From Candidatus Babeliales bacterium (GTDB lineage: Bacteria > Babelota > Babeliae > Babelales > Vermiphilaceae), in contig CAVUQO010000003.1 in assembly GCA_963743635.1 (NCBI GenBank), positions 544,001 through 608,000 of the forward strand: a stretch of 64,000 nucleotides of DNA, read 5' to 3'. Numbering within the stretch: the first letter of the stretch is position 1; each line of letters begins with the position of its first letter. The translations under genes were made by a program, and so were the position numbers. Shown here piece after piece: positions 1 through 64,000 of the stretch. The notes under the pieces were generated by a model. It was not told where the DNA came from and made no database searches. It saw only the letters and a list, made by a program, of their open reading frames with translations.

Positions 1-657
1 GCGCCAGTTGCATCGGCTACTGTAGTTGCACCTGCATCAACTCCACAAGCGGCATCTACGCCGACTTGTGCATGCACTGATTGCGCATGTAATTCATTCG
101 CGTCATTAATTCCGTCGTTTCAACCATCAGACGTACAGCCAGTGCCAAGCTACCAAGGAATCATCAATGCCACTACGGCAAATGAAGCGCAATTTAACAC
201 TCAACTATCAACTGCAAATCAGGCATTAATTGCCTATCTCAGACAATGCATTGTGAATGGAGCATGTGATGCGCAGCAAGTATCAGCATTGATGGATACG
301 ATTCAGCAAGCGTACGTGACATTCGTACAACAAGCTGCATTGCTTGCCTACGCAAAGGCGCAACGTCTGCAAGATGAAACAGCATATCAAGCGTATCTTG
401 CTCAAATCGCGGGATTGCAGACAGGAAGTCAGCAAGCAGCGAATCAAGCAGGTAGTACATGGTTCTCCGTAGAAGCTGGTTATGAAACTGCGGATAATGC
501 GCTTGCCGTGAGCCAAAATTCAGCAACTGCTATTAATGCAAATCAAGCGCAAATTGTGCAAGTAAATGCGCAGATTGCAGCATTGTTGGCTACGTTGGCA
601 ACACCAACATCAGCCCCATCAACCCCTGACTATACCGCTACATCTACGCCTGCATAA
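1..657 (+). CDS. Ala/Gln/Thr-rich hypothetical protein, 5' end outside window
   Basis: Frame 1 is open from base 1 (APVASATVVAP...CACTDCAC) to TAA at 657; coiled-coil-like; followed by a hairpin terminator. Confidence 0.75.
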   Translation, partial: APVASATVVAPASTPQAASTPTCACTDCACNSFASLIPSFQPSDVQPVPSYQGIINATTANEAQFNTQLSTANQALIAYLRQCIVNGACDAQQVSALMDTIQQAYVTFVQQAALLAYAKAQRLQDETAYQAYLAQIAGLQTGSQQAANQAGSTWFSVEAGYETADNALAVSQNSATAINANQAQIVQVNAQIAALLATLATPTSAPSTPDYTATSTPA

Positions 658-678
658 TAGAGTTAATGGGTAGAATAC

Positions 679-722
679 AAGCCGAAAGGGCCGCACTAAA
701 AAATGCGGCCCTTTCGGCTTTC
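679..722 (+). terminator. Intrinsic terminator
   Basis: 17-bp perfect stem aagccgaaagggccgca / tgcggccctttcggctt followed by T. Confidence 0.8.
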
Positions 723-802
723 AAAATAAGTGAATTTCCTTGATGCGCCTGTAAAAAAGAGTATACTTTCGTCTGATATTTTAAACCATTGGTTTTAACA
801 AC

Positions 803-1510
803 GTGAGGAAATTCATGAAACGATATTTAGTATGTTCTATTTTGTTGATCAAAGCAGTTCATGTGCAAGCATGGCAATACAGTGATTATATACCCAATGT
901 ACCGAAATGTTCTGACGTGCCAGGATGCACATCGGTAGTTGATGGTTGGAACTACACAGCCTCGGCAGTTCAAAAAACGAAATGTTCTGATGTGCCAGGG
1001 TGCACGACCGTTGTAGATAGCTGCGTCGGCATCTATAAATCAATACCCACAATTCCTATGCCCACAATGCCTACATGGGGGCAAACATCAACAGTTGATG
1101 AATCATCATCAGGAATAATCACCGCGGCAGAATCTGAAAAAGTGGTATTCGAAGCGTATCTGAAATCAGAAAAAACGAGCGAGACATTTAGGGACGAGCA
1201 AGAACAGCAGCTCAAGGTGCAAATGGCATTAAGCGTAAAGTTATTGAATGATATGCTGAGCAAATTTGACGCATGTATCAAAACTCAGCGATGTTCACCT
1301 GAAGATTTGCGAGAACTAAAAAAAGAAATTGCGAAGCAAAATAAACAATATGCTGATCTGGTCAATAAAGTGGCCGCGTCAACAGCGGTATTGCAATATC
1401 GTAGCGAAAGGGAGCAAGCTGCACTTGATGCGAACTTAAAGCTGCAAAAGTTAGATGAGCAAAAAAAAACTGATTCTGAAGAATTTGCAAAAAAAAAAAT
1501 AATTCGATGA
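803..1510 (+). CDS. Secreted hypothetical protein with duplicated KCSDVPGCT motif and coiled coil
   Basis: Signal-peptide-like N-terminus; 75-bp-period internal repeat at 905 and 980; may continue into 1507-1875 if the A11 run at 1489-1499 is A12. Confidence 0.7.
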   Translation: MRKFMKRYLVCSILLIKAVHVQAWQYSDYIPNVPKCSDVPGCTSVVDGWNYTASAVQKTKCSDVPGCTTVVDSCVGIYKSIPTIPMPTMPTWGQTSTVDESSSGIITAAESEKVVFEAYLKSEKTSETFRDEQEQQLKVQMALSVKLLNDMLSKFDACIKTQRCSPEDLRELKKEIAKQNKQYADLVNKVAASTAVLQYRSEREQAALDANLKLQKLDEQKKTDSEEFAKKKIIR

Positions 1511-1875
1511 ATCAGTTGGTGAGTGCTCTAGGAGCATGGCCTGCTTTATCGTCCGAATGCAAAGAATCTTCTTTCAAAGAGATGATTGAAAATGATCGGA
1601 ATCTCAATGCGGAATATGCGAAAAAGGCATTGGAACATAACGTTGCCATTAGCGATGCAAGCAGAACGGTTATCAGCACGACTCCATTTTTAGAAGGCGA
1701 TGCGGATATTGTGAAGTTTAAAAATCAGTATCCTGATGTGCAAATACCATCAGCCAAACCTGCAGATCTCTCTGCTTCTGGTGATTCAGCGACTACTGCC
1801 CCAGAGAAAAAAGGTGCAGTTGAGCATATCAAAGCAACGGTGCTCAATGCATTCAATCATATACTCAAGAAATAA
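1507..1875 (+). CDS. Hypothetical protein, or C-terminal part of the 803 ORF
   Basis: ATGA overlap immediately after a homopolymer run. Confidence 0.55.
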   Translation: MNQLVSALGAWPALSSECKESSFKEMIENDRNLNAEYAKKALEHNVAISDASRTVISTTPFLEGDADIVKFKNQYPDVQIPSAKPADLSASGDSATTAPEKKGAVEHIKATVLNAFNHILKK

Positions 1876-1891
1876 TTAAAAAGAATCCCAG

Positions 1892-1932
1892 CAAATAAGA
1901 AGGGCGACTGTTTAAGTCGCCCTTCTTATTTG
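1892..1932. terminator. Bidirectional terminator
   Basis: 18-bp perfect inverted repeat caaataagaagggcgact / agtcgcccttcttatttg between convergent genes. Confidence 0.8.
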
Positions 1933-1945
1933 ATATTGGCTAATT

Positions 1946-2779
1946 CTAATTAGTGCTGCTATCGTTATTCACATTATGAACGATAGTATGATCCTGTTCG
2001 TGTCTATGGCATAACTTCTTGAACCATCCAAACCAACCTTCAAAATTAGGATCTTTTTGGATGTCTGGACAATCCAGATGGTTTTGTCTCAAAGTTTTCT
2101 TTGCAGTGGAAAGTTTGGCAATTAGTGTGTTTATTTTCTCTTTAGCATCTGGGAGTGATGTTGCTTTGGCTACTATTTGTTGAAGATCATATTCTGTTCG
2201 AGCGACTATGTTATGGTGCGCTATTATTTCATTTTTGAGCGTGCCGGCCGCCTGCGCATGGAGTGTTTTAAATTGAGCGTTTTCTTTTTTTAATCTTTTT
2301 GCTTGATATTTGAGTAATGCACCGTCTTCAATATCTGTCCAGACAAGGTACCCTGCAGCGATTGTTACAATTATGGGTACGGCTGGCTGCAGAATATTAA
2401 GTGCTACTTGTGCGGCTCCGACAGCAGGAGTGACGAGTCTGTTGGGTCCTCTGCTTTGCGCAATTTTTGCTAGGTTAAGGTTTGACGCAACAGAATATGC
2501 AGTAGCAGCAGTGCTTGCGCCTAAACACATGTGACTTCTAGTTATTGTTGGAACTTTTTGTAGTTGTGCGGTGTCAGGTCCTATTTTGAGATCGAACTCA
2601 TCCGGATTAAATTCTGGTAGTTTCGTGTATTCCAGGAGTTCAAGATAGTGCTGAGAATCGGGGTTATTAACCACAATAGCGCTATTATTGTCGGCGTCAT
2701 CTTCACCCATACAGCGAATTGATGGTGCGCTTGCGAGTGCTAAGATGCCGATAAATAGGGTTGTTTTATACGTGTTCAT
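1946..2779 (-). CDS. Hypothetical secreted/membrane protein
   Basis: Signal peptide, internal hydrophobic segment, AGGAG RBS. Confidence 0.7.
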   Translation of the reverse strand: MNTYKTTLFIGILALASAPSIRCMGEDDADNNSAIVVNNPDSQHYLELLEYTKLPEFNPDEFDLKIGPDTAQLQKVPTITRSHMCLGASTAATAYSVASNLNLAKIAQSRGPNRLVTPAVGAAQVALNILQPAVPIIVTIAAGYLVWTDIEDGALLKYQAKRLKKENAQFKTLHAQAAGTLKNEIIAHHNIVARTEYDLQQIVAKATSLPDAKEKINTLIAKLSTAKKTLRQNHLDCPDIQKDPNFEGWFGWFKKLCHRHEQDHTIVHNVNNDSSTN

Positions 2780-2864
2780 GGTATCTCCTTACCTTTGAAA
2801 TGGTATACGTATTATTTTCAGACTTGTATACTAATAGGAGCAAAAATAAAATACAAGGATAAGT

Positions 2865-3239
2865 GTGAACTTATATCAAGATGTGCTGATTGACCATTAT
2901 CGTAACCCCAGAAACCGTGGGGTGCTTGATCATCCTGATTTTAAATCGGGTGAAAATAATCCGTCTTGCGGGGATAGCGTGAGCATGTCCGGACGGGTAA
3001 AGGATGATCGTTTAATCGCGGTCAGTTTTGAAGGAGCCGGGTGCGTCATCAGCCAAGCTGCTGCCTCAATGTTAACTGAAAAAGTAATTGGGGAACGGTT
3101 GGAAGATATTATGAAATTGAATGCTGCTTTTATGCGTAATCTGGTTGGTATCGAACTGGGGCCAACGCGGGTACGTTGCGCACTTCTCGCGCTCGAGGCG
3201 CTTCAAAAAGGAATTCAGGAGTATCTCCATGCTCAATAG
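2865..3239 (+). CDS. sufU: SufU/IscU-type Fe-S cluster scaffold protein
   Basis: LYQDVLIDHYRNPRNRG, NPSCGD, GCVISQAAAS and RVRCALL motifs. Confidence 0.92.
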   Translation: MNLYQDVLIDHYRNPRNRGVLDHPDFKSGENNPSCGDSVSMSGRVKDDRLIAVSFEGAGCVISQAAASMLTEKVIGERLEDIMKLNAAFMRNLVGIELGPTRVRCALLALEALQKGIQEYLHAQ

Positions 3240-4384
3240 AGCGAAGGTTATGTATGCATTGCAGTCGATTGAGAATGCATTATTTCATGATATTTCAGAT
3301 GAAATAATGCGTGCGCGCGAGGTATGGGAACGTATTAGCCGTGATGCTACATTCATTCATAAAATTCGTGCATGCGATATTCCACTACCATTGCCATTAT
3401 GGGATGGCGAGCTTGGTGTATCGATTCCGATAGAGCCAAAAATGGGACCGTATACCATTCTGGGAATAGATGGTTCACAAATTTATCCCGATAAACATCA
3501 AGGCTCTATGTGCTTTCTGATTAACATCGGGAGTGTGCTCGTATCCTACGGGCAGCCGGGCAAAGGGGTGCACCTTGAATCGGTACCATACGTCTTCGTA
3601 CAAAGCGATGAAGATGAATGGAGCCCAACACCCGATATCGTCAATTGTCGTCGCGAGGAGTTTGAATTTGAGGCCGGCAGTCACATAAGCCAAACGGTAC
3701 GTGCCGAGCAATCGCCGGAGGTTCCCTATCTTTTTGTTTCAGATGGCTCGCTCATTTTTTGGCATTTAGAATCGAAGGATGCGCCCATTCGTGATTACTT
3801 TTTGCCGCGATATTGTGCACTATTGCATGAACTTTATGATCAAAAAACATTGTGTGCTGGATATATTAGTCTTCCTAAAAATAAAGAATTGGTGAATTTG
3901 GTGCGCGTGGCGCTTGCTGATTTCAATACGAATGTGTGCATGGCATCAACGGCGATCAATCACGTTGTGGATACGACTATTGCAAATATGTTCTTGGATC
4001 CGTATTCACGGTCCACGATCTTTCAGTCGGGTGCTCCTATTGCAAAACAGTATCCTGATCATTTAGTTCCTTATTTTTTTTATTTGCATACGGGGCATGA
4101 ATTGGCGCGAGTCGAGATTCCCGCATGGATTGCCCATGATGATGAAGCGGTAACGCTGGTCGCGCGCATGCTGCTTGATCAAAGTATTAAGGGGCGCGGG
4201 CTATCCGGTAGTATTGGCCGAAGCGCATGAACAGGCGGTGGTCAAAGGTCCGGATCGAGATTTCTTTTATCAGGTGATTACCAAATTGGGGATTGAACGA
4301 AAACAAGCGGATTTTGCTTTCCCAAAAAAGTGTCAAAAAAAGAGGAATTGGGATCTAAGGATTGCCCATGAATTCCGGCATTGA
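3229..4384 (+). CDS. nurA: NurA-domain nuclease, with a frameshift near 4195
   Basis: GIDGSQI, DGSLIFW, RVEIPAW; C-terminal GYPVVLAEAHEQAVV lies in the shifted frame; start overlaps the sufU end. Confidence 0.85.
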
Positions 4385-4397
4385 GTAGATTTCCTTC

Positions 4398-4440
4398 CCG
4401 TTCGCCCTGAGGACGGAGCGAGGCGATGTATCGAATGGGT
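4398..4440. repeat. Half copy of the palindromic REP/MITE-like family
   Basis: ccgttcgccctgagga...tcgaatgggt, shared with the copies at 25915-26042 and 56201-56330. Confidence 0.75.
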
Positions 4441-4672
4441 AAACAGGCTCCGTGCATGAAGACGACGGAGATGGGTATTTTTCATACAAGACATAAATTA
4501 AAAATGTAATGATTAATTGCAGCATGAATTGTTTGACGGGGCTTATTTTCGAGCCCCTTTTTTTATGACTATTGCATATGGATCTGCATTATTGCTACTA
4601 TACGAGACGCTATAGATTCTAGAGTTCTGTACATTAGAATATATTTTAAAGTCTCAATTAGGGGAGGCGACT

Positions 4673-5551
4673 ATGATTAAGCACACATTCAGCATTGCAT
4701 CACTACTCATCATCACACCAATGATTAACGGATCACCACAATCGGTACTAGAACAATCGCTTGCACAATTGGCAGCATCATCGCTATCTGCAGCAGGGCA
4801 CGTGGCTTCGGGTGTCGGGTCTGCAATGCATGGCATAGCAGGAGCACTTCCAGCGGAATTGGATTCTATGGAAGAAGAATTAAGCACCATGGATCCTAAA
4901 ATGTTTTTGAATGCGTTGATAGTTCTTACGGCGTGGGAATCATGTAAAATGGGTTATCGACTCGTGATGAGGAGTGAAGATGATATATCGGAAGTCACGC
5001 ATGAATCAGTTGATCAAAAAATAGCTGCAGCTCAAAAAAGTCATGACAAAGCCCTCCAGACAAAGCTGGAGGGAATTAGAGAAGTATTGATGAATAGTGT
5101 TAATGCCCAGGGCAAACGTCAGGATAAAATTGAAAAGAGACTGGATGCTGTAGCAAATGATAATAAAAAGGGACTTGCTGCAATTACTGAGCTCGTGTTG
5201 GGGGATGGCACTGATAAAGAGATGGGTATTCTTAAACGGCACGAAGCACATGCAAATAGATTGAAAGCTTTGGAATCGCATAGCGCTGCAGTTAATACGA
5301 GGCTCGATAGTATGCAAAATAAGAGTGGTACTGATGCGCGATTTACGCACGTAGAAGGTCGAGTTGCTTCATTAGAAAAGTTTGCATCAACAACAGGATT
5401 CAAGCCGCAGGATAAGAAGAGCAGACTGTTAGGTGTGTTCTACAAAAAAGATTCTGGCTCAAGCTCACAGGGTGACAACAATAACAATAATAAAGGCGAT
5501 CATCACAGCACAGAAGCGTACGATGGCGACAACGATAATGATAGACTCTAG
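4673..5551 (+). CDS. Secreted coiled-coil hypothetical protein
   Basis: GGAGG RBS, signal peptide, heptad-rich middle, low-complexity tail. Confidence 0.75.
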   Translation: MIKHTFSIASLLIITPMINGSPQSVLEQSLAQLAASSLSAAGHVASGVGSAMHGIAGALPAELDSMEEELSTMDPKMFLNALIVLTAWESCKMGYRLVMRSEDDISEVTHESVDQKIAAAQKSHDKALQTKLEGIREVLMNSVNAQGKRQDKIEKRLDAVANDNKKGLAAITELVLGDGTDKEMGILKRHEAHANRLKALESHSAAVNTRLDSMQNKSGTDARFTHVEGRVASLEKFASTTGFKPQDKKSRLLGVFYKKDSGSSSQGDNNNNNKGDHHSTEAYDGDNDNDRL

Positions 5552-5567
5552 TCATTAAAACGTACTA

Positions 5568-5608
5568 AAAGCGAAGAAGGCTCTCAGATCGAGAGCCTTC
5601 TTCGCTTT
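5568..5608. terminator. Bidirectional terminator
   Basis: 18-bp perfect inverted repeat between convergent genes. Confidence 0.8.
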
Positions 5609-5622
5609 GAAAAGTTAAATTA

Positions 5623-6759
5623 TTATCCTAAGAATTTTTTAAAAAATCCTACGATTCCTTCATTTTTATCAGTGCCCGTGCCAATCATTTTTGAATATTC
5701 AACGAGTAGATTTTTGGCATCATCACCCAATTTTTTAGGAATATCGCAGTGCGTGATGATCACGAGATTGCCGCTTACCTTTGAACGCAAAGCAGGGAAT
5801 CCTTTACCAGCTATCACAATGCGTTCGCCAGAAGGGCATCCCTTAGGAACCTTCAATGTTTCTTTGGTGCCATCGATATTTTCAATTTCGACATGGCATC
5901 CGAGTACGAGTTGCGGATAGGTTAAGATGATGGTTGAAACCAGATCATCACCTTCGCGATTAAACTTTTTATCCGGCATGACGTGGACTTTAATGATCAA
6001 ATCTCCAATGTGACCACCAAAAACGCCCGCATCACCTTTGCCTGCTATGCGCAGTTCGGCGCCATCAAAAATACCACGAGGAATATTGATTGAAAATTTG
6101 TCCTGTTTTTTCACGCGTGTTTTACCAGAACAGGTTGGACATGGTTCTGGAATGGTAAATCCTTCACCACTGCACGCGCTACACGTTTGGGCATATATCA
6201 GAAAACCTTGTCTCAATTCGATTTGTCCCATGCCGCCGCAGGTTTTGCATTGTTGTATGGAAGTGCCTTTTTTGGTGCCCTTTCCAGTGCAAGTTTCGCA
6301 CACTTCATAGCGAGGATAATTTAACTGTTCAGTGCAGCCCAGATAGGCATCTTTAAGCGTGATAGAGACTTCTTTATGAAGGTTATGACCATTGCGTGGC
6401 GTCGGACCCGTTTTTTTACGTCCGCGACGGCCTGCGCCCCCTGAGAACATTTCACCGAAGATGTCGCCAAAGTTTTCGAATATGTCGTCCATATTCATGC
6501 CATGAGGACCACCATGCCCGCCATGTCCACCCATGCCCATACCTGCATGACCAAACTGGTCATACTGTTGGCGTTTTTGGGGGTCTGACAGCGTTTCATA
6601 GGCCTCGGCAGCCTCTTTGAACTGTTCTTCAGCCTGTTTATTATCTGGATTACGGTCTGGATGATATTTCAGTGCTAATTTTCGATAGGCGGCTTTGATC
6701 TCATCGAGAGTGGCCGTTTTTGAGACACCAAGTATCTCGTAGAAGTCTCTTTTTGCCAT
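5623..6759 (-). CDS. dnaJ: Chaperone DnaJ
   Basis: J domain with HPD, G/F-rich region, four CxxCxGxG-type zinc motifs. Confidence 0.97.
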
Positions 6760-6978
6760 ATGGGTACACATTTATCGCTTTTAAGAGGTTAAATTTACCT
6801 TATTATAGCGAAAAAGAGGGGAAATTTAAATCTTAAATATGAGACTTTTCCAGAAGTAATTAAACTATCTCCTTATTTATTTTCTTATAGTTATTGACTT
6901 TGGTGGGATGGAGCTGGTATTATTTCAATTAGAAACATTAGTAACCATAAAAAGACCAAAATTTAAGGAGGGTTTTTT

Positions 6979-7455
6979 ATGAAACGTATAATCAATAATA
7001 TCGGGTTGGCACTGAGCTTGCTCGTAATTTCATCAAATGTTGTGGCATTACCAAGTCTCAAGGATCTTGAAAAAATGATCAAGAGCGGTGAAAAATTGGT
7101 AAAAGGTTCAGATGTTCACCTTAAGGCTTTGAAAAAATCAGCGAATGATTTGGTTGCCATACAAAAAGAATTGGCCAAGCCGGGTATTTCTGCAGCAGAT
7201 AAAATGAGCAAATGTATTGAAGGTATCAATATAATGAATGCGGCACTGAATGAGCATGTTAAGCCTATGCTTGCTATGACAAAAGACGTTGTGAGCGTAA
7301 CGCCTGCTAAGGGACCATTCGATACACTTGATACGCAGGTTAATAGCATGGCTGAATTCTCCAAAGAACTTGCAGCAGCAATGAATGAGATGAAAGGTGT
7401 GCTTAAAGTATTAGGTGCGAAACCAGCAACAGCGCCAGCTCCAGCAGCTAAGTAA
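6979..7455 (+). CDS. Secreted helical hypothetical protein
   Basis: AGGAGG RBS, signal peptide, candidate promoter ttgact..TGgtattat at 6894-6923. Confidence 0.75.
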   Translation: MKRIINNIGLALSLLVISSNVVALPSLKDLEKMIKSGEKLVKGSDVHLKALKKSANDLVAIQKELAKPGISAADKMSKCIEGINIMNAALNEHVKPMLAMTKDVVSVTPAKGPFDTLDTQVNSMAEFSKELAAAMNEMKGVLKVLGAKPATAPAPAAK

Positions 7456-7482
7456 CTTGTAGTAATACAACAAGCTTTAGAT

Positions 7483-7514
7483 AAAAGAAGGGTCGATTCA
7501 TTCGGCCCTTTTTT
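7483..7514. terminator. Bidirectional terminator
   Basis: aagggtcga / tcggccctt hairpin flanked by A and T tracts. Confidence 0.65.
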
Positions 7515-8082
7515 ACTTCTTGATTGATATGTCAGATGGATCGGCAACATCAAGAGATAGGCGGAGCGAATCTTGCAGTTGCAATGCGATAGGTTCGGGT
7601 AAGCTGGTTGTAGTGATATCAAAGGAGCCGTGTCTGAGTGTTTCTTCCAATGCTGCAGGTACCGTCAGCACCACGCAAAAAGTGTTGACCGCGCTGAGTG
7701 TTTTCTGCTTATTGAATTTGAGAATGAGTGTTTGGGTTTTAGTGTTCCAGAATCCATCGCATAACAGTGCATCTTCGATTGCCATAAATTCTTTATCATT
7801 GGGTTTTTCGTACAGTGAACCGATGAGCTTGTTGAGTGTCGGGCCATTCCAGCGCAACTCTAGTTTGCTCAAACAAAGTGGTTCCAGCGTTTTCTTCTTG
7901 AAAGTGATAGTACCAGCCAAAATCCATTTGCCGCCAAAAAGCGAATTGTTAATGTTGTTATTGTCGATAGATTTCCATTTTGGTTGAATGATTACTTTAA
8001 GTTCCTTGCCCTCGTGTATCATGGCTTGCGCATTAAGAGTTGCCGCCGTAATGATGATGCCTAGTATCAACTTCATTTTCAC
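7513..8082 (-). CDS. Hypothetical exported protein
   Basis: Signal peptide, beta-rich sequence. Confidence 0.7.
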   Translation of the reverse strand: MKMKLILGIIITAATLNAQAMIHEGKELKVIIQPKWKSIDNNNINNSLFGGKWILAGTITFKKKTLEPLCLSKLELRWNGPTLNKLIGSLYEKPNDKEFMAIEDALLCDGFWNTKTQTLILKFNKQKTLSAVNTFCVVLTVPAALEETLRHGSFDITTTSLPEPIALQLQDSLRLSLDVADPSDISIKK

Positions 8083-8164
8083 TCCGCAATGGTACCTTGG
8101 TAGGGTTTGTAAAACACCCTAGCAAATTCAATTGCGATCCGTGAAGTGTTTTTCGCAAAAAGAA

Positions 8165-9274
8165 CTATTGCTCAACTTGCAGGCGGTATCCACTATGAAT
8201 TCCTTCTTGTGCCCGCAAATGAATTGGCATCACAAACGTTACTTCTTCACGCTTGAAGCTTGCAGGTAATGGTGGGAATAGGCCTGCTTTATGCGCATTG
8301 GTGATCAGCATTGATTCCATTTTGCTAATATCCATTGTCTTGTGTGGATGACGCAGGAGAGCATTGAGCAGTTTGCCTTGCTTGTTGATCGTCATAACGA
8401 GTACTGCCTTGGTATCAACGTTGGAAGCAAGTGCTAATACATTATTTTCAGCATTCATCGCTTGTTTCAGATTGTTCCATAACTTGGTCATGTATCGTTG
8501 GTGCGCTAATTGCGTTGGATCATTTGATGGTGCATTGCCGAGTTCCGCGCACATACTTTCCATAAATCCTTGTGCTATTTTTGAAAGCATTTTTACATCA
8601 GCGGGATGCATGGGAGGGCGCTGCGCTATTTTGCGTACAATTTTTTTAGCGGCCTTTTTTACAACAACTGGCTTTGGTGCTTGTTGAGGAGATTCAGAGC
8701 CTGAAATGGTATCAGAAATTGGTTGCTGTTTTTCAGAGCTTCCCTTCGCTGGTTCGTCTGCAGGGCGTTGGTCAGCCTGAGGTTGTTCGGCAGGAGGTGT
8801 TGGCGTGTCATCGGAGCTGTCTGCCGCATCTTCAGCAGGAGATTCATCTTCAGGAGTTTCCTCTTCTTGATCTGAGGATGCAGTGTCGGGGGTTGGTAAT
8901 TGTGGCGTAACTAAGCCAGCAGGTTGTGGTAATTCTCCCGGATCATCAGTGAGCGTATCATTGGGCTGCACGCCTTGCGAAAGCAACTCAACGAGTATTT
9001 CATGATCGGGATCGTATGTATCGTCATCTTGCTGCTGCGCTTGCTGTTGTTGCGGAGTTAATTGATTGTTTTGCAGCTGGTTATTGGCATCAAAATATTC
9101 TACGGTTTGTGCATCGTTGATTTGTGCATCATGAGATGGACTTTGAAAGATAAAAATAAGCAGCAGTATAAGAATATGCAACAGTAAAGAAAGCAGGAGT
9201 ATAAATGATCCGGTTATACGTGAAGTATCGCTATCCATACTGCTCCTTGTTTTCAAGATACGCTTTTTTATCAC
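8165..9274 (-). CDS. TonB/TolA-like protein
   Basis: N-terminal TM with SLLLH motif, acidic Pro-rich linker, C-terminal domain ending FPPLP. Confidence 0.7.
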   Translation of the reverse strand: MIKKRILKTRSSMDSDTSRITGSFILLLSLLLHILILLLIFIFQSPSHDAQINDAQTVEYFDANNQLQNNQLTPQQQQAQQQDDDTYDPDHEILVELLSQGVQPNDTLTDDPGELPQPAGLVTPQLPTPDTASSDQEEETPEDESPAEDAADSSDDTPTPPAEQPQADQRPADEPAKGSSEKQQPISDTISGSESPQQAPKPVVVKKAAKKIVRKIAQRPPMHPADVKMLSKIAQGFMESMCAELGNAPSNDPTQLAHQRYMTKLWNNLKQAMNAENNVLALASNVDTKAVLVMTINKQGKLLNALLRHPHKTMDISKMESMLITNAHKAGLFPPLPASFKREEVTFVMPIHLRAQEGIHSGYRLQVEQ

Positions 9275-9312
9275 CCAAGATTACTGTATTGAGGCATAAA
9301 ATGATAGTACTA

Positions 9313-9341
9313 AAAACGCCCGGCAGGGTTATGCCGGGCGT
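9313..9341. terminator. Terminator
   Basis: acgcccggca / tgccgggcgt stem. Confidence 0.65.
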
Positions 9342-9365
9342 CCAAAATATACTTTTTTATGAATT

Positions 9366-9845
9366 TTATTCAGTTTCGGAGGGACTAACTTTTAATCTTT
9401 TAGGGCTTAGCGATGCATCATGTTCTATCGATCTAAAATTATTTTTTTTCGGATTGATACCATTAGCGTCGTCAGTATCTTTAATGATCGCAGTGATATG
9501 ATTATGATATGCCTGGGCTAAGACAATATTATCGTGCCGTTGATAGGGTACGTCTAATCGCTCTTGTGTAACAGTTACGTTGTTCGTGTTTTCCTTTGTA
9601 TGCCCTGGTAGCAGTGTAGCTCTAAGCGCATCAGACATAGGACGCACTATGCGTCGTGAGCCGGAGGTGGTATTCGGGTTGGTTGGGAGCAATGCAGTGC
9701 GCTGTGCAGGATTCAAGAGTGGCTGTGATAATTGTTGTGTGGTTGCGGGCATATTTGCCTGCTGATTTGTCTGAGAATCCATAGTATGTGATGAGACTGT
9801 GTAAGCAAAAGAGAATATGATTGCTAATAATAAGCGGGGCTTCAT
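9366..9845 (-). CDS. Secreted low-complexity hypothetical protein
   Basis: Probable start MKPRLLLAIIF (signal peptide) within the 212-aa ORF. Confidence 0.6.
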   Translation of the reverse strand: MKPRLLLAIIFSFAYTVSSHTMDSQTNQQANMPATTQQLSQPLLNPAQRTALLPTNPNTTSGSRRIVRPMSDALRATLLPGHTKENTNNVTVTQERLDVPYQRHDNIVLAQAYHNHITAIIKDTDDANGINPKKNNFRSIEHDASLSPKRLKVSPSETE

Positions 9846-9951
9846 CAATAATCCATTCTTGTTATGGGGTGCATAATATATTTTACTATTTACTTTAAGT
9901 TTAACGCAGTTTTTGTATAAGTTCAAATGGAAAACTTGCAGGTTAAGCGCT

Positions 9952-10359
9952 TCATTTTTGGGGGACGAAGGCTTGAGATAGGAATTCTTGTCGAAGTGGG
10001 GCATATTGCGCTACTTCAGCGTAGATATCATTACGTGTGGGGTTGGTAGGTGTGCGCGGTTGATTGTAAAATATTTTAATCGCCTTGGGCCCTGCTATTG
10101 AGCATCCAAGTCCTTCCTGAGGGGCAGGAGGTGCTTGCGTGAAGGTGCGTTGAATGATCGTCGTATACCTTTTTTCCATGACATGCGCATTATTTTTGAG
10201 TGTGCATTCGAAGATACTTCGATGAGATATATTGTAACGAGGGGTAACGGAAGCTGCGCAAAAGACAGTTTTGAATGGAGACAAAAAAAATCCGCCACAG
10301 CACGAGAGTGCAAGCAGCAGGAATAATCGCATATTCATTCTAAAGGCTCCGATTTTCAC
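9952..10359 (-). CDS. Hypothetical protein
   Basis: ORF overlapping the tilS stop, hydrophobic N-terminus. Confidence 0.45.
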   Translation of the reverse strand: MKIGAFRMNMRLFLLLALSCCGGFFLSPFKTVFCAASVTPRYNISHRSIFECTLKNNAHVMEKRYTTIIQRTFTQAPPAPQEGLGCSIAGPKAIKIFYNQPRTPTNPTRNDIYAEVAQYAPLRQEFLSQAFVPQK

Positions 10360-11342
10360 GTTTTTATTTTCTCTATCCAGGTTATATTTTGTTTCTTACC
10401 GATTGACCATGCATGATGCACCGCATGCATACCACCCCGAGGATTTTGGAGAAATTTCATAATTTCTTGCAAAAACTGTTCGCGAGGAGGGAAAGGAACC
10501 TTTTCATGACAAAGCCAGGAAACGATAAGCCGTTCTTGTATGATGGGGGGTAATGTTATAAGTGACTTTAAGTTTAAACCCTTTTTATCAAACTTGTAAA
10601 GATAAAGACTTTCAAGAAGTTGATTAGCCTCTTGTTCAAGATATTTTTCCAGTGCTTGTAGTCGTGAAATCGTGGCATCGAAAGATTCTTCAAAACGAGC
10701 ATCGCATGCCTTGAGGGCAGGTAATACTTGTTGTCGAATGCGATTACGAAGAAAATCGCTTGAATTATTGGTCGGATCTTCCAGATAGGTTATTGCATTG
10801 GCGTTCAGGTAGGCCATGATATCTTCCTTTGAGATCGAAAGCAGGGGGCGAATAAAGCTCCCATGGCGTGGGCGCATGCCAACCAGGCCTGAGAGAGAGG
10901 TGCCTCGAATCAGGCGAATAAAGAAGGTCTCCTGTTGATCCTGCAAATGATGACCAAGGGCGACGGCCTGAGCCTGATACAGGTTCAGGGTAGACTCAAA
11001 GAAATGGCGTCGAGCCTGGCGCCCAATCTCCTCCAAAGAGCCATTAAATTTCAGCGACAACCCAAGATCTGAAAATTTCAGGGTAACGAATTGTACCCCC
11101 AGGGCATCAGCTGCTTCCTGGCAAAATTTGACGTCTTTGGCTGAATCAACTCGCCAGCCGTGGTCCAGGTGCGCAGCTATCAGAGTCAGGTTCATCTCAG
11201 TGCGAATTGAGGCGAGAAAGTGGAGTAAAAAGAGCGAATCTGGCCCGCCTGAGAGCCCAATAATGATGGTGTCCCCTGGCTTTATCAGCTGGTCTTTTTC
11301 GATTGCGGCTATAATTTTTGAAAATAGGGCGTCTTTATTCAT
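10356..11342 (-). CDS. tilS: tRNA(Ile)-lysidine synthetase
   Basis: SGGPDS PP-loop, HLDHGWR, GHHLQDQQET, RPLL, RNRIR. Confidence 0.95.
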   Translation of the reverse strand: MNKDALFSKIIAAIEKDQLIKPGDTIIIGLSGGPDSLFLLHFLASIRTEMNLTLIAAHLDHGWRVDSAKDVKFCQEAADALGVQFVTLKFSDLGLSLKFNGSLEEIGRQARRHFFESTLNLYQAQAVALGHHLQDQQETFFIRLIRGTSLSGLVGMRPRHGSFIRPLLSISKEDIMAYLNANAITYLEDPTNNSSDFLRNRIRQQVLPALKACDARFEESFDATISRLQALEKYLEQEANQLLESLYLYKFDKKGLNLKSLITLPPIIQERLIVSWLCHEKVPFPPREQFLQEIMKFLQNPRGGMHAVHHAWSIGKKQNITWIEKIKT

Positions 11343-11484
11343 AGTTATAAGTGTAACGGTCTATTGGTATAAAGTAAAACGTCATATTTAGGATATAAAG
11401 TTACGTTAAGTGGCTCCTAGAGCTACCGTTAGATTTGGCCGGATAATAGCGTATACTGGTAATTATGAAGGGGAGGATTCTATT

Positions 11485-12300
11485 ATGCGTAACGCATTTC
11501 TTTATATAGTATTATTCGTTCAGGCATGTACCACGTATGCCGGGGTAATTGAGCATCAAGTATACCGTGAATTGCCGACTTTGGGTAAAGAGCTCTATCT
11601 CTATGGTGAGGAGCATACGAACCCTTTTGATGATGAGGCGATGGCTCAACGTGAGGAACTTGCTGAATCCATCAACACGCTTCTTGATGCTCATCAAGAG
11701 CCGGTAAGTTGTTACCTTGAGTGTGATACCAAGCTAAAAAAAGATTTACAAAAAACATCATATTTCGAATTGCGGGATATCTGTAATCGCGGGGCCTATT
11801 TTGAACAATGGTATGTTCCATTGGCGCGTGGCTATAGCAATGAAGTAAAAACTGGCCGTTTGTGCCTTTCGAGTTTTGATATCCGTGATGAGCAGTACGC
11901 GAAGTTCGAACATACTTTACGATCACTTGCAGCCGGTGAAATGACGGCCGATGAGGTTGACTACGATCAACTGCATACATGGGCAGAAGGCGTAGATGAT
12001 ACGGTACAGGATCTTTTTGATCAGGTTCAGGAACATTATCCTAAAAAAATGATTTCATATATTAATCGCGATATGCAGCGCAAAAGAAAACGTTTCATGC
12101 GTCTGATTGATACGAAAAAACAAACTTTTAAAAAAGCACGATATAATAATCGCGCCCTTGAAGATTTCTATGGCTATACCGATTTGCTCGCCGATTTCAC
12201 CATTCTGAATAAAGTGGCCAACGATCCGCGTGATGCAATTATCATCCACGCCGGGGCTGCTCATACTGAGAATATCTCTCACTATCTCAATCAATTATAG
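11485..12300 (+). CDS. Secreted protein with EreA/ChaN/Tiki-like motifs
   Basis: GGAGG RBS before MRNAFLY; LYGEEH, YLE, FDIRD and IIHAGAAH motifs. Confidence 0.6.
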   Translation: MRNAFLYIVLFVQACTTYAGVIEHQVYRELPTLGKELYLYGEEHTNPFDDEAMAQREELAESINTLLDAHQEPVSCYLECDTKLKKDLQKTSYFELRDICNRGAYFEQWYVPLARGYSNEVKTGRLCLSSFDIRDEQYAKFEHTLRSLAAGEMTADEVDYDQLHTWAEGVDDTVQDLFDQVQEHYPKKMISYINRDMQRKRKRFMRLIDTKKQTFKKARYNNRALEDFYGYTDLLADFTILNKVANDPRDAIIIHAGAAHTENISHYLNQL

Positions 12301-12329
12301 AATCCGAATAAGAATAATTCCTTCATTTG

Positions 12330-13097
12330 TTAGTTATGGGGGAAGATCTGTGCCATATGATGGGCGATAACGTGACACGTAAGTGCGAGTTGGTAATTGT
12401 AAATCGGTTGAGGGACGATCATTCGCCTCTGAGATTCGGGTGGCAGTTGCATAATGGCTGGTTCTCCATGAATGGGAGTGCTAACGATCGTTGCTTGAGC
12501 AGTATTACGTATGAATTTTTTTTTGTGCTCCTTTTTGAGGGGTACTTCAATGAGGGTGTGAACTCTGGCTGGATTGTGATCATGGTTTTTGAATAGTATG
12601 TGCGCAATATGGGCAGTGTGCTGAAGGCTTTTATGATATGAGCCGTGATGCTCGTGATTGAGTATGTATTGGCGTTTTCCATCCGCTTTCTGTTCTTCAT
12701 AGAGTGCAATTGAATATTCATCCAGAGGAATTTCCGTGGGTGCATTTATCGATGGTTTAGATGTTGTCGCGCCGGATCGTTTGAATCTATTGTTACGTTT
12801 AGTGACGGTTGTCCATCCTTTTTGTGCGATTTCTTTAAGAAGGCTTTCAGGGAGAGGGGGCTTGGCGATATCGGATGAAGAATCATCGATATTAACAAAA
12901 ACATAATCATCATCAGGTGAAATGCTGGTAGATGTCTTTAGTGCTACATTGATAATTTGAAAGGGTTCTTCGGGTTTTCTGATACTGGAAGGCAGTTGAC
13001 CTTCCCAAGCTTTATGCGAATCGCTTTGTCCTTGGCCTGCGTTGATCGGTGCGTTGCAGAGCGATCCTACGAGCAAAATAATAAGACTATATATCAT
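12330..13097 (-). CDS. Secreted hypothetical protein
   Basis: Signal peptide, AAGGA RBS. Confidence 0.7.
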   Translation of the reverse strand: MIYSLIILLVGSLCNAPINAGQGQSDSHKAWEGQLPSSIRKPEEPFQIINVALKTSTSISPDDDYVFVNIDDSSSDIAKPPLPESLLKEIAQKGWTTVTKRNNRFKRSGATTSKPSINAPTEIPLDEYSIALYEEQKADGKRQYILNHEHHGSYHKSLQHTAHIAHILFKNHDHNPARVHTLIEVPLKKEHKKKFIRNTAQATIVSTPIHGEPAIMQLPPESQRRMIVPQPIYNYQLALTCHVIAHHMAQIFPHN

Positions 13098-13195
13098 GAT
13101 AATATTCCTTTTTGATGGTGAATTGATATTACATGCGATTCATTATATGCGATTTCGTATGAGTTGCCATTAACTTTGCTATATTTTAAATAATA

Positions 13196-13233
13196 AAAAG
13201 CCGCCATTACTGTGGGTAGAAATGGCGGCTTTT
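13196..13233 (-). terminator. Terminator
   Basis: aaaagccgccatt / aatggcggctttt stem. Confidence 0.7.
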
Positions 13234-13255
13234 ATATTTATCAACGCGAAAGATA

Positions 13256-13756
13256 TTATTTTTGATTATTTTTGTAGAGTTGGTGCGTTGAATGCTTTAC
13301 AGCTCCACGCTCTTTGCTTGAATAAAACTCTCTGGCAAAAGAATCATCAGATGATTTGGCAAGCTCACCATATTCTTCGCACAGATTAGCTGATTTACCA
13401 TCATCATAATCTATTGGAGACATACGCGGACTGCCAATCTTAGTAGTTTTAAGATCGTTAGTACTCTCGTCATCTGAAGAAGATGATTGTGTGTCGCCAT
13501 ATGCATCATATGTTTCATGTGTCTTTTTTGCTACGGCAGCTGCTAGATTGGGTGCAGATGATGAATGCATAACGGGAGCAGGCGTTGCGTTAGAGCTGGA
13601 GCCAATGGATGCCACTTTTGTTGCAAGCGTGCGCTTCTTCTGTGATGGTTGTATGGCAATAGGCGCAGAAGCTGGTTGCTGAGTTGGTTTTTCATCCATC
13701 GCATATACAAGAGTAGTATTGAGAGCGATCACCAAAGTGTATTGAATCATTTTCAT
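13256..13756 (-). CDS. Secreted Ser-rich hypothetical protein
   Basis: Signal peptide ending VYA-M, disordered composition. Confidence 0.7.
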   Translation of the reverse strand: MKMIQYTLVIALNTTLVYAMDEKPTQQPASAPIAIQPSQKKRTLATKVASIGSSSNATPAPVMHSSSAPNLAAAVAKKTHETYDAYGDTQSSSSDDESTNDLKTTKIGSPRMSPIDYDDGKSANLCEEYGELAKSSDDSFAREFYSSKERGAVKHSTHQLYKNNQK

Positions 13757-13787
13757 GTAATATTCTTTCTTTTAAAGTTTTTTCTTA

Positions 13788-14147
13788 CTAATTTTTTTCC
13801 ATGGTCTGCATTAAGGTAGCGAATACCGTGTTTCTTGCTAACTCGCTCGAAAATGGATTTGATCCAAAATATTCTTTGACGTATGAAGGGCCATGCTGAA
13901 TTGGCTCGCTCGGGAGGTCTTTGATCGTTACATTTGGTTGAGGTGCAGGCGTTTTAGACATTGCGAGCGCAGCAGCTACCGTCATTTGCAAATCATCTGA
14001 ATCTGCAAAATGATTGGAATCGTGTGAGCGTATTTCTTTATTGGTTTTCTTAATAATAGTTTTTTTTCTATCGAATGAGTGTGTTCCCGCTTGTATTGCG
14101 CCAGAAATAAGTAACGTTGATAAAAGTAGATATTGGGATAATTTCAT
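13788..14147 (-). CDS. Secreted hypothetical protein
   Basis: Probable start MKLSQYLLL, signal peptide. Confidence 0.65.
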   Translation of the reverse strand: MKLSQYLLLSTLLISGAIQAGTHSFDRKKTIIKKTNKEIRSHDSNHFADSDDLQMTVAAALAMSKTPAPQPNVTIKDLPSEPIQHGPSYVKEYFGSNPFSSELARNTVFATLMQTMEKN

Positions 14148-14397
14148 AAAGTTCTTTTTTGATAATAATTGATACAAAATTGATAGTGTTTAAAATCGCT
14201 GCTTTGTGTTGAGTGCATTAATCCTTTTCATTCCTTCTATGCCATATTGTCAATTTATTCAAGAGGTTACCTATTATAATAAATGAATTTGTATATGGCT
14301 ATATATTTCATAAAGAAATATTAAACAAGACGCGTGGATTTAAAGATTAATAATATTACAGAGTGTTTTAAAAAATGCATCAAAATATCAAGAGGTG

Positions 14398-14435
14398 AAA
14401 AAGGCATCATATGGTTTCCCACATGATGCCCTTTT
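14398..14435 (-). terminator. gyrB terminator
   Basis: ggcatcat / atgatgcc stem with A/T tracts. Confidence 0.6.
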
Positions 14436-14470
14436 CTTTGCGATTATAACTAATCTAAAATGCAGTAACG

Positions 14471-16906
<2,436 letters not shown>

Positions 16907-17217
16907 ACCTAATCTCCTGACCGACAATGGTGGTTTTTCTTTAAAAATATTTGAAATTCTACGATTTTTTATGTTATTAAGTTTACCCTATAACAGCATT
17001 TTTGCTACTTTTTTGCTGGGTTATTATGTATACTAGTATCGATGTACAATAAAAAAATCTAGTGTTTTGTATTACTTCATAAAAAAGCAAGGGCTTAGCC
17101 AAAACTACGTGAAAGTGTGGATGAACTAGATTCTTATTTGCAAAATGGTCGAATTATGAAGGGCATATGTATGTTTACTCTAATTACTCATATGAACACA
17201 ATTAAAATGAGTATAAT

Positions 17218-17692
<475 letters not shown>

Positions 17693-17696
<4 letters not shown>

Positions 17697-18054
17697 AGCA
17701 AGCGGGCAACCCAGATGCTTTTGCTCATGTTAAACGTGAGTTAGAGGAGCGAAAGTCGCTAGCTCGAGGATGAGATGCGCCAATCGAATGAGGAAAAGGT
17801 TACTGATGATCAGGTTCAGGATCCAGGCGATCAGACTGCTTCAGTCTACCATGGAGACCCTAAAGAGTTCCATGCAAGATAGCCGGATTGCTGAGTATAA
17901 TCGCGTCGTGAAGGCGATCGAGATGCTCAATGAGGGGACATATGGAGTATGTGTTGATTGTGAAGGGCCAATCTCTGAAAAGCGGCTTAAATCATTTCCC
18001 AATTCAACCCGCTGTATTTCCTGCCAAGAGGCGTATGAGGAACAACGCGATTAG
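17693..18054 (+). CDS. dksA: DksA/TraR C4 zinc-finger protein, frameshifted
   Basis: DPGD-type coiled-coil tip in one frame; YGVCVDC...RL...CISCQ in another. Confidence 0.8.
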
Positions 18055-18103
18055 TCCACATTTTTCCGTGGTTATTGCTTAAAAACCGTGGTATAATAGC
18101 GAT

Positions 18104-18222
18104 AGTTGCGAAAAAGCCGCTATGGCCTGCCAGGTAGTGATGAATCCTAACAGTAGGTCGTCGGCCCCAATCAGATCCTTGGGTTGAGAAACGAGTCAAT
18201 GCGGTGACATTTTGACTTTTTC
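18104..18222 (+). ncRNA. Candidate structured RNA or leader
   Basis: Extended -10 (TGgTATAAT, 18089-18097), GC-rich multi-stem region, final hairpin followed by a U tract. Confidence 0.35.
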
Positions 18223-18294
18223 CCTCAATTGAGTATCATATAAAATAAGCTCATATTCATTATGTTATAGTGTTCCAAAAGGTTTTTTGTACAT

Positions 18295-18720
18295 ATGGAA
18301 AAGAAAACTGCACATACCCCAAAAAAAATGCTCCATTAGGTCATGGCGTTGGTCGTAGAAAATCAGCTGTCGCTCGTGTCTGGTTGAGACGGGGAAAAGG
18401 TAAAATCGTTGTCAATGATAAAGCAATCTGAAAGATATTTTCAAACGGAAATGACTCGAGCAGATGTTATCAAGACCTTTCGCGGTAGCTCCTATGAGTG
18501 CTTCAGTACGATGTGTTCGCACGTGTAAATGGCGGTGGCCTATGCGCCCAAGCTGATGCGGTAAAACTTGGTATTGCACGCGCATTCCTTGATGTCGACG
18601 CTACGCTTACGTCCAGTTCTGCGTCAGAATGATCTTTTAACCGTAGATTCTCGCAATAAAGAGCGTAAAAAATACGGTCAAAAAGCTGCTCGTCGTAAGT
18701 TCCAATTCGTAAAACGTTAA
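18295..18720 (+). CDS. rpsI: 30S ribosomal protein S9, frameshifted, not in the ORF track
   Basis: [33 protein letters not shown] and [24 protein letters not shown] read manually. Confidence 0.93.
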
Positions 18721-18803
18721 AATCTGGTCTCTTTTTATATTCATGCTATGATGCAGTACATATAAAAAGAGGCATTTGATTTTATACTAGAAAAGGATTT
18801 GGA

Positions 18804-20650
18804 ATGTGCGGTATCGTTGGCTATATAGGCAAAAATTACAGTCGAGACTTTGTGCTTGAAGGGTTAGCCCGGCTTAGAATATCGAGGGTATGATTCTGCA
18901 GGTTTTGCCTGTATCGATCCTCAAGATAGTCGACTTTTCTATCATAAAGCGGCAGGTCGTTTAACGAATCTCGTCGAAAAATGTGAACAAATCACACATC
19001 GATGGTCATTTGGGTATCGGCCATACACGTTGGTCTACCCATGGCATCCCATCAGAAAAAAATGCTCATCCGCAATTTGATTGCAATAAAACAATCTCGA
19101 TTATCCATAATGGCATTATCGAAAATCATCATGTGCTCAGAAAACAGCTTGAAGATACTGGTCATATATTCCATTCTCAAACAGATACTGAAATAGTTGC
19201 CCATCTTTTAGAATCATATCTTGCAACCCATAAAACATTTAAAGCCGCCGTGGTTGATTTAGTAAGTCAGCTTGAAGGCGCATATGCGTTTGTAGCGCTA
19301 TTGGAAGATCATCCTGATGTGATGGTTCTCATTCGTAAGCGTTCTCCACTGTGCGTTGGCATTGGTGATGATGAAATGTTTGTGGCATCGGATTTGTTGG
19401 CGTTTGCCGATAAAACAAAAAAAGTGCTTTTCATGCCGGATGAAAGTATTGCCTTTGTTAAGAAAAATAGAATTGAGCTGTATGATTTTCCGGGTAATGT
19501 TATTCCGATACATATTCAAGAAATTACAACGCAATGGTCTGCCTTTGAAAAAAGCGGCCATGAGCATTACATGCTTAAAGAAATTTATCAACAAAAAACC
19601 GCTATTCACGATACGATCACGTTTCTTCATTCGATCCGTAATCGCACATGGGATCACCTTGGTCTTACCGTTGAGCAGGTGCATAATCTGGATCGCTTGC
19701 ATCTTATTGGGTGTGGTACTTCGTGGCATGCAGGGCTCATCGCAGAATTTTTCTTTGAGCAAATTTGCATGATCCCGACCGAAGTGCATCTTGCATCAGA
19801 ATTTCGCTATTGCCATTTTTTCCCCGATAAGAAAGGTGCTTACATCATGATTTCTCAATCGGGTGAAACGGCGGATACGCTTGAAGCATTGCGATATGAT
19901 CAGCATTACAAAATTACCCACCATTGCATTAACCAACGTTGCATCGAGCACTATGGTGCGTGAAGCAGATGGCTTTTTACTGACGCAAGCGGGACAAGAG
20001 GTTGCCGTAGCTTCTACAAAAGCATTTTCTACTCAAGTGGCAGCATTATATTGGTTAGCTCATCGCATTGCGCTTGAGAAAAAGTTGATCACTGAAGCTC
20101 AAATGGATCAGGCTGAAGAAGATTTATTGGTGGTGGCTGAAGTGCTTGAAAATAGCATTGAAAACTATAAAATTGATATCGTGCAAACGATTGCACCACG
20201 TTATGCGAAATACAAAAAAGTTATTTTTTTGGGACGCAATATTAGTTATCCGTTTGCAATGGAAGCCGCATTAAAACTTAAAGAAATTTCTTATATTTTT
20301 GCACAATGTTATCCTGCTGGTGAATTAAAGCATGGAGCGCTCGCATTGGTTGATGCCGAAACGCCCGTCTTTATCTTCTCTCATCAAGATCCACTGATTT
20401 ATCAAAAATTGGTTTCTAATGCACAGGAAGTAAAAGCGCGTGGGGCTCATATCGTCGTCTTTGCTTTTGATGGCCAAGATGAATTATTTCGCTTGCAGAT
20501 CAAGTCTTTATCATGCCTCGCGTGCGTCCATTACTCGGCCCACTGGCGATGACCGGCCTCATGCAATTCTTGGTCTATCATATGGCTAAAGTCCTTGGCT
20601 GCCCGATTGATAAACCGCGCAACTTGGCAAAATCAGTAACAGTTGAATAA
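18804..20650 (+). CDS. glmS: Glutamine--fructose-6-phosphate aminotransferase, several frameshifts
   Basis: MCGIVG, GHTRW, SQSGETADT, VASTKAF, ELKHG, PRNLAKSVTVE-stop. Confidence 0.96.
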
Positions 20651-20663
20651 CGAACTATAGAAT

Positions 20664-20710
20664 AAATAAGAACCCCCAGAGAACCATACGGCTTTCTGGG
20701 GGTCTTATTT
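20664..20710 (+). terminator. glmS terminator
   Basis: aaataagaacccccaga / tctgggggtcttattt stem. Confidence 0.7.
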
Positions 20711-20775
20711 ATTTCTGATATTTTGTGTTATCCTGATAATAATATTGCATGAATCATACATAAGGGAATCATAGT

Positions 20776-21291
20776 ATGACTATTATATCTAAAGTGACTC
20801 GTAAGAATCCAATGGCATTATTGCTTGGCATAATCGCATTAACCGGCATTACAGCACGGGCAATGGATGACCAAAGGGCAGCCCAGATAATCAAAAATAT
20901 GGAATGCCCAAGCGTAGAGGATGTATTGGAAGTATATTCGAAAGTAGAATCGGAAGAAGTGCAAATATTTGATGTTTATGAATGTTTTCTAAAAGATCCA
21001 CAGGTTAAGGGTATGGATCGTGAAGAAGTGAGTAAAGCTCTGCAGGATTTTGGGAGGCAAGCTCAGGGAGTTAACCCACCGTATTCTTATGACTCAGTTG
21101 AAGAGCTTGGTAATACATTTAAGGTTCTTGAGCATGGGGGAAGGCTAAATGTAACGACACTCAGAGGTGCCCTAGAGTTAGATCAATACAAAGATCAAGA
21201 GTTATCAATAAAAAATGCTATCGCAAGTTACGAAAAGTTCAGTACAATACTTGGCGAAATTGTTAAAATTCTGAAATACACTGGAAACTAA
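20776..21291 (+). CDS. Secreted hypothetical protein
   Basis: Signal peptide ending ARA-M; flanked by terminators. Confidence 0.7.
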   Translation: MTIISKVTRKNPMALLLGIIALTGITARAMDDQRAAQIIKNMECPSVEDVLEVYSKVESEEVQIFDVYECFLKDPQVKGMDREEVSKALQDFGRQAQGVNPPYSYDSVEELGNTFKVLEHGGRLNVTTLRGALELDQYKDQELSIKNAIASYEKFSTILGEIVKILKYTGN

Positions 21292-21308
21292 AAATAACTG
21301 AATAACTA

Positions 21309-21350
21309 AAAAAAGGCAGAGCCCCAAAATTTCGGGGCTCTGCCTTTTTT
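21309..21350. terminator. Bidirectional terminator
   Basis: aaaaaaggcagagcccc / ggggctctgcctttttt. Confidence 0.85.
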
Positions 21351-21359
21351 ATAGCAAAG

Positions 21360-21434
21360 CTACTTAATCTCAGTAAACTGTATCTTCTCATTGCTTAAAT
21401 AATGTTTCTTCATAAATTCAAGCGATTCTTTACG
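21360..21434 (-). pseudogene. Displaced duplicate of the last 25 codons of ctpA
   Basis: Translates RKESLEFMKKHYLSNEKIQFTEIK-stop against ctpA RKESLEFMKKHYLSNEKIEFTEIK-stop; 63/75 nt identical to 23045-23119. Confidence 0.9.
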
Positions 21435-21442
21435 GAAGGGGA

Positions 21443-23005
21443 TTACTTGATTCCCGACCCTTCAGATTTAAGAGCAGCTTCTTGAGGCCTCTTTTCTTTA
21501 ATGCGTTTTCTCGCTCGAGGAAGCATCTTTGAAGTGAATGTGGTTGCACCCTTAACGCCTTTATAATAGTTGGCAGCTTTTTGTTGCGTTTTTATCACTT
21601 GCTGTGCAAATATTTTTTCCTCTTCAGTCATAGTGCTTTCATCACCAAATTGAATGATTCGTCCATTATTTGCAAGGAATTGGGAGAAAAGGGATGCATG
21701 CTTTAATGGATCGCGCGTGATGAGAACCACGCCCGTTGGATCATTCAGTTTTGTTCCATGAACTCCGAGTATTTGAAATGTCTGAGAATCTTTTTTTAAA
21801 ACTGCAGCTTTAGTCCGAGAGTGAAAATATTCACCCGCGGTAAAGAAGCTTATTGCAGTAAAGAGGGGTGCGATAAAAAAAAGATCGGAACTTCGATTAT
21901 CAATATAATCCCTTTTATTGATGAGTAAGGCGTAGCCCGCGTTTTTTCTTAAAAATAAATAAGCGCATGCGGTGGGATCATTGAATATTCCAGCAAAAAG
22001 AGAGTTACCAAAAGATATAGAATAAGGTTTCAATGTATTTTGTTTGTATTCTTTTTCAAAAGATGCTTCTTGTGAATTGAGGACTGTAGTACCAGCGAGA
22101 ATCTTATTTTCTGACTTATTACCAACTATTGCAGGTTCGAATTTTATAAAAGATGTACCACGCACAACTATTGCCTTATTGAGCTTTCTCGCTTCATATT
22201 CTATATCAATATAATGTGAAATTATTTGATATTCAAACTCTGATCCTATGCCAAGGAAAAATTCTCTAGCTAATCTCGGATCATAATTTTCGTCGGCTAG
22301 TAACTGATTGACGAACGAACTTAAAATTTCCATTGCTTTATCTTTAATCAGATCGCAGCATTCGAGTGAGTTTTTGCAAGAGCGAAGATTTGGATATGAT
22401 TCTAACAAAAGATTGACGATTGCATCATTCATATAATAATGAAGATCATGACCAGGCTTAACAATTCTTTGATTCATGTTCTGATATATCGTCTTAATAT
22501 CTTGTCTTATTTCCTCAGCTTCTTTTTTACTCTCTATTATTGGATTTAGTCTCAGTGTATGACTTTTAGGGTCAGACATCTCTTTTTTTATATCCATCGG
22601 AATGGTAGGTTCACTCGTTTCATTGGGTATAAGCAGATCTAATATTAGATAGAGCTCATAGAGTGCGGTTGGAAAAAAAATAACGCGATAGGTATTATTC
22701 CCCGTTGCATGCTGTATCTTTTTTTCTATCCAAAGCTCTTCGGCATTTGGCTTATCGGGTGTAAAGAGATCCCCCGTTTCAGCGAGTACCTTGCGCCGTT
22801 CGGTAATTGGATCGAGCGCATACGCAGCGCTTGCAGGCCATTGGTATTGTAACAATATTTTTTCGATAACTGGGTTGTTTTTTTTATCCGAATCATCGAG
22901 TGGCGTAAAGCCGGCTTCAGTTTGCTTGAGAATAAGCAGTTCTGCGTGGGCGATTCGTGAGCAAAACAGCAAGCTTATTGCAAATAAACGAATTTTTGAA
23001 TACAT
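21443..23005 (-). CDS. Secreted 520-aa hypothetical protein, possible ADP-ribosyltransferase-like C-terminal domain
   Basis: Signal peptide; VVRG...YSISF...GEYFH arrangement; function is inferred. Confidence 0.7.
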   Translation of the reverse strand: MYSKIRLFAISLLFCSRIAHAELLILKQTEAGFTPLDDSDKKNNPVIEKILLQYQWPASAAYALDPITERRKVLAETGDLFTPDKPNAEELWIEKKIQHATGNNTYRVIFFPTALYELYLILDLLIPNETSEPTIPMDIKKEMSDPKSHTLRLNPIIESKKEAEEIRQDIKTIYQNMNQRIVKPGHDLHYYMNDAIVNLLLESYPNLRSCKNSLECCDLIKDKAMEILSSFVNQLLADENYDPRLAREFFLGIGSEFEYQIISHYIDIEYEARKLNKAIVVRGTSFIKFEPAIVGNKSENKILAGTTVLNSQEASFEKEYKQNTLKPYSISFGNSLFAGIFNDPTACAYLFLRKNAGYALLINKRDYIDNRSSDLFFIAPLFTAISFFTAGEYFHSRTKAAVLKKDSQTFQILGVHGTKLNDPTGVVLITRDPLKHASLFSQFLANNGRIIQFGDESTMTEEEKIFAQQVIKTQQKAANYYKGVKGATTFTSKMLPRARKRIKEKRPQEAALKSEGSGIK

Positions 23006-23044
23006 AAATTTTCCCTTTTTTTTAGTGCGCTCGGTACGGGCGCG

Positions 23045-24505
23045 TTATTTGATTTCAGTAAATTCTATTTTCTCATTGCTCAAATAATGCTTCTTCATGA
23101 ATTCAAGCGACTCTTTGCGATTTTTCATTGAAGTCTTGCAGACCGTTTTGCCCAAGTAAAAGAGATTAATCAGATTAATTGTTTCTTTAAATTGGTTATC
23201 ATTTTGCAAGCCTTCTTGTATGCGCGCAGACCAGTTTTTGATCGCTTCAGATTGAGCTGTTTTTTCATCTTTTTTGTTTTCTTTATAATCATGCGGTTTT
23301 AAATAATTTGCAGATGATGCTTCGCGCCCATAGTTTTTGGTAAACCATTCCACTTGTTCTGTCGGTGGATAGGTGCGGTCAATGACGAAATCGGGTTCTA
23401 GGCCGGTTGCTTGGATTGTTGTGTCATTTGAGAAGTAGTAGATGGAAGTCGTCAATTTAAGCGCGCAGTTGTTGCTGATTGGTATCACTTCTTGCACCGT
23501 CCCTTTGCCATGGCTATCTGACCCGACGAGGAATACTTGAAGGTTATTGTTACCGGCATCGGAATGAATACGCAAGCAGCCAGCAAGAATTTCCGCTGCT
23601 GATGCGGTATAGTTATTCACCAGAATAAAGATTGGTGGTGGGTTTTTGACCATAGGATCGCGGCGCGTTACATAACGATCAGTTTCTTTATTGTTTTTAT
23701 TGCGTGACGATACGATATGCGTTCCTTTATCAAGGAATATCCCTGCGATGTCGACCGCTGATGAAAGTAATCCGCCCAGATTATTGCGCAGATCAAGAAT
23801 GAGTGCTTTGTATTCTTTCTTTTTTGAAAGTTCAATTAGTTTTTCTAGCTGCTTTAAGGCATTATCGCTAAAAGAGTTGAGCAATAAATAGCAGATGTTT
23901 TGTTTTTCTAAATAAAATGAGAGTGTATTTTGCTCATTAATAAGATCGCGTGTGATATCAAAGGTGAGTACGTTTTGATTTTTATCACGCATAATTTTCA
24001 ATTGCACCTTGGTGTCGCGTGGGCCTTTAATGCGTGCGGTTGCCTCATCAGTTGTCATGCCATCAAGTGATTTGCCATCAATTTCAACAATCTTATCCAT
24101 CGGCCGCAATTCAGCTTTTTCTGCGGGGCCGCCGGGCACTACGTCAATAATAGTGAGCGTTTTATCTTTTGGTTGGCGTGTATTATCGATTACTACGCCA
24201 ACGCCATAAAATTCACCACTGGTGGCATCGAGAATCATTTTATATGTCTTGGGATCGAGAAACGCTGAATGCTTATCAAGACTGTTTAAAAAAGCATCAA
24301 TTGCCTTGATCATGCAGTCTTCCACGTCATCCGCTTTATAGTGCCGTTGTTTTGTGAGATTTACCGTTTCAGCAAAGGTGCGTGTCCAGTTATAAAAGAG
24401 GGTGTCAAAATCCCCTTTGGGTGTTTCAGGTTTTTCATCTGCGAAGAGGGAAAGCGGGATAAGAAGATGGGTGATGCATAATGCATATTTGAGGGTGTTT
24501 TTCAT
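23045..24505 (-). CDS. ctpA: Carboxyl-terminal processing protease (S41)
   Basis: PDZ domain (GVGV, GGPAEKA), LDLRNNLGG, TASAAEI, GKGTVQ. Confidence 0.93.
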   Translation of the reverse strand: MKNTLKYALCITHLLIPLSLFADEKPETPKGDFDTLFYNWTRTFAETVNLTKQRHYKADDVEDCMIKAIDAFLNSLDKHSAFLDPKTYKMILDATSGEFYGVGVVIDNTRQPKDKTLTIIDVVPGGPAEKAELRPMDKIVEIDGKSLDGMTTDEATARIKGPRDTKVQLKIMRDKNQNVLTFDITRDLINEQNTLSFYLEKQNICYLLLNSFSDNALKQLEKLIELSKKKEYKALILDLRNNLGGLLSSAVDIAGIFLDKGTHIVSSRNKNNKETDRYVTRRDPMVKNPPPIFILVNNYTASAAEILAGCLRIHSDAGNNNLQVFLVGSDSHGKGTVQEVIPISNNCALKLTTSIYYFSNDTTIQATGLEPDFVIDRTYPPTEQVEWFTKNYGREASSANYLKPHDYKENKKDEKTAQSEAIKNWSARIQEGLQNDNQFKETINLINLFYLGKTVCKTSMKNRKESLEFMKKHYLSNEKIEFTEIK

Positions 24506-24600
24506 AGGAAATCCTTTTTGGTAAAATGTAGTTATCAATCATAATAATGATATGATGAAGGCATACGAAATAGTTTGATGCAAAAAGAGAGGTGGCACGC

Positions 24601-25515
24601 ATGGAATCAGAACATATCTCTGCAGATTTAATAAAACAGGTGCATGTACAAGGCAGTCATGAAGATCAAGTGATTATTGTGACTGGATATTCAGGGGCGG
24701 GTAAGAGTTCCGTGCTGCGCACGCTTGAAGATAGTGGCTTTTTGTGTGTGGATAATTTGCCGATTGCATTGCTAGGACAATTTTTCGATCTTATTGATCA
24801 AACAACGATGGGTAAAAAGCGGGTTGCCCTCGGGATCGATATTCGTGGTGGGGATCGCATGGAATCGGTAGTTGAAGCACTGTTGCATATGAAGATTAAG
24901 TTTTCCACCTTAAAAATTCTTTTTTTACGTGCGAGTGCACCTATACTCATGAAGCGATTTCAAGAAACGCGGCGCAAGCATCCGCTTGCCGATAACATTC
25001 ATTTGAGTGATGCGATCGAGCAGGAGCGCATTATGCTGCAGCCGCTCGTTGATCGTTCTGATATGATTTTCGATACCGATCAGCTTACCGTGCATCAATT
25101 GCGCAGTATGATACGTGCAACTTTCTCGCAAGGGCAATCACAAAAAATAGTCGTGAGCTTGATTTCATTCGGATTCAAATATGGTATTCCCACTGAAAGT
25201 AATTATGTATTCGATGTGCGCTCGTTGCCTAATCCCTATTTTGTAGAATCGCTCAAATTGCATACCGGGACCGATGCCTGCATCAATGCATATTTGTTTG
25301 AAAAGCAGCCAGTTCAGGAATATTGGGTCCGACTTATTGATTTTATACGATACGCTATTGCAAAATCATATGAGGAAGGGCGATGTTTTATCAATATTGC
25401 GATCGGATGTACTGGTGGAAAACATCGTTCAGTGGCATTTATTGAAAAAATTGCGCTTGAGGAGATCCCCAATACTCATTTTCTATTGCAGCATCGTGAT
25501 ATAGAGCGGGACTAA
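24601..25515 (+). CDS. rapZ: RNase adapter RapZ/YhbJ/YvcJ
   Basis: TGYSGAGKS, VDNLP, ETRRKHPL, SFGFKYG, GCTGGKHRSV. Confidence 0.95.
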   Translation: MESEHISADLIKQVHVQGSHEDQVIIVTGYSGAGKSSVLRTLEDSGFLCVDNLPIALLGQFFDLIDQTTMGKKRVALGIDIRGGDRMESVVEALLHMKIKFSTLKILFLRASAPILMKRFQETRRKHPLADNIHLSDAIEQERIMLQPLVDRSDMIFDTDQLTVHQLRSMIRATFSQGQSQKIVVSLISFGFKYGIPTESNYVFDVRSLPNPYFVESLKLHTGTDACINAYLFEKQPVQEYWVRLIDFIRYAIAKSYEEGRCFINIAIGCTGGKHRSVAFIEKIALEEIPNTHFLLQHRDIERD

Positions 25516-25573
25516 CCCTTCGATATGGGCGTGCCGCCCTACTCAGGATGAATTAAAAATGTCTCGAATGGGT
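25515..25573. repeat. Short member of the palindromic family
   Basis: acccttcgata...ctcagg...tgtctcgaatgggt termini. Confidence 0.7.
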
Positions 25574-25595
25574 GCGAATAATAAAAGGAGAAGCG

Positions 25596-25877
25596 ATGAA
25601 GAAATTATATGCGTACACGCTCTATACAATACTCGGCGTTGAAGTATTACTGTTTGCAGGTTTCTATTTTCGTGGTCCTCAGGGATTGCAAAAACTGAGT
25701 GGTATGTATGCAGAGCAGGATGTCATGCGTGAGGAAGTAGATAAGATCAATCAAGAAGTTGCAGCATTGAAGCATGATATTGATGCGTGGCAAAAACATC
25801 CATTTCATAAAGAAAAAATTGCACGCGAACAATTACAAATGGCTCGTACTGATGACGAAGTGTTTTATTTGACATAA
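25596..25877 (+). CDS. ftsB: Septum formation initiator FtsB/DivIC family
   Basis: TM followed by GPQG, coiled coil, EKIAREQLQM...E. Confidence 0.8.
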   Translation: MKKLYAYTLYTILGVEVLLFAGFYFRGPQGLQKLSGMYAEQDVMREEVDKINQEVAALKHDIDAWQKHPFHKEKIAREQLQMARTDDEVFYLT

Positions 25878-25914
25878 AATATAGAAAAAATTGAATTAGA
25901 TAATTCTTCCCCTA

Positions 25915-26042
25915 ACCCATTCGATATTTTCCTCTCCTTACGGAATCGAAAAATCCTCAGGGCGAACGGGGATGGATATTATTTCCGTTCGCCCTGAGGA
26001 TTCTGAGTTGAGTGTAGCGAAACGAAGAATGTCTCGAAGGGT
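25915..26042. repeat. Full palindromic REP-doublet/MITE-like element
   Basis: Terminal acccattcga / tcgaagggt; internal inverted repeat tcctcagggcgaacgg / ccgttcgccctgagga. Confidence 0.85.
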
Positions 26043-26084
26043 AAAACGGAAGTAAGTAATATACACCCTTTAAAAAGGAATATC

Positions 26085-26699
26085 ATGTTTTATACCCTAC
26101 CAAAACTACCCTATGCCTATGATGCATTAGAGCCGCATATCGATGCGCGTACTATGGAAATTCATTATACCAAGCATCATCAAGCCTACATTGATAATCT
26201 CAATGCTGCGCTTGCAAAACATCCTGCAATTGCAGAAATACCGTTGTATGAGTTACTTTCAAATATGGATCAAGTGCCCCATGATATTCGCACGGCGGTA
26301 CAGAATAATGGCGGTGGTCACTATAACCATACTTTTTTCTGGGCCATCATGAGCCCTAATGGCGGCGGTGAACCAAAAGGAAGCGTCGCAGATGCCATCA
26401 ATAAAAAATTCGGTTCATTTTATGCATTCCAAGAGCAGTTTAATGCGGCAGCAAAGGGCGTTTTTGGCAGCGGATGGGCGTGGCTTGGAATCGATAAAAT
26501 GGGGCAGCTCATGATCATATCAGCACCAAATCAAAATGCGCCTATCATGCAAGGCATTAAGCCGATACTAGGCCTCGATGTCTGGGAGCATGCCTACTAC
26601 TTGAAATATCAAAATAAGCGTCCCGATTATATTACTGCATGGTGGAACGTGGTGAACTGGGAGCAGGTCGGGGAACACTTTGAATTGATAAGTCGCTAA
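26085..26699 (+). CDS. sodA: Mn/Fe superoxide dismutase
   Basis: [37 protein letters not shown]. Confidence 0.95.
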
Positions 26700-26789
26700 G
26701 ACAAGGTCATAGAAAAAAAGAAAAAATGGGCTATGCTGATAGAAATATCAGAAAGCCCATTTATATTGTTTATATAGGTACAAAGATCC

Positions 26790-28295
26790 ATGGAAAATCC
26801 AAGAGACCATTTAGAGCATGAAGCGCAAGAACATGCTTCCGGTGAACATAAAATTCGTCTTGAAAAAGTAGCTGCCCTTGAAAAAAAAGGCATACCCGTT
26901 TGGCCAGAAGCCAAATCGGTAGATTCAACGGCCCATGACGTGCTCGCCAATTTTCAAGAGGGAGTAGAATCAGGCTCATATACTCTCGCAGGTCGCCTCT
27001 TGGCGCGTCGAGAGCATGGTAAATCTGCTTTTGGGCGGATCCAGGATCGTACGGGTGATATACAAATTTATATCAAACAGGATGTAGTCGGCGATGAGCT
27101 ATTCAATCTGTTTGCACACTTCATTGATGTCGGGGATATTCTTTGGGTCAGCGGGCCTGCATTTAAAACAAAGACTGGTGAAATCACCATCAAAGTTGAG
27201 TCCTTCTCACTTTTAAGCAAGTGCCTGTATCCATTACCAGAAAAATTTCATGGCTTAGTTGATATTGAAACCAAATATCGCCAACGCTATCTTGATCTGA
27301 TTGCTAATAAAGATAGTCGTGAGCGTTTTAGACGTCGTTCTGAAATTATTCGTGCGATGCGTGCCTTTTTTGATCGACACGATTTTCTTGAAGTTGAAAC
27401 TCCGATGCTTCATCCCATTCCGGGTGGTGCAGCAGCGCGTCCATTCGTCACTCATCATAATGCGCTCGATGCTGAATTATATTTGCGCATAGCGCCAGAG
27501 CTTTACTTCAAGCGTCTTGTTATCGGCGGTTTTGAACGGGTCTACGAGATTAACCGCAACTTCAGAAATGAAGGTATTTCAACACGACACAATCCTGAAT
27601 TCACGATGGTTGAGTTTTATATTGCACATCATGATTATCATTTTATGATGGATTTCATTGAAGCTTTATTCAGAGAAATTGTGCAAAAAGCATGCGGTTC
27701 TCTACACGTTCCTTTTGGTGATTTAATCATTGATTTTGAAAAGCCATTTGCACGCTTACGTATGAAAGATGCGGTCATGCAATATGGTGATTTCAGCGAT
27801 GATGAATTGAGTGATGCCAATATTGATAAAGCGTTAAAATCTCGCTCAATAACCCTAGAGAACAAAAATGCTTCATGGGGTGAAAAACTGTTCGCCTTAT
27901 TTGAAGCATTTGTAGAATCAAATTTGAAACAACCAACGTTCATTATCGATTATCCAATAGAAGTATCTCCGCTTGCAAAACGTGATACACAAAATCCTGC
28001 GATTGCAGCGCGATTTGAAATGTTTATTGCGGGCATGGAAATCAGTAATGGCTTTAATGAGTTAAATGATCCGTTTGATCAAGCTGAGCGCTTTAAACAG
28101 CAAGCGCAAGCGCGCACAACAGGCGATACTGAAGCGCACCATTATGATGCTGATTTTATTCATGCATTAGAATATGGTTTGCCGCCAACCGTTGGTGCGG
28201 GGATTGGTATTGATCGTTTGGTCATGCTGTTGACCAATACTACTTCAATCAAAGATGTGATTTTATTTCCGACCTTAAAACGCAAAGAAAGTTAG
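26790..28295 (+). CDS. lysS: Lysine--tRNA ligase (class II)
   Basis: OB fold, GGAAARPF, YLRIAPEL, RNEG, HNPEF, GIGIDR. Confidence 0.97.
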   Translation: MENPRDHLEHEAQEHASGEHKIRLEKVAALEKKGIPVWPEAKSVDSTAHDVLANFQEGVESGSYTLAGRLLARREHGKSAFGRIQDRTGDIQIYIKQDVVGDELFNLFAHFIDVGDILWVSGPAFKTKTGEITIKVESFSLLSKCLYPLPEKFHGLVDIETKYRQRYLDLIANKDSRERFRRRSEIIRAMRAFFDRHDFLEVETPMLHPIPGGAAARPFVTHHNALDAELYLRIAPELYFKRLVIGGFERVYEINRNFRNEGISTRHNPEFTMVEFYIAHHDYHFMMDFIEALFREIVQKACGSLHVPFGDLIIDFEKPFARLRMKDAVMQYGDFSDDELSDANIDKALKSRSITLENKNASWGEKLFALFEAFVESNLKQPTFIIDYPIEVSPLAKRDTQNPAIAARFEMFIAGMEISNGFNELNDPFDQAERFKQQAQARTTGDTEAHHYDADFIHALEYGLPPTVGAGIGIDRLVMLLTNTTSIKDVILFPTLKRKES

Positions 28296-28302
28296 TAGTA
28301 TC

Positions 28303-30105
28303 ATGAATTCGACCCTTCGACCCATTCGCCAAGATCAGGGTCAGGATAAGCGATCTCGGATTCGTGGGGCGAAATATCTATGGAATATACCGAACGATGA
28401 TCGTGCGCGTACGCTTTCCATAGCATCTACCTACAATCTTTCTATTCCAATTGCTCAAACACTCGTTACTCGCGGGATTGTTGAAAAAGAGCAGTTGGAC
28501 GCTTATCTTTTTAGTTCCTTTGAGCGTGACGTTGCGCATCCTTCGCTTATGAAAGATGCTCAGAAAGCGGTCGAGCGTATTTTACAGGCAATTGAAAATC
28601 AAGAAAAAATACTTATTTTTGGTGATTATGACGTGGATGGTATTACGTCATCTTCGCTTATGCTGATTTGTTTGTTACCGCTTGATGCGCAGGTAAATTT
28701 CTTTTTGCCCAACCGTGTGCGTGATGGCTATGGTCTTTCAATCAAAGGGGTTGAGCGTGCAGCGCAGAATGGGTACAAGCTCATCATTACCGTTGATAAT
28801 GGTATTACGGCAATTGAGCCAGTAAAACGAGCGCGCGAGCTTGGCGTTGACGTTATCATCACCGATCACCACAGACCGCATGATCACGTGCCTGATGCAT
28901 ACGCAGTAGTGAATCCCAATCAGATTGATTGTCCGTATCCATTTAAGGTGCTTGCGGGTGTTGGCGTCACTTTTAAACTCCTCTCGCTGCTCTATGAAAA
29001 AAAAGGTTTGCAGATGCCATCAAAAGCATATGAACTGTTGCTGCTCGGCACAGTCGCTGACGTGGTGCCACTGCATGGAGAAAATCGTTTTTGGGTGCGT
29101 CATGGATTACAGTATGTTAATAGTGTTGAAAGTTTAGCGCTGCGTGTACTCAAAGCGAATGCGAGCTTCACCAAGGCATCAATGTCTGCAACCGATATTG
29201 GTTTTTCTATTGCGCCGCAACTCAATGCATTGGGACGTCTTGAAGATCCTCGTCGCGGCGTTAAATTTTTGATCGGTTCTGATGAACAGGAAACAGAACA
29301 AGTCGGCAAGGTACTCTTTGAACTGAATCAAGCGCGTAGAGAAATTGAGCGTTCTATTTATATGGATGTTGAAACGCAGATTCTTGAAAAGAAGATCGAT
29401 ATCGAGAAAGAAAATGTCATCATTGCGGCAAGTGATTCATGGCCTCCTGGTGTTATTGGTTTAGTGGCGTCTCGCTTAGTGGGGACGTATGGTAAGCCAA
29501 CGATATTGCTCCATATCACTAAAAATGGTATTGCAAAGGGATCATGCCGTTCAATTCCTGAATTTAATTTGTTTGATGCGCTGAGTGCATCTGGGCATTT
29601 GCTGGAACAGTTTGGTGGACATTCATTGGCTGCCGGCCTTTCGCTGAAATTAGAAAATGTTTCTGCATTAAAAGCGGCGCTTGAAAAGCGGGTTGCTGAA
29701 CAACTAACAGCAGAGGATCTAACGTTAAAATTATCAGTTGATGCGGAATTATCATTGGGTGATGTTTCGAAAAAATTCATGGCGGATATGAGTTTCTTGC
29801 AACCATTTGGTAATGAAAATGCAGAACCGGTCTTCTATCTCAAAAATGTGGTGCTCGTGCAAAAACCACAGTTGCTCAAAGATGTGCATGTGAAATGTAC
29901 GATATTTGCCGATGGTGTGGTAAAGCCGGTTATATTTTTCAAACGGCCCGATTTATTTGAACTCCTCAATCAGCAAGGTGAAGAGCCATTCGATTTAGCT
30001 GCGCAGATTAGTGAAAATCATTGGAATGGCAAGGTGTCTCTTGAATTAATGGGGCTTGATGCATCATTTAAAAAAATGAAGGAACAAGATGGTCATAACA
30101 ATTGA
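28303..30105 (+). CDS. recJ: ssDNA exonuclease RecJ
   Basis: GDYDVDG, TVDNG, TDHH, GSCRS, GGH. Confidence 0.95.
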   Translation: MNSTLRPIRQDQGQDKRSRIRGAKYLWNIPNDDRARTLSIASTYNLSIPIAQTLVTRGIVEKEQLDAYLFSSFERDVAHPSLMKDAQKAVERILQAIENQEKILIFGDYDVDGITSSSLMLICLLPLDAQVNFFLPNRVRDGYGLSIKGVERAAQNGYKLIITVDNGITAIEPVKRARELGVDVIITDHHRPHDHVPDAYAVVNPNQIDCPYPFKVLAGVGVTFKLLSLLYEKKGLQMPSKAYELLLLGTVADVVPLHGENRFWVRHGLQYVNSVESLALRVLKANASFTKASMSATDIGFSIAPQLNALGRLEDPRRGVKFLIGSDEQETEQVGKVLFELNQARREIERSIYMDVETQILEKKIDIEKENVIIAASDSWPPGVIGLVASRLVGTYGKPTILLHITKNGIAKGSCRSIPEFNLFDALSASGHLLEQFGGHSLAAGLSLKLENVSALKAALEKRVAEQLTAEDLTLKLSVDAELSLGDVSKKFMADMSFLQPFGNENAEPVFYLKNVVLVQKPQLLKDVHVKCTIFADGVVKPVIFFKRPDLFELLNQQGEEPFDLAAQISENHWNGKVSLELMGLDASFKKMKEQDGHNN

Positions 30106-30760
30106 TGGTCCATCAGCGAGCGGCAAATCGACTGCTGCTCAGGAACTTGCAAAAGAATTGGGCTTTTATTATCTCAATTCAGGATACTTGTATCGCGCAC
30201 TTGCTTATGTATTGATAACGCGCGAATCATATACGTTTGAAGAGCTTGCACATCCTCATCCTGAGGATCTTGAGCGCTATCTGAATGAAGAAGGTTTTTC
30301 ATATGAGTATGATGATGGAAGAGCGAGCATTATATTTGAGGGCCAGGATATTACAGCCCATCTCAAAACTCCTGATGTTGATCAAGGCGCGTCAATCTTG
30401 AGTCTCAATGAAGAGGTTCGTGATGTATTGATGCAGGTACAGCGTAGAATTGCGCAGAAACATGATATCATTGTCGAAGGACGCGATACCGGATCAGTAG
30501 TTTTTCCCTCAGCCGATTATAAATTTTTCCTAACAGCCTCGATGCAAGAGCGCGCAAGCCGTTGGCAGCATATGCAAGCAATGCGCGGCATATCCTATAC
30601 CACTGAACAGTCATTAGAAGCATTAGATGAACGAGACACGCGTGATAAAGAACGGGCCATTGCGCCCTTGCATGTGCCTCATGATGCCTTCATTATAGAT
30701 TCGACTGATCTAACTTCGAACCAAGTGGTTCAAGAAATGATGAAACATATTTGTGTATAA
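30089..30760 (+). CDS. cmk: Cytidylate kinase
   Basis: TIDGPSASGKST, SGYLYR, EGRDTGSVVFP. Confidence 0.95.
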   Translation: MVITIDGPSASGKSTAAQELAKELGFYYLNSGYLYRALAYVLITRESYTFEELAHPHPEDLERYLNEEGFSYEYDDGRASIIFEGQDITAHLKTPDVDQGASILSLNEEVRDVLMQVQRRIAQKHDIIVEGRDTGSVVFPSADYKFFLTASMQERASRWQHMQAMRGISYTTEQSLEALDERDTRDKERAIAPLHVPHDAFIIDSTDLTSNQVVQEMMKHICV

Positions 30761-30761
30761 A

Positions 30762-30809
30762 ACAAAACGAGCGTTGTGAAATAAATTCATAACGCTCGCT
30801 TTGTTTTTC
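30762..30809. terminator. Bidirectional terminator
   Basis: cgagcgttgtgaa / ttcataacgctcg stem. Confidence 0.7.
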
Positions 30810-30829
30810 TGGGCTTGTTTAGCAGTCGA

Positions 30830-31156
30830 CTACCACATTGATGTTGATTTCTTGCCTTCGTCTTTCATTTCGCCTTTTTTACCGTGATGTTTTTTGTGGT
30901 GTTTGTCGCCATCTTTTTTCATGCCTTTTTCTTCTTCTTTTTTACCGTGGTGTTTTTTGTGATGTTTGTCACCATCTTTTTTCATGCCTTTTTCTTCTGA
31001 CTTTTTACCGTGGTGTTTTTTTTCTTCTTTTTTGCCTTCTGACTTTCTGCCGTATCCGCCTTTTTTGCCTGCTTTTTCAGAACCTTCGCCCTTTTTGCAA
31101 GCTGGTAAAGCTAGAAGCAAACTTACTGATAAAAGCGCTAGTAATCCCTTTTTCAT
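30830..31156 (-). CDS. Lys/His-rich lipoprotein with 21-aa tandem repeat
   Basis: Lipobox LPAC; KKHHGKKxEEKGMKKDGDKHH repeated. Confidence 0.75.
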   Translation of the reverse strand: MKKGLLALLSVSLLLALPACKKGEGSEKAGKKGGYGRKSEGKKEEKKHHGKKSEEKGMKKDGDKHHKKHHGKKEEEKGMKKDGDKHHKKHHGKKGEMKDEGKKSTSMW

Positions 31157-31373
31157 ACTGTTCTCCTGATTAAAGGGGCTGATATTTTAATGTCATCATA
31201 ATGTGGGATAATATTAAAAAGCAAGAATTTAATGTTATGGAAAAAAATAATTAAAAATATCGCTATATATTAGGGATGTTTGAAAAAGTGGCTGATGGAA
31301 GTAGGGCAACTTTTTGATCGGATCAGGTGTTTTGGTTGGGCGAAAGATATGGAGACAGGAGACTGAAAATAGT

Positions 31374-31414
31374 TCAAGGGATCTTACTGCATTGTGCACA
31401 GTAAGATCCCTTGA
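31374..31414 (-). terminator. Terminator
   Basis: tcaagggatcttactg / cagtaagatcccttga perfect stem. Confidence 0.75.
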
Positions 31415-31429
31415 TTGAATGCTGCTGTA

Positions 31430-31633
31430 TTAGAATTTGCTATTCGCTTCTTCTTTTTGTTCTTCAACAAGTTCAATTGATAAGGTATCAATTTTATTGT
31501 TAATGGTTACGATGTCATCTTTTGCTTTAGGCTGTTTATTTTTTTTAGAGCCACAGGTAGAGCCGCAGCACGCTGGAAGTGCGCTGAGGACCAAGACCAT
31601 AACGCCAAAGAAAGAGTAAGTTAGTTTTTGCAT
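31430..31633 (-). CDS. Small lipoprotein
   Basis: Lipobox LPAC, directly downstream of lon. Confidence 0.6.
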   Translation of the reverse strand: MQKLTYSFFGVMVLVLSALPACCGSTCGSKKNKQPKAKDDIVTINNKIDTLSIELVEEQKEEANSKF

Positions 31634-31650
31634 AAATAAGACCTTTTAGT

Positions 31651-34079
31651 TTAGGTGGTTTTCTTAGTTGTTTTTCTTTTTTTCTTAGTTGCTTTTTTGA
31701 AAGGACTTTTTGCAAATGCATGAGCCAGTACATCGTCCATGGTATTTACAAAGATTATTTCAATACCTTCAAGATTGGTTTCTTTTAAGACGTCCTGTGC
31801 GTCATCAAAGTTTTCCTGAGGAACGATAACCTTTTTGATACCATGTTGTTTTGCAGCGAGCAGTTTTTCTTTGAGTCCACCAATACCAAGTACGCGTCCT
31901 TGCAAGGTAATTTCACCAGTCATGGCAAGATTCGGAGCAACCGGTATATGGGTTAATTCAGACACCAATGCACAGCACATAGTAATACCGGCAGATGGTC
32001 CATCTTTTGGCGTTGCGCCTTCGGGAATATGAAAATGAATATCTTTATTGGAGTAAAAGGAACGAGATAATCCAAGTTCTGTTGCACGTGCACGAATGTA
32101 ACTCAATGCCGCTTGCGCAGATTCTTGCATCACTTCGCCTAATTGTCCGGTCAGAGTTACTGATCCTTTACCAGGAATAACACTGGTTTCTATTTCAAGC
32201 ACATCGCCGCCAAGCTCAGTCCATGCAAGACCAGTTGCAATACCAGTCTTGTTTTTCAGGTTTGAAAGACTTGTCTTTTTATATTTTGGATGGCCAAGCC
32301 ATTCTTTAATGAGATCGGCGAGTTACGGTTACTGAGTTTGTTTTCGGATTCTTTAAGGAGAATCTGAATAGCTTTACGCATTAACTTGGTTAATACCCGT
32401 TCTAATTGCCGAACGCCTGCTTCCTTGGTGTATTCCGAAACAACAATTTTCAGAATATTTTCAGGGATTTTGCATTGTTGAGCAGTGAGTCCATATTCTT
32501 TCAATCCCTTTGGAATAAGGAATTTTTTAGCAATATCAATCTTTTCATCTTCGGTATAACCAGACAGAGTAATGATTTCCATACGATCAAATAATGGGTA
32601 AGGAATTCCCTCAATCATATTTGCTGTTGCAATGAACATTACGTTTGAAAGATCATATTCAAGATCTAAAAAGTGATCAACGAAATTTTTGTTTTGTTCC
32701 GGATCAAGCACTTCAAGTAATGCTGATGCAGGATCTCCATGCATATCGCGAGACATTTTATCGATTTCATCGAGTAAAATAACTGGATTAACTGTCTTTG
32801 CTTTTTTCATCGCTTGAATGATTTTACCTGGCAATGCACCAATGTAGGTACGGCGATGGCCACGAATTTCAGCTTCATCTTTGATACCACCGAGCGAAAT
32901 GCGAATAAATTCACGATTAGAACTATCTGCGATTGATTGCGCAAGCGATGTTTTACCAACGCCCGGCGGCCCCACTAAACAAATGATCGGAGATCGTTGC
33001 AGCGATTTTGAAAATTTTTTGGCAGCAACGAATTCAATAATACGCTCTTTTGCCTTTTGCAATCCTGCGTGATTCTTATTTAGGATCTTTTCAGCTTGAG
33101 TCAAACTAATTGTGTCTTTGCTTGTCTTGTGCCAAGGAAGAGAAATAATCCAATCAATATAGTGCCGGCTGACAACCGCTTCAGATGATAATGATGGCAT
33201 TTGCTCAAGGCGTTTTAATTCTTTTTCAACGCGATCAAAGGCTTCTTTTGATAACTGCAGTGATTTCATTTTGCTGCGAATTTGTGCGATTTCGAGCGAT
33301 TGATCTTCGCGCCCAAGTTCTTTTTGAATCGCTTTGATTTGTTCGGTTAAATAATATTCGCGTTGGCTTTTTTCAACTTGATTTTGAATGCGGCCACGAA
33401 TACGTTGTTCCGTTTCCAAAATATCAATTTCTTTGGTCAAGAATTGTGAAATATGAAGAATGCGATTTTTTAAATCAGGTATTTCAAGCAACTGTTGGCG
33501 TTCATCAAAAGAGAGATTGATGTGTACTGCAATCGTATCAGTGATGTAATCAATATCTTGTGCTGTTTTAACGGATGCAACGAGATCAGTAGGAGCCTCT
33601 TTGAGCTTTGCATACGCGACGTACAGTGTTTTAAGCTGGCGCCATAATGCTTGTAGCTCAGTTGAATCTTCGAGGCTGGTAGTGGGAAGATCTTCGATCT
33701 CGACACCGATAAAGGAGTTCATTTCTTGGGATTTTACGACGCGAGCGCGGCACAGGCCTTCAGCCAAAATCTTGAGGGCGCCATTGGGCATCCGCATAAC
33801 CTGCAAAATAGTTGAGCGGGTTCCGTATCTATATACATCATCAATGCCAGGATTTTCAACGGACTGATCCTTTTGTGCGGTAATAAAGATCGCCTTCTCA
33901 TTTTTAAGGGCAAACTCTACTGCCTGAATAGATGAAGAACGGCCAACAATGATCGGTATAATGCTTTTGGGCAGTATGACGACATTTTTCAATGGAAGCA
34001 GGGCTAGGAATTCTCCTTGTTCCTGTATGCTGTCTTGCAACGTCGCTTCGTGCAGAGCGTTATTTTCATTTTCAATCAT
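31651..34079 (-). CDS. lon: Lon protease, frameshift near 32300-32340
   Basis: LON N domain, GPPGVGKT, LLDEIDK, GLAWT, PKDGPSAG, GGLKEK. Confidence 0.96.
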
Positions 34080-34532
34080 AGAGAGACGTCCTATAAGAAC
34101 CTAAAAAAACTGTAGTTTTCAACACTAGGGCAAAGAGTCAGGCTCATTACCTTAGTATGTTAATATACCTGTTGAAGGAGTAGGGTGCAATAAACCTATA
34201 GCTATAACTTCTTTTAGTATACCATAAATCATCAGTTTGAAAAACTTTTCATTGAGGCAGTTTTTATAGCTATTGAGGCTATTGCTACCCCTATAGAAGG
34301 GCGATAGAAGGCGGCCCCCAAAGGTTTTTTAGGGGAAACAGCTGATAAGAGGCTCTGGGTAGGCCAAAATAAGAAGTTTTCAAAAAAGATCGGTTTCTTT
34401 TTACAAACAGCTATCCTTCTGGTAATATGAAACCCATAGTTCAATAGTCTTTTTTGGGATAATCTTTCATGTATTGTAATGTAACATACACAGATATAGA
34501 TACCTTAAAAAAGGACTGGTGGGGGTTCCATA

Positions 34533-35888
34533 ATGCTTAAGCGATTTGCGAGTGAGTGGTTTGGTGATTTTGATCGCCAAGAGCTGAAGAAATTTATTTT
34601 TCTTGGGGTCATTTTTGGCCTGGTAATCGGTATTTATTGGATTCTCAAGCCAGTTAAAGACGCGGTTTTTATGTCTATGGTAGGTGCCAAGAAAATTGGT
34701 CACGCCAAGATTTTTTCTCTGATCGCATTGTTTCCCGCTGTAATGATTTTGGGCAAACTGATCGATATGTTCCCTCGGCATCGTATTTTGTATGTTTTGG
34801 GCATTATCTATTCCTTACTGGCGCTCATTTTCGGGCTTTTGTTGGCTCATCCGACTATAGGCCTCGCTAACACCATGGTTCATTCAAGTCGAGTGCTTGG
34901 TTGGCTTTGGTATGTGTTTGTCGAAAGCTATGGATCTATTATGGTGGCCTCATTCTGGGCGTTTGCTATTGATATTACCCAACCTGAATCTGCAAAGCGT
35001 GGTTTTCCGCTTGTGGTATTGGTGGGGCAATTTTGCAGCCTCGTGAGTCCTTTATATCTGACGCCGCTTGTGAGCCCGGATCGATGGGGATCAAGTGCCT
35101 ACGTGGTTATGCTTTCTGCCGCTCTTATTTTGATGATTGTGGTATTGGTTGCACTCTTTATTCGCGTAACGCCAAAAGAGCAAATGATTGGCTATCATCA
35201 GGTAAAGGAGTCATCGCGTGAAAAGCCAGACTTCTTGAATGGTCTTAAGCTCCTTCTTTCTCGTCCCTATCTGATGGGCATCTTTACGATTATCGCAATT
35301 TATGAGATCGTTCTCACAATTTTAGATTTCCATTTCAAAAATTTTGTTGAGCTGACGGTGTTTGATACGTCGTCACGCGTCCTTTATTTAAATGATTATG
35401 CATTTTGGGTAAATATTATTGCTTGTGCATCTCTGGTGCTTGGACTCAGTAATATCCAGCGTCGTTTAGGCGTGAGTGTTTCTTTGGCATTGATGCCGTG
35501 TATTGTTGCGGTAGCGGTGTGCAGCTTTTTTATGTATCCAGAAATTAAAGTTTTATTTTGGATCATGGTTGGTGCGAAAGCTATGCATTATGCCCTCAAT
35601 GGTCCATCAATTAAGCAGTTATATGTGCCAACAAGCACTGATGTTAAATATAAATCACAAGCGTGGATCGAAACGTTTGGTTCGCGTGTATCAAGAGGCG
35701 TTGGTTCGAGTATCAATATGCTGCTTGAGCCGTTTACCAATTGGTTTGGGCTTAGTGCAGGCCTGATGTTTCATATTGCAACAAGTTCAATGCTTTCCCT
35801 CGGCATGTTGATCGTATGGTTCGGCGTTGCATTGTATCTTGGTAAGGAGTATGGAAAGGCCGTAGAAGAAGATCGCGTAGTGTGTTAG
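34533..35888 (+). CDS. ATP/ADP translocase-like nucleotide transporter (Tlc/Ntt)
   Basis: LKPVKDAVF, FWAFA...AKRGF, LYVPTSTDVKYKSQAWIE; about 12 TMs. Confidence 0.88.
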   Translation: MLKRFASEWFGDFDRQELKKFIFLGVIFGLVIGIYWILKPVKDAVFMSMVGAKKIGHAKIFSLIALFPAVMILGKLIDMFPRHRILYVLGIIYSLLALIFGLLLAHPTIGLANTMVHSSRVLGWLWYVFVESYGSIMVASFWAFAIDITQPESAKRGFPLVVLVGQFCSLVSPLYLTPLVSPDRWGSSAYVVMLSAALILMIVVLVALFIRVTPKEQMIGYHQVKESSREKPDFLNGLKLLLSRPYLMGIFTIIAIYEIVLTILDFHFKNFVELTVFDTSSRVLYLNDYAFWVNIIACASLVLGLSNIQRRLGVSVSLALMPCIVAVAVCSFFMYPEIKVLFWIMVGAKAMHYALNGPSIKQLYVPTSTDVKYKSQAWIETFGSRVSRGVGSSINMLLEPFTNWFGLSAGLMFHIATSSMLSLGMLIVWFGVALYLGKEYGKAVEEDRVVC

Positions 35889-35938
35889 TGCGTAATTTAC
35901 AATAAAACAAACCCTTAGTGGCTATGAAAGGTAAATGG

Positions 35939-37399
35939 ATGAGTTCTGAATCCATGCAACAAGAAAAAGTGGTAGTGACCTATAGTAAAGAGCAAGAGCT
36001 TTATTATGAACGTTTGAAGTTGTTATTTTTGTGGATAGCATTTTTCTTTATTGTTGGTTCGTATACAGTCGCAAAAGAATTAAAAGATTCGGTTTTTGTA
36101 TTTATTGTGGGACGTGCTTATATAGGCTACGCGAAAATGGCAACATTGTTTGTCTTTATTCCCGCCATTTTGCTCTATTCAAAGCTCGTTGATAAAATGC
36201 GTCGTTACTATTTGCTCTGTGCATATAGTGCCTTTTATGCGCTCAGTGGCCTCATGTTCGTCTATTTTCTCGGAGATGCTGCGATTGGTATTCCCAATGC
36301 CATCACGAGCCCGTATCGTATTGTGGGTTGGTTATTTTACTTTTTTGTTGAAGGGTATTCGCCCTTTGTAGTCAGTGTCTATTGGTCCTTTTTGAACTCA
36401 GTGAGCAGTCCTGAAACCGCCAAAAGTTATGGATTTCTGGTTTCTGGATCAAAAGTGGGTGGTATGGTCGCCTCTGCAGCTGCATGGTATTTTTTGATGC
36501 CAGTGTCTGCTACAGGTCAACTGATGTATTCAGATACGGTTAATCATCAAATTTTGCTGTTCATTGCATCTATGCTGCTTCTCTGTGTGCCCATTGTTAT
36601 TTTGATAATGATGAAAAAGATCCCGGGACGATTCCTGCATGGGTATGAAGCGGTATACCAGATTGAAAAAGAAAAAGTTAAGCACGGCGAATCAGAAACT
36701 GGTATGTTTGCGGGGCTTAAAATGCTCGTTAAGTACCCATATGTGTTGGGTATTTTCTGTATGGTATTCTTCTATGAGGTGGTGACCACCGTGTTGAGCG
36801 TGATGCGTATTTGCATTGCTCAAGATTCAACCAGTTCCATGTCCGGCGCCACGGGTGCTTTATTTGAAGGTATTTTTTGGGTTCACGCGGTTGGATTTGT
36901 TATCTCATTGATTGGGACGAGTGCATTGGTCAGATGGTTGGGTGAAAAACGGTGTTTGATGCTCATACCAATTTCCAGCGGATTGTTGCTTGCCTATTTC
37001 ATGCTGAGTTATATCGATATGTTTGCCTTTTGTACTAATGCACGGGCTGTGATGATTGGATATATTGGCCTCAAGGCTATTAACTATGCTTTTAGCTCTC
37101 CGGTCAGAGAAAGCCTTTATATACCGACAGTTAAAGAAATTAAGTTTAAATCAAAATCATGGATTGATGCCTTTGGTAGTAAATTGGGCAAATTCAATGG
37201 TGCAACGTTCAATACGTTCTCTATTTGGATGGGTCAAGCCTCATTTGTTGCAGTCCATGCCGCATTCTTTGGGCTTATAACCCTCCTTTGGTTGCTGACT
37301 GCATACCTGTTGGGCCGTCGCTTTGAACAGGCAGTGAGCAATAATGAGGTTATTGGGGTGGATAAGGATCCCTCTGAGGGAGACCAGGCCGCTGAGTAA
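35939..37399 (+). CDS. Second Tlc/Ntt nucleotide transporter
   Basis: KELKDSVF, LYIPTVKEIKFKSKSWIDAFG. Confidence 0.88.
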   Translation: MSSESMQQEKVVVTYSKEQELYYERLKLLFLWIAFFFIVGSYTVAKELKDSVFVFIVGRAYIGYAKMATLFVFIPAILLYSKLVDKMRRYYLLCAYSAFYALSGLMFVYFLGDAAIGIPNAITSPYRIVGWLFYFFVEGYSPFVVSVYWSFLNSVSSPETAKSYGFLVSGSKVGGMVASAAAWYFLMPVSATGQLMYSDTVNHQILLFIASMLLLCVPIVILIMMKKIPGRFLHGYEAVYQIEKEKVKHGESETGMFAGLKMLVKYPYVLGIFCMVFFYEVVTTVLSVMRICIAQDSTSSMSGATGALFEGIFWVHAVGFVISLIGTSALVRWLGEKRCLMLIPISSGLLLAYFMLSYIDMFAFCTNARAVMIGYIGLKAINYAFSSPVRESLYIPTVKEIKFKSKSWIDAFGSKLGKFNGATFNTFSIWMGQASFVAVHAAFFGLITLLWLLTAYLLGRRFEQAVSNNEVIGVDKDPSEGDQAAE

Positions 37400-37458
37400 T
37401 TGATTGCTTTTTTGCGTACTTTTGATACAATTTTGATCAAGTTTATCTATATATATGC

Positions 37459-37504
37459 GCTTTTATAACAGAGGTGGCTTCTGACTGAGTCAGGCCATAA
37501 AAGC
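37459..37504 (+). promoter_or_regulatory. rpsB leader hairpin (possible S2 autoregulatory site)
   Basis: gcttttat / ataaaagc outer stem, ctgac / gtcag inner stem. Confidence 0.45.
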
Positions 37505-37534
37505 CATAAGGAAATAACCTCTTAAGGAAAAACA

Positions 37535-38497
37535 ATGGCAGATTCTAAAGAATTCTTTAAAGAATTAGTTGCGGTCGGGATACATTTCGGGCATGAAAAA
37601 CGCCGATGGTGTCCTAAAATGGCTCCTTATATCTGGGGCAGTAAAAACAACATTCATTTAATTGATGTGTCAAAAACAGCTTATCAGCTTGAAAAGTCAG
37701 CAAAGTTTCTTGAAGGCATTGCGCGCGAAGGCAAAACCATTCTATGGGTTGGTACCAAGAAGGCTGCTCAAGGCGTTATTCGTGAAATGTCAGCTAAGCT
37801 TAACATGCCATGCGTACACCATCGTTGGATTGGTGGTACGTTAAGTAACTTCTCGCAAGTAAAAAAATCAGTGACTAAAATGCTTCATTTTGAAGATGTA
37901 GTCGAAAAAGCGGAAAAATACCCGCATTATACTAAAAAAGAAATCAATACCATTCATAAGAGTGCAGAACGTTTACGTAAGAACGTTGGTGGCATCCGTA
38001 CATTGACATGGCCTGTTGGCGCGATCGTTATTATCGATGCTGGCAGAGAAAAAGCTACATTGCGTGAAGCAGTGAGTGTTGGTGTTCCGGTAGTAGCATT
38101 GGTTGATACCAACTGCGATCCATCAGGTATCGATTACGTAATTCCTGGTAACGATGATGCTCCACGCGCTATTCGCTATATCGTAGAGTATCTTGGACAA
38201 GCAGCTGAAAAAGGACAACTAGAAGCTCAAGCTGCTGCCAAGGAAAAGAAAGAACGCGAAGCATTAGAAAAACAAAAAGAAGCTGAAGAGCGCGCGGCTA
38301 AAAAAGCTGCAACAGCAAAAACCGAAGTAAAAACTGAGGCTAAGCCTGTTGAAAAAGCTTCTACAGAAGAAAAAGAAACAAAGCCAGCTTTTGAAAAGAA
38401 GACAGCTCCAAGATCACCTGATAACAAGCCACGTACCGGTACAGCGTTTAAAAAGCCTGTAGCAAAAAAACCAGCTCCTGCTCCAAAAAAGAAGTAG
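37535..38497 (+). CDS. rpsB: 30S ribosomal protein S2 with long Lys/Ala/Glu tail
   Basis: HFGH, VGTK, RWIGGTLSNF, VDTNCDP, PGNDD. Confidence 0.97.
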   Translation: MADSKEFFKELVAVGIHFGHEKRRWCPKMAPYIWGSKNNIHLIDVSKTAYQLEKSAKFLEGIAREGKTILWVGTKKAAQGVIREMSAKLNMPCVHHRWIGGTLSNFSQVKKSVTKMLHFEDVVEKAEKYPHYTKKEINTIHKSAERLRKNVGGIRTLTWPVGAIVIIDAGREKATLREAVSVGVPVVALVDTNCDPSGIDYVIPGNDDAPRAIRYIVEYLGQAAEKGQLEAQAAAKEKKEREALEKQKEAEERAAKKAATAKTEVKTEAKPVEKASTEEKETKPAFEKKTAPRSPDNKPRTGTAFKKPVAKKPAPAPKKK

Positions 38498-38525
38498 TTG
38501 GCGTACTTGTTATTAGATAGATTCA

Positions 38526-38614
38526 GGAGAGGTGTCTGAGTGGTCGAAAGAGCACGATTGGAAATCGTGTATGTCTCGAAAGGGGCATCGAGGGTTCGAA
38601 TCCCTCTCTCTCCA
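38526..38614 (+). tRNA. tRNA-Ser(GGA), CCA not encoded
   Basis: GGAGAGG acceptor, anticodon arm cacga-ttGGAaa-tcgtg, long variable arm, TTCGAAT loop. Confidence 0.95.
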
Positions 38615-38771
38615 GTCTACGCTCATCCGGGCCTTCAGGCTCGGCAAGCTTCGTCTGGCTTCGCCACCTTTTTAAAGGATGTTAGCTTTAAGAGCAAAAA
38701 ATGATAAAGCGGAGACTGTCCGACTGCGTGCGACGTAGCTGAAAGCGTAGACGTAAGAAGGCGAAGACGGG
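38615..38771 (+). repeat. tRNA-abutting GC-rich repeat (gtagc...gcgaag family)
   Basis: gtctacgctc...gcttcgtctggcttcgcc and gacgtagc...gcgaagacggg; related to 38992-39050. Confidence 0.5.
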
Positions 38772-38846
38772 ATTCCGTATAAAAAACCCAGTGTTTTGAG
38801 AGTTAACATTCTTAGAAATTCTGGAACAAAGTTAGATAAAAAATTT

Positions 38847-38932
38847 GGGGAAGTGTGTAAAGGATATTTGCTTAATCTGTCAGGCCTGAAAGGGAGCAGC
38901 AGGAGTAAATTAATTCTTGTACAGGCTTCCCC
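38847..38932 (+). ncRNA. ffs: SRP RNA (4.5S)
   Basis: Helix-8 motif tcagg..gaaa..agcagc inside a long hairpin closed by ggggaag / cttcccc; tRNA-Ser-ffs-dnaX synteny. Confidence 0.88.
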
Positions 38933-39096
38933 TTTATTCTATCTCGCAAAATGATATTATTTTAAACAGCTTGAGCAAAGCGAGTAGAATAACCCGACGT
39001 AGCAAAACACTTCCTGAGGTAAAACTTCGAAGTATTAGCGTAGCCTGGGTAGTTTCGAATTCATTATTCACCATAAGTTCGTCGGTTGTATACATC

Positions 39097-40887
39097 ATGA
39101 GTAGCGTAAATCTCAATCTAGCACGTAAATGGCGATCAAAATCGTTCGACCGCATTGTTGGTCAGGATTTGCTGATTCGCATGCTCAAAAACAGTTTGTT
39201 TTTGGGACAATATTTTCCGGTTTATTTATTTGCCGGGCAACGTGGATGTGGTAAAACTACAACCGCGCGTGTTTTTGCGGCCGCAGTAAATTGTGAGCGA
39301 TTAGCAGATTTTAAAAAACAACCAAAAGAGTTTACCGTTCCGTGTTTGACGTGTGCATCATGTCAGGCAATGGCGGCAGGTAAACATCCCGATTTCATTG
39401 AAATCGATGCAGCATCTCATACAGGCGTTGATAATATTCGCCAAATCATAGATGCGGCATCATTATTGCCACTTATGGGGCAGAAAAAAATTTATTTGAT
39501 CGATGAAGCGCATATGCTCAGCAAAGCAGCATTTAATGCGTTACTCAAAATTCTTGAAGAGCCGCCAATGTCGGTGCTCTTTATTTTGGCAACTACCGAT
39601 GCACAAAAAATTATTGAAACGGTTCGATCTCGTTGTTTTCAGCTGTTTTTCAAGCCGATTGAAACAGCTTCATTGTTCAATCATTTAGTGCACGTCTGCG
39701 AAACAGAAAATATAAAATTTGCAGAAGATGGACTCTATACCATTATTCGTGAATCGGAAGGTTCTGCGCGTGATGCATTAAATCTTTTAGAGCAGGTTCG
39801 TTTTTCAAGTGCTGTAGTTTCAAAACAGAATGTACTTGCGGTTCTTGGGCATATTGATGATGGTCAGATTGTAAAGTTGCTTGAAATTTTACTCTGTAAA
39901 TCGCCGCAGGAATTCATACAATATTTGCATGATATTTCGTTTGAATCGATCACAGCAGAATTTGTCTGGAACCGTTTGATTGATGTAGTCCGTGCAGCAT
40001 TGTGGACCAAGTATGGTGTGCAAGCAGCGCAATTTAGTGAGCATCAATCAGCGCTTAAACGTTTGATTAAAAATTGCACTGGACAGCAGCTTAATATGCT
40101 ATTGCATCTCTTGTACGATAACGAAGCATTATTCCTGAAAACTAAATCAAAGCATGCATGCATGGAAATGATTCTGCTGCAAATGCTGTATAAGAAAAAT
40201 AGCAATAATGATGATTCAGGCCGTTCATCGCTCTTACAATCATCAGTTGCAGCTGAAGAGGTTGCTCTTGATGATGAAGAATATGAAGATGAAGATGAGC
40301 AAGAAGATGATGAAGAGCAAGAAGAAGTGCAGCAAGTAAGCGGTGTGATGCAGCGAGCGCCAAACGCTGCGCTCAACATTCCCGGGCTTGCAGCATGGAA
40401 TACGTTTGTGAATGCGGTGATGCAAAGCGGCGATCCGTTATTGGGTTCGGTTGTAAAACAAGCGCGCTTTATGCAGTATGATGAACAGACGCGTAAACTT
40501 GACGTTGTATTTGCAAAAGATTTTCTCTTCTTTAAAGATTTGCTCGATGATACAGAAAAAGCCTGGTTACCACTTGTTACAACAATCATTTTTGGCGCCG
40601 GTAAAGTTTGAGCCGCGCTTTGATGGCACGATATCAGAACGTACGGTGACTGCGCAACCAAAATCAACAATTCCAATGCCTGAAATGGTACGGAAAGCTC
40701 CAGCTCAGGCGACTCAATCATCGCAACAACGTCCGGCACATATAAACCAAAATCAGCGTCGCATGCAGCGGCAGCACCACATGTGAAAGCAACGGTTGTT
40801 GATGTTTCAAATGCATCAGAATGGCCGACTGCAACTTTGTTACTAGAATATTTTCCCGGCGTAATTACTGAAATGCGTGATAATTAA
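39097..40887 (+). CDS. dnaX: DNA polymerase III gamma/tau, two apparent 3' frameshifts
   Basis: LARKWR, GQRGCGKTT, EIDAAS, DEAHMLS, EEPP, SRC. Confidence 0.93.
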
Positions 40888-40888
40888 T

Positions 40889-42219
40889 ATGAAATTAGCT
40901 ACGAAAAATCTTCCGAGTGTTGTTATTGTAGGTCGTACCAATGTTGGTAAGTCTACCTTATTTAATCGTATGTCATGCAGACGTTAAGAGTTTGACGCAT
41001 GATCGTTGCGGGTGTTACCCGTGATTTTTTGCATGATACGGTTTGTTGGAAAAATGTAAGTTTTGAGTTAGCTGATACTGGCGGTATTTCACTCAGCCCG
41101 ACCAAAGATATTATTTTAGAGCAAGTGCGTCAGCAGGCATTACAGCTTATTGATGGTGCGGATTTGGTATTACTGGTCTGTGATGGTACGGTTGGTGTCA
41201 TGCCCGAAGATCGCGACTTGGCCAAAATGTTACATAAATTGGGCAAACAAGTTATTCTCGTCATCAATAAAGGTGATTGTAAAATTACCGAATCATATAT
41301 GCATGAATTTACTAAGCTCGGACACAAGTTGATTATGACCGTGTCGGCACAGCATGGTACCGGGTGTGATGATTTGGAAGACGAAATCATAGCATTGCTG
41401 CCTAAACATAAAAAAATTAAAGAAGAGCCTGTAGCCTTTAATATTGTGCTGCTTGGAAAACCAAACGTCGGTAAATCATCATTGATTAACGAACTTTTAA
41501 AACAAGATCGCATGATTGTAAATGATCAGCCAGGAACTACGCGAGAAGCAGTTTCTGAACGTATTACTTTTCATAAAGCCGATATTCAAATTACCGATAC
41601 TCCAGGACTTCGCCGTAAACGAGGCGTCACTGAACCGCTTGAACAGATGATGACCAAAAGTTCATTACGGGCGGTTGATGATGCAGATATTATTTTGCTG
41701 CTCGTTGACGTGTCTCAAGGAGAAATCAGCGATCAAGAATTGAAATTAGCCTTTTATGTACTTGAAAAACATAAGGCGCTCATCATGCTCTTTAATAAGT
41801 ATGATCTTCTTGAAGAAGATGACTATGCATTGCAACGGCTTGAATCAAGTCTTGAAAAATATCCTCAACTAACCAAACGCGCGATCAGACTCAATATTTC
41901 ATGCAAATCTGGCAAGAATATCGGTAAGATTATGACAGCGGTGCAAGAGGTCTGGGAGCGGCATTCGCAAACGCTTCCAAACGAAGAAATTTCCGCGCTG
42001 CTGACTGAAGCAATATCAGCAAAGCCATTATATCATAAAACTAATCCTCTTATTGTCTACAAGGCAAAACAGGTGGCTAAGGCACCCATCACCATCGTGA
42101 TGATCGTGAATCAACCGCAATGGTTTGAGGATTCACAACTCGCCTTTTTTGAGAATGTCATGCGTAAAAAATATGACCTGCGTGGCGTTCCGGTGCGGAT
42201 TTTAACCCGCAAAAAATAG
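40889..42219 (+). CDS. der: Ribosome biogenesis GTPase Der, frameshift near 40990
   Basis: GRTNVGKS...GVTRD, DTGG, second GKPNVGKS, DTPG, KH-like tail. Confidence 0.95.
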
Positions 42220-42300
42220 CTTTCTTTTTTCAGAGCCATCCTTTTGGTGTAGACTCCTTGAATGTGTATTACGTAACAGGTATAGCTATTAAGGAGCAGT

Positions 42301-42645
42301 ATGGAAACTAAAGTTACCTTTCGCCGTATGGAGCATTCTGACGTTGTGGAAGATTATGCTGGGCGTCAGTTGCAAAAAGTGTATGAATTCTTATCCAATG
42401 AGCGGGATCCGGTCTATATAAATATTACTTTTGAACCATCACATGTACATGCGCATCATAGGGTTGAGTTGCAGGTTAAATCACCGCACTATGATCTGAT
42501 GGCTCACCGTGAAGGGCCTGAATTTTATGATCTTATCGATCAAGTAGTCGATATTATGTACCACAATCTTCATGAAGAAAAGCGCAAGGAACTCGACGAA
42601 CGCAAAATGCGTGGCCGTCATGAGGAATTCAAAAAACAACGATAA
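42301..42645 (+). CDS. hpf: Ribosome hibernation factor HPF/RaiA
   Basis: S30AE-like pattern (TFRRMEHS...FYDLIDQ). Confidence 0.75.
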   Translation: METKVTFRRMEHSDVVEDYAGRQLQKVYEFLSNERDPVYINITFEPSHVHAHHRVELQVKSPHYDLMAHREGPEFYDLIDQVVDIMYHNLHEEKRKELDERKMRGRHEEFKKQR

Positions 42646-42670
42646 ATAACCATTCTGTTTCCAGATAACA

Positions 42671-42704
42671 AAACGAAGGGCGAGAGATAATACCTCTCGC
42701 CCTT
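42671..42704 (+). repeat. 34-bp direct repeat, left copy (terminator hairpin)
   Basis: aaacgaagggcgagagataatacctctcgccctt, identical to 45385-45418. Confidence 0.92.
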
Positions 42705-42977
42705 TTTCATGTCTCACGCTTTCTACTAGCCCCCGAGAAAAAGCGCTTTCATTTGCAGGTTTGGACAGGTTCAAAAAGGCCTTGGTTGGCCCTCACTTGC
42801 ATTTATTTCAGTTATGGCTCTATTGGTGGCTTTTTCGCCTATAATTATTCCGAGAACCCCCTAAAAATAGCTGTTTTGCCCCCCGTGCACGAGGGCCGGG
42901 GCTGTTGTTATATATTTTCAATCTGATAATATAATAGATAAGAAACAGAATTTTATAGATAATTGGAGGTTAGTACC

Positions 42978-45362
42978 ATGAAACGTACTTATTGTAATAT
43001 CATAGCTATTATAGCTCTATTTGCGGGAACGCAGGTACAGGCAATGGCTGAAAAATCATCAGTGACATCAAGCGATGTAAGAGCGTTGAATAAGATTATA
43101 GAAAAAATTAATAGCGCATCAGCGCCTGTAGAGTCAGAAACAAACCGATCACGGTCGATTGATGCCGCAGTACAAACTGACGCGATCTCAACAAAAACAG
43201 AAATAGGCGAGCCAATACAGAGTGCCACGACTGATGTAAAATCATCAGGGCGGATATTTAAGAATTGGCCTACTCAGTCACGTTCAAGCATTTCATATGC
43301 GAACGCATTGGCAGATATGAGCGATAGCGCTCCTATCGTAAGGCATACTGCAACTTCAAGAAATAGTGATCAAGGTTTAGCTTTTATAGCACACGACAAT
43401 CAGTTAATGGCGATTGGTAAGAATATAGTGCCTATCACTCCAGATCGAGCACCACAAAGCTTTTTAGCAGCAGATAAACCAGAATCATCACTGTTGAATT
43501 TTATGAGTTGGATTACTCGAAAAAAAGAAGTAGTTGAGGTGAGCGTTGCATCCGAGCAAGCAGATCCTGTGCGTGAAGAACAATCATTTGCTTCAAATCC
43601 TTGGACATCATCTTTTGCGATAGGAACTGCATTTGCGGCCGGGTATTTTTTGAGAGAGCCTAAAGTGGATCCCGTTATAAGTCTTTATTTAGGGTCTTTC
43701 TTATTTTTACCGATGAAAACTTTATGGGATGATTATAGAAGTATTAGCAAAAGAGATGGATTTAACAATATTATTGGTGAGGTGCCGGCAGACATTAAAA
43801 GCCTTACTCATATCATCCAGAAAAAATTTGAAGGCAATCCACTTGGCGCAAGTTGCCCTAAAGGTATTTTGTTGGTTGGCCCTCCAGGAACGGGTAAAAC
43901 ATCGCTCATAAGAGCTCTCGCTGAAGAAGTACAGTGTGGATTTATTCCAATAACGGGAGCCGATTTCAATGGTATGTTTGTAGGGAGTGGTGCACTTAAA
44001 GTAAGAGAACTTTTCTTGAGAGCATGGATTCAAGCTTTAATTTGCGGTAAAGCAATTATTTTTATCGATGAAATTGATGGAGTTGGTAAACGTACTGGTA
44101 GTGAAATGCAGTCTCTTTTGGGTACTATGTCTACATTGCTGACACAGATGGATGGCATTGATCAAGATCAAAATAAGTCGGTCATTGTAATTGCTGCAAC
44201 CAATAATTTGGAAAATATTGATCCTGCATTGCTTAGACCAGGGCGTTTTGACAAGATCATTCATGTTGCTCTGCCTAACATTGAAACGCGTAAGCTTCTT
44301 TTTGAACATTATATAAAAACTAAACCACATGATGGTCAGAATATGGATGTACAAAAAATTGCTGAGGCAACACGTAATTACAGTCCTGCTGATATTAAAG
44401 AGCTTACCAATAAAGCGGCCCTGTTGGCCTTGCAAGAGGATCATTCTGCAATAGGCTACACGCATATAAAGAAAGCAATTAGAATAGGTTTGCAAGAAAA
44501 ATTACTCAAAGGTGAAACGAGTGTTCGCCAGCAGATAGATGGACTTGATGTACTATTTGACGACCAAGGTACTACTAAAGGATTTAACCAAATTATTGGT
44601 GGTGTACCTAATGATATTAAAGATATGGCAACCATGATGAAGGGTGATGCTGCTCAATATAAAAAGTTTGGTGTTCCAGTGCCTAAGGGTATTTTGTTAT
44701 ATGGTCCTCCAGGAACGGGGAAAACCCTCCTTGCAAAGGCCGTAGCTGAAGAGATTGGGTGTGAATTTATAGAAACAACCGCTTCAAGCTTTATGACGGA
44801 ATTCATAGGGAGTGGTCCAAAGCGTATTGCTGATATTTTTACACAAGCACGACAAAGGGCAAATGGCGGTAAAGCAATTATATTCATCGATGAGCTTGAT
44901 GCGATTGGATCTCGTCAAAGCGGTATGCAAACCCATCAAGAGGCAAGAAATACTCTGAATGCATTGCTTACGCAAATGGATGGTTTCTTAAAAGATGATT
45001 CAATCATTGTGATTGGTGCAACCAATGATCCGAGTGTGTTAGATGAAGCATTAATGCGTGCAGGAAGATTTGATAAAAAGATTGCAATTGGACTACCCGA
45101 TGCCGCAAAGCGTAAGTTGCTTTTACAACATTATAGTAAGAATCGTCCGGTTAGTGCAGATGTATCATTTGATTCTATAGTACAAGAGCTTGATGGCTGT
45201 AACGCTGCTGATATCAAAGAGTTTATAAATACGGCAGCAACCATTGCTGTGCGTAATAACGCCGAACATATTAATCAAGATGCATTGGACCAGGCAGTTG
45301 AAGAATTCAAGAGACAGAGAAACTCTGGAAATAGGGATTCCCACAGTCACATGTATACATAA
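42978..45362 (+). CDS. Signal-peptide-bearing tandem AAA+ ATPase (FtsH/Cdc48-like modules, no protease domain)
   Basis: GGAGG RBS; two modules each with GPPGTGKT, IFIDE and LxRxGRFD. Confidence 0.88.
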   Translation: MKRTYCNIIAIIALFAGTQVQAMAEKSSVTSSDVRALNKIIEKINSASAPVESETNRSRSIDAAVQTDAISTKTEIGEPIQSATTDVKSSGRIFKNWPTQSRSSISYANALADMSDSAPIVRHTATSRNSDQGLAFIAHDNQLMAIGKNIVPITPDRAPQSFLAADKPESSLLNFMSWITRKKEVVEVSVASEQADPVREEQSFASNPWTSSFAIGTAFAAGYFLREPKVDPVISLYLGSFLFLPMKTLWDDYRSISKRDGFNNIIGEVPADIKSLTHIIQKKFEGNPLGASCPKGILLVGPPGTGKTSLIRALAEEVQCGFIPITGADFNGMFVGSGALKVRELFLRAWIQALICGKAIIFIDEIDGVGKRTGSEMQSLLGTMSTLLTQMDGIDQDQNKSVIVIAATNNLENIDPALLRPGRFDKIIHVALPNIETRKLLFEHYIKTKPHDGQNMDVQKIAEATRNYSPADIKELTNKAALLALQEDHSAIGYTHIKKAIRIGLQEKLLKGETSVRQQIDGLDVLFDDQGTTKGFNQIIGGVPNDIKDMATMMKGDAAQYKKFGVPVPKGILLYGPPGTGKTLLAKAVAEEIGCEFIETTASSFMTEFIGSGPKRIADIFTQARQRANGGKAIIFIDELDAIGSRQSGMQTHQEARNTLNALLTQMDGFLKDDSIIVIGATNDPSVLDEALMRAGRFDKKIAIGLPDAAKRKLLLQHYSKNRPVSADVSFDSIVQELDGCNAADIKEFINTAATIAVRNNAEHINQDALDQAVEEFKRQRNSGNRDSHSHMYT

Positions 45363-45384
45363 ATAATAGTACAAGATCAAAAAC

Positions 45385-45424
45385 AAACGAAGGGCGAGAG
45401 ATAATACCTCTCGCCCTTCGTTTT
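45385..45424. terminator. Right copy of the 34-bp repeat; complete bidirectional terminator
   Basis: aaacgaagggcgagag / ctctcgcccttcgttt. Confidence 0.9.
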
Positions 45425-45440
45425 ATTTTAACGATTTTTA

Positions 45441-47181
45441 CTACCGTAGTAAGCAGGCTTCTAAATCTTCGATGAATGATTTTTCATCGATATCATACAG
45501 TTCTGCGCCCCATCGTTTAACGACGCAGCAGGTTTTTGGATCGACCACGAGAATGGTTGGAAATCCGATCACGTTATATTCTTTATTGCAGCAAACCGGA
45601 TGGTTTTCTTCTGAGCCGTCAACTTTGAGTGGAACGCATTTTGCAAGCGTTTCGAGTACGGCTTCCTCTTTAAAGAGGGTGGCATCGAGTGCATGGCAAA
45701 TGGAGCAGTGTGGCGCCCCGACGTTTATAAATAAATGCTTGTTTTCTTCCTTTGCACGTGTGAGTGCCGTTTCATAATGCTTTTCCCATACGGAACTTTC
45801 TTCGCTAATCGGCGTTGTTACCGATTGATATGCCTTAAAGAAAAGGTGTACTGAGAATGCCAACAGCGCAATGCCCAAGAGATTCTTCGCCATGCGTATG
45901 TTAGGCGAGAAGGTATTTCGCGCAGAATACAGATAATATATGCCACTGCCCGTTACCAAGATAACAATCAGCCAAGAAATGAGCGCGGCCGGTAATAATG
46001 GCTTGAGGAAATAAAGGCAGGTTGCAAGAAGTAGTAAGCCAAAAAAGTGTTTGACCTCAACCATCCACATGCCTGCTTGCGGCAGCAATGAGAGTGAACT
46101 CGAGAAGGTGCCGATCAGTAGCAATGGAATGCTGAGTCCGATACCAAATGAAAAGAGCAAACTGAATCCAAGATACGGATTGCCAACGTGCGCTACATAA
46201 CTTAAGAGCGTCAATAATCCTGGTGATAAGCATGGTGAAGCAACCGTACCGCTTGCAGCGCCAAAAAGAAACGCTGAAAGAAATGAGCCGCCTTTCATGG
46301 AACCAAGATAACCGCCTGATAATGATTTTGGGGTACGCATTTGAAGTACGTCAAACATACAGAGCGCAAGATATAATAAGAGCAACACAATACCAATGAT
46401 CACGAATGGACTATTCATGAGCGCGCCACACTTTTTTGCCTGCAAAAGCGACAGAAAATCCAAGGCTTGCAAACGTGGTTGAAATACCAATGGTGTATGA
46501 AAGTGCTATGAAAAAATTATATATAAATGATTGTTTCGCTTGCCCTTGTAAAATGCCAACGGTAATAGGAATCATCGGGTAAATGCAGGGGGTCAAACTC
46601 ATAAGAAGGCCAAGCACGAGGACTAAGAGTAAACGCAGTGCTAAAGAATCGGTTGTTTCCACGAGGTTAGAAAGGCGTTCGGAGAATGAAAGTGTTTTTT
46701 CTTTTGGCACGGCGGTAGTTTCTACTGAGGTTGGAATATCGGCCTTTGCAAGGGTTTGTGTTTCTGGTGCTGGTGTATCAAATAGTGGTGCAGCGAGTGG
46801 AAACACATCTTCGCACATCTTTTTGTTCTCAGAGGTATAGTATGCGCAATGCAAGTATGCTTCTGAGGGAAATGATCCGCTTTTACTTTTTGCGCGCGCC
46901 GTTATTGAGAAATTTTTCGTAAATACCTGTTTGTTTTCTTTAAATGATTCATCGTATTTCGTGGTGGGCTCATAATTGGGATGCCATGAGACCAGCTCTA
47001 TATCGGGGTGATCGATCGAGAGCTTCAGAGAATCGCCGTAGATAGTGGCATTCGGGTTTAGGGCAAAATCGAGTGTTATCTCACACGTATGATCTTCAGT
47101 GTAGTTGACTGAATAGGTTGGTGTGGCATTGAGATGCATCATGAAAGAGATGGCATATAAAAAAGCGCAATAGTTCTTCAT
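45441..47181 (-). CDS. dsbD: Thiol:disulfide interchange protein DsbD, frameshift near 46430
   Basis: N-terminal Ig-like domain, LTPCIYPMIP, ASPC, GMWM, thioredoxin CSIC and GFPT. Confidence 0.88.
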
Positions 47182-47281
47182 AATTCCTTTACGTGAGGTA
47201 ATAATGGTGAAAATAAAAGAGGTATTAGTATAGCGAACAATTTGAAATAAGTAAGTAAGATACGTGGTTTATGTCAGTAGC

Positions 47282-48232
47282 TTATAACGTTGTATTCAAA
47301 ATTTTAATATTACCATTCTTTGTGTGCACGGTAATAGTCGCTTCGCCAGTACCAAGTGTACCTTCGACTTCTTGTTTGAAACGAGACCATGCATTCGGAT
47401 CAAGTTGCGTAGTCAGCGGTTTAACCGTGAGATAGTGAGCGCAGGTTAATGTTCCTTTTTGAGTATGTGCTTGGAGTTCGGCGTTTGTAGATTCGGGAAT
47501 GCGGAGTATGATGTTGCCACTGCTTGTATTGAGCGATACTTTGCCTGTAGTAGGCACCTGTAAACATTCAATATCGAGCTTACCTTTTTCAGCCTGCGCG
47601 ATGATGCCCTTTTTGGCGTTATGAATGGTAATATTGCCATGCTGTGCAAATGCTTTGACGGTACTATGCGCTTGATGAATCACAATCGAGCCGAGGTTTT
47701 CCGTTTGTGCATAAATACTGCTTTGCGCATTATCGATTTCTATATTGCCGCTTTTGCATGTTTTGGCAATAATCTGACCATTCACTTCTCTGACGATAAT
47801 ATTGCCATCATCAGAAATCAGTTCAAGACGAACATTTTCCGGTACTACGAGCACATAATCCATCGATGCCTTATTATTTTTTGAGGTGCATACGGTTTCT
47901 ATCTTGATGCATGTTTTATCAGATTTTGAATCATCAATAGTTAGGGAATCCAAATATTCCTGCTTTGATGATTTTTTTGTGGCGGTATAGAGGAATGTTT
48001 TTTTCTTCCACTCACTTTTGACGGTGATAGTTCCGCGCAAATTTTTGACGCAGATGGTTTTTCTTCCATTAAGTGGATATTCTTTTTGTATAATCTCCTC
48101 ATGTACGTTGCCCTTAAAGAGACTGTCGAACTTTTGCGAGATTTTTGATTTTGCAGAGCTGATCTGAGGTGCTATCATACATAACACAGCTAAATACCTT
48201 AATGATGTGCGAGAATAAATCATACGTGTCAC
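47282..48232 (-). CDS. DUF4097-like beta-strand repeat protein
   Basis: Repeated ...G(N/S/K)I/L... beta units, signal peptide. Confidence 0.7.
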   Translation of the reverse strand: MTRMIYSRTSLRYLAVLCMIAPQISSAKSKISQKFDSLFKGNVHEEIIQKEYPLNGRKTICVKNLRGTITVKSEWKKKTFLYTATKKSSKQEYLDSLTIDDSKSDKTCIKIETVCTSKNNKASMDYVLVVPENVRLELISDDGNIIVREVNGQIIAKTCKSGNIEIDNAQSSIYAQTENLGSIVIHQAHSTVKAFAQHGNITIHNAKKGIIAQAEKGKLDIECLQVPTTGKVSLNTSSGNIILRIPESTNAELQAHTQKGTLTCAHYLTVKPLTTQLDPNAWSRFKQEVEGTLGTGEATITVHTKNGNIKILNTTL

Positions 48233-48261
48233 CTTTTAAAAATAGAAATAGGGATAATCAG

Positions 48262-49697
48262 ATGAAGTCTACACCAATTATATCCAATCTTCAAAATGGT
48301 ATTGATCATATACTCACAAAATTCCCTGTGATACGGGAAATTGTGCACGCGATTGACGTTCGGCATGGCCGTGCGCTGTTGGTAGGCGGTGCAGTGCGTG
48401 ATATTTTTTTGGAGCGTGAATGTAAAGATATTGATATCGAAGTGCATGGTATTGCGCTTGAAATATTGGAAGAAATTTTAAAAAAGCATGGACCGGTAAG
48501 CATGGTCGGTAAATCATTTGGCGTACTGCGATTGCATTCGCTTGATGTTGATTGGTCATTACCGCGTACTGATAGTGTTGGCAGAAAGCCGGTGGTAGCG
48601 ATCGATCCTAATATGTCTTTCAAGCAGGCATTTGAGCGTAGGGATTTAACCGTGAATGCGATGGGCATCGATATAAAAACGAAAGAATTAATCGATCCCT
48701 TTGGCGGACAATCGGATCTTGAGAAAAAGATATTGCGTGCACCAAATCCAGATACTTTCGTCGAAGATCCGCTTGCGCTTTTATCGCGTGATGCAAATGA
48801 TCGCCCGATTCACACTCTATCCGGATGATATGTTGCAAGCGCTTTGTAGGAGCATGTCCGTTGCTGATGTATCGCGCGAACGCATAGAGCTTGAATTTGA
48901 AAAAATGTTACTTCAATCTGAGTTTCCTTCTCGCGGCATTCGTTGGTTGAAAGAGATCGGCCGTTTGGCTGAAGTATTGCCCGAATTGGCAGCAACGGTT
49001 GGCGTTGAACAGGATCCGCGCTGGCATCCTGAAGGAGATGTGTTTGAGCATTCCATGCAGGCAGCTTGATGCAGCGGCGGCAATTGCGCGCACCTATGAT
49101 GATCGGCATAAGGCTCTCGTTCTTTTATATACGGCACTGTGTCATGATCTGGGCAAAGCTACTACTACTCAAAAAACGCCCAATGGCGTCACCAGTTATA
49201 ATCATGAAGTAGAAGGCGTAGAAATTGCGCGCAGTATGCTCAAACGCATTACTGAAAATCATGATATAACGGCAGCAGTGCTGAAATTGATACGCCATCA
49301 TATGACGCCCGTTGTATTTGTAAAGGAGGGTGCAAAGCCAGCCGCGTATAAACGGCTTGCAAATAAATTAGCCCCAGAAGGCACCATTGCATTACTGGCA
49401 GACCTTGCATACGCGGACATGCGCGGGCGCAATCCATTTGAGCAACGTCCTTTACCTCCTGGGATTTCCGAAATACCTCCTTTAAATACTGAGATTCCTG
49501 AACTTGTAATTTTCCTTGAACGCGCACAAGAAGCATGCGTGCGTGATAAGCAGGAAGAGCCAATTTTAAAAGGGCGCGACCTGCTTGATGTGATCTCTCC
49601 AGGTAAGAAAATGGGCGAATTGCTCGATCGTGCCTATGAGATACAGATTGAGGAAGGTATAACGGATAAAGATGTCCTTAAGAAACGCGTTTTGTAG
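48262..49697 (+). CDS. cca: CCA tRNA nucleotidyltransferase with HD domain, two frameshifts
   Basis: VGGAVRD, DIDIE, RRDLTVNAM, EDP, SRERI, HPEGDV, HDLGK. Confidence 0.92.
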
Positions 49698-49783
49698 TAA
49701 TTATCTCATGTATTTTATTCAATACTTATGATACAATAACCCGATCAAATATTATATCTCACCAAGCAGTGTTAAGGGTTTAT

Positions 49784-52700
49784 ATGAATTATAAGATGTA
49801 CGTGAAAACAATAGTCGGATCTTTTCTGATAACGATGCATGTCATGCATGCGGGACTTGGGGATTCAAATCAGGATATGTTGATGGTAAGAAATCCTCAG
49901 GGGGAATTGGTTGACATATCCCAGGATCCTCATGCGATCGCTTGTCTTTCTGCGAGTTTGATACAAGATGTCCGCGCAAAAAAGGCATTGCTGGCAACAG
50001 TCATCGATGAAAAAAGTGGCGCACCCAAAGATTCTCCGGTACGCCGTGTTGCGCTCAATAATTATGGTGCAATAGAACTGGCTGAAAATAATGTGGATGG
50101 GGCGATACCCTATTTTCAGGAAGCAGCTCAAATGGGTTGTTTAAATGCACAAGAAAATCTTAAACGGATACATCAGTGGAAAGTATCGCAGGGGTTATTG
50201 CCAGTCCTAACGATTGACTCGCAACCATCTTCTGCGGATGCTGCGGTGCCCACCATTATGGTTCACAATGATGCACAAAATGCGGACAGTGAGATCAGAC
50301 AAATGATCGATAGGGCAACAAAAAGAACATTGGCAGCAGTTGTCAGGCCGAAGATAGCAGTGGCGCCAGTTGCAACAAGTCCGTATGTTATGCAGAATGC
50401 TGTTCCAACGGTAGAAATTACGGTGCCAGCAGCAATCACAACTCCAATTTTGCAAGATCAAAAAGCAATTGATGAAACGTCGACTATTAAAACAGTAGAT
50501 TATACAAAGTTTTCCGATAAGCATCTTCGCGATGCTCAAAAGAAGAATGCACAAAAATTGAGATCTACGACCAATGATGCTGAGTTGCGCACTGAGCGTT
50601 CGCTCATTTATACGGCATTGCTTGCAAAGGCAAAAGATACTAGTCAGCGTGTCCCTCTTTTGAAAGAGATGGTGGACTATGGCGATATTGATGCTCATTA
50701 TACGCTTGCTCGCCATTATGGACATAATACTGGTGATACATCGCGTGTACAGAAAAGATGGGAATTATTGAAAACTGCAGCAGACAATAATCATGCAGGT
50801 GCATGTTATGAATTTATAGCCGAAGGTTTTGCATCAAATGATCAAGCTAAAAAGGCAACTGCCGCGACTTATGCCGATCGTTTATTCAAAGATGCGATGC
50901 GTATGGCTCAGATCAAGTTGGATGACGCGCAAAAAGGGACCCTGTATCTCATGTGGGCTCGCTACGCATTGGAAGGACAGGGGGCAAAAAAGGCCGATGA
51001 AAAAGCGGCATGTGAATTATATAAGAAGGCATCTGAATGTGGCAATCATATTGATGCTTACGAGTTTGCGAAGTTGTGCTTTAAATATAACGATTTAGCG
51101 CAAGCGCGAAGGCAGTTTGGGCTTGTACAAGGAAAATATTTGTCACAGGCACTTTGGGCCTCCATGATGTTAGACTTTGCGTCAGGCAAACAAAATGATA
51201 AAAACATCCTCATTCAAGAAATAATGAAACCGTTTCGCGGGGAAGCTTTTTATGGTTCTGGATTAACTGATGCTGATATGGCAGCGTGCGTTGCTCATCC
51301 ATCAGTACTTAAACAGTGGCAAAAATATGCAGATAATGGTGATGCGCGAGCGTGTTTTGTACTTGGTTTGTGTGCAGAAAAAGGATGGGGTAAGACGGAT
51401 GACCAGCCAGATACGCTCTTAGCATATAATTATTATGTGGGCGCAATTGAATCACTATCGATTGATTCAGAGTTAAAAAACGATTGTATTTTTGGTTTGC
51501 GTCGGTTGAGCAGCGATGGTTGTGTGGAAGCAAGCGGGTATATTGAAAAACATTGTTCTACTCAAGAAGAGATCGCCAAGAGAGAATTGGCAGTAGCAGC
51601 AGCTCAAGAAGTAAGAGATTTGTATGCTGCATTGCAGAGCGAGGATGCAGCAGATCTTATGAGTCGTGCTATGCAATGTTCTCCAGCGGCGCTTACAATC
51701 GTTGGAAAAGATCTCAAAAGTGATGATCGCGCACAAGTAGTGCAAATAGCATATTGGGAATACGCAGTTATTATAGTGCACTAGAAAAGTATAGAGCTCC
51801 CCGAGCAATGCAGCAGGGCAAGCAGAAAAAGGTGATTGCTGAGATTAGAGCGGATGCTAAAAATGCGATTTTTTATTTGGAACAAGCGCAAAATTTGGGC
51901 GAATATGGGGTCGAAGGACATTTGAATAAAGTTCGGTATATATACGGCCTGTTGAGTGATGATCGGCACGAAAAAGAATCGTATATTTTAAAAGCGGCAC
52001 AAGGGGGTGACGTGCGGGCGTGCTATATAGCCCATTGTATATGCCCACTGGATCAGGATGTACGAGAAGCATATTTAAAAAAGGCGGTTGATGCTCAGAT
52101 ACCTGGTGCAGAGCTTCTTTCTGTGCAACTCGCGTTGAAGCAAAACGCACCCGATTTGCAGCATATACGTACGATTATTTTACGTATAAAATCAAACCTT
52201 GAGCAAAATTCCCAGTTTTTAGATCAGGATGAAAAGTCAATATTTTACGAGCTCAGTGCCCGGTTGTGTCTGCGGGAAGGCGATAAAGAAGGTTATATTG
52301 TCGGATTGCGTAAAGCATTTGAATTAAAGTGCCCCTATGTAGCAGTTGATCTTGCGAGCGCATGCATAGCGAACAAAAAGTATGCCGAGGCGCGAGAAGT
52401 CTTAAATAAAGTGCCAGCACATGAGCGCGATTATAGATGTCCTGTCATCGAAAGTGCCATGAACTGTGTCGATAATTATAATCAAAAAGCGGTAAGAGAT
52501 AAATTTATTGGGGACTATAACTGCTATTTAAAGCATATGACATTCCAACCTCGGCATGAGCATCTTGTCGATTTTAATAAAGCTTTAGCAGCTATACATG
52601 CCACATGTGCACCACTCAGTAGCAACGATGAGAAATCAAAGCAGATAGAAGCATTAATATGCTATCAAGAGAAAGGAAGAACCAAAGAAGCATATGCTCT

Positions 52701-53988
52701 TGCTTGTGCGAGCGGTCAGTATAGTGTAGAAACAGATATATTGTTTTATGGATGTGAGGGCGTGCCGGCAGATCAGCAGCAAGCATTAGAAAAGCTTATC
52801 CTTGCCATACAGTACGATCCGTGTCAAGCATGTAATGCGGCAGCTCGTGAAAGTTTAAGAAAGAAGTTTGAGGAGAATTTGCGTGATGCAAAGGAGGGTA
52901 AGATACAAGCGTTCAAGCCTACGCCGAAAGCAGCATCAATATTAGAAAAGCTATATGTACTGCTTGATAGTATGAGACCATCGGGTAATCAGGAAGATCA
53001 AAGGATGTTGTCATTGATTCCGCCGTATATGTGTGAGCATTTTTATGCAGCTCAGTCTTCTCAAAAATACCCTGCGAAAATGTTAAATGCGTGGCTTGCA
53101 ATGCTTAAAAGAGATTCAGTCTCAAAAATAAAAAATGAACAAGTGCTCTACTATGAAGCACTCAACGCATTACATGGCAAAAAAAGTGTTTCAGAAATAG
53201 TGAGCTTATTGGAAAAGGCAGCTCAAGCGGGTGAGTCGCGTGCGCAGGTGGACTTGCTGATGATGTATTCAGGGGCCAGAACATTGCATTCAGGGGAAAA
53301 AGTAAAATTAGACTTGGATAAAGCCACGTATTGGGCCAAGCAAATTGCTTCGAATAATGCAGCATCGGATGATGCTAAAGTTGCCATGCATATGTTTATG
53401 GGGCATATGGAAGTGGCTCAGATGCATGAGGCAAGGTGTTCCAATAAGCAACAAGAAAAAAATGATGCATATAAAGCAGCATTGAATCATTATCAAGAGG
53501 CGCTCAAGAAAAATCACTTTTTAGCTATAGCATGTTCCATTAAAACGCATGGTGATGCTGGTTGCAAGGATAAGGCTCTTGAAGTCTACAGACAGTCCCA
53601 TGGTAATGCCATGATCTGGAATAATTGCGTTCATGCATATCCGATTGCGAAAGATGTAGTCAGCATCAATAGTGGGGCTGCAAAGGATGCATGCGTCAGG
53701 CTTTATCACGCATTGAATGTTGAGATACAATCGGGCGAAGATCTGGAGTTACTGGCAGAGACTCTCAAAGATATTCAGCAGTTTTATCAAGGACTATTTG
53801 CAATCATCCGCAATAATCCAGTGCTGTATGGCTTTAATAGCCTGGAAGATGTGATTGCAATTCAGATGCTGACGAGTAATGCAGTGAGCAGAAAAATTGA
53901 TAAAGTTAAGCTCGCACAGATGCAGGCAAAAATGAAAAACCAGCCAGAAGGTTTAAAAAATATGTTTAAAGAAGCCTTCAAGCAATAA
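49784..53988 (+). CDS. Large secreted Sel1/TPR-like repeat protein, probably one gene split near 51750
   Basis: Signal peptide; repeated ..AA.xG..A helical units in both ORFs. Confidence 0.75.
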
Positions 53989-54109
53989 AAACTAACGAGG
54001 CGCTATGGTTGTGGCGGCTAGAGCGTAAGTATTAATATAATTGTTTTCAAAAACATATGGCTTTTGCTACACTGTAGGCATTCTATAATCTATTGTATTA
54101 AAAAAAGGA

Positions 54110-54866
54110 ATGTATATGACATCGGGCATTATGGGCAATTCAATATGGCAGTTGGTTCGCGAATCTGATGCAATGACATGGTTTGTGTTGTTGACCTTAT
54201 TAGTACTTTCTATCATATGTTGGACGGTATTTTTATATAAGTTTTTGGTATTTCGTGTCAAACGGAGGCAGTTAGCCCGTATCACACACAAAATTCGTGA
54301 ACTCAAGAGCACTGAAAACATTATGGCATTATCGTCATCACTGAATGCTGATTTGCCGAGTTATTTTTTGTCGCAGAACGTTTCGTACATAAAATCGTTA
54401 CTTGCAGCGCATGGTAATGGTCAGACGCTTACCACTGATCAATGGGATCTCGTTTCAAATAACATGGATCGTATCCTTGATGATATGATTGGTAATGAAG
54501 AATCATATCTTCCGGTGCTTTCAACAAGCGCTGCAATTTCTCCATTACTTGGCTTGTTTGGTACGGTGTGGGGTTTGATTCACTCATTTATTAGCATCAG
54601 TCAACGTGGATCAGCTGATATCGTGACCGTTGCTCCTGGTATTGCAGAAGCGCTTATTACTACACTTGTTTGGTCTTTTGGTTGCAATTCCAGCGATGAT
54701 GATGTTTAACTATCTTGCAGCTCAAGTGCGTTCGATAGAACATGCATTGGTGCGGCTTGCGGATCAATTTGGTCGTATTGTTCAGCATCACATGGTGCGC
54801 GATGAGGCGCAAGTTTCAAGTGCATATAGTAAGCCATTTGTTGACACGTCTCACCGATCACTGTAG
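54110..54866 (+). CDS. tolQ: TolQ/ExbB proton channel, frameshift near 54665
   Basis: SPLLGLFGTVWG, VAPGIAEALITT, GLLVAIPA. Confidence 0.9.
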
Positions 54867-54905
54867 TTGTGTTATTCAACATATTAAGATGCGATAGGAG
54901 CTCTG

Positions 54906-55328
54906 ATGAGATCACAAAGAGGTCGACGAAAACGTCTTACCGCAATGAACGATGTGTCATTGACGCCGCTCATTGATACGGCGCTTACCTTACTTATTAT
55001 TTTTATGGTAGCAACGCCGATGATGCGCAATTCAATTCGAGTTACCCTTCCTCAAGGCCAAGCGCAAGAAGACAACTCAAAACAACAAGATTTTATCGTG
55101 CAAATTAGTGACACCAAAGAGCTCCAATTTAATGGAACTCCAGTGAAAGATCTTAATCAATTGATTGCGCAACTCAAAAAAACAATTGGTACTCAACAAG
55201 ATCGTGTTGTGCATGTGTATGGGGCAAAGAATGTTGACTATGGCTTTGTTATTGAGCTTGTTGACAGTTTAAAAAGTGTAGGGGGAATTCGACATGTGGC
55301 CTTGGCAACGCAACGGCGAGCAGCCTAG
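54906..55328 (+). CDS. tolR: TolR/ExbD
   Basis: SLTPLIDTALTLLIIFMV. Confidence 0.9.
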   Translation: MRSQRGRRKRLTAMNDVSLTPLIDTALTLLIIFMVATPMMRNSIRVTLPQGQAQEDNSKQQDFIVQISDTKELQFNGTPVKDLNQLIAQLKKTIGTQQDRVVHVYGAKNVDYGFVIELVDSLKSVGGIRHVALATQRRAA

Positions 55329-56163
55329 TCGTACTTTAATTCGGCGACTACTCGCACTTTCCTCATTAGGACACGCCTGCCTTTTGGTGTTTATTTTCGT
55401 GTTATACCACGATGATGCCACGAGAGTATCACGCGATGTGATTGCCGTGCTCTTAGATACTGATGTTACCATCGTTAAAGTTCCCATGAGTAAAGTGATT
55501 AACAAAAAAGTGCCTGTTGTTGGTTCTGGAACAAAAGCAGCATCAACTGCAGGAGCGAAAGCGGTAAAAGCACCGGCGATTAAAGCCGCTCCACCCGCAA
55601 CGGCTGTTGTTTCAAAACCAGTCGCAAAAATTCCTGCTGCAAAAACGCAGGCAAAATCAAAACCAAAAGTAGTACCCAAAAAAGAAACTCCTAAGCCAAA
55701 AGTACCAGCTACCAAGGTCGAGCCAAAAAAGGTTGAGGTGAAAAAAACTGAGCCTAAACCTGAACCTAAACCTGAACCAAAAATCGAACCTAAAAAGGAA
55801 GAGATTAAAAAAGAAGCAATTGAAGAAGTCACTCCAATACAGGAAGACGTTAATGTACAGGAACAAGCATCAGATGGTGATAATGTGGTGCATGTCGGAT
55901 GGCAAGAATATGAAGCATTAGAAGTCCAGCGGCAAATTCAACAAGAAGCAGAACGATGTTGGAAAGCTCCATCAGGTATTGCAGCCGATGTTTCGTGCGA
56001 AATTATAGTGCGCGTTGGACATGATGGAACACTGCACAGCATCAACGTGGCTCAGCAATCAGGTATTTTGATGTATGATGTGCAAGCGCGTCAGGCAGTT
56101 GCGCAGATGGAATTTCCACGTGGCTCATGGGGCAAAGAAGTGGTCGTTTATTTTAAGCAATAG
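55294..56163 (+). CDS. tolA: TolA/TonB-like protein
   Basis: TM with SxxxH, Lys/Pro linker, TonB_C-like tail; operon context. Confidence 0.8.
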   Translation: MWPWQRNGEQPSRTLIRRLLALSSLGHACLLVFIFVLYHDDATRVSRDVIAVLLDTDVTIVKVPMSKVINKKVPVVGSGTKAASTAGAKAVKAPAIKAAPPATAVVSKPVAKIPAAKTQAKSKPKVVPKKETPKPKVPATKVEPKKVEVKKTEPKPEPKPEPKIEPKKEEIKKEAIEEVTPIQEDVNVQEQASDGDNVVHVGWQEYEALEVQRQIQQEAERCWKAPSGIAADVSCEIIVRVGHDGTLHSINVAQQSGILMYDVQARQAVAQMEFPRGSWGKEVVVYFKQ

Positions 56164-56200
56164 TAATGTAATCTAATATTGAAATCACTGTATTCCCTGC

Positions 56201-56330
56201 ACCCTTCGAGACATTTTTCATTCGCTCTGCTTATGAAAAACCCTCAGGGCGAACGGGAATGGTTGTTATTTCCGTTCGCCCTGAGGATTCTAAGGCAAGT
56301 GAAACGCGCCGAAGAATGTCTCGAATGGGT
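56201..56330. repeat. Full palindromic element
   Basis: acccttcgagacat...cctcagggcgaacgg / ccgttcgccctgagg...atgtctcgaatgggt. Confidence 0.85.
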
Positions 56331-56353
56331 GACGGAACACTATAATACGAAAG

Positions 56354-57694
56354 ATGAAAATGAAAAAAGAGTTCCGTTACATCGCGAGCATCGCCTTGAT
56401 CAGCTGTGGTCTGGTGATAGGAGAACAGCAGTTTGAATCGCAAAAAGTGCAAGAAGAACCATTGCGTGTACATGTTGCGACCACGCAGTATGCACGCGTT
56501 GGTCTTAAGGTTGTTGCGGTTGGTGAGAGCAGTGACCAAGATTTTGTATCGTTGCTTGAAATACTAAAAAAAGATTTGATGTTTAGCGGCCAATTTAACG
56601 TGTCGATGAGCATAACTGATCATGTACCAAATAAATCATTCTTTGCTGCTGTTGGAAAAGATGGTTACCCATTAACGCTTATCTTAGAAAAAAAGAATGC
56701 CGATACAATCAATTGGCGCTTATACGATACCGCATTGGGACAAATGGTAAAGGGCCAATCGCATCCAAGAAAAGATAACATTGTGCGCGGTTGGGCGCAT
56801 AGCCTTGCCGATATGGTGTGGCCTGAATTAACTGGCAAGGAAGGGTTTTTTAGTACAAAAATTGCATATTGCAGGGCGGTACATTTGCCCCATAAAAAGA
56901 GTGATTGCCGCTACATCTGCGTTGCCGATTATGATGGCAGTTATGAGCAGCGATTGGTAACAACGCCCACCATTAACTTGGGGCCACGTTGGAATAGAGA
57001 TACTAAAAAGCCGTTGCTGTTTTATTCTGAATACACTAATAAAAACATTCGTTTAATGTCTGTTGATATGCAGGGGCGCCGCCGTATAGCATCCAATTTT
57101 GATGGAATCAATATGCTTCCTACTTTCTCTGGAGATGGTAAACGGGTGGTTTATTGTGCCTCTCGTGCGGATGGTAACTGTCATCTCTACCATTTTGAAA
57201 AAAATAATCTTAAACGATTGCTTTCTGCAGAAGGCAACCATGTATCTCCAACTATGGCGGAAGATGGTTCCCATATGTATTTCTGCTCAGACTATGAGAC
57301 GGGCAAGCCTGGCATCTATCGGTATGATTTTGATACTCAAAAGGTGAGCCCTATCACGCAGAAGGGGTCTGCAATGGCACCGAGTTATTCAACTGCAGCG
57401 CGTAAAGTGGTCTACTCAAAGTTCGTGAACAGCGTAGTTCAGTTGTTTTGCTACGACGAAGTGACCGGTAAGCATACCCAAATTACTACTGACGCAGGCA
57501 ACAAGGATGAGGCATCATGGTCTCCTTGCGGCAATTACTTGCTCTTTTCGGTGGATAAGGGCAGCAAGGGGCGCATTGCTCAACTCAATCTGTTGACCAA
57601 CGAGCTTCGCTATATCACCAATCAGTCGGATGATTGCACCTACCCAATCTGGTCAGATCGATATGATCAATTTCCGGTGCTGGCAATAGCCTAA
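56354..57694 (+). CDS. tolB: TolB
   Basis: DLMFSGQF, AH.LAD, TKIAY, PD40 beta-propeller repeats. Confidence 0.88.
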   Translation: MKMKKEFRYIASIALISCGLVIGEQQFESQKVQEEPLRVHVATTQYARVGLKVVAVGESSDQDFVSLLEILKKDLMFSGQFNVSMSITDHVPNKSFFAAVGKDGYPLTLILEKKNADTINWRLYDTALGQMVKGQSHPRKDNIVRGWAHSLADMVWPELTGKEGFFSTKIAYCRAVHLPHKKSDCRYICVADYDGSYEQRLVTTPTINLGPRWNRDTKKPLLFYSEYTNKNIRLMSVDMQGRRRIASNFDGINMLPTFSGDGKRVVYCASRADGNCHLYHFEKNNLKRLLSAEGNHVSPTMAEDGSHMYFCSDYETGKPGIYRYDFDTQKVSPITQKGSAMAPSYSTAARKVVYSKFVNSVVQLFCYDEVTGKHTQITTDAGNKDEASWSPCGNYLLFSVDKGSKGRIAQLNLLTNELRYITNQSDDCTYPIWSDRYDQFPVLAIA

Positions 57695-57964
57695 AATTGG
57701 TTGCAATAGCCCCTAGAGCATAACCAGACGCCTCGGCGGAAGCTACGAAAAAAGGCCGAGCCTGCCATTTGTAGTTGCAAAACAACGGCAGTGGTAAAAA
57801 ACATAGCTGCAGCACGAGTATAATTCGACAGAATAACCTCTCTTTATTATACTTGTAGCTATGAGAGTCGCATTCTTGATACGTATGTACCAGGTATGCC
57901 TATTCATTTGAACAGACATACAATTAAGAAACACAGTTATAATCTTATTTATCTCAGGTAGTCT

Positions 57965-59785
57965 ATGAGAAACTTCAAATCAAAAAATCTTGTTATTGGC
58001 ATATTGGTCTTTCTAGCGGCATTTTTCGTGCTTTCCTGGTTAACCGATCTTGCCCAAAAAACAAAATCTTTTCCTTATTTGCCTACTTTTGTAAAAGCGC
58101 TTGAAAGTGGCGAAGTCAAAAGTGTACAAATCGTTGGTCAGGATGTTCTTGGTGAATTAAAAGACGGCACTTCATTCCACACCACGGTCGGTAATGATCC
58201 TGAATTATGGAAAAATTTACGCAGCACCAATGCGGAAGTGAACATTACCAACTTGGCGACGCAAGCATCAATGTGGTATTTCTTTATTTTTATCGTTATT
58301 GTCACCATTGCACTTTCTGCTTTGTGGTTTTTCGTCAAACAAATGCGTGGCGGTGGTTCTGGCTCAGGAAGCGGCGGCGGCCCGAATATTTTCTCTATGG
58401 GGAAAAGCAAGGCGCGCATGTACATGCCTTCTGAAATAAAGGTAAACTTCGATTCAGTTGCGGGTGCAACCGAAGCAAAGGAAGAACTCAAAGATGTGGT
58501 GGACTTCTTAAAAAATCCGGAAAAATTCAAACGTCTTGGTGCAAAAATCCCTCGTGGTGTCTTGCTTGTTGGTGAACCAGGTAATGGTAAAACATTGCTT
58601 GCAAAAGCGGTAGCCGGAGAAGCAAACTGTCCATTCTTAAGTATCAGTGGTTCAGACTTTATCGAAGTATTCGTGGGTGTTGGTGCATCTCGAGTACGCG
58701 ACCTTTTCGCGCAAGCACGTAAAAATTCTCCAAGCATTATCTTCATAGATGAAATCGATGCGGTTGGCCGCGCACGAGGCAGTGGCCTTGGTGGTGGTCA
58801 TGATGAACGAGAACAAACATTAAATCAGCTTCTGACTGAAATGGATGGTTTTCAGACAGAAGAAGGTGCTGTTATTGTAATGGCTGCAACCAATAGACCA
58901 GACGTTCTTGATAAAGCGCTCTTGCGCCCAGGACGTTTTGATCGTCGCGTTGAAGTGCCATACCCTGACTACAATAGTCGTCTAAAAATTTTGGAACTCC
59001 ATGCAAAAGCGGTGAAAGTTGATCCCGAAGTTAATATGGAAAAAATTGCGCGTGGTACTCCCGGATTTACTGGCGCGGATCTTGCTAACCTGATCAACGA
59101 AGCGGCAATTAATGCATCTAAAAAAGATCAAAATTCTGTGTTGATTGTAGACTTTGAAGAAGCACGTGACAAAATTATCCTTGGTAAAGAATTAAAAACC
59201 GTGGTGCTTTCTCCTGATGAGCGCAAGATAACTGCGTATCATGAAGCAGGTCACGCATTAGTTCGTCTTATGATGCCGAATGATACCGATCCCTTACACA
59301 AAATTACCATTCTGCCACGGGGCAGGGCGTTGGGCGTAACCCATTTCCTACCGGAAAAAGAAAAATATATGAGCAGTGAAGATGAAATGATTGCAACGAT
59401 CATGGCAGCGCATGGCGGTCGAGCAGCAGAAGAGTTGATCTTCAATAAGAAGATGACTGGTGCATCGAGCGATTTCCAGCGTGCAACTGAAGTGGCGCGT
59501 CATATGGTCTGCAATTATGGTATGAGCGATGAAATTGGACCTGTCGTCTATGGTCAGGGCAATCAGGATTTCTCATATTCCCAAAAAACTGCTGAAAAAA
59601 TTGATAACGCAGTACGAGATTTGTTGCTCAAATCATATCATGATGCAAAGCAGCTTTTGATCGACAACAAAGAAAAACTCGTTCTTCTTGCAGAAAAGCT
59701 TCTTGAAAAAGAAACCTTATATGCAAGTGAAGTTTATGAGTTGCTCGGAATCAAGCCTCGCGCTGAATTGAAATTTGGCGAGTAG
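57965..59785 (+). CDS. ftsH: ATP-dependent zinc metalloprotease FtsH
   Basis: Two TMs, [27 protein letters not shown]. Confidence 0.97.
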
Positions 59786-59802
59786 ATCGGAAAGGAAAGC
59801 GC

Positions 59803-60609
59803 ATGATACCAGCGGGAGTAGGACCTGAACGGCTAGAAGTAATCGTAAAAGAAGCTGGGCGCATCGTTCTTTCCTATTTTGATAAAGCGCTTACCTTTAC
59901 GGAAAAAGATAGAGCAGGGTTTGTGACGGAAGCTGACATAGCCAGTGAACAGTTCCTTATTAAGGAATTGGGATTATTGCTGCCGGAAGCTTCCTTCTTT
60001 GCAGAGGAATCAGGAAAATCCCAGGCTTCGCGTGAAGCTACGCCGGGCACGGCGGGGTCAGGCGCATATTGTTGGGTAATCGATCCATTGGATGGAACCA
60101 CCAATTTTGCTCATCATGTCCCCTATTTTTGCATCTCTGTGGCACTGACCTATCATGATAAGCCGATATTAGGTATCATTTATCAGCCGATTCTCGAAGA
60201 ATTTTTTTATGCCGAAAAGGGTCGGGGTTCCTACCTGAACGGGGTAAAAATAAGCGTAGCTCGGGAGAACGAACTTGCCAAAAGCATGGTGGCGGTCGGG
60301 TTTCCCTATGCAAAAAATAAGCAGTTTATGGAACTCATTGCAGGTCTTCAGCGTATTTTGCCCCAAACATCCTCATTGAGGTGCTATGGAGCGGTTGCCT
60401 TAGATTTAGCTTACGTAGCAGCCGGACGCCTGGACGGAGCCTTTTTTGAGGGGCTTGGCTGGTGGGATGTTGCCGCAGGAATAGTACTTATTGAAGAAGC
60501 TGGGGGTCGGGTGACCGATTTTCAGGGGCAGGACGTAGGTCCCTCATATGAGTCTCTTGTGGCTGCTAATCGAGAAATGCACGAAAAAATGCTTCCTTTA
60601 CTGAAATAA
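59803..60609 (+). CDS. suhB: Inositol monophosphatase
   Basis: VTEAD, AEES, IDPLDGTTNF, WDVAAG. Confidence 0.92.
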   Translation: MIPAGVGPERLEVIVKEAGRIVLSYFDKALTFTEKDRAGFVTEADIASEQFLIKELGLLLPEASFFAEESGKSQASREATPGTAGSGAYCWVIDPLDGTTNFAHHVPYFCISVALTYHDKPILGIIYQPILEEFFYAEKGRGSYLNGVKISVARENELAKSMVAVGFPYAKNKQFMELIAGLQRILPQTSSLRCYGAVALDLAYVAAGRLDGAFFEGLGWWDVAAGIVLIEEAGGRVTDFQGQDVGPSYESLVAANREMHEKMLPLLK

Positions 60610-60703
60610 TAAGTCCAGATTTGAAAAAAATACGATTTATAGTACACTAAAGGACTATAGAGTCACGAAAAATAGTCGATTTGTTGAAAAGGATATATGA
60701 ACA

Positions 60704-60907
60704 ATGGCAAGAATATGCTATGTGTGTGGAAAACGTCCACAGGTGGCCAATCTAGTGAGTCACGCAAAAAATAGAGTTAAGCGCTGGGTCTACCCGAATG
60801 TGCATAAGATGCGTTTCACTATTGTTGGCGCGCCTAAAGTTAAGGTAATCAATTCTTGTGTATGCACAAAGTGTGTTAAAGCCAGAAAAGTTCAAAAAGT
60901 TCTATAA
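60704..60907 (+). CDS. rpmB: 50S ribosomal protein L28
   Basis: CYVCGK...VSHAKNR...PN...CTKC. Confidence 0.93.
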   Translation: MARICYVCGKRPQVANLVSHAKNRVKRWVYPNVHKMRFTIVGAPKVKVINSCVCTKCVKARKVQKVL

Positions 60908-60931
60908 CCAGTAGGAAGGTCTTAATAGCCC

Positions 60932-61210
60932 ATGGCAAATTTAAAATCATCAAAAAAACGCGCGAAACAAATGGCTGGTCGCCACCACAAAAACCTAGCT
61001 CGTAAAACAGCTATCAAAACTGCAATGAATAAAGTAATGGCAGCAATCGAACGTGGTGAAGACGCAGCAACAACCAAGACTCTTTTGCGTGATGCAGAAG
61101 CTAAATTGGCTCGTGCGAAGAACAAGAACGTAATGCATCAAAACACTGTTGCTCGCAAGATCAGCTTGATTGCAAAACGTGTTGCAGCAGCAGAACGCAG
61201 CAGCAAGTAA
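60932..61210 (+). CDS. rpsT: 30S ribosomal protein S20
   Basis: MANLKSSKKR...HQNTVARKIS. Confidence 0.93.
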   Translation: MANLKSSKKRAKQMAGRHHKNLARKTAIKTAMNKVMAAIERGEDAATTKTLLRDAEAKLARAKNKNVMHQNTVARKISLIAKRVAAAERSSK

Positions 61211-61245
61211 ATCTATCTCTGAATAGATACAAAAATTAAAAGCGA

Positions 61246-61293
61246 ACCCTTCGACCACGCTCAGGACTAAAGGCCTGTGATGAGATTGAGGGT
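61246..61293. repeat. Short palindromic-family element
   Basis: acccttcgaccacgctcagg...cctg...ttgagggt. Confidence 0.65.
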
Positions 61294-61304
61294 GACTGAA
61301 AATT

Positions 61305-61338
61305 AAAAGCGAAGCTTTAAACGGCTTCGCTTTTTTTT
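61305..61338 (+). terminator. rpsT terminator
   Basis: aaaagcgaagc / gcttcgctttt plus T tract. Confidence 0.8.
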
Positions 61339-61501
61339 ATGCCCTCTTTCAGTCTATGGAATTGAGTGTCTCAAGCTAGGATTCTCTGTTCCAGCACGTT
61401 TGCAGGGGGGCTTTTGAGATGTGGATTTCCTTATGGTATAGTTGTTATATGCCCCTAATAGGGTAAATTCATAATCAATATTCTTAAGTACGGGGGTTAC
61501 T

Positions 61502-61987
61502 ATGAAACAAAGATCAATATTTCAGGGTATGATTCTGATGATATTCGTCATTGGCGCGCATAAGACTATGGCAGAAGTAATGCAAAAACCGCATGAAAAA
61601 TTACCATATGAAATTCAAATGAAGATGCGTGCGGAATGTTTGCGTGAACTAGCGCAATCTTTGGAGCAATGTGCTCAAGAAGACGCAGATGCGATTTATA
61701 ATGGTAAGGATTTTGATAGTACAGCTTGGATTGGTCGTCCTTCATCTCTTGAACTACTCGTGATTCCCGAGGTTGTAGGGCTACAGAATCAATGGTATTT
61801 AGAACATATTAAAACAGTATATATCAATCGTTATAATATATTGACGGCTGGAAAATTGCTGTTGCCTAATATAGCGTCTTTTTCATACCGAGATTCATTG
61901 GTACGAGAATTCAATACCTATGCGTTACAAGAAGCAGTTTCTGCAGAAAGATGGATAAAAGACTGGAGTGCACGTAACAGCAACTAA
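61502..61987 (+). CDS. Secreted hypothetical protein
   Basis: Signal peptide, GGGGG RBS. Confidence 0.65.
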   Translation: MKQRSIFQGMILMIFVIGAHKTMAEVMQKPHEKLPYEIQMKMRAECLRELAQSLEQCAQEDADAIYNGKDFDSTAWIGRPSSLELLVIPEVVGLQNQWYLEHIKTVYINRYNILTAGKLLLPNIASFSYRDSLVREFNTYALQEAVSAERWIKDWSARNSN

Positions 61988-62011
61988 AATCTATCTACCA
62001 TGTAGATAATG

Positions 62012-62041
62012 AAAAAGCGGAGTTTTTAGGCTCCGCTTTTT
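62012..62041. terminator. Bidirectional terminator
   Basis: aaaaagcggag / ctccgcttttt. Confidence 0.75.
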
Positions 62042-62074
62042 ACTTGGTCTGGGTACTGCCCATTAAATGTCGGA

Positions 62075-62692
62075 TTATAGGTCTTTTTTAAACTTTGCAA
62101 ATTGTTTGAGCTTCTTAGCTTCTTCTCTGCCATAGCCTGCAGATTCAATCTGGCTTTTCATAGGATTTAAATAACCCTTAATTTTGGTGCAGCCGGTGAT
62201 TTCAAAAACATCAGCATCACCGCTATTAATGCGTATCGCCTTGCCCACTTGCTTATTATCATTCCATGCCATCACTGTTATTGCCGGTTCTCCAACCATG
62301 AGAATATACTTACAGTCACCAGGCTTGATTTCGGTATCCATCATGCCTGTTCCTGAGAGCGTGATCTTGCAATCAGTGCTATTGAGAATTCTGCGACCTG
62401 CTGCATATTGGCCTTCTCGAGCGAATGCCCTTACATTTCTCTTTAATTTTTTGAATAAGCTCGCTTCTTCAGGCTGAGCGTTTTCTTTGTTTGCTCCCTG
62501 TTGCCCCCCTTGCGCAGCTTGTCGGGATTTTTGTTGGGTTGGAGTCATGCCAGCGTCTGCTTCTGCTTGCTCCCGTAATCTTCGGGCATTTTCAGCAAAA
62601 CTTTGTGCTTCTTGATTCAGCTTATCCAATTTTGATTGTGCCTGTATCCCGCCTGTAACCAGTGCGACAATGAGTATAATGCTTTTTTTCAT
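62075..62692 (-). CDS. Secreted hypothetical protein
   Basis: Signal peptide ending IQA-Q. Confidence 0.7.
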   Translation of the reverse strand: MKKSIILIVALVTGGIQAQSKLDKLNQEAQSFAENARRLREQAEADAGMTPTQQKSRQAAQGGQQGANKENAQPEEASLFKKLKRNVRAFAREGQYAAGRRILNSTDCKITLSGTGMMDTEIKPGDCKYILMVGEPAITVMAWNDNKQVGKAIRINSGDADVFEITGCTKIKGYLNPMKSQIESAGYGREEAKKLKQFAKFKKDL

Positions 62693-62958
62693 AATGAATC
62701 CCTTCTATAAAAGCATTGATATATCTAACAAGGTGCACTGTAGCAATAATGGTATTCGGGAAGCAATGAAATGTTAAGGATTCTCCTAAAAAATTAGAGG
62801 CTCTTAAAGAGAGTGTTCCTGAAGACTTAAGAGAAGAAGTAGAAAAAGAGTTAGAAAGACTTATCAAAATCAATCCACCATTGGCACAATAATAATTACC
62901 CCGCACTGGGCAGGCGCTTAATCGCTATGGCGTGATAACTATAGTGTAAGTCATGTTT

Positions 62959-64000
62959 TTAGGCAGCACTATCCATGCGCTTTTTATACTCAACGAAGAA
63001 GTTCTTTGCCACACCGGTCGGCACGCTTGAGGAACCGACGTTTTCAAGAATGATCACGATCGTCAGTGGTGTGTGGTGTTTGTAGTGGAAATGGCTCACA
63101 AACCAGCCATGTTCAAGATATTGCGTGCCAAGATCACGTTTTGCAAGATCGCTGTTTTGGGCGGTACTTGTTTTTGCATAGACCTGAATGTCTTTGACGC
63201 GACTTCTGCGACCCGTACCCACCGTTACTACTTTTTGCATTGAGCTGCGTAAAAATTCGAGTGTTTCGAGTCTGATATTGAGTGGTCTTTTTTCAATCGG
63301 CTCATCAGCAAGGATGCGGGGTTTAACGAGGTAGCGGGTGAAGATACTGCCAATCATGCAGGCAACTTGAATCGGCGTTACCAATAAAAAGCTTTGTCCA
63401 ATTGACGCTGACAGTGTTTCTCCAGGCCACCAACGTTCTCCTTTTGCACTTCGTTTCCAGGCGCGTGAAGGAACGAGGCCATCTTTTTCAGGGAATAAAG
63501 AATCTGTTTTTTGCCCCAGTCCAAAACGGTTGGCATAATTTGCTAATACGTCGATATCAATTTTTTTTGCGGTTTCATAAAAGATAATATTGCACGATTG
63601 CTCAAGAGCTTCTCCCGCGGTGAGCCTACCGTGTCCGTGTTTGTTATGGCACCAATATTTTCTGCCCGCAAACGTATAATTACCGCTGCAATAAACGGTT
63701 GAATCAGGGCGTACAAGACCCGTTTCGAGTGCTGCACTCATTGCAATCAATTTAAAAATTGATCCTGGCGGATAATGAGCGCTGAATGCTCGATTTAAAA
63801 AGGGCTGTTTGGCATCTTGCAGGATCTGCCATTCCTCAGGCAAAATGGGTTTTAAGAACATGTTAGGATCAAAACTTGGTTGCGAGGAGAGGGCCAAAAT
63901 TGCCCCATCTGCAGGGTTCATGACAATGAAGGCGCCTGCATAGATCTTGGGAAATACTTCTTCTACAATCGATTGTAGAGTCATATCAATGGTTGTTCTG
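62959..64000 (-). CDS. mrdA: Penicillin-binding protein 2, 5' end outside window
   Basis: YPPGSIFK (SxxK), SCN, IGQ, KTS in place of KTG. Confidence 0.9.
   Translation of the reverse strand, partial: RTTIDMTLQSIVEEVFPKIYAGAFIVMNPADGAILALSSQPSFDPNMFLKPILPEEWQILQDAKQPFLNRAFSAHYPPGSIFKLIAMSAALETGLVRPDSTVYCSGNYTFAGRKYWCHNKHGHGRLTAGEALEQSCNIIFYETAKKIDIDVLANYANRFGLGQKTDSLFPEKDGLVPSRAWKRSAKGERWWPGETLSASIGQSFLLVTPIQVACMIGSIFTRYLVKPRILADEPIEKRPLNIRLETLEFLRSSMQKVVTVGTGRRSRVKDIQVYAKTSTAQNSDLAKRDLGTQYLEHGWFVSHFHYKHHTPLTIVIILENVGSSSVPTGVAKNFFVEYKKRMDSAA

Follow-up and report, generated by a model that had tools for sequence, protein, structure and literature searches.

The 3' end of ctpA occurs twice in a Babeliales (Dependentiae) genome, with the gene of a 520-aa protein, X520, lying between the two copies, and the copy detached from ctpA is best explained as a dead, displaced end of that gene. 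The window analyzed comprises 64,000 nt (positions 544,001 to 608,000 of contig CAVUQO010000003.1) from a metagenome-type assembly of 1.45 Mb in three contigs, with 85% completeness. In the explanation that we prefer, and to which we give an even chance, a sister species supplied DNA that recombined homologously on one side and illegitimately on the other, in the manner of homology-facilitated illegitimate recombination (HFIR), which would need no dedicated element. The Dependentiae/Babeliales are uncultivated and host-dependent bacteria, and their gain of accessory genes is, to our knowledge, largely unknown.

The ctpA gene (minus strand, 23045-24538) encodes a C-terminal processing peptidase (S41) that also contains a PDZ domain. 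Since the 497-aa product contains both the S41 peptidase and the PDZ domain and scored above the cut-off of TIGR00225 ('prc') in a profile search, 'CtpA' is a fair but loose name for it. The true end of this ORF (23045-23119, translated as RKESLEFMKKHYLSNEKIEFTEIK before the stop codon) forms the proximal, functional tail. The last 24 codons and the stop recur on the same strand at 21360-21434 as a distal tail, which translates as RKESLEFMKKHYLSNEKIQFTEIK before its own stop. The two copies are identical at 63 of 75 nt, exactly the duplication that a preliminary description had reported, and extended alignments demonstrated that the similarity breaks off sharply at both edges of the 75 nt. When the ctpA tail was compared by blastn with the whole 1.45-Mb genome, the other tail was matched at E 3e-13, with the next best matches at E of at least 0.07. 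The distal tail lies within a 33-codon open frame that has no plausible start, and it ends 9 nt from a bidirectional intrinsic terminator, again as first described.

The two tails differ at 12 nucleotides, without any indel. Eleven of the differences, including that between the TAG and TAA stops, are transitions at third codon positions; the remaining one is a first-position C/G difference that exchanges Q and E, leaving 23 of 24 residues identical. If the three codon positions were equally likely to change, the chance of finding at least 11 of 12 differences at third positions would be about 5e-5 by our arithmetic. The dN between the tails was 0.017, and no NG86 estimate of dS was obtained (the value returned was -1); as counted from the alignment, 10 of the 22 degenerate codons with an unchanged amino acid differ. 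This synonymous bias agrees with the earlier proposal of a related donor lineage, as opposed to divergence at this site after a local duplication. Compared with four congeners, the proximal tail has 13-18 nucleotide differences and the distal tail 15-19, ranges too similar to indicate the direction of the event, and the third-position difference is 0.42 between the two tails versus 0.44-0.48 to the congeners. The sequences suggest that the two ctpA tails had diverged before the insertion event. The CtpA tails of the congeners show 5-7 residue differences in 24, and those of the window only one; this combination of high synonymous and low residue divergence leans weakly towards a separate element on which one tail was maintained by selection (P about 0.03 by our estimate, over 24 codons).

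Between the two tails, the ctpA stop is followed by a 39-nt spacer (23006-23044) whose hairpin (23023-23047) is rich in G+C and, on the ctpA strand, lacks a U-run, by X520 (minus strand, 21443-23005), and by an 8-nt joint (21435-21442) that connects the X520 stop to the orphan tail. The homology of the copies ends at 21434/21435, and we presume that the joint is an illegitimate junction. X520, starting 39 nt downstream of ctpA, is probably co-transcribed with it. A fusion of the orphan tail to X520 by frameshift or read-through was rejected, the tail being in a different frame and beyond a TAA and 8 nt. Neither the 39-nt spacer with its hairpin nor the 31 nt around the joint of X520 and the tail has a second copy in the genome, which rules out a repeated element at the junctions. 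Beyond the orphan tail, the terminator (21309-21350) consists of a stem of 19 pairs, nine of them G-C, with T runs on either strand; it serves a 171-aa ORF on the plus strand (20776-21291) and probably also the ctpA-X520 transcript. This ORF, of unassigned family and without a Pfam, NCBIfam or PHROG match, is a strain-variable cargo on the side of glmS. The glmS gene (plus strand, 18983-20651) is convergent on ctpA and is the conserved gene that bounds the variable spacer on the left, with Pfam GATase and SIS matches on two ORFs; a hairpin terminator read from the sequence follows it (plus strand, 20672-20703), where the left flank held in common with strain X1 ends.

The continuity of this arrangement was assessed on contigs of strains X1, X2 and X3, which come from two studies. 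The joint between the tail and X520 is bridged by one contig of each strain (X1 record 4, X2 record 15 and X3 record 21), and the spacer between X520 and ctpA is likewise bridged by three contigs from the two studies. In a single X1 contig of 6,524 nt, the orphan tail (21370-21434), X520 and ctpA are contiguous. Positions 21370-21434 are at least 99% identical in the contigs of all three strains, which also have one additional T in the T-run at 23015 of the ctpA-X520 spacer. The 6,524-nt contig is about 94% identical to the window over 19092-20703, where the match on the left flank stops, and 99.3% identical over 21370-24782, and it is unlike the window between, over 1,443 nt of its own; an X2 contig also breaks from the window at 21370, with at least 622 nt that do not resemble it. 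The stretch 20704-21369 (the 171-aa ORF, the terminator and 21360-21369) had no coverage in four runs. Within the region of the 171-aa ORF, the depth over 20903-21169 was 0 in all four, and X1 has 12 nt instead. These patterns suggest active exchange among lineages of roughly 94% identity, with a switch of ancestry at the scar. No excision joint was present among the eight joints listed, contigs being insensitive to rare forms.

Two congeners whose CtpA is about 80% identical have empty sites, in which ctpA is directly convergent on glmS without cargo. In one (L046) no nucleotide separates the stop codons of ctpA and glmS, and in the other (L044) the spacer is about 94 nt long and contains one hairpin. 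The empty sites bear out the preliminary claim of an insertion, and the reading of the window region as an insertion relative to its relatives is supported. Across the family, the glmS-ctpA spacer ranges from about 255 nt to 3.5 kb (9 of 20 loci with a whole glmS). X520 and the 171-aa ORF were absent from all 20 of the relatives' loci, and 28 relatives' loci contained neither a second ctpA tail nor a counterpart of X520 at the ctpA site. Different cargo at this position, which had been proposed as a check alongside excised circles, was found, the spacer content differing in the window, strain X1 and the congeners L045 and L047.

Profile searches placed all tyrosine and serine recombinases of the genome outside the 1.6-kb insert, in agreement with the earlier description of a cassette that holds no integrase. 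The DNA adjoining the insert is likewise free of recombinase genes. Tyrosine recombinases (PF00589) were detected only at 608.7 kb and 774.5 kb of contig C3, both Xer-like, and once on the 41-kb contig C1, where the protein is divergent; serine recombinases (PF00239) were confined to contig C2. The nearest to the insert is an Xer-like gene about 41 kb away. An integron cassette array was rejected, there being no integrase nearby, a unique spacer and joint, and a cargo orientation that varies between scars. The genome contains RecA, DprA and a ComEC-like gene; in controls, ComEC and DprA were widespread in non-competent bacteria too. A limited literature search found nothing specific on competence in the Dependentiae.

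The ctpA locus is one of 10 loci with orphan gene tails in the same genome (12 of 47 scan rows), about nine others being present. The repeats are 33-343 nt long, and the cargo lies in either orientation: it runs with the gene at ctpA and against it at ychF. The repeated unit at ychF measures 343 nt and flanks, on both sides, a Sel1-repeat gene that is encoded on the other strand. It is made up of the gene tail, a spacer of 54 nt and a mini-tail of 33 nt that is older. The copies of this unit have 4, 2 and 21 differences at the first, second and third codon positions, respectively, with dN of 0.007 and dS of 0.48 over 57 codons; the 33-nt mini-tail has 10 nucleotide differences (70% identity) and none in its 11 amino acids. 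Judged from these repeats, the ychF locus is a nested scar. The varied lengths of the remnants and the 54-nt 'cargo' would fit random illegitimate joints, not a single att site. The same scan of other Babeliales returned no scar with a tail downstream in 65 loci (766 kb, 543 ORFs), so the scar-making process is not obviously general. One near-case, a fragment of an ABC-ATPase, was seen in that scan at locus L052.

The mechanism, the uptake route and the donor that we infer are as follows. DNA of a diverged relative, probably a sister species in the same genus, would have entered the glmS-ctpA spacer. One side of the splice would be homologous and lie inside a conserved flanking gene, and the other would be illegitimate, at 21435-21442, 8 nt behind the X520 stop. 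Such HFIR would be driven by RecA, probably after putative DNA uptake, and would involve no dedicated recombinase. The product would be an intact ctpA carrying the tail of one lineage, with X520 39 nt downstream, while the last 24 ctpA codons of the other lineage would be stranded before the common terminator. The anchor may have been in ctpA, in which case the import would be the 3' part of ctpA together with X520; or it may have been on the glmS side, and the import would then consist of the glmS flank, the 171-aa ORF, the terminator and the last 24 ctpA codons. The preliminary view that the distal tail is the original ctpA end has no advantage over this mirror case, which fits equally well, and the change of ancestry at 21370 falls inside the distal tail. 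As expected for HFIR with a diverged donor, the retained and imported parts differ as orthologues do at both the ctpA and the ychF tails, and the joints are arbitrary, with variable remnants (33-343 nt over 10 loci) and variable cargo orientation. Counting against the HFIR reading, the donor sequence was not found. For the T6SS clusters of Vibrio, whose displacement scars are comparable, HFIR is the proposed origin, and in experiments it is described as orders of magnitude rarer than ordinary recombination (PMC5361080).

A site-specific element of the icd/e14 kind would also bring in a replacement gene end. An attP carrying the 3' end of ctpA would have integrated to give attL and attR, with the integrase since lost or acting in trans; we regard this as unlikely. 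The anatomy is that of icd/icdC around e14, outlined as an intact gene running into the element and a mostly synonymous C-terminal fragment on the distal side (PMC13626634). Direct repeats from the ctpA 3' end, identical at 63 of 75 nt, bracket 1,610 nt, and the very low dN and apparently saturated dS between them are as expected for an independent element lineage. The divergent tyrosine recombinase on contig C1 would be a candidate enzyme, but C1 holds no match to the ctpA tail better than 13 nt, and the insert itself has no recombinase within it or next to it. At most 11 consecutive nucleotides are identical between the copies, which would be short for an att core, yet not impossible. Moreover, relatives of X520 lie near ctpA at none of 36 genome loci and in none of the 4 relatives' genomes that have them, and ychF alone has repeats of 33 and 343 nt. 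With orphan tails of 33-343 nt elsewhere in the genome, cargo in either orientation and a cargo family never linked to ctpA elsewhere, the discrete att-type cassette of 1.6 kb that had been proposed to enter ctpA is not upheld. The variety of the orphan tails and the lack of a ctpA link of the X520 family would fit one-sided homologous plus illegitimate recombination better than an att element. Rather doubtful is the further idea that orphan tails are working parts of an integrase-free transfer of accessory genes in Babeliales, in which cargo would move with a recoded gene end and stranded tails would serve as homology arms for the next swap. It would explain the ancestry change inside the orphan tail at 21370, the nested scars at ychF, and ctpA tails that are synonymously saturated yet differ at 1 of 24 residues.

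Very unlikely, in our judgment, is a Campbell-type single crossover of a circle carrying a 3' fragment of ctpA and X520. It would yield exactly the layout of gene, cargo and partial distal copy, and circular intermediates with homologous recombination have been proposed for the displaced tips of rhs genes (Jackson et al., 2009; PMC2935791). In such a crossover, however, the remnant equals the homology on the circle, which would be 75 nt that are 84% identical and whose longest unbroken match spans 11 nt. A RecA-mediated crossover needs far more homology than this, and the 33-nt mini-tail at ychF, at 70% identity, is even less suited. Direct repeats around a short segment usually result from duplication, and the ctpA end might have been duplicated locally, in tandem or as a segment, and have diverged afterwards at its present site. 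A non-coding copy, however, would change at all codon positions, whereas 11 of 12 differences here are at third positions and there is no indel; if six of the 12 changes had occurred in a neutral copy, the probability of at most one non-synonymous change would be about 0.005 by our arithmetic. The cargo between the copies also lacks a counterpart at this site in the 28 relatives' loci. A local duplication was rejected on the codon-position pattern and keeps very little probability. Of almost negligible probability is an assembly artefact that joined the ctpA ends of two strains in one consensus. The metagenome-type assembly of three contigs at 85% completeness, its indel discrepancies with other contigs and the lack of coverage over 20704-21369 in four runs would be compatible with one. 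Against it, the 6,524-nt X1 contig holds the tail, X520 and ctpA contiguously, X2 and X3 contigs bridge both junctions, and two studies are represented. The tails have no common 31-mer, and k-mer assemblers therefore cannot confuse them. A chimera of two strains, named in the preliminary description as what would refute it, is rejected for the tail-X520-ctpA part, that is, for positions from 21370 rightward.

The scar resembles several known systems. In E. coli, the insert at icd supplies a replacement 3' end and the original is stranded as a pseudogene (icdC) on the far side of e14, with mainly synonymous differences, as at ctpA (PMC13626634). The prophage e14 spans 15 kb, encodes an integrase and excises site-specifically, in contrast to the ctpA insert with its 1.6 kb, one gene and no recombinase; the lengths of the repeats also vary between loci here. 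Phage 21 has the same role at icd in E. coli. Displacement of T6SS effectors in Vibrio cholerae is likewise described with a conserved upstream anchor, with the old 3' ends and downstream genes kept as orphans, and with no integrase in the account given, and it includes nested or successive events (PMC5361080), to which the nested ychF scar is comparable. The new 3' ends in V. cholerae are different toxins and the kept genes are immunity genes under selection, whereas ctpA is a housekeeping protease with orthologous ends (23 of 24 residues) and an orphan tail without evident use. In rhs displacement, arrays of detached 3' tips follow an intact gene, which resembles the ctpA layout (Jackson et al., 2009; PMC2935791). 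The rhs tips are variable toxin domains, and circular intermediates with long core homology have been proposed for them, in contrast to the 75 nt at 84% identity of ctpA. Displacement of the C-terminus of a polymorphic toxin was rejected for ctpA, the gene encoding an S41 peptidase and the two ends being nearly identical rather than different domains. In the minimal mobile elements of Neisseria, accessory genes between two conserved genes vary by strain and are exchanged by transformation and flanking homology. The content of the glmS-ctpA spacer varies in the same way; in Neisseria, however, the two crossovers are both homologous and are not known to leave a duplicated gene end, unlike the ctpA site.

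The scars provide a natural record of single acquisitions. The genes brought in encode secreted proteins and repeat proteins from families specific to the lineage, the landing sites lie directly behind conserved genes, and the donors were distant by a dS of about 0.5 or more. The scars indicate that recombination among lineages of roughly 85-94% identity shapes these small Babeliales genomes without dedicated elements at the examined sites. Testing the codon positions of orphan gene ends offers a simple and general means to detect such events in other genomes.

The N-terminus of the cargo protein X520 resembles a signal peptide, and the protein is a member of a family confined to Babeliales and predicted to be secreted. 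X520 had no match in Pfam, NCBIfam or PHROG. The AlphaFold2 model of the whole protein was confident (mean pLDDT 88). A Foldseek search of this model against the PDB returned nothing at E of 0.001 or below (best E 0.69), VIA-align over 48,161 chains gave no fold match (best Z 3.9), and the scores from the ESM Atlas did not exceed 0.79.

The glmS gene of the window has its canonical end, VTVE and a stop, at 20637-20651, and is split into three frame segments, whereas its homologues in relatives are in a single frame. Compared with the glmS of the window, the X1 and X2 contigs have one nucleotide missing at 19893 and an extra G after 20487.

The duplicated end of ctpA belongs to a known kind of rearrangement, in which gene ends are displaced by one-sided recombination or integration; in this case an uncultivated member of the Babeliales carries it in a housekeeping gene, and similar scars (stranded duplicate gene ends) occur elsewhere in its genome. 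The source assembly comprises three contigs and 1.45 Mb, with completeness rated 85%; the window spans 544001-608000 of contig 3, and the names carried by relatives of its cargo protein (X520, below) assign the genome to Babeliales/Dependentiae. The left border of the locus is formed by glmS on the plus strand (true stop at 20649-20651; own hairpin at ~20672-20703), followed by a 171-aa ORF without a family (20776-21291, plus strand) and a 19-pair bidirectional terminator (21309-21350). The orphan ctpA tail (21360-21434, minus strand) lies 9 nt from this terminator, within a 33-codon open frame that has no usable start. An 8-nt joint separates it from X520, a 520-aa gene (21443-23005, minus strand), and a 39-nt spacer separates X520 from ctpA (23045-24538, minus strand), beyond which rapZ, ftsB/divIC, sodA and lysS are encoded on the plus strand. 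The 497-aa ctpA ORF contains Peptidase_S41 and PDZ domains and exceeds the TIGR00225 'prc' cut-off, and the proximal tail copy (23045-23119) is its genuine terminus. Compared base by base, the two copies share 63 of 75 nt, with a sharp loss of similarity at either border. Both translate into 24 residues and a stop codon, giving the peptides RKESLEFMKKHYLSNEKI(Q/E)FTEIK. All 11 differences at third codon positions, among them TAG versus TAA, are transitions, and the twelfth is the Q/E change at a first codon position. The best match of each tail in the whole genome is the other tail (E 3e-13; next no better than E 0.07). The duplicate 3' ends, their synonymous bias and their coordinates had been reported correctly, in every detail, in the preliminary description.

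Parts of the region are present in 12 sequencing runs from four studies, and the contigs of four runs were aligned to 18500-26500. A 6,524-nt contig of run X1 is 99.3% identical to the window over 21370-24782 (23 differences, one gap). The joint between the orphan tail and X520 was spanned by this contig, X2 record 15 and X3 record 21, and the spacer between X520 and ctpA by the same X1 contig, X2 record 16 and X3 record 24. Since these bridging contigs come from two studies, an assembly artefact is ruled out for the tail-X520-ctpA arrangement, as is the chimera of two strains that the preliminary description had considered. Confusion of the two tails by a k-mer assembler is likewise excluded because the longest identical run between them is 11 nt. 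To the left of the scar, the X1 contig is just ~94% identical over glmS (19092-20703), carries 12 nt where the window has the 171-aa ORF, and retains 27 nt matching 21281-21307; ~1,443 nt unrelated to the window follow before the match resumes at 21370. Run X1 as a whole shows at least 99% identity from there to at least 26500. The match of the X2 contig breaks at 21370 as well, and the 171-aa ORF and terminator of the window had no coverage in any of the four aligned runs. Close strains are near-identical in tail, X520 and ctpA and different on the left side, and the change of ancestry falls within the orphan tail. The local alignment of the two ctpA tails also begins at 21370, and given this coincidence with the break point the tails of the strains may simply run on with few changes. 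The left and right flanks differ in history, as shown by their identities (94% versus 99.3%), and this does not identify the event that made the scar.

The same contigs bear on two further features of the region. In the window, glmS falls into three frame segments; the X1 and X2 contigs have one base fewer at 19893 and an additional G after 20487, which would restore a single frame, and the split is due either to a broken gene or to assembly indel errors. A Mur-ligase gene on contig 2 likewise appears split (182 + 251 aa). Between ftsB and sodA, a 176-nt palindromic MITE-like repeat (25893-26068) is replaced by 2 nt in the X1 and X2 contigs; it has 44 genome-wide blastn matches, 43 other than itself.

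CtpA is present in 26 of the 31 genomes searched, its own genome counted, and is merely ~55% identical in the closest species representatives. Across 20 fetched loci the 5' flank of ctpA is kept (ftsB, sodA, lysS and at times rapZ), and in nine of them a whole glmS converges on the ctpA 3' side at distances from ~255 nt (L032) to ~3.5 kb. X520 and the 171-aa ORF were found in none of these 20 loci. Between genera, the CtpA C-terminus (last 24 residues) is strongly divergent. A metagenome scan added nine ctpA loci, four of them with CtpA ~80% identical. An empty site, expected from the insertion proposed in the preliminary description, was found in two metagenome loci: the ctpA stop lies directly against the glmS stop in L046, and the two genes are ~94 nt apart, with one hairpin inside the gap, in L044. 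Two others, L045 and L047, have different ORFs downstream of ctpA, in L047 one of 473 aa in the same orientation. A second ctpA tail was detected in none of the 28 loci of relatives (best ungapped score 35; the window pair scores 100). The spacer between glmS and ctpA is a site of variable content. In another genus (L036 6849-6974, on contig 5 of genome G003), a 42-residue fragment resembling the GlmS N-terminus lies 27 nt off the ctpA 3' end, and may be another remnant at this site.

The X520 protein has a signal-peptide-like N-terminus and no Pfam, NCBIfam or PHROG family. Its predicted model is confident (mean pLDDT 88), and searches for a solved structural relative returned none (Foldseek best E 0.69; VIA-align best Z 3.9). 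Two paralogues with 43% identity lie in tandem on contig 2, and a large protein collection holds 64 relatives, the top one 99% identical (on a 6,524-nt contig) and the second 46%. The relatives at 36 genome loci (L067-L102) often form tandem arrays, which reach five members in Babeliales MAGs. Neither ctpA nor glmS lies within 6 kb at any of these 36 loci, and in the four genomes of the family that have relatives, these lie at least 100 kb from ctpA; X520 is therefore not tied to ctpA, and is an ordinary lineage-specific accessory gene rather than a passenger bound to it. Residues ~303 to 417 also match the Chlamydiae MAG loci L090, L100 and L101.

After a scan with C-terminal peptides, all 1,176 ORFs of at least 150 aa in the genome were compared with their surroundings. 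This gave 47 short orphan matches, 12 of which are gene tails downstream of their own gene, and four upstream 'head' remnants. Once two paralogues matching one copy had been merged and one tandem-repeat-ORF case dropped, the tails represented ten loci, including ctpA. The same scan found no tail-downstream scar in 65 loci of other Babeliales (766 kb, 543 ORFs). The clearest other scar, outside the window at 741961-745357 of contig 3 (C3; L053 1961-5357), concerns ychF (C3:744242-745357; YchF-GTPase_C and MMR_HSR1). A 343-nt unit recurs ~1.8 kb (1,829 nt) downstream; it combines the gene's final ~228 nt, a spacer of 54 nt and a mini-tail of 33 nt that re-encodes the last ten residues. Between the two copies, a Sel1-repeat gene of 570 aa runs on the opposite strand. 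By codon position, the coding part shows [4,2,21] differences, and its best 57 codons have dN 0.007 and dS 0.48; in the mini-tail, 10 of 33 nt depart from the gene end without altering any of 11 amino acids. This is a nested scar: the trace of an older event, whose 'cargo' was a mere 54 nt, was later duplicated as part of a second one. The eight further orphan tails (C2:296447-298149, C2:346647-351395, C2:488565-489900, C3:122950-125285, C3:239361-240878, C3:247246-249756, C3:706951-709897 and C3:769221-770874; C2 being contig 2) comprise 16-65 residues, with copies 0.2-3.9 kb apart, and affect genes that include a Mur ligase, sulfotransferase-like and hydrolase-like genes and an outer-membrane-like paralogue. 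A third-position excess recurs at the Mur-ligase gene [3,3,9] and the outer-membrane-like paralogue [1,2,9]; further loci have mixed codon positions ([4,4,8], [5,3,7], [7,9,12]) or are near-identical (1 difference in 102 nt).

With 11 of the 12 changes between the ctpA ends at third positions, these ends must have been functional orthologues that diverged before sharing a genome; a local duplication of the ctpA end could not yield such a pattern and is barely conceivable. The simplest remaining reading, to which we give about even chances, is homology-facilitated illegitimate recombination, a process proposed for displaced Vibrio T6SS effector ends (PMC5361080). Linear DNA would enter from a related lineage, one end being anchored by true homology within a conserved flanking gene and the opposite end sealed by an illegitimate joint. 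The anchor could lie inside ctpA, X520 being imported with a new tail, or on the glmS side, in which case the 171-aa ORF, the terminator and a foreign tail would be the imported part. Such one-sided recombination is expected to leave an intact gene, cargo in either orientation, a stranded orthologous end whose length is arbitrary, nested events and strain mosaicism at the site, all of which are seen. The genome encodes RecA and DprA and has a ComEC-like gene, a set that allows an uptake-recombination route without proving it. Crossover of a circle after Campbell, described as a proposal for rhs tips (PMC2935791), would have only 75 nt at 84% identity to act on at ctpA and is very improbable.

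A site-specific element would account for the anatomy of the scar, and it is in anatomy that e14, described as flanked by icd and icdC (PMC13626634), resembles it. Third-position divergence between the ctpA tails (10 of 24 codons, hence with a wide confidence interval) is as high as that from 80%-identical congeners (0.44-0.48), whereas 1 of 24 residues differs between the tails versus 5-7 of 24 in those congeners. This divergence is compatible with a donor at dS ~0.4-0.6, as at ychF; combined with so little residue change, it is also the pattern expected of a tail kept on an independent mobile lineage, which keeps alive both an element and the idea of orphan tails as portable homology arms. 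We regard the element as unlikely, since neither a recombinase nor a recurrent element accompanies the scar and repeat lengths vary, and the portable arms as quite unlikely. The original interpretation is upheld in part: insertion from a related lineage is supported, but the att-type cassette as a discrete unit, and the distal copy as the end it displaced, are not established. The cassette had been described as integrase-free, and our search of the genome with PF00589 and PF00239 agrees, with no recombinase gene within ~41 kb of the scar. It returned three PF00589 matches (Xer-like at C3:608.7 kb and 774.5 kb, and a divergent one on contig 1) and two PF00239 matches, both on contig 2. The divergent tyrosine recombinase, at 2960-3364 of the 41-kb contig 1, is by score not Xer-like, and this contig may be a plasmid or other mobile element.
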